Origin: a virus
Taxonomy: Duplodnaviria > Heunggongvirae > Uroviricota > Caudoviricetes
DNA length: 41,009 nt
Virus record (IMG/VR): IMGVR_UViG_3300024344_000001
Direction: 5' to 3' (one strand)
Below the pieces are notes generated by a model. It was not told the DNA's origin. It saw only the letters and a list, made by a program, of their open reading frames with translations, and searched no databases. Position 1 is the stretch's first letter. Every line of letters starts with the position of its first letter. Shown piece by piece: positions 1 to 41,009 of this stretch. Both the position numbers and the translations under genes were made by a program.

Positions 1-297
1 GCCGTCAGTCGGAGCGATGGACACATAGTGACCATTACGGAAGTGACACTGCAAATTGACTTCGCAGTCAAACGCATGTTGTGCGGCTTCACACAACGCT
101 GTCACGTCATCAGTCGTGTGCGGCACATACCGCGAACTGATCGACTTGACACCTTCCAGGTAGCCGGTGTCAGAACGGAACAAACCGTACTGATCGGTCG
201 GCATGTTGTCGGGACCGAACAGCGGAAACTTATTGACCGTGAAGTCAAAAGTTTTGTTGATCGTGCCCATTGCATCGGTTGAGAGAATTTCAGTCAT
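1..297 (-). CDS. DUF932-like phage protein (5' part, runs off window)
   Basis: Not in the ORF track. Hand translation MTEILSTDAMGTINKTFDFTVNKFPLFGPDNMPTDQYGLFRSDTGYLEGVKSISSRYVPHTTDDV..., with AAGGA SD and an upstream promoter. The GLFRSDT..S.RY.PH pattern recalls DUF932 proteins. Confidence 0.6.
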   Translation of the reverse strand, partial: MTEILSTDAMGTINKTFDFTVNKFPLFGPDNMPTDQYGLFRSDTGYLEGVKSISSRYVPHTTDDVTALCEAAQHAFDCEVNLQCHFRNGHYVSIAPTDG

Positions 298-342
298 TGT
301 GGTTGTTCCTTTCAAGAACAGGAGAAAAGTGGTGATACGTAC

Positions 343-370
343 ATTGTACCACACATCCGACAATTGTCAA
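343..370 (-). promoter_or_regulatory. sigma70 promoter TTGACA-16-TACAAT
   Basis: Read on the minus strand, with extended -10 TG, upstream of the 1..297 gene. Confidence 0.75.
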
Positions 371-378
371 GAGCAATC

Positions 379-606
379 TTAGAAATTTGTGTGCATTTCA
401 TCGAAAGCAGAATCCTGACATTTCTGGCACAAGCCAGAGATTGTGAATTCTTTGGCCGATAGTTCATCGCGGAAGCCATCGACAGGCATACCGCAGCCGA
501 TAGGTGAATCGATGCACCGATTAGAACGGATAGCCGACTGGCGATCCACGCCAAACAGTGCTTCCAGTGCCGCTTCCATGCCTGCTGTTTTTTGTGATGG
601 TTTCAT
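379..606 (-). CDS. small phage hypothetical protein with C-terminal CxxC (FRDELSAKEFTISGLCQKCQD)
   Basis: ORF track 379..684; start moved to MKPSQ behind GAGGG SD and promoter. Confidence 0.75.
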   Translation of the reverse strand: MKPSQKTAGMEAALEALFGVDRQSAIRSNRCIDSPIGCGMPVDGFRDELSAKEFTISGLCQKCQDSAFDEMHTNF

Positions 607-642
607 GATTCCCTCTCGCGTGTTGTTGTTTGTGATAGGTGT

Positions 643-671
643 ATTATACCACGGCCAACCCAAAATTGCAA
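643..671 (-). promoter_or_regulatory. sigma70 promoter TTGCAA-17-TATAAT
   Basis: Direct reading of the minus strand. Confidence 0.75.
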
Positions 672-757
672 GCGGTTTATCCAAAAAATCGTGGCGAATT
701 CAAGAATCCAATCCTGAGAACGGCGGTCCTGATCCTGGGAATTTCCAAAAAAGAATC

Positions 758-838
758 GACGTAACCCGTTGGTATCAAAGGACTTACGTCGCGGCGGGGG
801 CGGCGGCTCGCCCTAAGTCGTTTCATATCAACAACTTA
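758..838. repeat. palindromic doublet 1 (sites 762-786 and 814-838)
   Basis: TAACCCGTT-GGTATCA-AAGGACTTA, GC-rich linker, TAAGTCGTT-TCATATC-AACAACTTA. Confidence 0.9.
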
Positions 839-869
839 TATCAATCTTTGAGCTAAGCCACCCTACGAA

Positions 870-1091
870 CTACGGAACCTCACACCCGCAGTCTAAACAT
901 TCCCGCCAGCAATCCTCTCCATTTCCGTAACTTTCTACCTGTTCGTGAGAACATTCCAAACTTATACCAAACTCCCTTGACATAGCTTCGATACTGTTAA
1001 CCTTAGCCCTAGCAGCATTATATTCAATGCGTAGCTGCCGGAGGGTCTTGATGTCGTACAGTAGATCAAAGCCATAAGGTAGTTCAGTCAT
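870..1091 (-). CDS. hypothetical protein, C-terminal Zn-ribbon-like (CSH...CLDCG)
   Basis: ORF track; co-oriented with neighbours. Confidence 0.6.
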   Translation of the reverse strand: MTELPYGFDLLYDIKTLRQLRIEYNAARAKVNSIEAMSREFGISLECSHEQVESYGNGEDCWRECLDCGCEVP

Positions 1092-1146
1092 TTGTTGATG
1101 CTCTTATTACAAATCTGGATGAGGATACCTAGCAGGGCCAGTTGGA

Positions 1147-1893
1147 TCATTTTCCTTTTATCCTTGCACGGCGGATTTTCTCCCATGCCACAGCGGCCTC
1201 AGTCCCTGCACGTTGTGAGCCGTGAATCTCAAGTGCAAAATCTGATTCTCTATGATTTGGATCGCTCGCGTGACTATCGTCACGGTCGATATCTAAACCC
1301 ATTGCGGCGGCTTCGTCTTCATCCCTCACGACGATAGCAGACCGCAGTCCGTGTATTGGAATTAGTTCATCCCACTTGCCACCATACGAGGCGGTAAGAA
1401 TCATATTCGGCGGGACTTCTCCAGCATAGTCCACCCAATAGGGCAGGCTCTTAGTATATGCGTAGAAAATAGTCTTGGGGTGCAATTCAGCAAACTGCAT
1501 CCAGCCGAGAAAATACTTCTTGTTCAGAAAATCTCCGCTTGTGTGGATACGACAGACGCCCATATTTTCAGGCACGATAGTTGACAGGAAAGTTCGGACT
1601 TGTGCTGTTGATAGCCTACGAATAGCCTCAAAATTCCGCTTGTGCTTTTCGTATACGTTGGTTAAACGTACTTCCTGACTTGCGGCATAGCAGCGGAATT
1701 CCTGCTTTGGTCCGTCCTGGAGTTTTCGACGGCCTTCAACTTCAACAACCTTAGCCTTACATTTCAATGCACCCGGGCAGGCATGGCCTGCGAGCGTATC
1801 GAATGAGTACACTTTGCGGCGATCCTCAAACCACGGCTGCAATGGCTCAAAATCGTACAATTTCTTTAGTTTACTGTTGGCTGGTGAAAACAT
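1147..1893 (-). CDS. GP88-family (gene product 88-like) protein
   Basis: Motifs HACPGA..C, CYAASQE, RIHTSGDF, YAYTKS, LTASYGG; start moved to MFSPANSKL after SD and promoter. Confidence 0.75.
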   Translation of the reverse strand: MFSPANSKLKKLYDFEPLQPWFEDRRKVYSFDTLAGHACPGALKCKAKVVEVEGRRKLQDGPKQEFRCYAASQEVRLTNVYEKHKRNFEAIRRLSTAQVRTFLSTIVPENMGVCRIHTSGDFLNKKYFLGWMQFAELHPKTIFYAYTKSLPYWVDYAGEVPPNMILTASYGGKWDELIPIHGLRSAIVVRDEDEAAAMGLDIDRDDSHASDPNHRESDFALEIHGSQRAGTEAAVAWEKIRRARIKGK

Positions 1894-1922
1894 TCGTTCC
1901 CTTTCTGTGTTGGTTTGTGTCC

Positions 1923-1950
1923 ATTGTATCACCCTATACAATAATTGCAA
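1923..1950 (-). promoter_or_regulatory. sigma70 promoter TTGCAA-16-TACAAT
   Basis: Direct reading. Confidence 0.7.
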
Positions 1951-1998
1951 GCGGTATTTTCACGGAATCTCGATTATTTTCTTTGAGAATTTTTTCTC

Positions 1999-2080
1999 GC
2001 CGTAACCCCATAGTACTAAAGGACTTACGTCAAAAATGCCCCCCGGCGACGTAACTCGTTTGATAGCAAGTACTTACGTC
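1999..2080. repeat. palindromic doublet 2 (sites 2003-2027 and 2052-2076)
   Basis: TAACCCCAT-AGTACTA-AAGGACTTA and TAACTCGTT-TGATAGC-AAGTACTTA. Confidence 0.9.
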
Positions 2081-2098
2081 ATTTCCCATTATCAGTAA

Positions 2099-2130
2099 AT
2101 AAAAAAAGCCCACCCTTGCGGGTGAGCTTA
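2099..2130 (-). terminator. Rho-independent terminator
   Basis: Minus strand AAGCTCACCC-GCAA-GGGTGGGCTT followed by a T run. Confidence 0.8.
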
Positions 2131-2184
2131 GATATAGCGTGTGGGGGTGGCTGCAATGCATTTACGTACTCCAGCCCCCACAGG

Positions 2185-2388
2185 CTACAGTTCGACGATT
2201 TTCTTAGCACTGAAAGTGCGGTAGCCGGTAGAGCCTTCGTTGACGGTCACGTAGGGGCCGTTGGGACCAACACCCTTACGGTCGATGACACCGGTCACAC
2301 TACGCAGCACGTTGGTGTTGCCATGTCGGGGATAGAGAAATGAGACCCGTGAACCGGAACGCTTGTTTTTGAGAACTGACTTTTCCAT
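2185..2388 (-). CDS. hypothetical protein (basic, beta-rich)
   Basis: ORF track; TAATG coupling with the upstream gene. Confidence 0.7.
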   Translation of the reverse strand: MEKSVLKNKRSGSRVSFLYPRHGNTNVLRSVTGVIDRKGVGPNGPYVTVNEGSTGYRTFSAKKIVEL

Positions 2389-2537
2389 TACTTAAACTCC
2401 GAGAGACGTTCTGCCATAGAAAAACTACAACGTGCAATTTCTCCATCTTCGCGGCGGATTAGGATGTGGTCGTTCTTAATGGCTACGACCACGCAGCCAG
2501 GCAATTCGGTGTCAACCTTAATCGTCGGATTCTGCAT
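2388..2537 (-). CDS. hypothetical protein (MQNPTIKV...)
   Basis: ORF track 2388..2573 with start adjusted. Confidence 0.6.
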   Translation of the reverse strand: MQNPTIKVDTELPGCVVVAIKNDHILIRREDGEIARCSFSMAERLSEFK

Positions 2538-2751
2538 TTTCAGCTTCTTCCAGTTCTTCGCGAAGGGAATCAAGCTTCCGCTTTTTTTCTTCCTTCACTC
2601 GACGTGTGAGATTGTCGGCCAGAGATTCCTTTTCGGCCAGTGTAAGGGTAACGTTGATTTCGTTACCATCCTCAGTATAGATCGTCAGATCACCCCAACA
2701 TGAGATAGAAGAGATTTTCTTGACAGAGATAGTTGTTTTCGTCTTCAGCAT
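2518..2751 (-). CDS. hypothetical protein, coiled-coil C-terminus
   Basis: ORF track; AGGAG SD. Confidence 0.7.
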   Translation of the reverse strand: MLKTKTTISVKKISSISCWGDLTIYTEDGNEINVTLTLAEKESLADNLTRRVKEEKKRKLDSLREELEEAENAESDD

Positions 2752-2789
2752 TTTAATACTCCTGGGGGACTATGGGGCTAGGTTGAGAG

Positions 2790-2864
2790 TGACACAGACG
2801 GGAATCGAACCCGTGAACATCAGATTGAAAGTCTGATATTTCTGCCAACAGAAACTACTGTGCC
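2790..2864 (-). tRNA. trnE: tRNA-Glu(UUC)
   Basis: Acceptor GGCACAG/CTGTGTC+A, anticodon arm TCAGA-CTTTCAA-TCTGA, T arm ACGGG-TTCGATT-CCCGT; CCA not encoded. Confidence 0.88.
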
Positions 2865-2869
2865 AAAAG

Positions 2870-2955
2870 CTGCGAGCGATAGAATCGAACTATCGGTAAG
2901 AGCACTAGGACAGGTTTGAACCAGAGAGATCCTAATGTTTACAACCGTTCTCGCA
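2870..2955 (-). ncRNA. tRNA-like structured RNA (acceptor-like stem plus T arm, atypical middle)
   Basis: TGCGAG/CTCGCA closing stem, CGATAG-TTCGATT-CTATCG T arm, CATTAGGA/TCCTAGTG central stem; no proper D arm. Confidence 0.55.
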
Positions 2956-2985
2956 AAAGATGGGGGGAATGTAGCGGTCCCCCCG
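2956..2985 (-). terminator. hairpin after 2996..3256 (terminator or processing site)
   Basis: GGGGGGA...TCCCCCC followed by ATCTTTT on the minus strand. Confidence 0.45.
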
Positions 2986-2995
2986 GCCGCAGTGA

Positions 2996-3256
2996 CTACT
3001 CTGACAGAGTCGAAGCAGCAGCGGAAAGCACTTCATCAGTGCTTACACCGTGTTCTTCGGCCAGAGCGGACAGAGCACACGCAAGTGTGTCCTGTTCGAT
3101 CAGGTAGTCGAATGCCTCATCGGCAGTCATGTCTTCCATGTTGAAAGAGCGGGTGCCCTTCTGGATCTTGCCATCAACGATGACACCTGCACGGACGTTG
3201 ACACGACCACGGATAGCTTCCTCAGTTCGAGCCGGACCAGTTGAAATTGCACTCAT
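2996..3256 (-). CDS. hypothetical protein
   Basis: ORF track; AAGGA SD; promoter at 3313-3340. Confidence 0.75.
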   Translation of the reverse strand: MSAISTGPARTEEAIRGRVNVRAGVIVDGKIQKGTRSFNMEDMTADEAFDYLIEQDTLACALSALAEEHGVSTDEVLSAAASTLSE

Positions 3257-3312
3257 TGTGTTGTTCCTTTCGTGAACAGGGTAAAAAGTGAAGTGCGTTC
3301 TTCGTTGCCCCT

Positions 3313-3340
3313 ATTATAGCAGAGGCGAGCTAATTGTCAA
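3313..3340 (-). promoter_or_regulatory. sigma70 promoter TTGACA-16-TATAAT
   Basis: Perfect hexamers. Confidence 0.8.
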
Positions 3341-3359
3341 GCGGTTTTTTGAAAGTTTT

Positions 3360-3677
3360 CTAATATGCCAGAACTTTTGTCCAAGCGGCGGTGTACGTAC
3401 TCCAGACAGCTTCAGACAAATTGTGATCGTTTAACACTTCTGGATGTCGATACCAGGTGCGATCATACCAGAAAGCCTGAAGTTCCTTGACTGTCCTTGG
3501 AGCATGGCAACAGTGGCCGTACAACTGCCCAAGTACACATTGGCCCGCACTCCGCAAATCTAATTCGGACAAATTGATTTTTTCTCGCCATCCAGGGTTG
3601 ACTTCATCCAGCTTTGCGGCTGCACGCTGAACAGAACGCCGTACATTTTCCGGTTTCAGATACGATGCCATTTTCAT
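3360..3677 (-). CDS. phage hypothetical protein (LDE..PGW...INL..LDL...CVLGQLYG)
   Basis: ORF track with start moved to MKMASY after promoter 3721-3748. Confidence 0.7.
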   Translation of the reverse strand: MKMASYLKPENVRRSVQRAAAKLDEVNPGWREKINLSELDLRSAGQCVLGQLYGHCCHAPRTVKELQAFWYDRTWYRHPEVLNDHNLSEAVWSTYTAAWTKVLAY

Positions 3678-3720
3678 TCGCCTTTCGTTGTGGGGTGTGT
3701 TGTTCGTTGCTTGTGCCCCC

Positions 3721-3748
3721 ATTATACAGTATCGACCAGAATAGTCAA
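3721..3748 (-). promoter_or_regulatory. sigma70 promoter TTGACT-16-TATAAT
   Basis: Direct reading. Confidence 0.75.
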
Positions 3749-3806
3749 GAGGATTCAATAAAGTTTTTCAAAGTTTATCCGTTTTCAATAATGAGAACTG
3801 ATTCTC

Positions 3807-3887
3807 GCCGTAAGTGTATGGTATCAAAGGACTTAGGGAAAATCCGGCCCGCCGCCTCGACGTAAGTCGTTGCGGTCAAAGGGTTTA
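3807..3887. repeat. palindromic doublet 3 (sites 3811-3835 and 3863-3887)
   Basis: TAAGTGTAT-GGTATCA-AAGGACTTA and TAAGTCGTT-GCGGTCA-AAGGGTTTA. Confidence 0.9.
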
Positions 3888-4061
3888 TGCCAAACACCAG
3901 ACTTCATCATCCTTAATGGTGTCATATACTTCCACATGGTCATAAGATTTATGTTTTAGGGCGATTTCTTTTGCCTCGTCTAGGGTGGCAGCTACTCCCA
4001 CGATATCCTGTATTCCACCACTAGGGTAGTATGTATCAAACGCAAAAACTAAATATCGCAC
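3885..4061 (-). CDS. small phage protein MRYLVFAFDTYYPSGGIQD... (58 aa)
   Basis: Hand translated with GTG start after GGAG; its TAA stop is the outer TAA of repeat site 3863-3887. Confidence 0.7.
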   Translation of the reverse strand: MRYLVFAFDTYYPSGGIQDIVGVAATLDEAKEIALKHKSYDHVEVYDTIKDDEVWCLA

Positions 4062-4183
4062 GTAAATCTCTCCCAGTTATGAGACCACCAGACCAGCATA
4101 CCCTGCCAACGAAGCGGGTGTACATGCTCAGGACGGTCAGCACATTTGTACTTCATTCGGTAGACGAATGCTTGAATGGTCAT
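4049..4183 (-). CDS. small hypothetical protein (44 aa)
   Basis: Hand translated MTIQAFVYRMKYKC...; ATGA overlap with 4180..4437. Confidence 0.5.
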   Translation of the reverse strand: MTIQAFVYRMKYKCADRPEHVHPLRWQGMLVWWSHNWERFTCDI

Positions 4184-4437
4184 ATGTCCAGATTCTTTCT
4201 GCAATCTCGGCAGATATTAACATGCTCGCCCATATCCATTGTGATATATGTGTCAGAGTGTGAGCAGGTTGTAAAATACTCGGCTTCAATTTCGTCGAGC
4301 AAATCAGCAATAGAATGTGATTCCTCTCTTGCTGCTGGTGTGATCCAATCCCATTGGTCCGCTGTGAATCTCAATGATGAAGAGGCTTTCGCGATTGCCC
4401 GTATCCATTCAGGTTTTATGGTAATGGTTTTACTCAT
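4180..4437 (-). CDS. hypothetical protein, C-terminal Zn-ribbon-like (CSH...CRDC)
   Basis: ORF track; AAGGA SD. Confidence 0.7.
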   Translation of the reverse strand: MSKTITIKPEWIRAIAKASSSLRFTADQWDWITPAAREESHSIADLLDEIEAEYFTTCSHSDTYITMDMGEHVNICRDCRKNLDI

Positions 4438-4553
4438 CGTTGTTCCTTCAGGGCTTCAGCCTTCTGTGCCTGTCGTGTGCGTTTACGTTTACTACGCTTG
4501 TCACGATGCACGCCACAACCCTGCGACGTGTCAACGTGACCCATAGCATACAT
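4434..4553 (-). CDS. small basic peptide (GVHRDKRSKRKRTR; 39 aa)
   Basis: Hand translated; fills the gap and is ATGA-coupled to the next gene. Confidence 0.55.
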   Translation of the reverse strand: MYAMGHVDTSQGCGVHRDKRSKRKRTRQAQKAEALKEQR

Positions 4554-4557
4554 TCGC

Positions 4558-4992
4558 CTACTCTTCTTCGAAGTCTTCATTGCTCAACTTTCCTTGTTCA
4601 ATCATGAGTCTTGCGAACAGACGCAAGTTTCTGTCTAGTCTATCTTCGTCTTCGTCCCATTCCATTTCTGGGGGGTTTTCTCCAGCATCTTCAATTTCCT
4701 GGATTGATCGCGGATCATCGTAGATACTCAGGCAAGAAACCTGGTCCCGATAGTCTTCCGCTTTTTCTTCTTTGGTCGCTTTACGCTGCCGAAAGTCTGA
4801 CAATTCGTTGACTCGCTTTTGATTCTCGCGAGCCAGAATCATATCGGCTACACTACCATCAGCATCACCGAAAAGATCCATCAGAGAATCCTGCCATTCC
4901 TGAAACAGGTGGCGGGCGATAGGTGATTCCAGGGCGTCAATACGTTCCTGATTTGTTGGGAAATTGCGGCCATCGTCAAGAATAATCGGCAT
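4558..4992 (-). CDS. acidic hypothetical protein
   Basis: ORF track; GGAG SD; TATAAT at 5028-5033. Confidence 0.75.
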   Translation of the reverse strand: MPIILDDGRNFPTNQERIDALESPIARHLFQEWQDSLMDLFGDADGSVADMILARENQKRVNELSDFRQRKATKEEKAEDYRDQVSCLSIYDDPRSIQEIEDAGENPPEMEWDEDEDRLDRNLRLFARLMIEQGKLSNEDFEEE

Positions 4993-5070
4993 TGTGTGAA
5001 CTCCAGAAGGTTGGTTTGTGAGAGTGTATTATACCAGACTTCCATATCTGGTGAAAGGCTAATCGCCCAA

Positions 5071-5421
5071 CTATTTCCAAAAAGGGTCAGAATCGAAAGA
5101 ATCAACATCCATCGGCAAATCGTGACGCTTCACAACATCACCAACAGCGTTGACACACAATGGAGCATCAGCTCGATCAGCACCGTAGCCGCTGCCGGTG
5201 TAAACATCAGACGGCAAATCATCGCCGTCATTCCAACATCGATGCCATCGATCACCACAGCAAGAACAATCCTTACCGGAATTACAGCCGTCGAAATAAA
5301 CGTCCGTAAACTGCGTAACTAAATCGTCAGCATGATCGCTGTTCTTAGCCTGAACGATAACGTACAACGGTCCCCAGTAAGAACCGCCAGAGTTGTTTTG
5401 ATCGTATGCGAAAAACTTCAT
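5071..5421 (-). CDS. phage hypothetical protein (F..Y.QNNSGG...DCSCCGDRW)
   Basis: ORF track; motif typical of small phage proteins; AAGGA SD. Confidence 0.8.
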   Translation of the reverse strand: MKFFAYDQNNSGGSYWGPLYVIVQAKNSDHADDLVTQFTDVYFDGCNSGKDCSCCGDRWHRCWNDGDDLPSDVYTGSGYGADRADAPLCVNAVGDVVKRHDLPMDVDSFDSDPFWK

Positions 5422-5442
5422 TTTTTCTTCCTTTACCGTAGG

Positions 5443-5640
5443 TCAGTATCCTAACCAAGTGAGAATTGCCTGAGCACTGAATTCGCCGTTTAAATCCCGC
5501 TCACATATTATAGCATCTTCTTCGACACACCACAAGCGACCATCACTCAAAACCTGAACAATTTTGAAATGTTTTTCAAGTTCTCGGATCGCCTCATCTT
5601 CTGAGACTGTTGTGGTTTCGTCGATTTCGTCAAGTGTCAT
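5443..5640 (-). CDS. hypothetical protein (MTLDEID...WLGY)
   Basis: ORF track with start adjusted. Confidence 0.65.
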   Translation of the reverse strand: MTLDEIDETTTVSEDEAIRELEKHFKIVQVLSDGRLWCVEEDAIICERDLNGEFSAQAILTWLGY

Positions 5641-5641
5641 T

Positions 5642-5782
5642 CTAACACCCCAATAATAGAGACTCACAGATTTCGTGGAAATCCCTCAAATTGATTTTTC
5701 CAGTTTTGACCCATTCATATACCAGCCTGATGCGGTCTTCCATGCACATGTTTTTCAGTTTTTTCCACATTTCGTTATTCAT
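5642..5782 (-). CDS. small protein (YEWVKTGKI motif; 46 aa)
   Basis: Hand translated MNNEMWKKLKNM...; GGAG SD. Confidence 0.6.
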   Translation of the reverse strand: MNNEMWKKLKNMCMEDRIRLVYEWVKTGKINLRDFHEICESLLLGC

Positions 5783-5845
5783 GATACCCAATCTCCGTCT
5801 GCGTTAAAATAACCCTTAATTATGTTTTCCCTTTCGTGTACGTAC

Positions 5846-5874
5846 ATTATACACTAATCATCGGCACATGTCAA
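5846..5874 (-). promoter_or_regulatory. sigma70 promoter TTGACA-17-TATAAT with GCCGAT in the spacer
   Basis: Direct reading. Confidence 0.8.
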
Positions 5875-5935
5875 CGCCGTTCTCTACCTTTTTCTGAATA
5901 TTCTCCGTTCTCATTATCAGTAATAAACCTCACCC

Positions 5936-6012
5936 TAAACCCTTACCACTAAAGGACTTACGTCAAATCGGCCCCCGGCGACGTAAGTCGTTACCCACAC
6001 AGTGGTTACGTC
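5936..6012. repeat. palindromic doublet 4 (sites 5936-5960 and 5984-6008)
   Basis: TAAACCCTT-ACCACTA-AAGGACTTA and TAAGTCGTT-ACCCACA-CAGTGGTTA. Confidence 0.9.
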
Positions 6013-6235
6013 ACTAGCTCGGCTTGGCTACCCGATAGGGTCGGGTGTTACAAACGGGAAGGCTCTGACACGCCGCCCACCACATAGGTGCCCATTGGCG
6101 ACGTGTCCCCACAATTTCGCATAGCCTACCTGATCTCCGCATGTGGGGGCGTCCAGGTGTAATGGCGTAAATCTCACATTGGATTATCTCCGCTAAGGTG
6201 ATGCCCTTGCCAGGGGCTTAGTTGGGTGGCTTTTC

Positions 6236-6379
6236 CTAATTCGCCAAACATTGAAGTTCGGCGTTTGCATCTTCAATCGCCTGATCGTCCCAGTCGTCCA
6301 GCCACTGCAATTCCTGGGAAGCCTCGTAAGCTTCCAGTGCGGCCAGATCTTCAACTTGAATGTTATCGAAAGAATCCAT
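6236..6379 (-). CDS. very acidic mini-protein MDSFDNIQVEDLAALE... (47 aa)
   Basis: Hand translated; GGAG SD and promoter TTGACT-16-TATAAT at 6415-6442. Confidence 0.7.
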   Translation of the reverse strand: MDSFDNIQVEDLAALEAYEASQELQWLDDWDDQAIEDANAELQCLAN

Positions 6380-6452
6380 CTTGAAATCTCCAAAGGTTGT
6401 TGACTGATACGAGTATTATACTGGCTTTCGCCAGTGAGTCAAGAGCAAAACT

Positions 6453-6600
6453 TAAAAAGTTTCGTCAAATTGTCCGTGATCCCAATCATCCCCACCGTAC
6501 ACGTCCTGCCATTCCTCATACTCCGTAGGTTGACCGTCATCCTCATCCTGGTTGACATCACCGGTGTCGGCATCGCCGCAGCATGTGCAGCAAGCAGGTT
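6453..6600 (-). pseudogene. 5'-truncated acidic ORF (...DDGQPTEYEEWQDVYGGDDWDHGQFDETF)
   Basis: Protein-like frame bounded upstream by TAA, with no in-frame start near its 5' end. Confidence 0.4.
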
Positions 6601-6720
6601 ACGGCGATTTCAAATTCTTCAAAATAAGAACGGCGGTCCTGATACCACTATCAAGTAAGAAGGACTCTTGCAAGATTTTATTGGGCGTGATTCTCCCCGA
6701 CCCTTACTCGCCGTGTAGGC

Positions 6721-6878
6721 AACCCCTGGCAGGATTCGACACCTGCGAACATAAATACCTGCCGGCTGTGTATCGATCCACAGCCTTACTGCTCAGCCCG
6801 GTACCAGGCCGTCAGTGAGTCAGATATCTATAACACCAGATTTATAGTCCGGTCGCTATGCTATCCGCGTACAGGGGT
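6721..6878 (-). ncRNA. tRNA-like RNA, AUA anticodon, 89-nt structured variable-arm insertion
   Basis: ACCCCTG/CAGGGGT acceptor, CGC/GCG D stem, CCGGA-CTATAAA-TCTGG, GCAGG-TGTCGAAT-CCTGC. Confidence 0.7.
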
Positions 6879-6979
6879 ATATTGTATGTAGTGCGTGCTA
6901 TATAACGGCCCTTACAAACGCGATTGCTCGGCACCATCGGACTTCCACCGATCCGCACTGTATATTAGTTTGTTTCGAA

Positions 6980-7054
6980 AGCACTTACTGCGACCAGCGG
7001 GATATCTCCAGGACTTTTCATTCCCGTTTTCCCGCTGGTCGCAACAAATGCTCT
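6980..7054 (-). ncRNA. long hairpin RNA at the 5' end of a putative ncRNA transcript
   Basis: Perfect 14-bp inverted repeat 6989-7002/7030-7043 directly after promoter 7061-7089. Confidence 0.5.
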
Positions 7055-7060
7055 CTCAGT

Positions 7061-7089
7061 ATTTTAACCGATAGACTCCCGTTTGTCAA
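7061..7089 (-). promoter_or_regulatory. sigma70 promoter TTGACA-17-TAAAAT
   Basis: Direct reading; no credible CDS downstream, only structured elements. Confidence 0.65.
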
Positions 7090-7188
7090 TAGCTCGACGA
7101 GCCTTTTTGGAGTTTTTCTTGAGAGTTTCGGTTTTCTCTCGACGGCCCCGACCACAGCGGGAACCGCCCATACCTTTTTTGACTTTCA

Positions 7189-7440
7189 TCAATTACCTTC
7201 TGCTGCCTTCTGCTGCATGGCACTTTCAGCGTTTTTGAGAATGTGAAGATGGATAATGCTCTTATCAATGGTTTCCTCAAGCTGGCTGAGGTGTTCGCCA
7301 GCCGGTGAAGCTTCCACTTCCTTCATAGCTTCCGGTGCGTGTAGGCGACACAGAGCCAGCACCATTAGGGTGCATTCGTTCATCTGGATTGCGGTGCTGA
7401 CTGGAATACCCTTGGCAGGAATGTTGTTTACCAGTTTCAT
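7189..7440 (-). CDS. hypothetical protein
   Basis: ORF track; GGAG SD; promoter TTGACA-16-TATAAT at 7481-7508. Confidence 0.7.
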   Translation of the reverse strand: MKLVNNIPAKGIPVSTAIQMNECTLMVLALCRLHAPEAMKEVEASPAGEHLSQLEETIDKSIIHLHILKNAESAMQQKAAEGN

Positions 7441-7580
7441 CTTTCAAATCTCCAAAAGTGGTTGAGTGTTGTATGCTAACATTATAGCACACGGTCAAGA
7501 AATGTCAACTCTATTTCGACAAAAAAGCCAGAAAACCCATAATCGCCGGAGCCGCAATAGAAACGGCGATACTTACCAGG

Positions 7581-7775
7581 TTAATCAGTTCTGCCCAGTC
7601 TATCATTCAGCTTTTTCCTTTTTTCTTCTTTTGCTGCTTGCTTAGCGGCCCGCTCTGCTCTCATTGGGGCCATTGCATCAAATGCACATTGCCAATGGGA
7701 AACCTTAGCCGCTTCAGGATGATCTCCTACGGGTTTGCCGCAGTAAACACAGTTGTGTGGTACGATTTTGCTCAT
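7581..7775 (-). CDS. small CxxC protein, probably leaderless
   Basis: ATG lies 6 nt after TATAAT of promoter TTGACA-17-TATAAT (7782-7810). Confidence 0.65.
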   Translation of the reverse strand: MSKIVPHNCVYCGKPVGDHPEAAKVSHWQCAFDAMAPMRAERAAKQAAKEEKRKKLNDRLGRTD

Positions 7776-7857
7776 GAGGGTATTATACACATATCATCGG
7801 CTATTGTCAACGCCGTTCTGTATGTTTTTCTAAAGTTTTCCCTATTATCAGTGAACG

Positions 7858-7935
7858 TAAACCCTTACCCTGTATAGACTTACGACGATTTCGGCCCCGC
7901 GTGCCATAAGTCCTTTCATACCAACGGGTTACGTC
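7858..7935. repeat. palindromic doublet 5 (sites 7858-7882 and 7907-7931)
   Basis: TAAACCCTT-ACCCTGT-ATAGACTTA and TAAGTCCTT-TCATACC-AACGGGTTA. Confidence 0.9.
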
Positions 7936-8171
7936 TAGTAGGCTTGTGCCCACAATATCCCATTTTCCCAAATCCAATCAACCCGCCTATTTCCACAGTT
8001 ACACCTACGGGATTCCCCATCCCAACCCAAACATGGTTCGTTTTCGTCCCAATCTTCACAATTATGTCCGTCAAATGAGAAAAACTCCTCATTCCCATAT
8101 GTAAGACGGTAGTATTCGGCTGCTTCCTTGCCGTATCGTTCTTCTATTTTACTCTGAATCTTTTCGCACAT
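7935..8171 (-). CDS. phage hypothetical protein (C.GWDGESRRC.CGNRRV.W)
   Basis: ORF track; stop abuts doublet 5. Confidence 0.7.
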   Translation of the reverse strand: MCEKIQSKIEERYGKEAAEYYRLTYGNEEFFSFDGHNCEDWDENEPCLGWDGESRRCNCGNRRVDWIWENGILWAQAY

Positions 8172-8457
8172 TCTTCTATGTCCTGCGGCTTATGCGGCTG
8201 GTATGGGTGTGGTATGGGTGTGACTATTTGGAGGATTGTTTGCACTTCACTAGCCAACGCTAGCACAAATCAGGCTGAGGGATTTCGCCACTACGCGGAC
8301 CATGCCGCTACCCTGTAGATTTCACATTGGTTTTTATTTCCTTCTTGAATTATAACACTAGTGGAGAACGCCCGTCTTATCGTTTTCATATTCGCGGTTT
8401 TTCAGGCCGCTTGGGATCGCCGTGAACGTCACTAGTGTATTGTATCAGATCGCCGGA

Positions 8458-8691
8458 CTATTCGCAACCGTATCGGTCACAATGACGCTGTTTCATTTCA
8501 GAATATTTCTGACGACCAACAGACCAGGCGGGCACACGCCAGACACCGAATTCGTCATCATACTTGATTTCACCTGCGTCGTTTTCCTTCAGGAATTCCA
8601 GCATTGCGGTAACGCCGGGGAAACATCGGTGAGAATCACTGTTGGGTGTTTCACAGTGGAAAGGCTTGTCGAATGCAGATACAAATTTCAT
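8458..8691 (-). CDS. hypothetical protein
   Basis: ORF track; AAGGA SD; promoter at 8728-8756. Confidence 0.7.
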   Translation of the reverse strand: MKFVSAFDKPFHCETPNSDSHRCFPGVTAMLEFLKENDAGEIKYDDEFGVWRVPAWSVGRQKYSEMKQRHCDRYGCE

Positions 8692-8781
8692 TTTCTTTTC
8701 CTTTGTTGTTTGTTTCGTTGTCTAAGTATTATATCGGCAATCGACGGCGGAATCAAGAGCAAAGCCAGGACTTTTTTGGAA

Positions 8782-9012
8782 TTAGCTCCAAATTGTTTTC
8801 TTCTGTGTGGTGAACAGCCAGCCATTATAAACCTTGATGGCCCACCATTGCAGACGGGTTTCTCCGTCTTTCCGCCATTGGTGTGACTTCTCAATCAGTG
8901 CCTTCATATCTTCGGCAGTAGGCTCGCCGTTCTTTTCAACGTATGCGTTGTACTTTTCAACGCTCTTGTTGATTCGATCTTCTCTGATTCGTGCTGCAAG
9001 AATGTAACTCAT
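8782..9012 (-). CDS. hypothetical protein
   Basis: ORF track; AAGGA SD; promoter TTGCAA-17-TATAAT at 9042-9070. Confidence 0.7.
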   Translation of the reverse strand: MSYILAARIREDRINKSVEKYNAYVEKNGEPTAEDMKALIEKSHQWRKDGETRLQWWAIKVYNGWLFTTQKKTIWS

Positions 9013-9072
9013 GTTTTTTCCTTTTCGTTTGTGTTGAGTGTATTATAACAAGTATTGCCGGTGATTGCAAGA

Positions 9073-9231
9073 TCAGTCGTCAAGATTTTCCATAATTTTC
9101 TCAACTTTTGGCTGGAGAGTGTAAGACAATCCAGAGTTAATCAACATTTCGACAATTCGCAGATTTTTAACAAATCCGCTGGTGATGTTTTCATCTTTGA
9201 TGATTCGGGCGATGATTTCGAGTTGGCTCAT
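9073..9231 (-). CDS. small hypothetical protein (MSQLEII...)
   Basis: ORF track with start adjusted; promoter TTGCAA-16-TACAAT at 9262-9289. Confidence 0.65.
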   Translation of the reverse strand: MSQLEIIARIIKDENITSGFVKNLRIVEMLINSGLSYTLQPKVEKIMENLDD

Positions 9232-9336
9232 TTTGTTTTCCTTTGTGCTTGTCATACTACCATTGTACAATAATTATCGGCAATTGCAAGGCTATTCTCC
9301 ACAAAAACCCATAAGAAAAAGAAAGTTTTCTAAGTT

Positions 9337-9417
9337 GTCGTAAGTCGTTACTACCAAAGGGTTTACGTCGCGGCCCCCCAAAATGACGTAAGTCCTTTCA
9401 TACCAAGGGGTTAGGTC
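9337..9417. repeat. palindromic doublet 6 (sites 9341-9365 and 9389-9413)
   Basis: TAAGTCGTT-ACTACCA-AAGGGTTTA and TAAGTCCTT-TCATACC-AAGGGGTTA. Confidence 0.9.
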
Positions 9418-9476
9418 AATCTCGAAGTTCTCACATTTAGGAGTGTATGCCGCCTATGCGGCTGGTATGGGTGTGA

Positions 9477-9653
9477 CTACCCGATATCATTCACCTCGAA
9501 CCATCGTTCCTCGCCATCCTTATCGATAGCAGTGAAGCAGCCATCCTCATAGATGGATGTGACGCAATACTCAACACCCTCAATCAATACCATTTCGTCA
9601 ACGGTGAGTGTCACTGATTCGTCGAGCCAGTTGATGAATGTTTCTGAGATCAT
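9477..9653 (-). CDS. small acidic protein MISETFINWLDESV... (58 aa)
   Basis: Hand translated; AAGGA SD; promoter at 9686-9713. Confidence 0.7.
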   Translation of the reverse strand: MISETFINWLDESVTLTVDEMVLIEGVEYCVTSIYEDGCFTAIDKDGEERWFEVNDIG

Positions 9654-9715
9654 TTTCTTTTCCTTTTTGGTTGTGTGATGTGTGTATTATATCAACTATG
9701 CTGCCCATTGCAAGC

Positions 9716-9979
9716 CTAGTCGATATCATTTATGTCAATTTCGTGATTATTATCATCCCAATCGGAAGCCGTTACATAATCGCCGTGAATGAAATCAATC
9801 CAGACTTCCTTGCCATCAAGAGTTTCGATCTTCTGCCCTACGTGCAATTCGAGATCACCATTAAAGTGAACATCGAAACCCTTCTCAATCATGCCACCTG
9901 GGAAACCATCATCAAACTCAAAACATGATGCGAATTCGAGAACCGTTGAACCGTCATGTTGGCTTGTGATTGTGATCAT
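9716..9979 (-). CDS. acidic hypothetical protein
   Basis: ORF track; promoter TTGCAA-16-TATAAT at 10010-10037. Confidence 0.7.
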   Translation of the reverse strand: MITITSQHDGSTVLEFASCFEFDDGFPGGMIEKGFDVHFNGDLELHVGQKIETLDGKEVWIDFIHGDYVTASDWDDNNHEIDINDID

Positions 9980-10015
9980 TGTTTGTTCCCTTGTGTTTGT
10001 GATGAGTGTATTATA

Positions 10016-10204
10016 TCAGCCATTCAGGGAATTGCAACGGACATCGATTGCTTTTCCCCAAATTTTTCGAGATTTCATAAGATCATTTCGGGCGAAGATT
10101 ACGGCCAATTCCGCATTATCTGCCTTGACAATACCGCTCCAGTTCAGGCGGTTTTCATTGGTGAACGGACAAACCAGGGTGAATGATATATGATACTTAG
10201 ACAT
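10016..10204 (-). CDS. hypothetical protein
   Basis: ORF track. Confidence 0.55.
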   Translation of the reverse strand: MSKYHISFTLVCPFTNENRLNWSGIVKADNAELAVIFARNDLMKSRKIWGKAIDVRCNSLNG

Positions 10205-10213
10205 TTGATCAAC

Positions 10214-10348
10214 CTAACATGTAGTGAGACGGCGTGAGAATCGGATGTTTCGCCACTTGGCATACCACAGGCGTTTAGTCTCATTGCTTGAGAAACGACG
10301 CTTGCGTGATCCATCGACAACTGCTTGTGTTTTTTGTTTATTGCTCAT
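10214..10348 (-). CDS. small basic protein MSNKQKTQAV... (44 aa), probably leaderless
   Basis: Hand translated; ATG lies 6 nt after TATAAT of promoter 10355-10383. Confidence 0.55.
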   Translation of the reverse strand: MSNKQKTQAVVDGSRKRRFSSNETKRLWYAKWRNIRFSRRLTTC

Positions 10349-10430
10349 ACGTGTATTATATACTTAGTATCGGCATTTGTCAATAGCTTTCCTCACGTTT
10401 ATTCAAAAGAAAAAGAAAAGAATATAAATT

Positions 10431-10463
10431 GACGTAACCCTATGCTATCAAAGGACTTACGTC
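10431..10463. repeat. single palindromic site 7 (core 10435-10459)
   Basis: GACG-TAACCCTAT-GCTATCA-AAGGACTTA-CGTC at the boundary of the two halves. Confidence 0.9.
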
Positions 10464-10719
10464 ATTTCGAGGCCCTCCTAGGTTATAAAGACCCCCAGGG
10501 GGGTTTTAACTCGTGGAATAACTTCCCTATCTTACCTAGATTTAGCTGGGGTGCTTCAATTCCGACTGACACCACCAAAAACCAAATGTCCTACCCAAGC
10601 TAATCAGAAAAAATATCGTAGCCTATTCGAATAAAAAGTGTCTTACCCATAGTACCTATAGCTTTATTTTGTAAAAAACTGCCCAGATTGAAACTTTTTG
10701 TGTCAAAATCTATCAGAAC

Positions 10720-10729
10720 GTGTATAATA
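10720..10729 (+). promoter_or_regulatory. putative late promoter GTGTATAATA (also 19713, 22484, 25549, 37494)
   Basis: Identical 10-mer found five times, each in an intergenic gap ahead of a gene block. Confidence 0.7.
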
Positions 10730-10789
10730 CGTGTGTGGGAAGTGTTCCCACCCACGTTAGAAAACGAAACTTTTAGGAGAGCGACTTAC

Positions 10790-11023
10790 ATGTCTAACCT
10801 TGCAAAACGAAACATAACGGCGATTATGCGAACAAAAGCTACAGCAGAACTAGCGGAAGAGATTGAAGCAGAACTCGCTAGTGACACACCAGAAACATCC
10901 GTAGCAGGCTTATTAGGAGTTGAAGATGCCACAGAACAAGATGAGACCGAAGAACTTCGCAATCAGTCCGATTCAAGTGACGCAGAAGAAGATCAAGATT
11001 CTTCCGATGCAGAGACTGCCTGA
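10790..11023 (+). CDS. acidic hypothetical protein
   Basis: ORF track with start moved to MSNLAK after AGGAG. Confidence 0.7.
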   Translation: MSNLAKRNITAIMRTKATAELAEEIEAELASDTPETSVAGLLGVEDATEQDETEELRNQSDSSDAEEDQDSSDAETA

Positions 11024-11657
11024 AGAGAATACTCTTAAGGAAGTCATAGATGATTCCTGGGGAGTAGATATTTGTATCCCATCTTTATCTAAGTTCTTTT
11101 ATCACCTGGATACTGAGAGAATAGAAGAGTGGGGTATAGCACATGTCGAAAAGGGTGAACTAGTAAGAGAACTATGTTTCTCAGTAAAAGAAGACGACGT
11201 TGTATACACATCCAGAACTAATGTCCCTAATGATGTTATAGACGGCTTTGGAACTGTACGTTCTTATATTCCAACAGACTTCCGTCACATCCTCGCCCTT
11301 GATGACGCCGTTCCCTGTTCAATAGAGCCAGGCGTACTATCGCCCGTTCAATTACAGGAAAAGACCCTACTAGGTAAGTTAGACGGACACATTCAGTCTA
11401 TAGACGCCGTTGAACTATCATTGATTCTTGGAGATCAGGTAGCAATCGCCGTCCAGAATCATGAAGGTCCGTTCGTCCTTAAGTCCAAAACTTTGGACCT
11501 TAGTAGTAAAAATTCTAAGATAGCCGCCCATGCGGCCTATCTGAGACCCACGCAACCACAACCTACCATGCAACCTGGTACTATCATCTTCAATTCTACT
11601 AACCGTAGATTCGAGGGATTAACAGACGACGGGTGGGTTCCATTAGGAGATAACTAG
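11007..11657 (+). CDS. hypothetical protein (possible virion-associated)
   Basis: ORF track; C-terminal GTIIFNSTNRRFEG..DDGW motif resembles fibre modules. Confidence 0.6.
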   Translation: MQRLPEENTLKEVIDDSWGVDICIPSLSKFFYHLDTERIEEWGIAHVEKGELVRELCFSVKEDDVVYTSRTNVPNDVIDGFGTVRSYIPTDFRHILALDDAVPCSIEPGVLSPVQLQEKTLLGKLDGHIQSIDAVELSLILGDQVAIAVQNHEGPFVLKSKTLDLSSKNSKIAAHAAYLRPTQPQPTMQPGTIIFNSTNRRFEGLTDDGWVPLGDN

Positions 11658-12193
11658 TGAGTGATTTTATTCACGTACCAGAAGGAATGACAGAAGAAGA
11701 GGTACTAGAGGTAATGAACAAGGTGATCGACAAGATCGCCCCTAAGTGGACCTTTTTTGGGTTTACGGTAGATGACATAAAGCAGGAGTCTTATTTCATT
11801 CTCTCTGCGGCGTTACCTAAGTATAACGGCGATTACCCACTGGAGAACTTCCTGTCTGTTGTACTACCGCGTAAGTTGTATAACCTGAAGCGTGACAACC
11901 ACGCCCTTAACGACTTAAGCGATGATAAGAAGAAAGTATCGCGTCCTGCTCAGTTGGAAGATGATTTCAATATGACGTATCAGGACGGCGATGAATACGA
12001 GGCAATGGATTACAGCGAAATGGTAAACCTGATAAACCGTGAGTTGCCCGCTAATATGAGGCAGGACTATCTGAAGATGGCCCACCAGGTCTCCGTTCCA
12101 AAACCACGCCGTGAAGAGATTACGACTTACATTAAGATCATTCTCGAAGATCACGGTTATTACCACGAAGAGGCGACAAGTGAAAAGGGGTAG
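11657..12193 (+). CDS. RNA polymerase sigma factor-like protein
   Basis: Region-2-like DDIKQESYFILSAALPKYNGDYPLENFL...LYNLKR. Confidence 0.7.
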   Translation: MSDFIHVPEGMTEEEVLEVMNKVIDKIAPKWTFFGFTVDDIKQESYFILSAALPKYNGDYPLENFLSVVLPRKLYNLKRDNHALNDLSDDKKKVSRPAQLEDDFNMTYQDGDEYEAMDYSEMVNLINRELPANMRQDYLKMAHQVSVPKPRREEITTYIKIILEDHGYYHEEATSEKG

Positions 12194-12974
12194 AATTTCC
12201 AAGAAAGAGGAAGCGTTCATTGAGAGTAGTGTTGAACACCTAACACCAGAGGAAATAGGTAATGCACTAGACCGCGATCCAGAGAGTATCAAGGAATTCA
12301 TTAAGCGTAAGTTTGGGATGGGTTTATCTGAGGTAGAGGGTGTATCCTTCGATCTTAAGCAAAGGCCCTTCTGGAAGATACTGGAGTTACAGTTTACGGA
12401 ATCAGAACTGGAAATGTTTGACTATCATTATTCAAACCTGATTACCCAGTTCAAAGACGACGTTATTCACTCCGAAGAAATGCAGATTGTTGACATGATC
12501 AAGATGGACCTGTTAATGAACCGTGCATTGAGTAGCACTAAGTCTAACTTGAATCAGATTAACGCCCTTGAGGTATTAGTTAATGAAGAACGGGCTAAGG
12601 ACGCCGACCAGAGAGATAAGGAATATCTGTTTAACCTGGAGAGACAGGTAGCTTCTTTACGGGCAGGTAGTGAATCCCTTAATCGAGACTATCGCGACCT
12701 TCAGGAAAAGAAGAATAAGATTCTGAAAGAGATGAAGGCGACTCGTGCTGACCGTAGTAAGCAGTTGGAAAATAAGAATCAGACATTCAAGGGCTGGCTG
12801 ACTTGTCTTATCGAGAACCCAGCGGAGATTAGGAAGTACGGCCTTGAGATGGAAAAACGCCGTTTGGCTAAACAGAAAGAGTTGGAGAGGTTGTCGCAGT
12901 ACCATACTTATGAAGATGGTGTTGTTGATCAGCCGTTCTTAAACGCGGACACTTTAATTGACGAGGAGAAATAA
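12180..12974 (+). CDS. HTH plus coiled-coil protein (candidate small terminase)
   Basis: N-terminal LTPEEIGNALDRDPESIK HTH-like, long coiled coil, position in the packaging module. Confidence 0.45.
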   Translation: MKRGRISKKEEAFIESSVEHLTPEEIGNALDRDPESIKEFIKRKFGMGLSEVEGVSFDLKQRPFWKILELQFTESELEMFDYHYSNLITQFKDDVIHSEEMQIVDMIKMDLLMNRALSSTKSNLNQINALEVLVNEERAKDADQRDKEYLFNLERQVASLRAGSESLNRDYRDLQEKKNKILKEMKATRADRSKQLENKNQTFKGWLTCLIENPAEIRKYGLEMEKRRLAKQKELERLSQYHTYEDGVVDQPFLNADTLIDEEK

Positions 12975-12975
12975 C

Positions 12976-13590
12976 ATGGCGAAAGTAAGATTGTGGACAA
13001 TGGGGAACCTGGATCATAAGATCCTTCCCACAAAAGAGGGGGTTGACAAACTACGTAATATCTTAGCGGCTAATGTGGGACATGAAGACTTAAATGTCAT
13101 CTGGGGTCCAGAGTTAACGCTAACAGTAGATCCCGATGAGGATACGGACGTAAAAGACATCGTTAAGAGAATGGACGAGGATGGTAGCGTTACATACTAC
13201 AAGGTGAGTGAAAGAAATAAGAAGGTTGTATCTGGAACTGAAGATAGAGAGATTATCAATAGGGCTATCAATCTACCAGAGGTATTAGTAGATCCAGCAA
13301 CTGGTACGGAGTATAGGATTCAATCATGGGCCGCGAGTGCTAGTGTAGATGATTTTGTTCATGTGAATGCTACTTTACTTCCTTGCCCTAAAAAAGAACC
13401 CCTAGAGGACACCGTAGATATCTCTGAGTTGGAAGATAGCACATACACGGTTGTAACCCCAAAATCCGCCGCCTATGAAGACGGTTCAGGTGACTGTATA
13501 GTAAACGCCGCAAAACCCGGTACGGTAGTAGGCTTCGGTAAAACTCCGATGGGCGTTGTACTGAATAAGTGGGAGGGAACTAATGAATAA
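12976..13590 (+). CDS. protein with an N-terminal copy of a portal segment
   Basis: aa 5-47 match portal aa ~311-353 at 31/43 identity; GAGGAG SD. Confidence 0.75.
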   Translation: MAKVRLWTMGNLDHKILPTKEGVDKLRNILAANVGHEDLNVIWGPELTLTVDPDEDTDVKDIVKRMDEDGSVTYYKVSERNKKVVSGTEDREIINRAINLPEVLVDPATGTEYRIQSWAASASVDDFVHVNATLLPCPKKEPLEDTVDISELEDSTYTVVTPKSAAYEDGSGDCIVNAAKPGTVVGFGKTPMGVVLNKWEGTNE

Positions 13591-13849
13591 CGAGCGTATA
13601 CATAAGATACGAACTAAATTTAATGAAATGTACGGCAATTCGGAATCTTATCTGGGTGGTAAGATCACTGATAATATATTTTTGACTCTATCATATGCTC
13701 GTATATTCAATGTTGAATTAATCGGTGATGGAACGTATGCCTGGTTCGAAGAGGATTGTGACAACTGTTTTGGTTACCCAATTAATAAGAGTGAGATGAC
13801 ACAGCTTATTTGTGAGTTAACTGCTCTACGTGATAAGATGAAAGGGTAG
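13583..13849 (+). CDS. hypothetical protein
   Basis: ORF track; coupled to neighbours. Confidence 0.65.
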   Translation: MNNERIHKIRTKFNEMYGNSESYLGGKITDNIFLTLSYARIFNVELIGDGTYAWFEEDCDNCFGYPINKSEMTQLICELTALRDKMKG

Positions 13850-13851
13850 TA

Positions 13852-14217
13852 ATGGAAGAACAAGAAGTAACGCCGTACCAGAAACAGTACTTGGAGACGC
13901 TTCAGACTTTACCTCCAAGTGGAGGAATACCACTGTTTGTTTATAACGGTCGCCCCATATGGGGTGGTAGTCCAATGACCGGTATAGAAGTATGTGATCT
14001 CATTCAGCAGTTGAATGGTGATGAACCCATGAAGAATATTGGTCCCTCCACTGAACAAGTTACCATGATAGGAGAAAACACGGAGTGGATGTATATATGT
14101 AGAGAAGGTCAACCATACGCTATGCTCGGTTGCATGTGTACCCATTGTATGGGTAAAGAGTGTAATCCTAATGGTAATTGGACGTGGCTTGATAGAGAGG
14201 ATCGCCGTGATAAGTGA
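13852..14217 (+). CDS. hypothetical protein
   Basis: ORF track. Confidence 0.6.
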   Translation: MEEQEVTPYQKQYLETLQTLPPSGGIPLFVYNGRPIWGGSPMTGIEVCDLIQQLNGDEPMKNIGPSTEQVTMIGENTEWMYICREGQPYAMLGCMCTHCMGKECNPNGNWTWLDREDRRDK

Positions 14218-14905
14218 CAAATACCAACTAATATTCGTCCATAACCCAAAGTGTGCTGGCTCCAGTATTAAGAACGCCCTCCAAGGTCTCCCTGAGGCTG
14301 ACTGGCGTAAGAATGACTGGCACTACACTATCAACCAGTTATTCCGCACGGGTGATAAGATAGAGGATATTTTTGATTACAAGTCCTTTGGTTGTGTACG
14401 TAATCCATATGACAGACTTGTCTCTGCCTTCACATACAATATAGAGAGAGTCTTAATTTCGACTGACTACCATTGGGACGCATATCCCTTAGCTTACCAG
14501 TGTCTTAAAAAATACACTGACCAATACTTAACCGGCCTTGATGGTAGTTGGGGTGGGACAGATCTTATTAAGACCTTCCGTGCATTTGTGTTGTCAGAGG
14601 ACTTTGAAAAGTTAACCGGGAAAGGGTGGCCAATACACTTTAAATTGCAGTCTCACTTCTTTACGGAACGCGACCTTGACCTTTGTCTTAGATTTGAAGA
14701 TTTCATGGAACAGGACGGAGGCTTAGAGGCTTTAGAAGACTATACGGGCCAAAGCTTGAAAGTCCCCTACACAAACATGTCGGCACACCCAGATTATCAG
14801 GAGTTCTATGATATTCAATGTATGGACCGTGTAGCTAAGAAATACCATTCGGATTTTATTGAATTCGGATATAATATCCACATGTTAGGAGAGTCACATG
14901 CCTAA
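14207..14905 (+). CDS. sulfotransferase family 2 (HNK-1/CHST-like)
   Basis: 5'-PSB IFVHNPKCAGSSI, 3'-PB VRNPYDRLVSAF, H..Q..F and RFED motifs. Confidence 0.85.
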   Translation: MISDKYQLIFVHNPKCAGSSIKNALQGLPEADWRKNDWHYTINQLFRTGDKIEDIFDYKSFGCVRNPYDRLVSAFTYNIERVLISTDYHWDAYPLAYQCLKKYTDQYLTGLDGSWGGTDLIKTFRAFVLSEDFEKLTGKGWPIHFKLQSHFFTERDLDLCLRFEDFMEQDGGLEALEDYTGQSLKVPYTNMSAHPDYQEFYDIQCMDRVAKKYHSDFIEFGYNIHMLGESHA

Positions 14906-16025
14906 AGCAATCATTTTCGGCGTAACAGGACAGGACGGTAGCCACCTTGCAGATTTGTTAATCGAGAAAGGCTACGACGTGGTAGGAGTATCCAGACGGT
15001 GCTCAGTAGATAATACAGAAAGGATTAAGCATCTGGGTCGAATCGATAAATTCGATTTAATTCAGGGCGATATAACGGACGCTCATAGCGTTGGGCGTAT
15101 CTTTAAGGATCACGTTGATGTTGATGAAGTCTATAACCTTGCTGCCCAGTCTCATGTAGGGGTTTCGTTTAAGCAACCCGGATTAACTTGGGACATTACT
15201 GGTAAAGGGTGTTTGAACATTTTGCAGTGTATGGTTGACGAAGGGGTCAAAGGTAAGTTCTATCAGGCTAGTTCGAGTGAGATGTTCGGCTCCAACTATG
15301 ATACAAGGCCAGATTATCAAAATGAACGCCAGTACCTCAAGAAAGTTCGAAACAATGAACCACTACAACTAAAATACCAAGACGAAAATACAAAGTTCCT
15401 TCCACAATCGCCGTATGCCATAGCTAAGTGTGCTGCTCATTATATGACTAGCCTCTATAGGGATGCATACGGTATTCACGCCAGTTCTGGGATTTTATTC
15501 AACCATGAGGGTCCGAGACGTGGCGATAACTTTGTGACAAGGAAAATAACCAAGTGGATTGGAGAATATACCGCTTGGCGTAAGAAGAATTCTCAATATC
15601 CGATCCGAGGATGCAACCGTACTGACTCCATTATTGCTTACAAGTATAATAGTGATGATGTTAAGAGTACGTTTTCCAAGCTGCGTCTGGGTAATCTTGA
15701 AGCATTCCGAGACTGGGGGTACTCAGGAGATTATGTGGAAGCCATGTGGTTGATGTTACAGCAGGATAGGCCAGATGATTACGTCATTTGCACTGGTGAG
15801 ACTCATACCATTCGAGATTTCCTGGGCGTAGCGTTTGAAGTTGCGGGGATAGGTAGTTGGGAGAGTAATGTAATAATCGATCCAGAATTCTATAGACCAG
15901 CCGAGGTTGATTACCTTCGAGGGATAAATACAAAAGCAAGAGATAAGTTAGGATGGACACCTAGGCATTCGTTTACAGATCTGGTTAAACTCATGGTGGA
16001 ACATGATGTAAATGAAAATCTATAA
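14898..16025 (+). CDS. gmd: GDP-mannose 4,6-dehydratase
   Basis: GVTGQDGS, YNLAAQSHV..SF, YQASSSEMFG, SPYAIAK, GILFNHE, FVTRKIT, LGNL...RDWG, RPAEVD. Confidence 0.95.
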   Translation: MPKAIIFGVTGQDGSHLADLLIEKGYDVVGVSRRCSVDNTERIKHLGRIDKFDLIQGDITDAHSVGRIFKDHVDVDEVYNLAAQSHVGVSFKQPGLTWDITGKGCLNILQCMVDEGVKGKFYQASSSEMFGSNYDTRPDYQNERQYLKKVRNNEPLQLKYQDENTKFLPQSPYAIAKCAAHYMTSLYRDAYGIHASSGILFNHEGPRRGDNFVTRKITKWIGEYTAWRKKNSQYPIRGCNRTDSIIAYKYNSDDVKSTFSKLRLGNLEAFRDWGYSGDYVEAMWLMLQQDRPDDYVICTGETHTIRDFLGVAFEVAGIGSWESNVIIDPEFYRPAEVDYLRGINTKARDKLGWTPRHSFTDLVKLMVEHDVNENL

Positions 16026-16290
16026 GGTCTACATTGATATGATACTAGTTCTTGGGAGATTAAAGAAATTTTCTCTCGGGAGTTACAATTACACCAACCC
16101 TATCATATTTCAAACGGCGAGCGACCCAGATGATGCCTGTTTTCGGGCCTATACTGGGTTATCCGATCTCATAATGAGACAGCACGGTGGTGATCCATCG
16201 AAGTCAGTCAAGTTTACTAAGGACATTATGTATGATGTACGAGTAACTAAGATATCGTTAGCCAGCAACGAAAGTAAATTTGATGTCTAA
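16012..16290 (+). CDS. hypothetical protein
   Basis: ORF track; overlaps both neighbours. Confidence 0.65.
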   Translation: MKIYKVYIDMILVLGRLKKFSLGSYNYTNPIIFQTASDPDDACFRAYTGLSDLIMRQHGGDPSKSVKFTKDIMYDVRVTKISLASNESKFDV

Positions 16291-16558
16291 AAGAAACTAT
16301 GACGATCCGCTCTATGCAGAGTGGAGGAAAAGAGTGTTTACTAGGGATAAACGGAGATGCCAGATGCCTGGCTGTAAACGGAGAAAATCACTTAACGCTC
16401 ACCATATTCAAAGGTGGGCAGACCAACCATTTTTAAGATACGAACCTGATAATGGGATTACGCTATGCTGGGGTTGCCACAAGGAAGTGACTAACAACGA
16501 GCGAGCCTATGAGGGTCTATTTTTGGAGATCGCAATAAACAATGGCAAAAGCAACTAA
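16283..16558 (+). CDS. HNH endonuclease (packaging-associated type)
   Basis: WRKRVFTRD..RCQ..GC....LNAHHI......NGITLC..CH. Confidence 0.9.
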   Translation: MSKRNYDDPLYAEWRKRVFTRDKRRCQMPGCKRRKSLNAHHIQRWADQPFLRYEPDNGITLCWGCHKEVTNNERAYEGLFLEIAINNGKSN

Positions 16559-17060
16559 AGCCCCTGAATATACCATCATCAGAGATACCAGAGAACAACA
16601 AGGGTATCACTTCAAACCGTACAATCTATGTGTCGGTATGGAGGATCTGAAACTGGATACTGGTGATTATACCATCAAGGGACTAGAAGACAAGATCTGT
16701 GTTGAAAGAAAGGCGTCCGTTACTGAACTGGCCCTTAATCTTGGTCAAGACAAACACAGGTTTATGAACGAAATTCAGAGGATGAAACACTTCCCTCATC
16801 GTTATCTCGTACTTGAGTTTAGCATGGCGGATATATCTAAATTCCCTGAAGGGACCAAGGTGCGTAAGGATAGCCTACGTAAAGGGAGTAAGAACCCCCT
16901 AAAGATTACCGGTAAGTATATGCTGCGTTGTCTTATGGAGTTCGAGATTTTCGATGACATTAATGTTGTATTCTGTGGTGACAAGTACAACGGCTTCATG
17001 TACGTAAGTTCCCTCTTCAAGAGGGTTAACGAAAAGTACAGTATCGGGAGAGGACAATGA
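16542..17060 (+). CDS. ERCC4/XPF-domain nuclease
   Basis: IIRDTREQ, LDTGDY, VERK motifs. Confidence 0.85.
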   Translation: MAKATKAPEYTIIRDTREQQGYHFKPYNLCVGMEDLKLDTGDYTIKGLEDKICVERKASVTELALNLGQDKHRFMNEIQRMKHFPHRYLVLEFSMADISKFPEGTKVRKDSLRKGSKNPLKITGKYMLRCLMEFEIFDDINVVFCGDKYNGFMYVSSLFKRVNEKYSIGRGQ

Positions 17061-17701
17061 AACAACCTGGGATCATTCATGATCTACACGCGTATGGGTT
17101 AAATATAGAGGGTCGCGAGATCTTTCTTCACTCATACATCGAGAATACTGAGGAAGAACCTGGTATTGACTACAGATCGGCTGCGGTCTTTCTGAAGAAC
17201 ATTACCCTGTTAGACTCACTGACGGAGAAACCTATTACTGTCCATATGTTTACCATTGGTGGTATGTGGGAATCCGGTATGGCTATGTATGATGCTATTC
17301 GCAGTTGTAAGTCTTACGTAACAGTTTATGTTCACGGGCAGGCTTCCTCAATGAGTAGTATCGTATTACAGGCCGCAGACTTTAGGGTCATGATGCCCAA
17401 CTCGCACTATATGTGCCACTTCGGATCGACAGGCTTTGAGGGCCACTTCCTGAACTATCAAGCACTCTCAAAACAAGAGAGGTTGAATGGTAAGGTCATG
17501 ATCGATATTTACTCTGATAAGATGGTGAATTCACAGTTCTTCAATGATAAGCACCCCAGTGGGGACACCGTGAAGGCTCATAGTTTCATCAAAAGGAAGT
17601 TGAAAGACGGTGACTGGTATCTATCTCCAGAGGACGCCGTCTATTATGGATTTGCGGACTGTGTATGGGGAGATAGAAAATTCAAGACGGCTATGGTATG
17701 A
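17057..17701 (+). CDS. clpP: ClpP-like serine protease
   Basis: REIFL, TIGG....GMAMYDAI, GQASSMSSIVLQAAD, MPNSHYMCH, WYLSPEDAVYYGFAD. Confidence 0.85.
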   Translation: MKQPGIIHDLHAYGLNIEGREIFLHSYIENTEEEPGIDYRSAAVFLKNITLLDSLTEKPITVHMFTIGGMWESGMAMYDAIRSCKSYVTVYVHGQASSMSSIVLQAADFRVMMPNSHYMCHFGSTGFEGHFLNYQALSKQERLNGKVMIDIYSDKMVNSQFFNDKHPSGDTVKAHSFIKRKLKDGDWYLSPEDAVYYGFADCVWGDRKFKTAMV

Positions 17702-19707
17702 CATTAGAAACCACCCAACCAACCGATGAGCAACTAAGACAAATTAACGACGCATGGCTGGGGATAGATATTCCTGAGAGGGAAATCTTCAACCCCGCCG
17801 ATATGCTGAATCCCAGTGATGCTCAATTCCATCTTAAACTAACCTGGCTACTGACAAAGCCCGAATACTTTTCCTTTACCTGTAATGTAATCCTTGGCAT
17901 TAACATTCTACCTTCCCAGAGCCTGATGCTTGAGGAAATGTGGAATCGTAAGTTCCCAATGCTCATCGCGAGCCGTGGTTTTGGTAAGTCTTTCATCTTA
18001 TCAGTATATGCCATCCTGCGAGCATTGATTCTCCCTAAGAGGAAGGTAGTTATTGTAGGTGCCGCGTTCCGTCAGTCAAAAGTTCTATTTGACTACATGG
18101 AAACGCTGTGGAACAATTCGCCTATTCTACAGAGCCTGTGCGATAAGAACAGTGGTCCTCGCCGTAGTAATGACCAGCACGTACTAAGAATTAACGATTC
18201 TACTATTACCTGTCTACCTTTGGGTGACGGTAGTAAGATTCGTGGTCAACGTGCTAACGATATTATTGCGGACGAATTTGCGTCCATTCCTCGTGATATC
18301 TTTGAAACAGTTGTTGCTGGTTTCGGTGTTGTAACCGCTGACCCTATTGAGAATGTTCAGAGGCTTGCTGCTCTTAGGGCGGCTGCTGAGATGGGCATTG
18401 ATATGGAAGAAGACGAGAATGATATCTCCAGTAGTAAGGATAACCAGATTATCTTCTCTGGTACCGCCTACTACGACTTTAATCACTTCGCGGACTATTG
18501 GAAGAAGTGGTGTAAGATTATCAAGACTCGCGGTAACAAGAACCAGGTCCGAGAAATGTTTGGGGGCGATGATCCTCCAAAAGACTTTGACTGGGTGCAA
18601 TACTCTGTTATCCGTATTCCTTATGAGTTACTCCCTGAAGGCTTCATGGATGCCGCACAGGTAGCTCGTTCTAAGGCCACAGTACACGCCGGTATTTACA
18701 AAATGGAGTACGGGGCCGTATTCACTAGAGACTCTCAGGGCTTCTTTAAGCGAAGTCTGATTGAGGCTTGTGTAGCTAAAGATCCGAAAATCGAACCTCC
18801 TATCCTGGACTGGCAGGATAACCCTATTGTGTTCTCTGCGGGACTATTAGGTAGTCCAAAGAAAGAGTACATATTTGGAGTTGACCCCGCGTCTGAAGTG
18901 GATAATTTCTCCATTGTGGTTCTAGAGCTTAACCCGGATCACCGTCGCATTGTCTATAGCTGGACTATTACCCGTTCTGAACATAGGGCGAAAGTTAAGT
19001 TCGGTGAGACTAAGGAGACGGAATTCTACTCCTTCTGTGCAAGGAAGATCCGTGATCTAATGCGTAGATTCCCCTGCAAGCACATATCTATGGATGCTGG
19101 TGGTGGCGGTATCGCCGTAGAAGAAGCCTTACATGATAAAGACAAGATCATGGAGGGTGAGCTTCCTATCTGGCAGATTATCGAAGAGGACGTAGAGAAA
19201 GATACGGACGACTTCAAGGGTCTACATATTCTTGAGATGTGTCAGTTCTCCCAGTATGACTGGTTGCGTGATGCTAACCACGGTATGCGTAAGGACTTCG
19301 AAGATCAGATCCTAATCTTCCCGATGTTTGACTCTGTACTTATGGGTCTGGCTAATATTGAGGACGAGGTTAAGAACCGAACCTATGACACCCTGGAAGA
19401 GTGTGTTATGGAAATAGAGGAACTTAAGGACGAGTTAGCTATGATTGAGATTACTCAGACGCCGTCTGGTAGGGAAAGATGGGATACTCCAGAGGTGGTT
19501 GTTGCGGCAGGTAAGAAGGAACGTATTCGTAAGGACCGCTATTCCGCCCTAATGATGGCTAACAAAGCTGCGAGAGACCTGAATAAGTTGATTCCTTCCG
19601 TAGATGCCAACTATTATGGGGGTTTTGCTACCCTGGAAGAGATAAAAGATCCCACAGGTAAGCTTTTTGAGGGTCCAGACTGGTTTAATGTTGATGGGGT
19701 GTATTAG
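17698..19707 (+). CDS. terL: terminase large subunit
   Basis: Walker A ASRGFGKS, IRGQRA, Walker B IIADE, nuclease GVDPA and KDRYSA. Confidence 0.92.
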   Translation: MTLETTQPTDEQLRQINDAWLGIDIPEREIFNPADMLNPSDAQFHLKLTWLLTKPEYFSFTCNVILGINILPSQSLMLEEMWNRKFPMLIASRGFGKSFILSVYAILRALILPKRKVVIVGAAFRQSKVLFDYMETLWNNSPILQSLCDKNSGPRRSNDQHVLRINDSTITCLPLGDGSKIRGQRANDIIADEFASIPRDIFETVVAGFGVVTADPIENVQRLAALRAAAEMGIDMEEDENDISSSKDNQIIFSGTAYYDFNHFADYWKKWCKIIKTRGNKNQVREMFGGDDPPKDFDWVQYSVIRIPYELLPEGFMDAAQVARSKATVHAGIYKMEYGAVFTRDSQGFFKRSLIEACVAKDPKIEPPILDWQDNPIVFSAGLLGSPKKEYIFGVDPASEVDNFSIVVLELNPDHRRIVYSWTITRSEHRAKVKFGETKETEFYSFCARKIRDLMRRFPCKHISMDAGGGGIAVEEALHDKDKIMEGELPIWQIIEEDVEKDTDDFKGLHILEMCQFSQYDWLRDANHGMRKDFEDQILIFPMFDSVLMGLANIEDEVKNRTYDTLEECVMEIEELKDELAMIEITQTPSGRERWDTPEVVVAAGKKERIRKDRYSALMMANKAARDLNKLIPSVDANYYGGFATLEEIKDPTGKLFEGPDWFNVDGVY

Positions 19708-19772
19708 AAATTGTGTATAATAGGATAGATAAATGAATTGTTTGTCAAATCAATTAGAACGGGAATTGAATT

Positions 19773-20345
19773 GTGGATTACTGTAGAAGATGCAAGAGTG
19801 ACGTAACTGAGGCGTATCAGAACAAGACCTATAAATACTGTGGTGGAGATCTCTGTAGACAATCCATCAAGGAGTATGGGTATGACAAGTATGCTAATAG
19901 CGACCTTTTCCTTTTAACATCGTTTGATGACTGTGTGGATGGGTATTGGGATGGCTTTAAGGATATTCAACACTCTGGTAAGGTACTTATTTCAGACATT
20001 CTGAATAGGTTTTCTAAACTACAGTATGTAACAAGTTTTACTCATGATAATAGAGATAAAATTGAATCTGATAAGGTTCTATATATCATCTCTGATTGTA
20101 ATGATATTATTCTCAAAGTTGGATTGACAACTAGTCCTACAAGAAACTTTCGTAGATATTCTTGTTATGAAGATCAACCTTTAAGGTATGATATTTTCAT
20201 AGTGAATTCATATGAAGAGCAAGAGTTATATGAAAAGAAGATAAGAAACTATTTGGAATACCTAGGTCACTTTTTACCGAAAGATGATTCGGAAAAAAGA
20301 CTTGGATACATCAATAATACACTAGTAAATTCCCAGGAGAGATAA
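19773..20345 (+). CDS. hypothetical protein with GIY-YIG/T5orf172-like C-terminus
   Basis: LYIIS...LKVGLT.SP.R..R.Y...E...E pattern; looks AT-rich; inserted between terL and portal. Confidence 0.45.
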   Translation: MDYCRRCKSDVTEAYQNKTYKYCGGDLCRQSIKEYGYDKYANSDLFLLTSFDDCVDGYWDGFKDIQHSGKVLISDILNRFSKLQYVTSFTHDNRDKIESDKVLYIISDCNDIILKVGLTTSPTRNFRRYSCYEDQPLRYDIFIVNSYEEQELYEKKIRNYLEYLGHFLPKDDSEKRLGYINNTLVNSQER

Positions 20346-22451
20346 ATGGCAGAACAACCTCAAAGAAAGCCTGTTGAGCCTTCATATATTACCTGGCAGG
20401 GACAAACCCCGTCAGAAAGCGATCTAACTAAGTACGGAGAATGTATAGGAGAATACGGAGGTAGAGCGAGAGCTAACCATCGCGACTTCATAGATATCGA
20501 AGAACATAGATCAGTACGTACAAGCTACACCAGAGACGACTGGAACTACTTTAGGTGGGACGAATCCGTTCCGTCCAGAAAGAAGGCGTTGATTAAAACC
20601 TGTATGGAAGCATACAAGAAGGTTGGTATTGTACACAACGTTATTGACCTTATGGGCGATTTCGGATCTCAAGGGATCAGTATCGTACATGAGGATAAGT
20701 CCGTAGAGAAATTCCTGAAAGAGTGGTTCAGACGTGTCGGAGGAAAAGAGCGATCAGAGCGATTTCTTAATCATCTGTATCGAACTGGTAATGTGCTTAT
20801 TTATACTAGTGATGCAAAGGTTACTCCACAGGTAGTGAAGTATATCAGGTCTCGTGCTAAGAAGGGCGACATCATAGTTAAGCCACCAGAAGCTAATAAA
20901 TCCAAGATTCCGTGGAGATACAACTTCTTGAATCCCCTTACGATTAACATCAAGAAGGGCGATTACAAGATGTTTGTGGGCCGTAATAAGTTTACGCAGA
21001 AGATTCCGTCTACTTATGTTGATACATTCAAGAACGGCGATCCTGAGCAGGCTATGCTTATCAGCACACTCCCACTTAGTATGCAGCAGCAGATTAGGAA
21101 TGGCGACCGTGAAATTGACCTAGATACCTCTAAGTTAAGTGTTTTCCACTACAAGAAGGATGACTGGGAAGACTGGGCCGATCCTATGATTGAGTCCATC
21201 CTGGATGATATCTTGATGCTTGAGAAGATGCGTTTAGCGGACCTATCCGCACTTGATGGGGCTATCTCAAATATCCGATTATGGACCCTTGGTGACTTTG
21301 AACACAAGATTCTGCCTACTAAAGAGGGTGTGCAGAAACTCCGTAATATCCTTGCATCTAATGTTGGGGGCGGTGTTCTGGACCTTGTATGGGGACCAGA
21401 GCTTAAGTTCGAAGAATCAAACTCCCAAGTATACAAATTCCTTGGATCTGAGAAGTATAGTTCTGTACTTAATAGTATTTACGCTGGCCTTGGTGTGCCT
21501 CCTACACTAACCGGTATGGCCGGTAATGGCGGTGGATTTACTAACAACTTTATTTCTCTTAAGACTCTTGTAGAGAGATTACAGTACGGTAGAGATAGAT
21601 TAACTACATTCTGGAATAATGAACTTGAGAAAGTTCGTCGTGCTATGGGTTTTCGTAAGCCTGCATATATCACATTTGACCAGATGAACCTATCTGACGA
21701 CGCATCAGAAAAAGCACTTCTAATAGAACTTCTAGATAGAAATGTAGTTTCTGAGGAAACTGTACGTGAGAGATTCAAGGAAGTTTCTAAGGTTGAGCAG
21801 GTTAGAATCCAGCGTGAAGAGAAAATGCGTGATTCTGAGAAAATGCCACCAAAAGCTGGTCCTTTCCATCCACCAAGTCAGCTTGAAGATGAGTTGGAGA
21901 AGATGGATAAGCAGTTAGATCATGATTCTGAGGAACATGATAAGGACATTGAGGTTAAGAAGATCGATATCAAGAATCGTCCTAAGCCTACAACTGGTCC
22001 TGGTGGTGGTCCCGCTAAGAAGCCTGCTAAAAAGAATGGGCGTCCGTCCAATAAGAAAGATCAGGGTCCACGTAAAAAGAGAACGGAGAAGCCTCGCAGT
22101 AAGCCTGGGGTAGCTTCTACGATCTACTATGCGTTCGAGGCGTATGATAAAATCTCCAAAGCGGTGGGTTCTGCTTACATGGCATACTCAAACAAGAAGG
22201 ATATGCGTAAGCTTACCAAGGCTCAGATTAGGGAATTAGAGGATCTTAAACTAGATGTTCTAACCGACCTAGACATAAGCGGTGATGTGTCTACAGAAGA
22301 CATTAAGGCTAGCTTAATCTCTGGTAAAAAGACCCCTAGTAGTATTATTGAGAGATTGGAAGTAGAGGAAATCAACCTGGATCAGATGACCGCAGCAGAC
22401 TATAAAAAGGGTGTTGTTGCTATTGTACTAGAAATGCAGTACATGGACTGA
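20346..22451 (+). CDS. portal protein
   Basis: Position after terL, size, GIVHNVIDLMGDF and IYAGLGVPPTL portal-like segments. Confidence 0.85.
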   Translation: MAEQPQRKPVEPSYITWQGQTPSESDLTKYGECIGEYGGRARANHRDFIDIEEHRSVRTSYTRDDWNYFRWDESVPSRKKALIKTCMEAYKKVGIVHNVIDLMGDFGSQGISIVHEDKSVEKFLKEWFRRVGGKERSERFLNHLYRTGNVLIYTSDAKVTPQVVKYIRSRAKKGDIIVKPPEANKSKIPWRYNFLNPLTINIKKGDYKMFVGRNKFTQKIPSTYVDTFKNGDPEQAMLISTLPLSMQQQIRNGDREIDLDTSKLSVFHYKKDDWEDWADPMIESILDDILMLEKMRLADLSALDGAISNIRLWTLGDFEHKILPTKEGVQKLRNILASNVGGGVLDLVWGPELKFEESNSQVYKFLGSEKYSSVLNSIYAGLGVPPTLTGMAGNGGGFTNNFISLKTLVERLQYGRDRLTTFWNNELEKVRRAMGFRKPAYITFDQMNLSDDASEKALLIELLDRNVVSEETVRERFKEVSKVEQVRIQREEKMRDSEKMPPKAGPFHPPSQLEDELEKMDKQLDHDSEEHDKDIEVKKIDIKNRPKPTTGPGGGPAKKPAKKNGRPSNKKDQGPRKKRTEKPRSKPGVASTIYYAFEAYDKISKAVGSAYMAYSNKKDMRKLTKAQIRELEDLKLDVLTDLDISGDVSTEDIKASLISGKKTPSSIIERLEVEEINLDQMTAADYKKGVVAIVLEMQYMD

Positions 22452-22512
22452 AATCGGTTTTTTTTACACTTTTTCCAAAATTCGTGTATAATATGATACT
22501 GGAGACTAAATT

Positions 22513-23934
22513 ATGCAAGAAATCAAGATTTACCAAAGAGAAATCGTAGACGGTATTGCTGAGGCTGTTAGGTCTCAAGCATCTATCGCCTACTGTGCTC
22601 CAGCCGCTCTAGTAGAGGTTGATGAGAAAGAATCTTTGGTCGATAAGATTATCGCAGAGAATAAGGATCAGATGGATCTATATTATTTAGAGTCTATTCT
22701 TGTATCCACAAACTGGAATGCCAACGATGATGTATTTCTAGCAGGGCCTACATGGGCCGCTAGACATACTCCAGAAGACAAGCCTTTCAACTTTATGCAC
22801 GATGAAGATGATATCATCGGCCACATGACTGGTAGCTACATAGTTGATCGCAATGGAAACAGAGTTGAGGCCGACTCTGACAGCTCACACCCGGATGACT
22901 TCGATATAGTCACTCGGGTTGTTCTATATAAGAGTTGGGCCAATCCAGAAAACGCGGAAAGAATGGTACAGATTATTGCTGATCTCGAAGGAGATGAGGA
23001 AAAATGGTTTGTGTCAATGGAGTGTTTGTTTGCTGGTTTTGATTATGCGGTTATGGATAAGTCCGATAACCGATCTATCATTGCTAGGAATGAAGAGTCC
23101 GCTTTCTTAACTCGTCACCTTAAGTCTTATGGTGGCACAGGTGAGTACGATGGATTTAGAATTGGTCGTGCCCTGAAAAATATCGCCTTTTCCGGTCAAG
23201 GGTTGGTTAACAATCCCGCCAATAAAGGTTCCCGTATTTTAAGAAAAAATGCAAGTGTTGCATTTACTAGTAATTCTAACATTTCTATCGCGGAGAAAAC
23301 CATGAGTGACACCGTAACTAAAGAACAGTATGATGTTCTAAAGGTAGAGCTTACTGAAGCCAAGGATTCCCTAAAGGATGTTCAGGCTAAAATGGAAGCT
23401 GCAAAGGCAAAAGAAATTGCCGATCAGATCACTGCTCACGAAGCAGAGATTGCTGATAAAGATTCTACCATCGCTGACCTGACTGAAAAGGTTTCTACTC
23501 TAGAAACTGAAGCAACTGAAGCTAAGGATGCAGTTAAGACTGCTGAAGACGCTCTTGCTAAGTCTAAGGAAGAGGTGGAAGAAATGAAGAAGAAAGAAAA
23601 AGAAGAGAAGCGTAAGGCCGCTCTTGTAGAGGCTGGTGTTGAAGCCGATAAGGCTTCAGAGACCGTTTCTTCTCTTGATGCTCTCGATGATGACGCATTT
23701 GCGAGTATTGTTGAGCTATATGCAAGTAAGAAAGCAGAAGCATCTTCTGAAGAAGATGGGGATGCTGACGATACTAGCGACGATGATGATGCTGCGGCAG
23801 CAGACGCTCTAGAAGACACTGACACCGAAGAAGGTGCCCTAGCGGGTGACGACGGCGATGATGGTGACGAAACTAGAAAAGCTGTAGCTGAGTTCATCTT
23901 TGATGCTATGAATATCAAGACTGACTCTGAATAA
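22513..23934 (+). CDS. prohead protease / scaffolding fusion
   Basis: N-terminal NANDDVF, KPFNFMH, IIGH, VSMEC, FSGQGLVNNPA; C-terminal acidic coiled coil. Confidence 0.8.
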   Translation: MQEIKIYQREIVDGIAEAVRSQASIAYCAPAALVEVDEKESLVDKIIAENKDQMDLYYLESILVSTNWNANDDVFLAGPTWAARHTPEDKPFNFMHDEDDIIGHMTGSYIVDRNGNRVEADSDSSHPDDFDIVTRVVLYKSWANPENAERMVQIIADLEGDEEKWFVSMECLFAGFDYAVMDKSDNRSIIARNEESAFLTRHLKSYGGTGEYDGFRIGRALKNIAFSGQGLVNNPANKGSRILRKNASVAFTSNSNISIAEKTMSDTVTKEQYDVLKVELTEAKDSLKDVQAKMEAAKAKEIADQITAHEAEIADKDSTIADLTEKVSTLETEATEAKDAVKTAEDALAKSKEEVEEMKKKEKEEKRKAALVEAGVEADKASETVSSLDALDDDAFASIVELYASKKAEASSEEDGDADDTSDDDDAAAADALEDTDTEEGALAGDDGDDGDETRKAVAEFIFDAMNIKTDSE

Positions 23935-23958
23935 TCCCTTTTCTACAGGAGAAGCAAA

Positions 23959-24441
23959 ATGGCTCTTAAGAAAGACCGAAACGAAGAAATGACTGACATT
24001 AGTCACTTCTACAATGCAGGTACTGCTACCCGTGGTGGAGTAGTATGCCTTGACGCAGCACTAGCTTCTGGTTCCGCAATGGATCAGGCGGCTAACAAGG
24101 TGGCTTATACAGCCGCTGCTGCAACTAATGTTCCAGTAGGTATCCTACTGAACGATGTTGTTAACAAAGACCTTACTCGTACTCATCTTAACCAGTATAA
24201 GAATGAAGTACAAAAGGGTTCTAAGGTTACTGTCCTGACTCGTGGTTGGGTTGTGACTTCAAACATTACCGGTACTCCGTCTCCAGGCGATCCTGCCTAT
24301 GCTGACAGTGCAACCGCTGGTAACCTAGTCAACGTAGTAGATCCTGGTGCGTCCGGTGCTCTATATGTTGGTCGATTCATGAGTAACAAGGATGCAGACG
24401 GTTACGCTAAAGTTCAGGTTAACCTACCTAACTACGGCTAA
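23959..24441 (+). CDS. capsid decoration/cement protein
   Basis: Small beta-rich protein between scaffold and MCP. Confidence 0.65.
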   Translation: MALKKDRNEEMTDISHFYNAGTATRGGVVCLDAALASGSAMDQAANKVAYTAAAATNVPVGILLNDVVNKDLTRTHLNQYKNEVQKGSKVTVLTRGWVVTSNITGTPSPGDPAYADSATAGNLVNVVDPGASGALYVGRFMSNKDADGYAKVQVNLPNYG

Positions 24442-24478
24442 TCCACACCCTTGATTTTTAATAAACAGGAGATTAACA

Positions 24479-25483
24479 ATGGCTAAAAGACCGAGCAAAG
24501 CAGTTCTTGAATTGCTACAAAGAACCGGTGACGGCGATCCTCAGAAGGCTCTAGCCGCACAGACCGAGTTTGCTAAGGCTCTAGAGCTACCTCTTCGCAA
24601 AGGTGTTCTAACCGGAGATATTCTTGGTAATATTTTCGAAACCGTTGAGGTTGGTCCTCACGGTAATACTGTTGAGTACCCAGTTGACCTTCTTGCCCCA
24701 GGCACCGAAGGTGAGCACCGTGCTTACACTAATCCAGGCCACGGCTACATTCCTCAGCGTTCAGTTGAGAGTGACTTCGTGACCATTCCTACCTTCGGTA
24801 TTGCAGCATCCATTGACTGGTTGCTACGTTATGCCCGCGATGCACAGTGGAACGTTGTTGCTCGTGCTATGCAGGTTATGGAACAGGGTTTCACCCAGAA
24901 CGTTAACGACAATGGTTGGCACACCATTTTGGCTGCTGCTGTTGACCGTAACATTCTTGTATACGATGGTGACGCTACCGCTGGTCAGTTCACTAAGAGA
25001 CTTATCTCTCTTATGCAGACTGTAATGCGTAGAAATGCTGGTGGTAACACTGGCTCCGCAGGTCGTGGTCGTTTGACCACTCTGTATGTTTCACCAGAAG
25101 CACTTGAAGACATCCGTAACTGGGGTCTTGATCAGGTTGACGATGTAACTCGTAGAGAGATTTACAACGCCCCTGAAAATGGTGCTCCTATTACCCGCAT
25201 CTTTGGTGTGGATCTTGTAGACCTTGACGAACTTGGTGTAAGCCAGGTTTATCAGACTTACTTCACTGACGCTCTATCTGGTGCTCTACAGGCATCTGAC
25301 ACTGAGCTTGTAGTTGGTCTTGATCAGTCTGCAAATGACTCCTTCATCATGCCGGTTAAGCAGACTCTGGAAATCTTCCCAGATCCAGCACTGCACCGTC
25401 AGCAGAGAGAAGGTTTCTATGGTTGGGCGGAAATGGGATTCGCTGCTCTGGACAACAGACGTGTAATTCTAGGCTCCTTCTAA
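24479..25483 (+). CDS. major capsid protein (HK97 fold)
   Basis: 334 aa, canonical position, biased codon use, followed by a terminator. Confidence 0.85.
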   Translation: MAKRPSKAVLELLQRTGDGDPQKALAAQTEFAKALELPLRKGVLTGDILGNIFETVEVGPHGNTVEYPVDLLAPGTEGEHRAYTNPGHGYIPQRSVESDFVTIPTFGIAASIDWLLRYARDAQWNVVARAMQVMEQGFTQNVNDNGWHTILAAAVDRNILVYDGDATAGQFTKRLISLMQTVMRRNAGGNTGSAGRGRLTTLYVSPEALEDIRNWGLDQVDDVTRREIYNAPENGAPITRIFGVDLVDLDELGVSQVYQTYFTDALSGALQASDTELVVGLDQSANDSFIMPVKQTLEIFPDPALHRQQREGFYGWAEMGFAALDNRRVILGSF

Positions 25484-25509
25484 GCCTGTAGTACAGTTCT
25501 AATCAAAAT

Positions 25510-25547
25510 AGGGTCTTCCGTGCATTTTTGCCGGGAGGCCCTTTTTT
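25510..25547 (+). terminator. Rho-independent terminator after MCP
   Basis: AGGGTCTTCCG...CGGGAGGCCCT followed by a T run. Confidence 0.8.
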
Positions 25548-25606
25548 AGTGTATAATACAATGTGAATCACACCTTTTTCCTAGGAAAAACAAACAGGAG
25601 ACAAAA

Positions 25607-26071
25607 ATGGCCGAAATTTCCCGCTATGCGGCGTCTGGCTTCCTGAATCACCTTCTAAGAGGGACAACTTTCCAGAAACCATCTGGATTATCTGTCGCTC
25701 TTACAAGTACGGTTCCAAGTGGTACAGACACAGGTGCAACTATAACTGAAATTCCATCAGGTATTAACGGTTCAGGTACCGGTTATACCCGACTTCCTTT
25801 GGGTAATCCAACTGTCAGTGGTGACGGTAACTGGGAACTAGTTACTGACTTCTGGGATGCTGGAAGTGGAAAACTTGAAAACTCTATTAACTTGCTATTC
25901 TCTACCGCCCTACTTGATTGGGGTTGGGTATCTGGTGCTGTACTTTTAGACAGCAACGAGTATGGAGCAGGTAATGTATTACTTTACGCTCAGCTTGATA
26001 ACCCGCGTGTTGCGTATACCGGCGATGCTATGAAGTTCGAGATGAATACATTTGATATAACTCTTTCCTAA
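25607..26071 (+). CDS. virion structural protein
   Basis: LNHLLRG..F..P....VAL, GY.R, WG.V...L.D....GNVL.Y pattern; 8 Ser-Gly. Confidence 0.7.
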   Translation: MAEISRYAASGFLNHLLRGTTFQKPSGLSVALTSTVPSGTDTGATITEIPSGINGSGTGYTRLPLGNPTVSGDGNWELVTDFWDAGSGKLENSINLLFSTALLDWGWVSGAVLLDSNEYGAGNVLLYAQLDNPRVAYTGDAMKFEMNTFDITLS

Positions 26072-26082
26072 AAGGCTAATCT

Positions 26083-29000
26083 ATGACTATCCGTACTAGG
26101 CAGGAGTTGCTAAACTCCATTAACACCTTACTAGCGGATAACTCCAGCCAGCAGATCTCGCCGTTAGATGTTCGTAGTAGTCTTATTGACACTATTGACT
26201 CACTGGCGAACCTTCTGACCACGGTTGAAGTTAACGCTATAAATATGTCCACACCGGACGACAGGACTGTTAAAGTAGGAGTTGGTGCTCTTGATAAGCT
26301 TGACCTTGTGGGTCGATCAAGTGCGGATAACACTGCTGTAGGATATCGTACCCTTTTTCAGAACTATGACGGCGTTGATAATACGGCGGTTGGTTCTCAA
26401 GCCTTAAGCTGTAATCTATACGGCGACCACCTTGTTGCTATTGGTAAGAACGCTCTTGCCGGAAACATTTCTGGTTCTGGTAGTGTGGCCCTTGGTAACT
26501 TTGCTGGTCAGGCCCTAAAGACTGGTAACTTCAATATCTTCATTGGTCATGGTGCGGGTAACTACGTACCTACCGGTCAAGACTATCGCCTATACATTGG
26601 TGCTCATGCCGTTAACTATACGGACCTTTGTGACTCAGAATCTGCCTCTGGCAACGCCCCTACAATGTACGGGGATCTTGAGAATCACAAACTAGCAATC
26701 GGTGTTGGTAGTCTTCATGATTTTGGTGCTCTGCAAGTATCAGGTGATGTATCGCCGGTAACTAATGATGCTTCCAATCTTGGTCATGGATCAAAGGGTT
26801 GGGATCAACTTTGGCTAACCAGTGGTATTGCGTATGCTAACTCTGGTACCTTTGTTATCAGTAGTCACGCTCCAAAGGGTGGTGGATTTCCAGATCAGTA
26901 TACACTTACTCCACGAATTTATATGGATGGTGGAGGTAAGATCGGTATCGGTACGCAAACTCCGTCTGGGTCTCAGGGGATTATGACCGTCGCCGGGAAT
27001 ATTGTTCCCAGTGTAAACGGTACATACCAGCTTGGTGCTCCCGATTTGAAGTGGGACGGTTACTTCAATGATGTTGTTATTAGTGGTAATGCTACCATTG
27101 TTGACCTTGATTACGATACCAGAGTTGACTATCTATATGAGCCTATGACCATTCACCTTGCTGTGAGTGGCACCGCTGACCCATTGAGTAGTGGTTTTGT
27201 AAATAATGCGGTTTATGGTTATCTTTCTGACCCCGAATTAAATGGGGCTGGTTGGATGTTACATTCATCTGGCAACGATTATCAGAGAGATTATCAGTTC
27301 ATTTTCTATGAGCCAGATCAGTCACTTAATTGCCTTGAGACTGACAGTAACTACGCAAGATCTCACTGGACCTCTAACATCTCCCTTAAGGTAGCAGATG
27401 GACGCCACGTTCAGACTCAACGTGTTCTGAGTGGTGACGAGAATCTTTCCCTGGTTACGCAGTCCGGTTGTCATGGTTTATTCCTACGTACAGATGTAAC
27501 TGCCACTTCTGGTCAGTATACTGTACTTGGCTCAGAAGATCATGTAACCGCCGCTTATAGCAATCGCAAGAACGTCAATTTCTATGCCAATTCTGGTGAG
27601 CAGAATTACTTCTTAGGTGTTCATAGTATCAACTCTGGCGTAACTCTTGGTATTGATTTCGCTACCAGTGTTGGATCTACTCCATCTGGTTTCAGCTTAG
27701 AGTACGTAAACAGAATAGCCGGTGATGATACTTTTGTGATCAAGCGTAATGCTTCATCTAAAGACATTCTGACCGTTATGGAGTCTGGTTTTGTAGGAAT
27801 CTCAAACGCTAATAGTGTTGCTGTTATTCCAGAGACCAATCTACATGTTCAATCTACAGTAGCGGCTGAGGCTAGAATATCTAGTGCCGGTACGGATGCA
27901 ATGTTAACTCTTGAGAGAAAAGATCAGAACAAAGGTCTAAGAGTTGCTTACGACGCCGGTGATGCTATGATTGACTTCATGGCCGTATCTGGTAGTGATG
28001 TTCGTGATTATGATCAGTGGGCCTTCATGACTGTTCAGCCTACTACACGATATGTTACTATTGGTCAGGTTCATGGACCAACTAATACTAGTAGACCGTT
28101 CAATGATATTGCCCCCCTTGCTATCTATCATACTGGTAGCTTAAGTGGAACACTCGCTCTTGCTGAACAAACAGATACGCCAAATAATTCAGCGGGCTTT
28201 GGTAAGGTTTATGTTAAACCAAACGTTTCTGCGGGACAAACTCAGTCTATCTACTTTGTGGATGATGGTGGGAATGTATTTGATCTTACAACTGGCGGTA
28301 ATGAAGACGGTTTGCATTACACATATCCAGGTAGTACCGTTGTAGGTAGTGGTGGATTTGGTCAGATTTCTAACAATAGGTTTACAACCGCCGTTGGTGT
28401 TGGAGCGTTTTCAAGTGGAACCACTATTACAAGTGGTGTGTTGCTTGGATTCAATAACGCTCAGTACACAACCTCTTCTCCAACTGGCCCGATTCTTATC
28501 GGTACCAGCTTGTACCGAAATACCACTCTTCCTAGTTATACTTTAGCTATCGGTCATGGAACTTCTCCACTGGTAACTGGTAATACTAGCTCAAGAGAAT
28601 TCTGGGTAAGTAACGGTACTCTAGGGGCGACTTCTACAAATGATGCTACAGCCTTTTCAATAAGTCATACTTTATCTGAGGGTTACTATAATACACACAT
28701 AAATCATAAAGATACTACTAATGCATCATCCGTTTCTGGACTTATGAAGTTCAATTTTATTGATTCTTCTGATTCTAGTAACACATTGATGACTTTGGAT
28801 CATCGCTCTGATGCTATGTCTAATTCAGTTTCATTTTCCGGTGGTAATCCGTTTATGAGACTTGATGGAGATCTAAAGGTTAGAGGCTCTATTCAGTTTA
28901 GTGATGGTAGTTACTTTGAGTCTGCTGTTGGTGTTCTTACGTATGCAGGATCAGGTATGCAGAGAAGAACCGCCTCTTATGGTGCTATTCTTGACATCAA

Positions 29001-30057
29001 TATGAGAAACTTAAATCGTACAACTGCAAGTTATGTTGGCGATTTATCAAATGTAGACCTGATGATTGCTGATTCAAATGCACTTCATCTTAGAATGTCA
29101 CTGAGTGATTTAACTCAGTACATTAATAGTGGATCTGCATTCATTGCTAATAATTGCAATCATGTATTTCTTTATGATGTTAACACCTTTAATCCTGCAC
29201 TAAATAGTGGTAACGTGGTTATTGGCTGTGATGCTGCTCATTCAGCAACTGGTTGGAAGCATTCAGTAATGATTGGCACAGAAGCCGGTAGCGGTGCTAC
29301 AACTCCTAATGTAGTATTTGCTACTGATAACGGATCTGTTATGGTTGGTTATCGTGCTGGTAGAGATGCTGATAATGTTGGCAATCTAATTGCTATTGGT
29401 ACTAACGCCGCTAATAAGGCCCGTAATGCTGAAGGTTCAATTTATATTGGACAGAGTGCTGGTTCTCATGTACAGTGTACCAATTCTATTGGTATTGGTG
29501 AAAATGCACTTCGAGGCACTGATGGTGGTGGTCTTGGCGGTGATAAGAATATTGAGATTGTAGCAGGAATGCTTGATAGTCAGAGGTTGATGTACCAGAA
29601 GGGTAATCTATCCGAAAGACTAAACATAGCAAATACTATTGCGGGACATATGGGTAATCGCCGTGTATCTATCGGTGATGCTGTTCTTGCTCCAGACGCA
29701 CCGTTGTCTGTACGTAGAGATAGCACAATTCCTGGTCATAGTGGTACCGATAATATTCAGACATGGCACTGCAACGATACGAAAGTCGCACAAGTTGATT
29801 GTGATGGTGAGTTTGAGTCTATCAACTACCCAATGGTAATTGAAGGTTTTACAGCCGCACAAATCTCATGTCCATCCGGTTACCAGTGGCCTACTAGTGG
29901 TATATTAGTAGTTCGTGGAGAAGACTTCATTAGTACAAGAGAAGTATACATTACCCATCGTGATCCAAGTAGAACAATTGCCGCTGGTGTGTTTAGTCTT
30001 GCGATTCGTGTAAACAAGGAATACAGACCGTTCAATCCGGGTTGTTCAGGAGTTTAA
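26083..30057 (+). CDS. large fibre-like virion protein
   Basis: NTAVG/A.G..A beta-helix repeats, GKIGIGTQTP motif, Ser-Gly rich. Confidence 0.75.
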   Translation: MTIRTRQELLNSINTLLADNSSQQISPLDVRSSLIDTIDSLANLLTTVEVNAINMSTPDDRTVKVGVGALDKLDLVGRSSADNTAVGYRTLFQNYDGVDNTAVGSQALSCNLYGDHLVAIGKNALAGNISGSGSVALGNFAGQALKTGNFNIFIGHGAGNYVPTGQDYRLYIGAHAVNYTDLCDSESASGNAPTMYGDLENHKLAIGVGSLHDFGALQVSGDVSPVTNDASNLGHGSKGWDQLWLTSGIAYANSGTFVISSHAPKGGGFPDQYTLTPRIYMDGGGKIGIGTQTPSGSQGIMTVAGNIVPSVNGTYQLGAPDLKWDGYFNDVVISGNATIVDLDYDTRVDYLYEPMTIHLAVSGTADPLSSGFVNNAVYGYLSDPELNGAGWMLHSSGNDYQRDYQFIFYEPDQSLNCLETDSNYARSHWTSNISLKVADGRHVQTQRVLSGDENLSLVTQSGCHGLFLRTDVTATSGQYTVLGSEDHVTAAYSNRKNVNFYANSGEQNYFLGVHSINSGVTLGIDFATSVGSTPSGFSLEYVNRIAGDDTFVIKRNASSKDILTVMESGFVGISNANSVAVIPETNLHVQSTVAAEARISSAGTDAMLTLERKDQNKGLRVAYDAGDAMIDFMAVSGSDVRDYDQWAFMTVQPTTRYVTIGQVHGPTNTSRPFNDIAPLAIYHTGSLSGTLALAEQTDTPNNSAGFGKVYVKPNVSAGQTQSIYFVDDGGNVFDLTTGGNEDGLHYTYPGSTVVGSGGFGQISNNRFTTAVGVGAFSSGTTITSGVLLGFNNAQYTTSSPTGPILIGTSLYRNTTLPSYTLAIGHGTSPLVTGNTSSREFWVSNGTLGATSTNDATAFSISHTLSEGYYNTHINHKDTTNASSVSGLMKFNFIDSSDSSNTLMTLDHRSDAMSNSVSFSGGNPFMRLDGDLKVRGSIQFSDGSYFESAVGVLTYAGSGMQRRTASYGAILDINMRNLNRTTASYVGDLSNVDLMIADSNALHLRMSLSDLTQYINSGSAFIANNCNHVFLYDVNTFNPALNSGNVVIGCDAAHSATGWKHSVMIGTEAGSGATTPNVVFATDNGSVMVGYRAGRDADNVGNLIAIGTNAANKARNAEGSIYIGQSAGSHVQCTNSIGIGENALRGTDGGGLGGDKNIEIVAGMLDSQRLMYQKGNLSERLNIANTIAGHMGNRRVSIGDAVLAPDAPLSVRRDSTIPGHSGTDNIQTWHCNDTKVAQVDCDGEFESINYPMVIEGFTAAQISCPSGYQWPTSGILVVRGEDFISTREVYITHRDPSRTIAAGVFSLAIRVNKEYRPFNPGCSGV

Positions 30058-30060
30058 TCA

Positions 30061-32505
30061 ATGGCGACAGAAACACTAAGACCTAATGGTAATGCTAATT
30101 CATTATGGTTTGATAACAGTTACCTAGATATTGATGACGCGATTACGCAACCATCTTCCGCTGGTGATGGAACACAGATTAGGGCGGATGGGAGTGACGA
30201 TAGTGAAAGACAAGAGTATGATTGTACAGCTCTTACTTCACTAAATTCATTAACATCTGTGCAAGTATGGGTTAGGCACAAAGACTATGGGATATCGGGC
30301 AATCCAGACGCACAGATTAATATTGAGGTCGGTGGGGTATGGCAGACTGCCCAGAATATATCCTATAGTTCTAGTTACACCTGGGTAAGTGCTACATTTA
30401 CTGGGACATGGGACGATACAGACTTTACAGACTTTAAGATTGGGGTTACTGCTCCAAACAGCATTGGTAGCGGTCGTGAGTATCTTGTTGCCGTTATGTA
30501 TGCTGTAGTTACGGGGTCTACTGTGACTACCACCACTACAACTACTACCACAACTACTACAACAACCACTCCAGCACCTACTACTACTCCTGACCCATAT
30601 GACCCAAGTGGATGTGGATGTCAGGATTGTGGATGTGAATCTAATGACTGTCCCGAAGCTAGTGGGGCTTGTTTTTATTGGGATCTCGATGTAGCATACA
30701 GTGGAATGCACGCCTATGAATTAACCTCATGGAAAGATCATGGTTATAAGTACGGCGAATATATCGATATGAGTAGTAGCGGGAATTACATTGGAACAGT
30801 TGGTGGTAGTGGATCATCATTGACTACTGACTACACTAGGGTGTATCGAATAGAAGATAATAATACATGGACGCAGATTGGTACTGGTATTCAACATACT
30901 GGAGTGAATTATGGTAATGGACCCGGTCAAATTGCGATCAGTAACCATTCGGATACAGATCCATCTGGCTTAAGAGTCGCCCTTCATTATCCCAATAAAT
31001 ATCACGTTAAGTCAAGAGAATTTAATGGAACCGATTTTATACAGATTGGATCTGATATTAATGGAACTATGAATAAGATGGTTTCTCATGGAGATTATTT
31101 CACTACTGACTCCTATACTGCACGAACATATTCATTAGCTAGTAATGGTTCTGGAGATATTATCGCCTTGGGGCATAGATTTTCAAGATTCTTGAATGAG
31201 TCCGGGTGTGCTAGTATACATCAGTGGAATGGTGTATCATGGAGTCAAATTGGTGAGGTTTATACTACATATCCGTTTACTCAAACTATGGACCCTCAGA
31301 TACTTTTAACCGATGATGGTAGCGGTATTACTGTTTCATATAAGAGGGATGTGATAGAAACCTTTGAAAATACGGGTAGTACTGTATGGTCTGCTAAAGG
31401 GGCGGCAATTTCAGTACACCGTTATGAAGACATTGGGATATCTAATGACGGCAACTATATTTCTGTTTGTGGAGCTTGGTATAATCAAGAACTCTCAGTA
31501 TATAAATACAATGGGTCATCATGGAGTAAGGATGGATACTTCTACAATCCATATACTATGTGTGCGTTGCACAGAACAACAGACATGAACGAGGACGGTA
31601 CTGTCGCCGTATTTGGTAGATGGTACAATAATATAGGAAAGGTGTTAAGAGTTACAAGGAATGGGGCTTCATGGGTGAACAACGGAGAGTCTTACGAGAG
31701 CTTAATTCCCCCAAATGGAAGACCTGTTAATTTAGTAGTTGATGGTAGTGGTGATAGAATTTGTTTTGGTAGTTTATACGAGAACATTGTTAAGGTTGCT
31801 GACTTCGGATTCACTAGTGGGGTTCGTCCGATAGGAACATTATGTCTTGAGAACCTGACTGAAAAACAGTGTAATGAGTATTATAATCCACTATGGGTTC
31901 CTAGTGGTACATGTTCAAGTGGTCCACCATATCCTTTACCTAATACTACTACTACTGTATGCCCATCAACATCAACTACAACTACATTAACTACTTCAAC
32001 CACCACAACTACAACAACGCCTACCACAACACCTACAACAACTCCAACTACAACACCAACCACAACAGATACTACTACTACTACACCAGATCCGGGTGAC
32101 TGTTGTCAGTGGGACGGTGAAGCTACATGGAATGGAACTTGGTTAGTTTTTGCTTCTCCGCATAGATGTCCATATAGTCAAGCAATTACATTCACTAAGA
32201 TACAAGACAACCCACCAATTTGGGAGTATGATGATTATCTACCATGCGGGCCAACCGAAGATTATTTACATGTACAAGTGTCATGTGATCCAAATATGGC
32301 CTTTGAAACCCCAGATATAAATACTAATCCAAATTCAGGTAAATGGGCAATTGTTGGAGGGGCCGGTTTATCCTGTAGTGGCGGCGACATTAATTTTGGA
32401 TTTACTGGTGGAACGATAGAACCTCCGTCATGTGATGGTCCTCCTAGATTCTCTTATACTTCAGAGTATATGCGTGACTTTTGTGACTGTTGCGATCCTA
32501 AATAA
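30061..32505 (+). CDS. virion protein with propeller-like core, poly-Thr linkers and Cys-rich domains
   Basis: WTQIG/WSQIG repeats, ISNDG motif, Thr/Pro tracts at ~30526-30590 and ~31943-32090. Confidence 0.7.
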   Translation: MATETLRPNGNANSLWFDNSYLDIDDAITQPSSAGDGTQIRADGSDDSERQEYDCTALTSLNSLTSVQVWVRHKDYGISGNPDAQINIEVGGVWQTAQNISYSSSYTWVSATFTGTWDDTDFTDFKIGVTAPNSIGSGREYLVAVMYAVVTGSTVTTTTTTTTTTTTTTTPAPTTTPDPYDPSGCGCQDCGCESNDCPEASGACFYWDLDVAYSGMHAYELTSWKDHGYKYGEYIDMSSSGNYIGTVGGSGSSLTTDYTRVYRIEDNNTWTQIGTGIQHTGVNYGNGPGQIAISNHSDTDPSGLRVALHYPNKYHVKSREFNGTDFIQIGSDINGTMNKMVSHGDYFTTDSYTARTYSLASNGSGDIIALGHRFSRFLNESGCASIHQWNGVSWSQIGEVYTTYPFTQTMDPQILLTDDGSGITVSYKRDVIETFENTGSTVWSAKGAAISVHRYEDIGISNDGNYISVCGAWYNQELSVYKYNGSSWSKDGYFYNPYTMCALHRTTDMNEDGTVAVFGRWYNNIGKVLRVTRNGASWVNNGESYESLIPPNGRPVNLVVDGSGDRICFGSLYENIVKVADFGFTSGVRPIGTLCLENLTEKQCNEYYNPLWVPSGTCSSGPPYPLPNTTTTVCPSTSTTTTLTTSTTTTTTTPTTTPTTTPTTTPTTTDTTTTTPDPGDCCQWDGEATWNGTWLVFASPHRCPYSQAITFTKIQDNPPIWEYDDYLPCGPTEDYLHVQVSCDPNMAFETPDINTNPNSGKWAIVGGAGLSCSGGDINFGFTGGTIEPPSCDGPPRFSYTSEYMRDFCDCCDPK

Positions 32506-32529
32506 AAAACAAGGAAAAAGGAAATACAA

Positions 32530-33585
32530 ATGATTATGGGAAGAAAAGTACCGAGACTAACAATTGGTATGGCTCATTATGATGATTATGACGGAGCTTA
32601 TTTTACAATACAGAACATACGCAAGGAACTGGTATTTTCAGGGAATGCAGAGGTTCTGGATTTCATAGAGTTCGTGGTCGTAGATAACAACCCAGAGAGT
32701 AATCATGGTAAGGTGCTTGAGAGATTCCTTAAGAATAATCTTCCAACCACTAACGATATTAGGCTAGTAAAGTGTAATGAAAATGTTGGGACTTCATATA
32801 CTCGAAACAGAGTAATAGAAGTTGCGTCAGGAGATTTTGTTCTAGTGATGGATTGTCACGTTATGCTATGTCCAGTTGTTAAAGTTATTAAACGTCTGTT
32901 CGAGCTAATGATGGATCGCCCTAATACCAATGATTTATATACTGGCCCTCTAGTATCAGATGATATGAAAGGTATATCAACCCACTTTAATTTAGACTGG
33001 AGTTCTGGAATGTGGGGTAAGTGGGGAAGTTGTTTCAAATGTGAGTGTGGAGAGTATTTCACTGGTGTTCCTGTTAATAAGTGTATAACATATCGTTCAC
33101 TAGTGAAACAAGAAACTATAGATAGCTGCACTAAGTGTCATAAAAAATATCCTACACTTTCATCTTTTGGGTGGAAGAAATCCCTCGTGAAACATGGATA
33201 TAGTAATGTTGGATGGTCTGATTCGGAAGAATTCGAAATACCATCTCAGGGTCTTGGTATCTTTTTTGTAAGAAGAGAATCTTGGCTTGGATTTAATCAT
33301 TACTGTAGGGGGTTTGGTGGAGAAGAAGGATATATACACGAGAAATACAGACAGGCTGGTCGTAAGTGCATCAATCTATCTTGGCTGAAGTGGCTACATC
33401 GTTTCAATAGACCAAACGGAGTAAAATATCCGTTGACTAACATAAACAAGTTTAGAAACTACATGCTAGAGTTTAATGAGTTGGGATTAGACACTAAGCC
33501 CGTAATAGAACATTTTAAGTCTGTAGGGGTCGATCAAGAACTAATAGCGTCCTTCATAAAAGAGGCTAACCTTATTTATAGGTAA
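32530..33585 (+). CDS. glycosyltransferase family 2
   Basis: VVVDNNP, GTSYTRN....ASGDFVLVMDCHV, GFGGEEGYI. Confidence 0.85.
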   Translation: MIMGRKVPRLTIGMAHYDDYDGAYFTIQNIRKELVFSGNAEVLDFIEFVVVDNNPESNHGKVLERFLKNNLPTTNDIRLVKCNENVGTSYTRNRVIEVASGDFVLVMDCHVMLCPVVKVIKRLFELMMDRPNTNDLYTGPLVSDDMKGISTHFNLDWSSGMWGKWGSCFKCECGEYFTGVPVNKCITYRSLVKQETIDSCTKCHKKYPTLSSFGWKKSLVKHGYSNVGWSDSEEFEIPSQGLGIFFVRRESWLGFNHYCRGFGGEEGYIHEKYRQAGRKCINLSWLKWLHRFNRPNGVKYPLTNINKFRNYMLEFNELGLDTKPVIEHFKSVGVDQELIASFIKEANLIYR

Positions 33586-33590
33586 CAAAC

Positions 33591-35936
33591 ATGGCTATTG
33601 TATTAGCAGATAGAGTAAAACAAACCACAGCAACTACTGGCTCTGGAACCATCGCCCTAAGTGGGACGTTCGGTGGCTTTCAGGGTTTTAGTGCTATTGG
33701 TGATGGTAATGAGACTTTCTACTGTGTTGAAAACTACGGTAGATGGGAAGTAGGAATCGGTACGTACAGTAACGCCGGAACACTTACTAGAGATACCGTT
33801 TTGAAGTCATCTGCTGGAGGGGTTAAAATCAATATGCAGGGTTTGAGTACAGTGTTCTGTACTTATCCAGCAGATAGAACCGTATTTACAAATGCATCTG
33901 GTTTTCTTGACCTTTCCGCTAATAGTGGACTTGTCTTCCCAGATAACATGAATTTGAATGATGTAACCATTAGCGGCAACTTGAATATTACGCCGTATGG
34001 TAGTAAGATGACTACGTTCATCAGAACGACATCTGGTAACTTCTTTCAGGCGTATGTCGATGATGCTTACGACAGAACAATCGCCCTATATACTGATGCA
34101 ACTAGCTCTCCGAAATGGAGACTTGGTGTAAAAAATAGCCCTACGTATAATGATCAGCCCCCTACATATGGTTACGTTTGTGGTGAGGATGGTTGTGTTG
34201 GTTTGAATGCTACGGCGACTAGTAGTTTCGAAATCAAACATGCTACTGGGTTTACTCTTACGCACCAGAGTACAAACCTATTAACTGGCAGTAAGGTGAA
34301 TGGTATTACTGTGGGTGTTCCTACAATTGGTACTGCACTATCCACGGCGGGTAGCGGTAGTATGGCCGCACTTACAGTTACTAGTGGAGTTGTGTTTTCC
34401 AACGGACTTCAGTCTCAAGCATTTCTCGGTCTACAACCAACCTCTGGACAAGCAGCGTATGCTTCTGGACAAATCAATAACGTAAGTGCTGACTTACTAG
34501 TGGTTTCCGGTATTGCTTCTGCTCATACTACAGATTATTCTAGTAATATTCTTGCTAATAGTGCAAGCGGTGTAGCTATATCTGGATGGGCCGCAGGTAC
34601 ATTTTTAACCTCATACACAGACACTACTTATACAGCGGGTAGTGGTATGTCTCTAGTGGGAACTATTTTTCACTGGACAGAATCTGGAGTTCCGATTGCA
34701 AACTCTGGATATGCAGAAAGTGTGTATCTAAAAGAACATCCATCAATTTCAGCAGCTAGTAGTTCCTCTAATACTGGGCGAACCTATATACAAAACATTA
34801 CCCTGGATTCTAATGGTCATATAACAGCTATGACTAGTGGAACCGAGACTGTTACAGATACGGATACAACTTATACTTCCGGTTCTGGTATAACTCTTCA
34901 AGGTGGAGTGTTTCACGCTACTAATACGTTCGCAGCAGATATACTTGCCAATTCACAAAGCGGAGTTGTCATTAGTGGTATTGCTGCTGCTGGTGGTACA
35001 ATGTATTCCGCAGGTAGTGGATTAAGTTTAGTTGGAACAACTTTTCACTGGACTGAGAGCGGTATTCCTATTGCAAATTCTGGATACTTTGAATCAAAGA
35101 TAGCAGGTTTACCAGATAATGATACAACCTACACTGCTGGTAGCGGTATGGCACTAGTAGGTAATGTATTTCATTTTACTGATTCTGGAGCTATGCTTGC
35201 TGGAGATATTGCAGTTTCTGGATGGGTTGCTGCTCAAGGGTATGTTACAACCGATACAAATACGACATATACTGCGGGATCTGGTTTAACATTAGTAGGT
35301 ACTGAGTTTAACTGGACTGAGTCAGGTATTCCAATTGCTAACTCTGGTTATTTTGAAACCAAGATAGCTGGTCTTCCTGATAATGACACCACATACACCG
35401 CTGGAAGCGGCATGGAACTTGTTGGTACAGTATTTCATTGGACGGAGTCCGGTGTTCCTATTGCAAACAGTGGTTACTTCCAGGGGCAACTTGATTCCCT
35501 TGTGGATAATGATACTACCTATACAGCAGGGTCTGGTGTAGAATTAGTAGGTACTACATTCCATGTTTCTTCTAACGGTGGTAGTGGTACTCTTGAAGGT
35601 CTTACGGTAGATAAAGCTATTAAGACTAAAATCAATACTGAAGCTGATGGTGCTACTATTACGTTCAATATGAATGATAGTAACACTCATATGGCAACCC
35701 TTGGTGGTAATCGTACAATCGCCGTAAGTAATGCGGCATCTGGTCAGAAGTTCATGCTTAGATTGAAGCAGGATGGTACAGGGTCACGAACCGTTACATG
35801 GTTTAGTGATATCAAGTGGGAAAATGGGTCCGCACCTACACTATCTAGTGTGGCGAATCATGCGGATTGGTTTGGATTTGTATGTACCTCTGGTGGGTAC
35901 TATGACGGTTGTGTAATTATGTCAGGAGTAAGATAA
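33591..35936 (+). CDS. tail fibre-like protein with seven DTTYTAGSG-type repeats
   Basis: N-terminal LADRVKQTTATTGSG, internal repeats, C-terminal L.QDGTGSRTVTW...W..G.AP domain. Confidence 0.8.
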   Translation: MAIVLADRVKQTTATTGSGTIALSGTFGGFQGFSAIGDGNETFYCVENYGRWEVGIGTYSNAGTLTRDTVLKSSAGGVKINMQGLSTVFCTYPADRTVFTNASGFLDLSANSGLVFPDNMNLNDVTISGNLNITPYGSKMTTFIRTTSGNFFQAYVDDAYDRTIALYTDATSSPKWRLGVKNSPTYNDQPPTYGYVCGEDGCVGLNATATSSFEIKHATGFTLTHQSTNLLTGSKVNGITVGVPTIGTALSTAGSGSMAALTVTSGVVFSNGLQSQAFLGLQPTSGQAAYASGQINNVSADLLVVSGIASAHTTDYSSNILANSASGVAISGWAAGTFLTSYTDTTYTAGSGMSLVGTIFHWTESGVPIANSGYAESVYLKEHPSISAASSSSNTGRTYIQNITLDSNGHITAMTSGTETVTDTDTTYTSGSGITLQGGVFHATNTFAADILANSQSGVVISGIAAAGGTMYSAGSGLSLVGTTFHWTESGIPIANSGYFESKIAGLPDNDTTYTAGSGMALVGNVFHFTDSGAMLAGDIAVSGWVAAQGYVTTDTNTTYTAGSGLTLVGTEFNWTESGIPIANSGYFETKIAGLPDNDTTYTAGSGMELVGTVFHWTESGVPIANSGYFQGQLDSLVDNDTTYTAGSGVELVGTTFHVSSNGGSGTLEGLTVDKAIKTKINTEADGATITFNMNDSNTHMATLGGNRTIAVSNAASGQKFMLRLKQDGTGSRTVTWFSDIKWENGSAPTLSSVANHADWFGFVCTSGGYYDGCVIMSGVR

Positions 35937-36451
35937 TGACTTGGTTAAGGGCTGAAAAAGGTATTAATAACATTAGATTTAAGGCTGTGCTAGAAGAGTG
36001 TGAGGATTACATTGAACACATAGATGAACTTATGCCTAAGCTACAGAGGGAAGATCACGTCATGTGGTACTGGAGTAGCCGTAATTTCCGACTAGCATTG
36101 TGTTACAAAATTACAAGAGACGGCACTCATGCACGTATAGTTGTGGGTGTACCATCGCCAGAGGGGAATCCTTCTGATTGGTGTAAGACAATGATTCAAA
36201 AATTAAGAGTTGAATTAGATACCCTTGGTATTACTGAGTGGTCTGCTACTCAAGCACCTGAGTATAAGTCTGAACACATGGCGGACTTTGCTGACTTTAT
36301 TGATCGTATATGTCATGAGGTGGATGGGGATATTATGAAACCCGATAGGCGTCTACTCATATTTAATAGAAAAGAGAAGAACAAGCAGTACGATAACAAG
36401 TTTGAAGGTCGCGGTAAGGACAGACCTCCTAGAATTCGTAGGGGCGTGTAA
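35936..36451 (+). CDS. hypothetical protein
   Basis: ORF track with start moved to MTWLR (TAATG coupling). Confidence 0.6.
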   Translation: MTWLRAEKGINNIRFKAVLEECEDYIEHIDELMPKLQREDHVMWYWSSRNFRLALCYKITRDGTHARIVVGVPSPEGNPSDWCKTMIQKLRVELDTLGITEWSATQAPEYKSEHMADFADFIDRICHEVDGDIMKPDRRLLIFNRKEKNKQYDNKFEGRGKDRPPRIRRGV

Positions 36452-37485
36452 TGCCAACTACAACATACATTGATCCTACCAGTACAACAGCCGATGGATT
36501 TGACTCAGGCGACTATACTGCTGTAGATGACGGTGTAAGGCAACCTACAACTCCTACTACTACTCCCAGTTCCGAGACCATTTATGATAATGATCCAGGG
36601 GCACATAGTACCACTATGCACTGGTCTACTATTACAGGAGTGGCGAATCGCCGTATTACTGAGATTAAGCTATGGAGATACAGAAGTGGTACTAATAATG
36701 GAGATCTTACATTTGCGACTACATTTAGTACTGCCTTGGGGTCATCTTCTTCTGCGGGGAATGTTGGGTCTTGGTTCCATACCACATGGTCAGGGTTATA
36801 CATAGATGCTTCCTCAAACATAACTCCATCATGCGTAGTCACCTCCCCCTCGTTAGCTAAGGGTGACGGCAGCCACATTTATGCTGCTATGTACATTGAG
36901 TACACCTACGAGGATGAGACTACTGATTACGATGAGTCATACACTCCAGCGACTACTGCGGAAGAAAATGGGGGGACGGTTACATTAAATCCTACAGGGA
37001 CCGTAAATATCGATGATGATGGTAAACTGTTCGCTATGCAGTTCGACAGTATTGTTCTGGATCAGGGGGAGACGGTTACAGAGGCTATTCTGGCCCTGGG
37101 GGTTAATGCAGACACTGAGGGGGAATGCGACCTATGGGGAGATGACTCAGATACGGCATCAAACTTGACGACGGGTGCTTCTAATATTTCCAATAGAACG
37201 TCAACAACGGCGGTAGTCAACTTAGATAACAACACTCCTAACGGAACTACCATATCTATCGATGTAACCTCTGTATTACAAGAAATTGTGGATAGGGGAG
37301 GTTGGTCTACAGGTAACAATATAGTTCTTGTATTAGAGGGTTTTGCTACTAATGTTAATGACTGGGGGATTAACGCGGATATCACACCAGAACTATTCAT
37401 CGATCATCCAAACACAGGTGGCGGTGGTGGGGGCGGGGATGATAACGGAAAAATGGGTAAGTTCTTACTATTTCTCGACACTTAG
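36451..37485 (+). CDS. virion structural protein (beta-sandwich domains)
   Basis: Thr/Ser/Asp rich; DVTSVLQEIVDRGGW..GN motif. Confidence 0.65.
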   Translation: MPTTTYIDPTSTTADGFDSGDYTAVDDGVRQPTTPTTTPSSETIYDNDPGAHSTTMHWSTITGVANRRITEIKLWRYRSGTNNGDLTFATTFSTALGSSSSAGNVGSWFHTTWSGLYIDASSNITPSCVVTSPSLAKGDGSHIYAAMYIEYTYEDETTDYDESYTPATTAEENGGTVTLNPTGTVNIDDDGKLFAMQFDSIVLDQGETVTEAILALGVNADTEGECDLWGDDSDTASNLTTGASNISNRTSTTAVVNLDNNTPNGTTISIDVTSVLQEIVDRGGWSTGNNIVLVLEGFATNVNDWGINADITPELFIDHPNTGGGGGGGDDNGKMGKFLLFLDT

Positions 37486-37516
37486 CTTAAAAAGTGTATA
37501 ATAACGTAGAAAGACT

Positions 37517-37711
37517 ATGATGTATAGGCGATTTTCAGTGTACGTAAGTTCTAAGGATGCTGAAAGAATAGAGGACGCAATTTGCGAACTCGAAGGTCAA
37601 CAAGTAAAGTTTGGGTATGCCAGACAGAAAGTGGTAGAAAAGCATATTTTCGAATACGTACAGAAATGTGTAGATGAGTGGGAAGCAAATCCCACACCAG
37701 GAGAGATCTAA
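37517..37711 (+). CDS. small hypothetical protein
   Basis: ORF track; follows the late motif at 37494. Confidence 0.5.
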   Translation: MMYRRFSVYVSSKDAERIEDAICELEGQQVKFGYARQKVVEKHIFEYVQKCVDEWEANPTPGEI

Positions 37712-37902
37712 TGTTTTCCTCACAGGCTATTAGTACATTACCGATATCGTCTACCATACAAATGGTGAAGACACATAACGGGCTGGAAGAGATTTTCCTG
37801 ATGCCCGTACAACAACAAGATCCAACTACCCTATCTATCCAGATGCAGGTAGCTTTTACCTTACCAGTAGATAAACTTCGTACAACCTCCCTAGAGAGCT
37901 AA
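37711..37902 (+). CDS. small virion-associated protein (MFSSQAISTLPIS...)
   Basis: ORF track with start adjusted; AGGAG SD, TAATG coupling. Confidence 0.55.
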   Translation: MFSSQAISTLPISSTIQMVKTHNGLEEIFLMPVQQQDPTTLSIQMQVAFTLPVDKLRTTSLES

Positions 37903-37903
37903 T

Positions 37904-38215
37904 ATGCCTAGTCAAATTCAAGTAGATGATATCGGCACTAGATTGAAGGTAACCATCGTTGATGACGATGTAGCCGTTGATATCTCCGCAGCCAGTCTGA
38001 GAGAGATCACACTCAAGAAGCCAGATGATTCCATCGTTACCAGAACCGCTTCGGTTATTGGTGATGGTAGTTCTACGTCTGGGGTCATGTATTATGACAT
38101 TGTATCTGGTGACCTGGATCAACCTGGTCTTTACAAGATTCAGGGTAAGGTCAGTATTCCGAGTGGTACGTTCAATACCGCCGTTGGTACATTCAAAGTT
38201 CACTGTAACCTATAA
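37904..38215 (+). CDS. BppU-N-like Ig-fold virion protein
   Basis: DIGT.L..TI.D....VDIS.A......KKPD...G...Y....GDLDQPG.Y..Q pattern. Confidence 0.7.
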   Translation: MPSQIQVDDIGTRLKVTIVDDDVAVDISAASLREITLKKPDDSIVTRTASVIGDGSSTSGVMYYDIVSGDLDQPGLYKIQGKVSIPSGTFNTAVGTFKVHCNL

Positions 38216-38224
38216 GGGGTAATC

Positions 38225-38725
38225 ATGTCTTGGCAAGGTAATACAATCGCCGTAGTAAGGCAGCTTATAGGTGACACTGATTCTACTAGTTACACCTACT
38301 CAGATACGAGAATTGAAACTACCGTTCTGACGGCTGCTATGCTGGTAAACACAAACACAAATTTTACAAACACATACACCATAGATATCGAAGGATGTAG
38401 CATTTCCCCAGATCCGACTGATACTGCAACTAAGGATGATCCATTTGTTGCTCTTATTAGTTTGAAGTCGGCGTGCATAATTGTGGGATCTGAAGTCCGT
38501 AAAGAAAGCGGTAACGCTATTTCTATCAAAGACGGCCCATCTGCTATTGACTTACGTGGTGTAACCGATACTTTACTCAAGCTGTACAAGAACCTGTGTG
38601 ACAAGTTTGAGGAAACTCTGTTCCAGTACCGTGCTGGGGACAGTGTTGCAGGTCAGGCTATTCTAACGCCGTATAGTCCAGGTTCAGACGCATTCACTAA
38701 TAACTCAAACCATAGGTTCCAGTAG
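38225..38725 (+). CDS. head-tail adaptor-like protein
   Basis: VRQLIGDTD...Y.YSD..I N-terminus. Confidence 0.65.
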   Translation: MSWQGNTIAVVRQLIGDTDSTSYTYSDTRIETTVLTAAMLVNTNTNFTNTYTIDIEGCSISPDPTDTATKDDPFVALISLKSACIIVGSEVRKESGNAISIKDGPSAIDLRGVTDTLLKLYKNLCDKFEETLFQYRAGDSVAGQAILTPYSPGSDAFTNNSNHRFQ

Positions 38726-38734
38726 GAGAGATAA

Positions 38735-39652
38735 ATGGCTACAGTAAGAGACTCAGGATCTATTTTTTCCTCAGTAAACACAGACTGGGCTGACAATAAC
38801 GCCGGTAATATTTCCGCTCAAGACATTAGAGTACCCATAGAAGACTTAATCGTTTCTATGGTCGCTATTGTTGGTAGTGGCGATATGGACGTTAAATACC
38901 CATTCTATAACGATGTAAGACTAAAGAAGATTGGTAGTGCTGGTGGTACTCTAAATGTAGAGTCTGGCATCATGTTCCCCAACGCCCCTAATAACTCATC
39001 TTCACGTCAAGTTGAGCCGTTCTTGGGTGTAGGAAATCTACAGCATAATAGCCTAGGTGGTTTAACCACGGGCGATCCTCATACTCAGTATGTATCCATT
39101 AGTGGTATTAAAGCCGGTCGAGTAATGACTGGTAACCTGGGTATTGGTAATAACGTTATCGGTGCTTCTGGTACCGGTTTAGGTTTTAAGTTCGCCCCTA
39201 ATGCCAGTGGTACAGAAACCATTGAAGTCAAGGGCGGGGCTATAAAGTTCCAGGATAATTCTTTTGTGGATACCTTCAAGGGTACTGCTAAGGCATATTT
39301 GAACTTTGATGCCAGTGGAACTAATATCAGATCCTACTACAATATTAAGCATGTGCGTAAGATTGCCACAGGTAAGTTTGCTATCACTTTCACTAGTGGT
39401 GCCTTAGCGGATAATAACTACGTTGTGTCTGCACTATCTAATGCGACTACAGCCAGTGGTTCTCCAGAAGACTTTGATATTAACACGGCTGCATGTGTAT
39501 CTAGATCTGGTGATGACTCTAGTCAGTTGAGAAGCTGCACCTTTGTTGTTAGAAACGACAACGGCGAATATGTTGACGCTGAAATCAATGACTTCGTAGT
39601 GTATGGTCGTCAGCCAAATGAAACTTCAGGTACCGTTCCAACTATCTCTTAA
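38735..39652 (+). CDS. virion/fibre protein
   Basis: ADNNAGNISAQDIR N-terminus similar to 26083; DPHTQY; AKAYLNFD...IRSYYNI..V....TG.F.ITF domain. Confidence 0.7.
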   Translation: MATVRDSGSIFSSVNTDWADNNAGNISAQDIRVPIEDLIVSMVAIVGSGDMDVKYPFYNDVRLKKIGSAGGTLNVESGIMFPNAPNNSSSRQVEPFLGVGNLQHNSLGGLTTGDPHTQYVSISGIKAGRVMTGNLGIGNNVIGASGTGLGFKFAPNASGTETIEVKGGAIKFQDNSFVDTFKGTAKAYLNFDASGTNIRSYYNIKHVRKIATGKFAITFTSGALADNNYVVSALSNATTASGSPEDFDINTAACVSRSGDDSSQLRSCTFVVRNDNGEYVDAEINDFVVYGRQPNETSGTVPTIS

Positions 39653-39662
39653 GGGTAAATAA

Positions 39663-41009
39663 ATGTCCATAGAAATTGTACTAAAAGACAGAATAAAAGA
39701 GATTAGTCACTCTACCGGTACAGGCAATTTCCAGTTGGATGGTGCCGCTACTGGGTACAGTGCCTTTAGTGGTATTGTTCCGTTCAATAGTACGGTATTC
39801 TACTGCATCCGAGATAACAGTAATTATGAAGTGGGTTCTGGTCAGCTATTGACCAGCGGTAGTGACGCCGTTATTTCAAGGTATCCATACCAGTCCACAA
39901 ACAGTAACAACCGGGTGAATTTTGGTGCGGGTGTAAAAGAGGTATTCGTTACTTATCCAGGTAAGTATTCGGTAATCTCCGCTCTCCCAAATGACACCCA
40001 ACCGGCCAAGAGTGGTATTCCTTTTTGGAATAACGCTCACACACTAAACTATGACTCCAATTTCATCTGGGATTCAACCAGGGGAAGAATGGGGGTTCGT
40101 AGAGTAGACCCACTTTACACTATTGATCTAGGTGGAACAGAAACGGAATCACATATCAGAGCTTCTGGTTTTATCGCGGGCGATTCCGGTATTATGTTCT
40201 CTGGTGTTAGTGCTACCGGTGGTCGTCAGACTGAGCCATTTTTACGCAATATTGCAGATACAGTCACAGGTCTTGATGGAATTATTTCCCTCAGTGGTGA
40301 GGTTGATGAAAGACTACAACTTGAGAAACAGGTTCCAACAGCAGTATTTGCGGGACCGCTTTCTTCTTGTGGGTGCGTTTCCGATTACCCTACATTCAGA
40401 CTTCTTACTTCTGGTGATATTCCAGATCTATCATTCCATTATGGTAAACAGTATAATAATGCGAATATTGGTTCCGTTTCTGTTTACAAAAGTAGTGGTA
40501 TTTATCAATTCGATAATTATCTAAGATGGGATGTTACTAATAATAGACTTGGTGTTAACAAGCAGATCCCCGTATACACCCTGGATGTAGATGGTACTGT
40601 AGGTATCAGTGGTAACATGGTTGGTAGCGGTAACTGGTCTACCTCTGGTACGCTTGGCGTAGATGGTATAGCCACCTTCGGAAGTAATGTGATTATTGGG
40701 GGAAATCTTGATGTACAGGGTAATGTAACTTACATAGACTCCGCTACAGTAACTGTACTCGATAAGCAGATTGAACTTGGTTCCCTAAGTGGTACCGCCG
40801 TATATGACGAGAGTCAGCTTAACGATGCCGGTCTTACTGTGCTTTCAACTACTGCCGCGTCTGGTGATAAGCAGTGGGTATGGAAGGGTTCTAATAACAG
40901 ATGGAACACAAGTGCCGGAATTGGTATCAGTGTATCCGGTCAAATTCACGGTGGTTCTGGATTAAGTGTTCAAACTATTAACGTGGGTAATGCTGCTGGT
41001 GGACTGAAC
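39663..41009 (+). CDS. tail fibre-like protein (partial), paralog of 33591..35936
   Basis: Not in the ORF track; hand translation MSIEIVLKDRIKEISHSTGTGNFQLDGAATGYSAF...YEVGSG...KEVFVTYPG; appears open to the window end. Confidence 0.8.
   Translation, partial: MSIEIVLKDRIKEISHSTGTGNFQLDGAATGYSAFSGIVPFNSTVFYCIRDNSNYEVGSGQLLTSGSDAVISRYPYQSTNSNNRVNFGAGVKEVFVTYPGKYSVISALPNDTQPAKSGIPFWNNAHTLNYDSNFIWDSTRGRMGVRRVDPLYTIDLGGTETESHIRASGFIAGDSGIMFSGVSATGGRQTEPFLRNIADTVTGLDGIISLSGEVDERLQLEKQVPTAVFAGPLSSCGCVSDYPTFRLLTSGDIPDLSFHYGKQYNNANIGSVSVYKSSGIYQFDNYLRWDVTNNRLGVNKQIPVYTLDVDGTVGISGNMVGSGNWSTSGTLGVDGIATFGSNVIIGGNLDVQGNVTYIDSATVTVLDKQIELGSLSGTAVYDESQLNDAGLTVLSTTAASGDKQWVWKGSNNRWNTSAGIGISVSGQIHGGSGLSVQTINVGNAAGGLN

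Follow-up and report, generated by a model that had tools for sequence, protein, structure and literature searches.

A stand-alone gene for a predicted portal clip domain in an uncultured tailed phage, and its possible role as a decoy

A clip gene among the packaging genes

The window, a 41,009-nt stretch of tailed-phage DNA (IMG/VR record IMGVR_UViG_3300024344_000001), carries a 204-aa ORF (12976..13590, + strand) that was recognised as a stand-alone clip protein by BLASTP against the portal ORF of the same phage and by its structure model. The ORF starts 1 nt past the stop of a 287-aa ORF (12111..12974, +) and its end overlaps the next start, an arrangement that reads as in a tight operon. 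A Shine-Dalgarno-like GAGGAG (12963..12968, +) lies 7 nt 5' of the ATG, within the final codons of the 287-aa ORF, and we infer from the sequence that the two ORFs are translationally coupled. A perfect TTGACA-17-TATAAT at 10383-10355 (- strand) points away from the packaging cluster; promoter and terminator counts were those of shuffled sequence.

The surrounding genes are those of a conserved head cluster, which comprises a sigma-like gene, the 287-aa gene, GDP-mannose 4,6-dehydratase (GMD), HNH, an ERCC4 nuclease, often ClpP, the large terminase (TerL) and the portal. The 287-aa gene, present in 87 loci, has a helix-turn-helix-like start and a coiled coil, and matches only phrog_323, weakly; from its position we would guess at a candidate small terminase subunit. 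Between the clip gene and TerL (14171-17701) the window encodes a sulfotransferase, GMD (14898..16025, +), HNH, an ERCC4 nuclease and a ClpP-like protease, with GMD conserved in this cluster in 97 loci. TerL itself (17698..19707, +; Terminase_6N, E 2.5e-8; phrog_2, E 6.5e-23) is a candidate partner of the clip protein; in locus L001 (5366-8563) it reaches 1065 aa, its ATPase region being interrupted by a long insert that is likely an intein. A 190-aa gene without family match separates TerL from the portal in the window (19773-20345); it was absent from the first 222 loci, present in one later locus, and is possibly a mobile insert. After the cement gene, a 334-aa gene (24479-25483), conserved in relatives (41-63%) and lacking a Pfam or PHROG match, is by position only the putative major capsid protein.

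The 701-aa ORF at 20346..22451 (+) had no Pfam or PHROG match, so its label as the portal needed testing. Its model, built from 77 sequences (pLDDT 78.9), gave 141 Foldseek matches at E<=0.001; all of the matches listed were portals, the lambda portal at E 9.8e-7. A VIA comparison with the Chi portal returned Z 20.3 (rmsd 4.7, 321 aligned), and the portal alignment had no sequence match among solved structures. The ORF sits after the large terminase in the head gene cluster, an order kept in relatives. Together, the two structural comparisons and this site bear out the assignment made in the original prediction: on its modelled structure, the ORF is the portal protein.

The clip of a portal is defined by its place between the stem helices (PMC4493910). 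In the portal model, the successive elements are helix 281-306, strand 310-314, helix 326-337, strand 345-349 and helix 369-382, and the segment shared with the 204-aa ORF is the strand-helix-strand unit between helices 281-306 and 369-382. The model and the structure matches thus place the portal clip domain at aa ~307-360 (21264..21425, +). When the model of the 204-aa protein was compared with 48,161 chains, the top four were all portals, aligned on aa 1-58 only: RcGTA 219-279 (Z 5.5, rmsd 3.5, 58 aligned), Mycofy1, Mu and Milano; the P23-45 portal (240-295) ranked seventh. These Z values are modest taken alone, yet consistent with the sequence evidence. Portal clip domains (T4 gp20 279-358; RcGTA 6TBA 219-279; P23-45 6QJT 240-295; SPbeta YonE 270-325) consist of three strands and a helix, as does the copy, and the clip of the phage's own portal is directly homologous to it in sequence. 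Modelling therefore confirmed the earlier identification of the shared segment as the clip, and aa 1-52 of the 204-aa ORF as a predicted clip domain of three strands and one helix. Unlike portal clips, the copy has its own start codon and non-portal tails, and it lacks stem, wing and crown, with no match to portal N- or C-part profiles.

BLASTP, the model and the alignment place the clip copy at aa 1-52 (12976..13131, +), in the order strand, tip loop, helix, strand, strand. Its tip and helix (K15-L30; 13018..13065, +) are identical to K321-L336 of the phage's own portal at 15 of 16 residues; this is the part that tracks the own portal across phages. An acidic beta-hairpin tail follows at aa 60-77 (13153..13206, +) and resembles the tails of some other stand-alone clips (P0002, 48% over aa 1-84; L206, another member with a similar tail). 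The second module, aa 77-173 (13204..13494, +), is unrelated to the clip and is 43% identical to a single orphan protein, P0003. Structure comparison of the model assigned no fold to aa 77-204, and neither half of the protein had a usable match in ESM Atlas or BFVD; the pLDDT is ~85 for aa 1-50 and <50 for aa 141-204.

BLASTP aligned aa 1-49 with portal aa 307-355 (31/49 identical, 0 gaps, E 4e-20), and the gapless 31/43 identity first noticed over aa 5-47 is correct; outside aa 1-49 the two ORFs shared no significant BLASTP segment. Over aa 4-47 the copy and its own portal agree at 31 of 44 residues (all inside 5-47) but at only 86 of 132 nt. Nei-Gojobori estimates for this stretch were pS 0.90 and pN 0.18, with silent sites saturated; where the residues are identical, 12 of the 14 fourfold sites carry different bases. 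This marks the copy as old and as kept by protein-level selection, in agreement with the inference first drawn from its synonymous codon differences; the selection is purifying. The clip gene was found without differences in contigs of two public subsurface runs (X1, possibly the window's own source, and X2), and is therefore no assembly artefact.

A patchily distributed family of stand-alone clips

Word-index searches matched only the ORF itself and gave the impression of a singleton, which an exhaustive phmmer search over 1.84 billion representatives overturned with 257 matches. The 150 matches listed include 100 stand-alone clips (the query's record among them), 47 portals or portal pieces and 3 proteins without a clip. 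A private duplication is thereby rejected: the gene is a member of a large family. The 100 stand-alone clips have a median length of 88 aa; 69 start within 6 residues of the clip, 13 carry a twin-arginine-like leader (by a loose pattern), and one, P0066, is a tandem of two clips. Searching with a profile built from 46 members gave 227 proteins of 34-217 aa; of the 120 listed, 73 were new, none of these a portal piece, and their sources annotate them as hypothetical. Scans of 96 members against Pfam, PHROG and NCBIfam yielded no family that matched more than one member at E<=0.01. A stand-alone clip pattern had no matches in GTDB genomes, and a second pattern had 18 matches in IMG/VR, 16 of them new and all portals. 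A literature search, which did not cover subscription journals, found no publication on stand-alone clip genes.

Residues W313, G316, P324 and W349 (portal numbering) are nearly invariant in stand-alone clips and portals alike. The N339-G343 loop, conserved in portals, is lost in the copies: N-x-G-G occurs in 1/100 stand-alone clips versus 38/47 portals. All three strands are retained in the stand-alone clips, the last of them diverged. On the question of a single origin for the family, trees on 37-50 columns implied 1, 3 or 8 changes according to the columns kept: with the loop columns the stand-alone clips fell on one side of a branch (SH-aLRT 96), and without the loop or the loop and tail columns there were 3 and 8 changes with AU p 0.30 and 0.44, on a short alignment whose outcome is column-dependent. 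On sequence comparison, the family derives from an unnamed portal group and is homologous to a known domain, but falls within no described family.

Some local observations accompany these searches. A similar unnamed gene precedes the stand-alone clip in two contigs that are not related to each other, immediately in L216 and by a few hundred bases in L205. Two of 136 homologues of the gene after the portal (window 22513-23934) bear a clip-helix-like insert in a variable N-terminal loop (L243:2740-4347 and L251:8954-10510; 19.4 and 18.1 bits, next 6.1), which may be chance; likeness of the clip to the N-terminus of that gene at family level was rejected (hhalign probability 0.4%).

The clip gene is accessory and patchily distributed. 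None of 67 portal-picked loci showing both the 287-aa gene and the portal has a copy, and among 13 records at least 90% complete, 11 have the portal only and two a copy (one picked for its copy, the other degenerate). In L001, a sister of a copy-bearing phage, the slot is empty and GMD directly follows the 287-aa gene. A copy-aimed pattern found copies at 15 of 22 metagenome loci (5 were portals, 2 neither); few IMG/VR contigs had one. Of 78 new loci ordered by similarity to one stand-alone member, 2 had a copy. The original proposal asked for retention of the duplicate in relatives; relatives do carry such copies, but most, including all 67 portal-picked loci, are without one, an absence that argues against a core packaging role. 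The phage group is uncultured, with near-complete records of 131-206 kb. INPHARED contained no close cultured phage (two weak matches, the best at 21.6%), and MAG bins with related portals span many phyla.

Most copies with visible context nevertheless sit in the packaging cluster, which houses them in nine further lineages (L181/L183, L195, L206, L207, L209, L212, L222, L267 and L283). In L181 (3222-4619) and L183 (8785-10182) the clip copy is fused in frame to the N-terminus of the GMD; compared with each other, these two copies gave pS 0.225 and pN 0.041. Eight loci, seven of them short contigs, place the copy among other genes. The neighbours of these out-of-cluster copies are an RNA ligase (adjoining the copy in L220), a glycosyltransferase, a methyltransferase and a GMP reductase. 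The degenerate case, L239:1303-1611 (-), encodes 102 aa with a twin-arginine-like leader and a C-terminal clip more than 60 kb from the portal; a GMP reductase/IMPDH gene adjoins it.

Such a distribution might suit a neutral relic left after parts of the portal gene were duplicated time and again, as would the decay of the L239 copy and the far C-terminal tail of the 204-aa ORF, where 4 of 7 changes were nonsynonymous in one low-depth contig. We regard this as very improbable: pN lies far below pS, which largely refutes the relic reading, and the domain boundaries are clean, the gene has its own start and ribosome site, and 100 members keep invariant core residues.

Matching of copies to their own portals

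Within a 22-residue core, the copy of the window agrees with its own portal at 20/22 positions; the runner-up among 188 portal clips agrees at 18, and no other stand-alone clip at more than 16. Tracking was assessed in five phages with both genes, whose portals are 37-59% identical to each other, by ranking 135 portals; L183 (of the L181 lineage) and L239 were excluded from the ranking matrix. By the 16 tip and helix residues (K321-L336), the own portal ranked 1st for L181, L267 and L283, 2nd for the window and 20th for L195. The observed sum was reached by 2/120 permutations for tip and helix versus 16/120 for the first strand, and 27 of 37 fourfold sites differ between copies and own portals. 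The region was picked from the window, with L267 and L283 found afterwards, and the window and L181 are related. The expectation that copies track their own portal thus held for tip and helix, which rank it 1st or 2nd in four of the five phages.

Over the whole clip the L195 copy proved not to match its own portal (102nd of 189; ~94th of 145), and the degenerate L239 copy placed its own ~23rd of 145. The sequence data fit both co-evolution and a repeated origin of the copy from the portal of each lineage, and in either case selection has kept the match.

In another reading, the copy would pair with its own unassembled portal, completing the three-stranded sheet shared by neighbouring clips, and so act as an assembly chaperone or shield the monomer surface read by the defence protein Avs4. 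We consider this improbable. Tracking of the own portal is weaker in the strands than in tip and helix (16/120 versus 2/120 permutations, in a test of low power because the first strand shows little variation). The last strand, moreover, has diverged, and one would expect a subunit lacking the stem to poison the ring as it assembles.

About equally doubtful is recruitment of the clip fold for an unrelated task, as a scaffold, a targeting tag for fused domains or a membrane-tethered binder. The varied tails, the enzyme fusion and the twin-arginine-like leaders in 13/100 members would all suit such a role, but it would not lead one to expect exposed residues that match the own portal lineage by lineage despite saturated silent sites. 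Instead, the copy appears to stand in for the clip toward some partner.

Partners of the clip surface and the decoy reading

The clip receives the packaging motor and later the adaptor (PMC7617512, PMC12407722), the tails of which are reported to bind in the clefts that separate neighbouring clips (PMC12407722). For T4, residues 291-296 of the tip are described as required for packaging, and a free 24-residue gp20 peptide (288-311) binds the terminase gp17 and inhibits packaging (PMC4493910). By a positional estimate, taken as the offset from the clip start and not from an alignment, this peptide falls on the matched 20/22 core. Like the copy, it is a free piece of the clip tip; it is, however, a synthetic laboratory piece, whereas the copy is a natural gene for a putative binder.

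Bacterial sensors also read this surface. Of SPbeta it is reported that SpbK docks on the clip helix of the portal YonE, that mutation of the helix weakens binding, and that SpbK activation requires clustering on the portal dodecamer (PMC12847820, PMC11984713). Avs4 is described as binding stem, clip and wing of the portal monomer (PMC12847820), and Avs11 as a further portal sensor, with Avs proteins enveloping the cores of their targets (10.64898/2026.01.04.697583). The original prediction had named Avs4 as the portal-sensing defence. That part stands insofar as Avs4 does bind the clip; since it also binds stem and wing, a decoy has its nearer precedent in SpbK, which contacts the clip helix. 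A role in targeting RelA and SpoT was rejected, the account of the T7 portal's action on them giving the clip as dispensable (PMC13483052).

On the phage side, the published descriptions of SpbK, YonE and the phage inhibitor Nip establish the clip helix as a sensor docking site and indicate that phages counter portal-sensing defence. As described, however, Nip binds the TIR domain and is not presented as a clip copy, and no SpbK relative is linked to the window phage. T7 Ocr (PMC12409349), like the proposed decoy, mimics a surface read by defence; it is described as a DNA mimic of unrelated fold, while the copy is a domain cut from, and homologous to, a structural protein of the same phage. 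By analogy, the copy's mode may be like that of known mimic or decoy proteins.

One use of this surface would be in the phage's own packaging or neck assembly, with the copy binding TerL or the head-tail adaptor in place of the portal; it might hold TerL until proheads are ready, or soak up the terminase of co-infecting relatives or satellites. The T4 peptide that binds gp17 and corresponds in position to the matched core, the clustering of the copy with the 287-aa gene, GMD and TerL in nine further lineages, the tracking of the own portal by tip and helix, and the reported binding of adaptor tails between clips (PMC12407722) all agree with such a modulator. Most relatives, however, package without a copy and some copies lie outside the packaging cluster; TerL and adaptor, as described, bind a ring of several clips, and a free clip should inhibit the phage's own motor. 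We judge modulation of packaging somewhat unlikely, though it comes close to the decoy, because the same surface binds terminase and the gene lies mostly in the packaging cluster.

Our preferred, tentative reading, to which we would give a probability of about 0.4 by analogy with these precedents, is that the copy is a soluble decoy for host immunity that reads the clip. The free clip would occupy defence proteins that read the portal clip without offering the 12-fold ring that they need to fire. It would be expressed together with the portal from the same gene cluster, bind an SpbK-type sensor through the clip helix or partly compete for Avs4-type sensors, and its low oligomeric state would prevent their activation. 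We favour the decoy because the gene is dispensable in most relatives, moves between places and tolerates fusions, an accessory pattern typical of arms-race genes; because SpbK reads this very helix and depends on a ring, which a clip on its own might fail to provide; and because a terminase-binding copy would inhibit the phage's own motor, a cost suggested by the inhibition of packaging by the free T4 clip peptide (PMC4493910).

Several observations weigh against the decoy. Matching to the own portal separates it poorly from a packaging modulator, since the tracked surface is, by position, the T4 terminase-binding tip; matching of this lineage-specific kind is explained no less well by co-evolution with a partner that the phage itself encodes. 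Avs sensors wrap around the core of their target, so an isolated clip may be a poor ligand for them. If the copy formed rings, it could trigger an SpbK-type sensor; the three strands are kept, and P0066 has its clips in tandem. Where context is known, the copies mostly belong to the packaging cluster, those of L195 and (degenerate) L239 track their own portals poorly, the MAG bins of related portals, coming from many phyla, pinpoint no host or sensor, and the twin-arginine-like leader of 13/100 members is unexplained by the model.

At the clip, the portal makes contact with the packaging motor, with the neck and with no fewer than two types of bacterial sensor. A clip that occurs in nature as a separate protein under selection would represent either counter-defence of a new type, in which an epitope taken from a virion protein serves as the decoy, or a packaging regulator of natural origin; a literature search found neither in print. 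The family's matched pairs of copy and own portal allow each idea to be tested directly, and soluble clips could serve as convenient probes of the contacts that the portal makes with terminase and sensors. It may be, though we put this at somewhat less than even odds, that phages have time and again cut the tip seen by immunity out of an essential virion protein and keep it as a small gene matched to the original, a general self-mimic counter-defence that blinds portal sensors. If that is true, self-mimic clips would be a sequence record of the portal surface under immune pressure.
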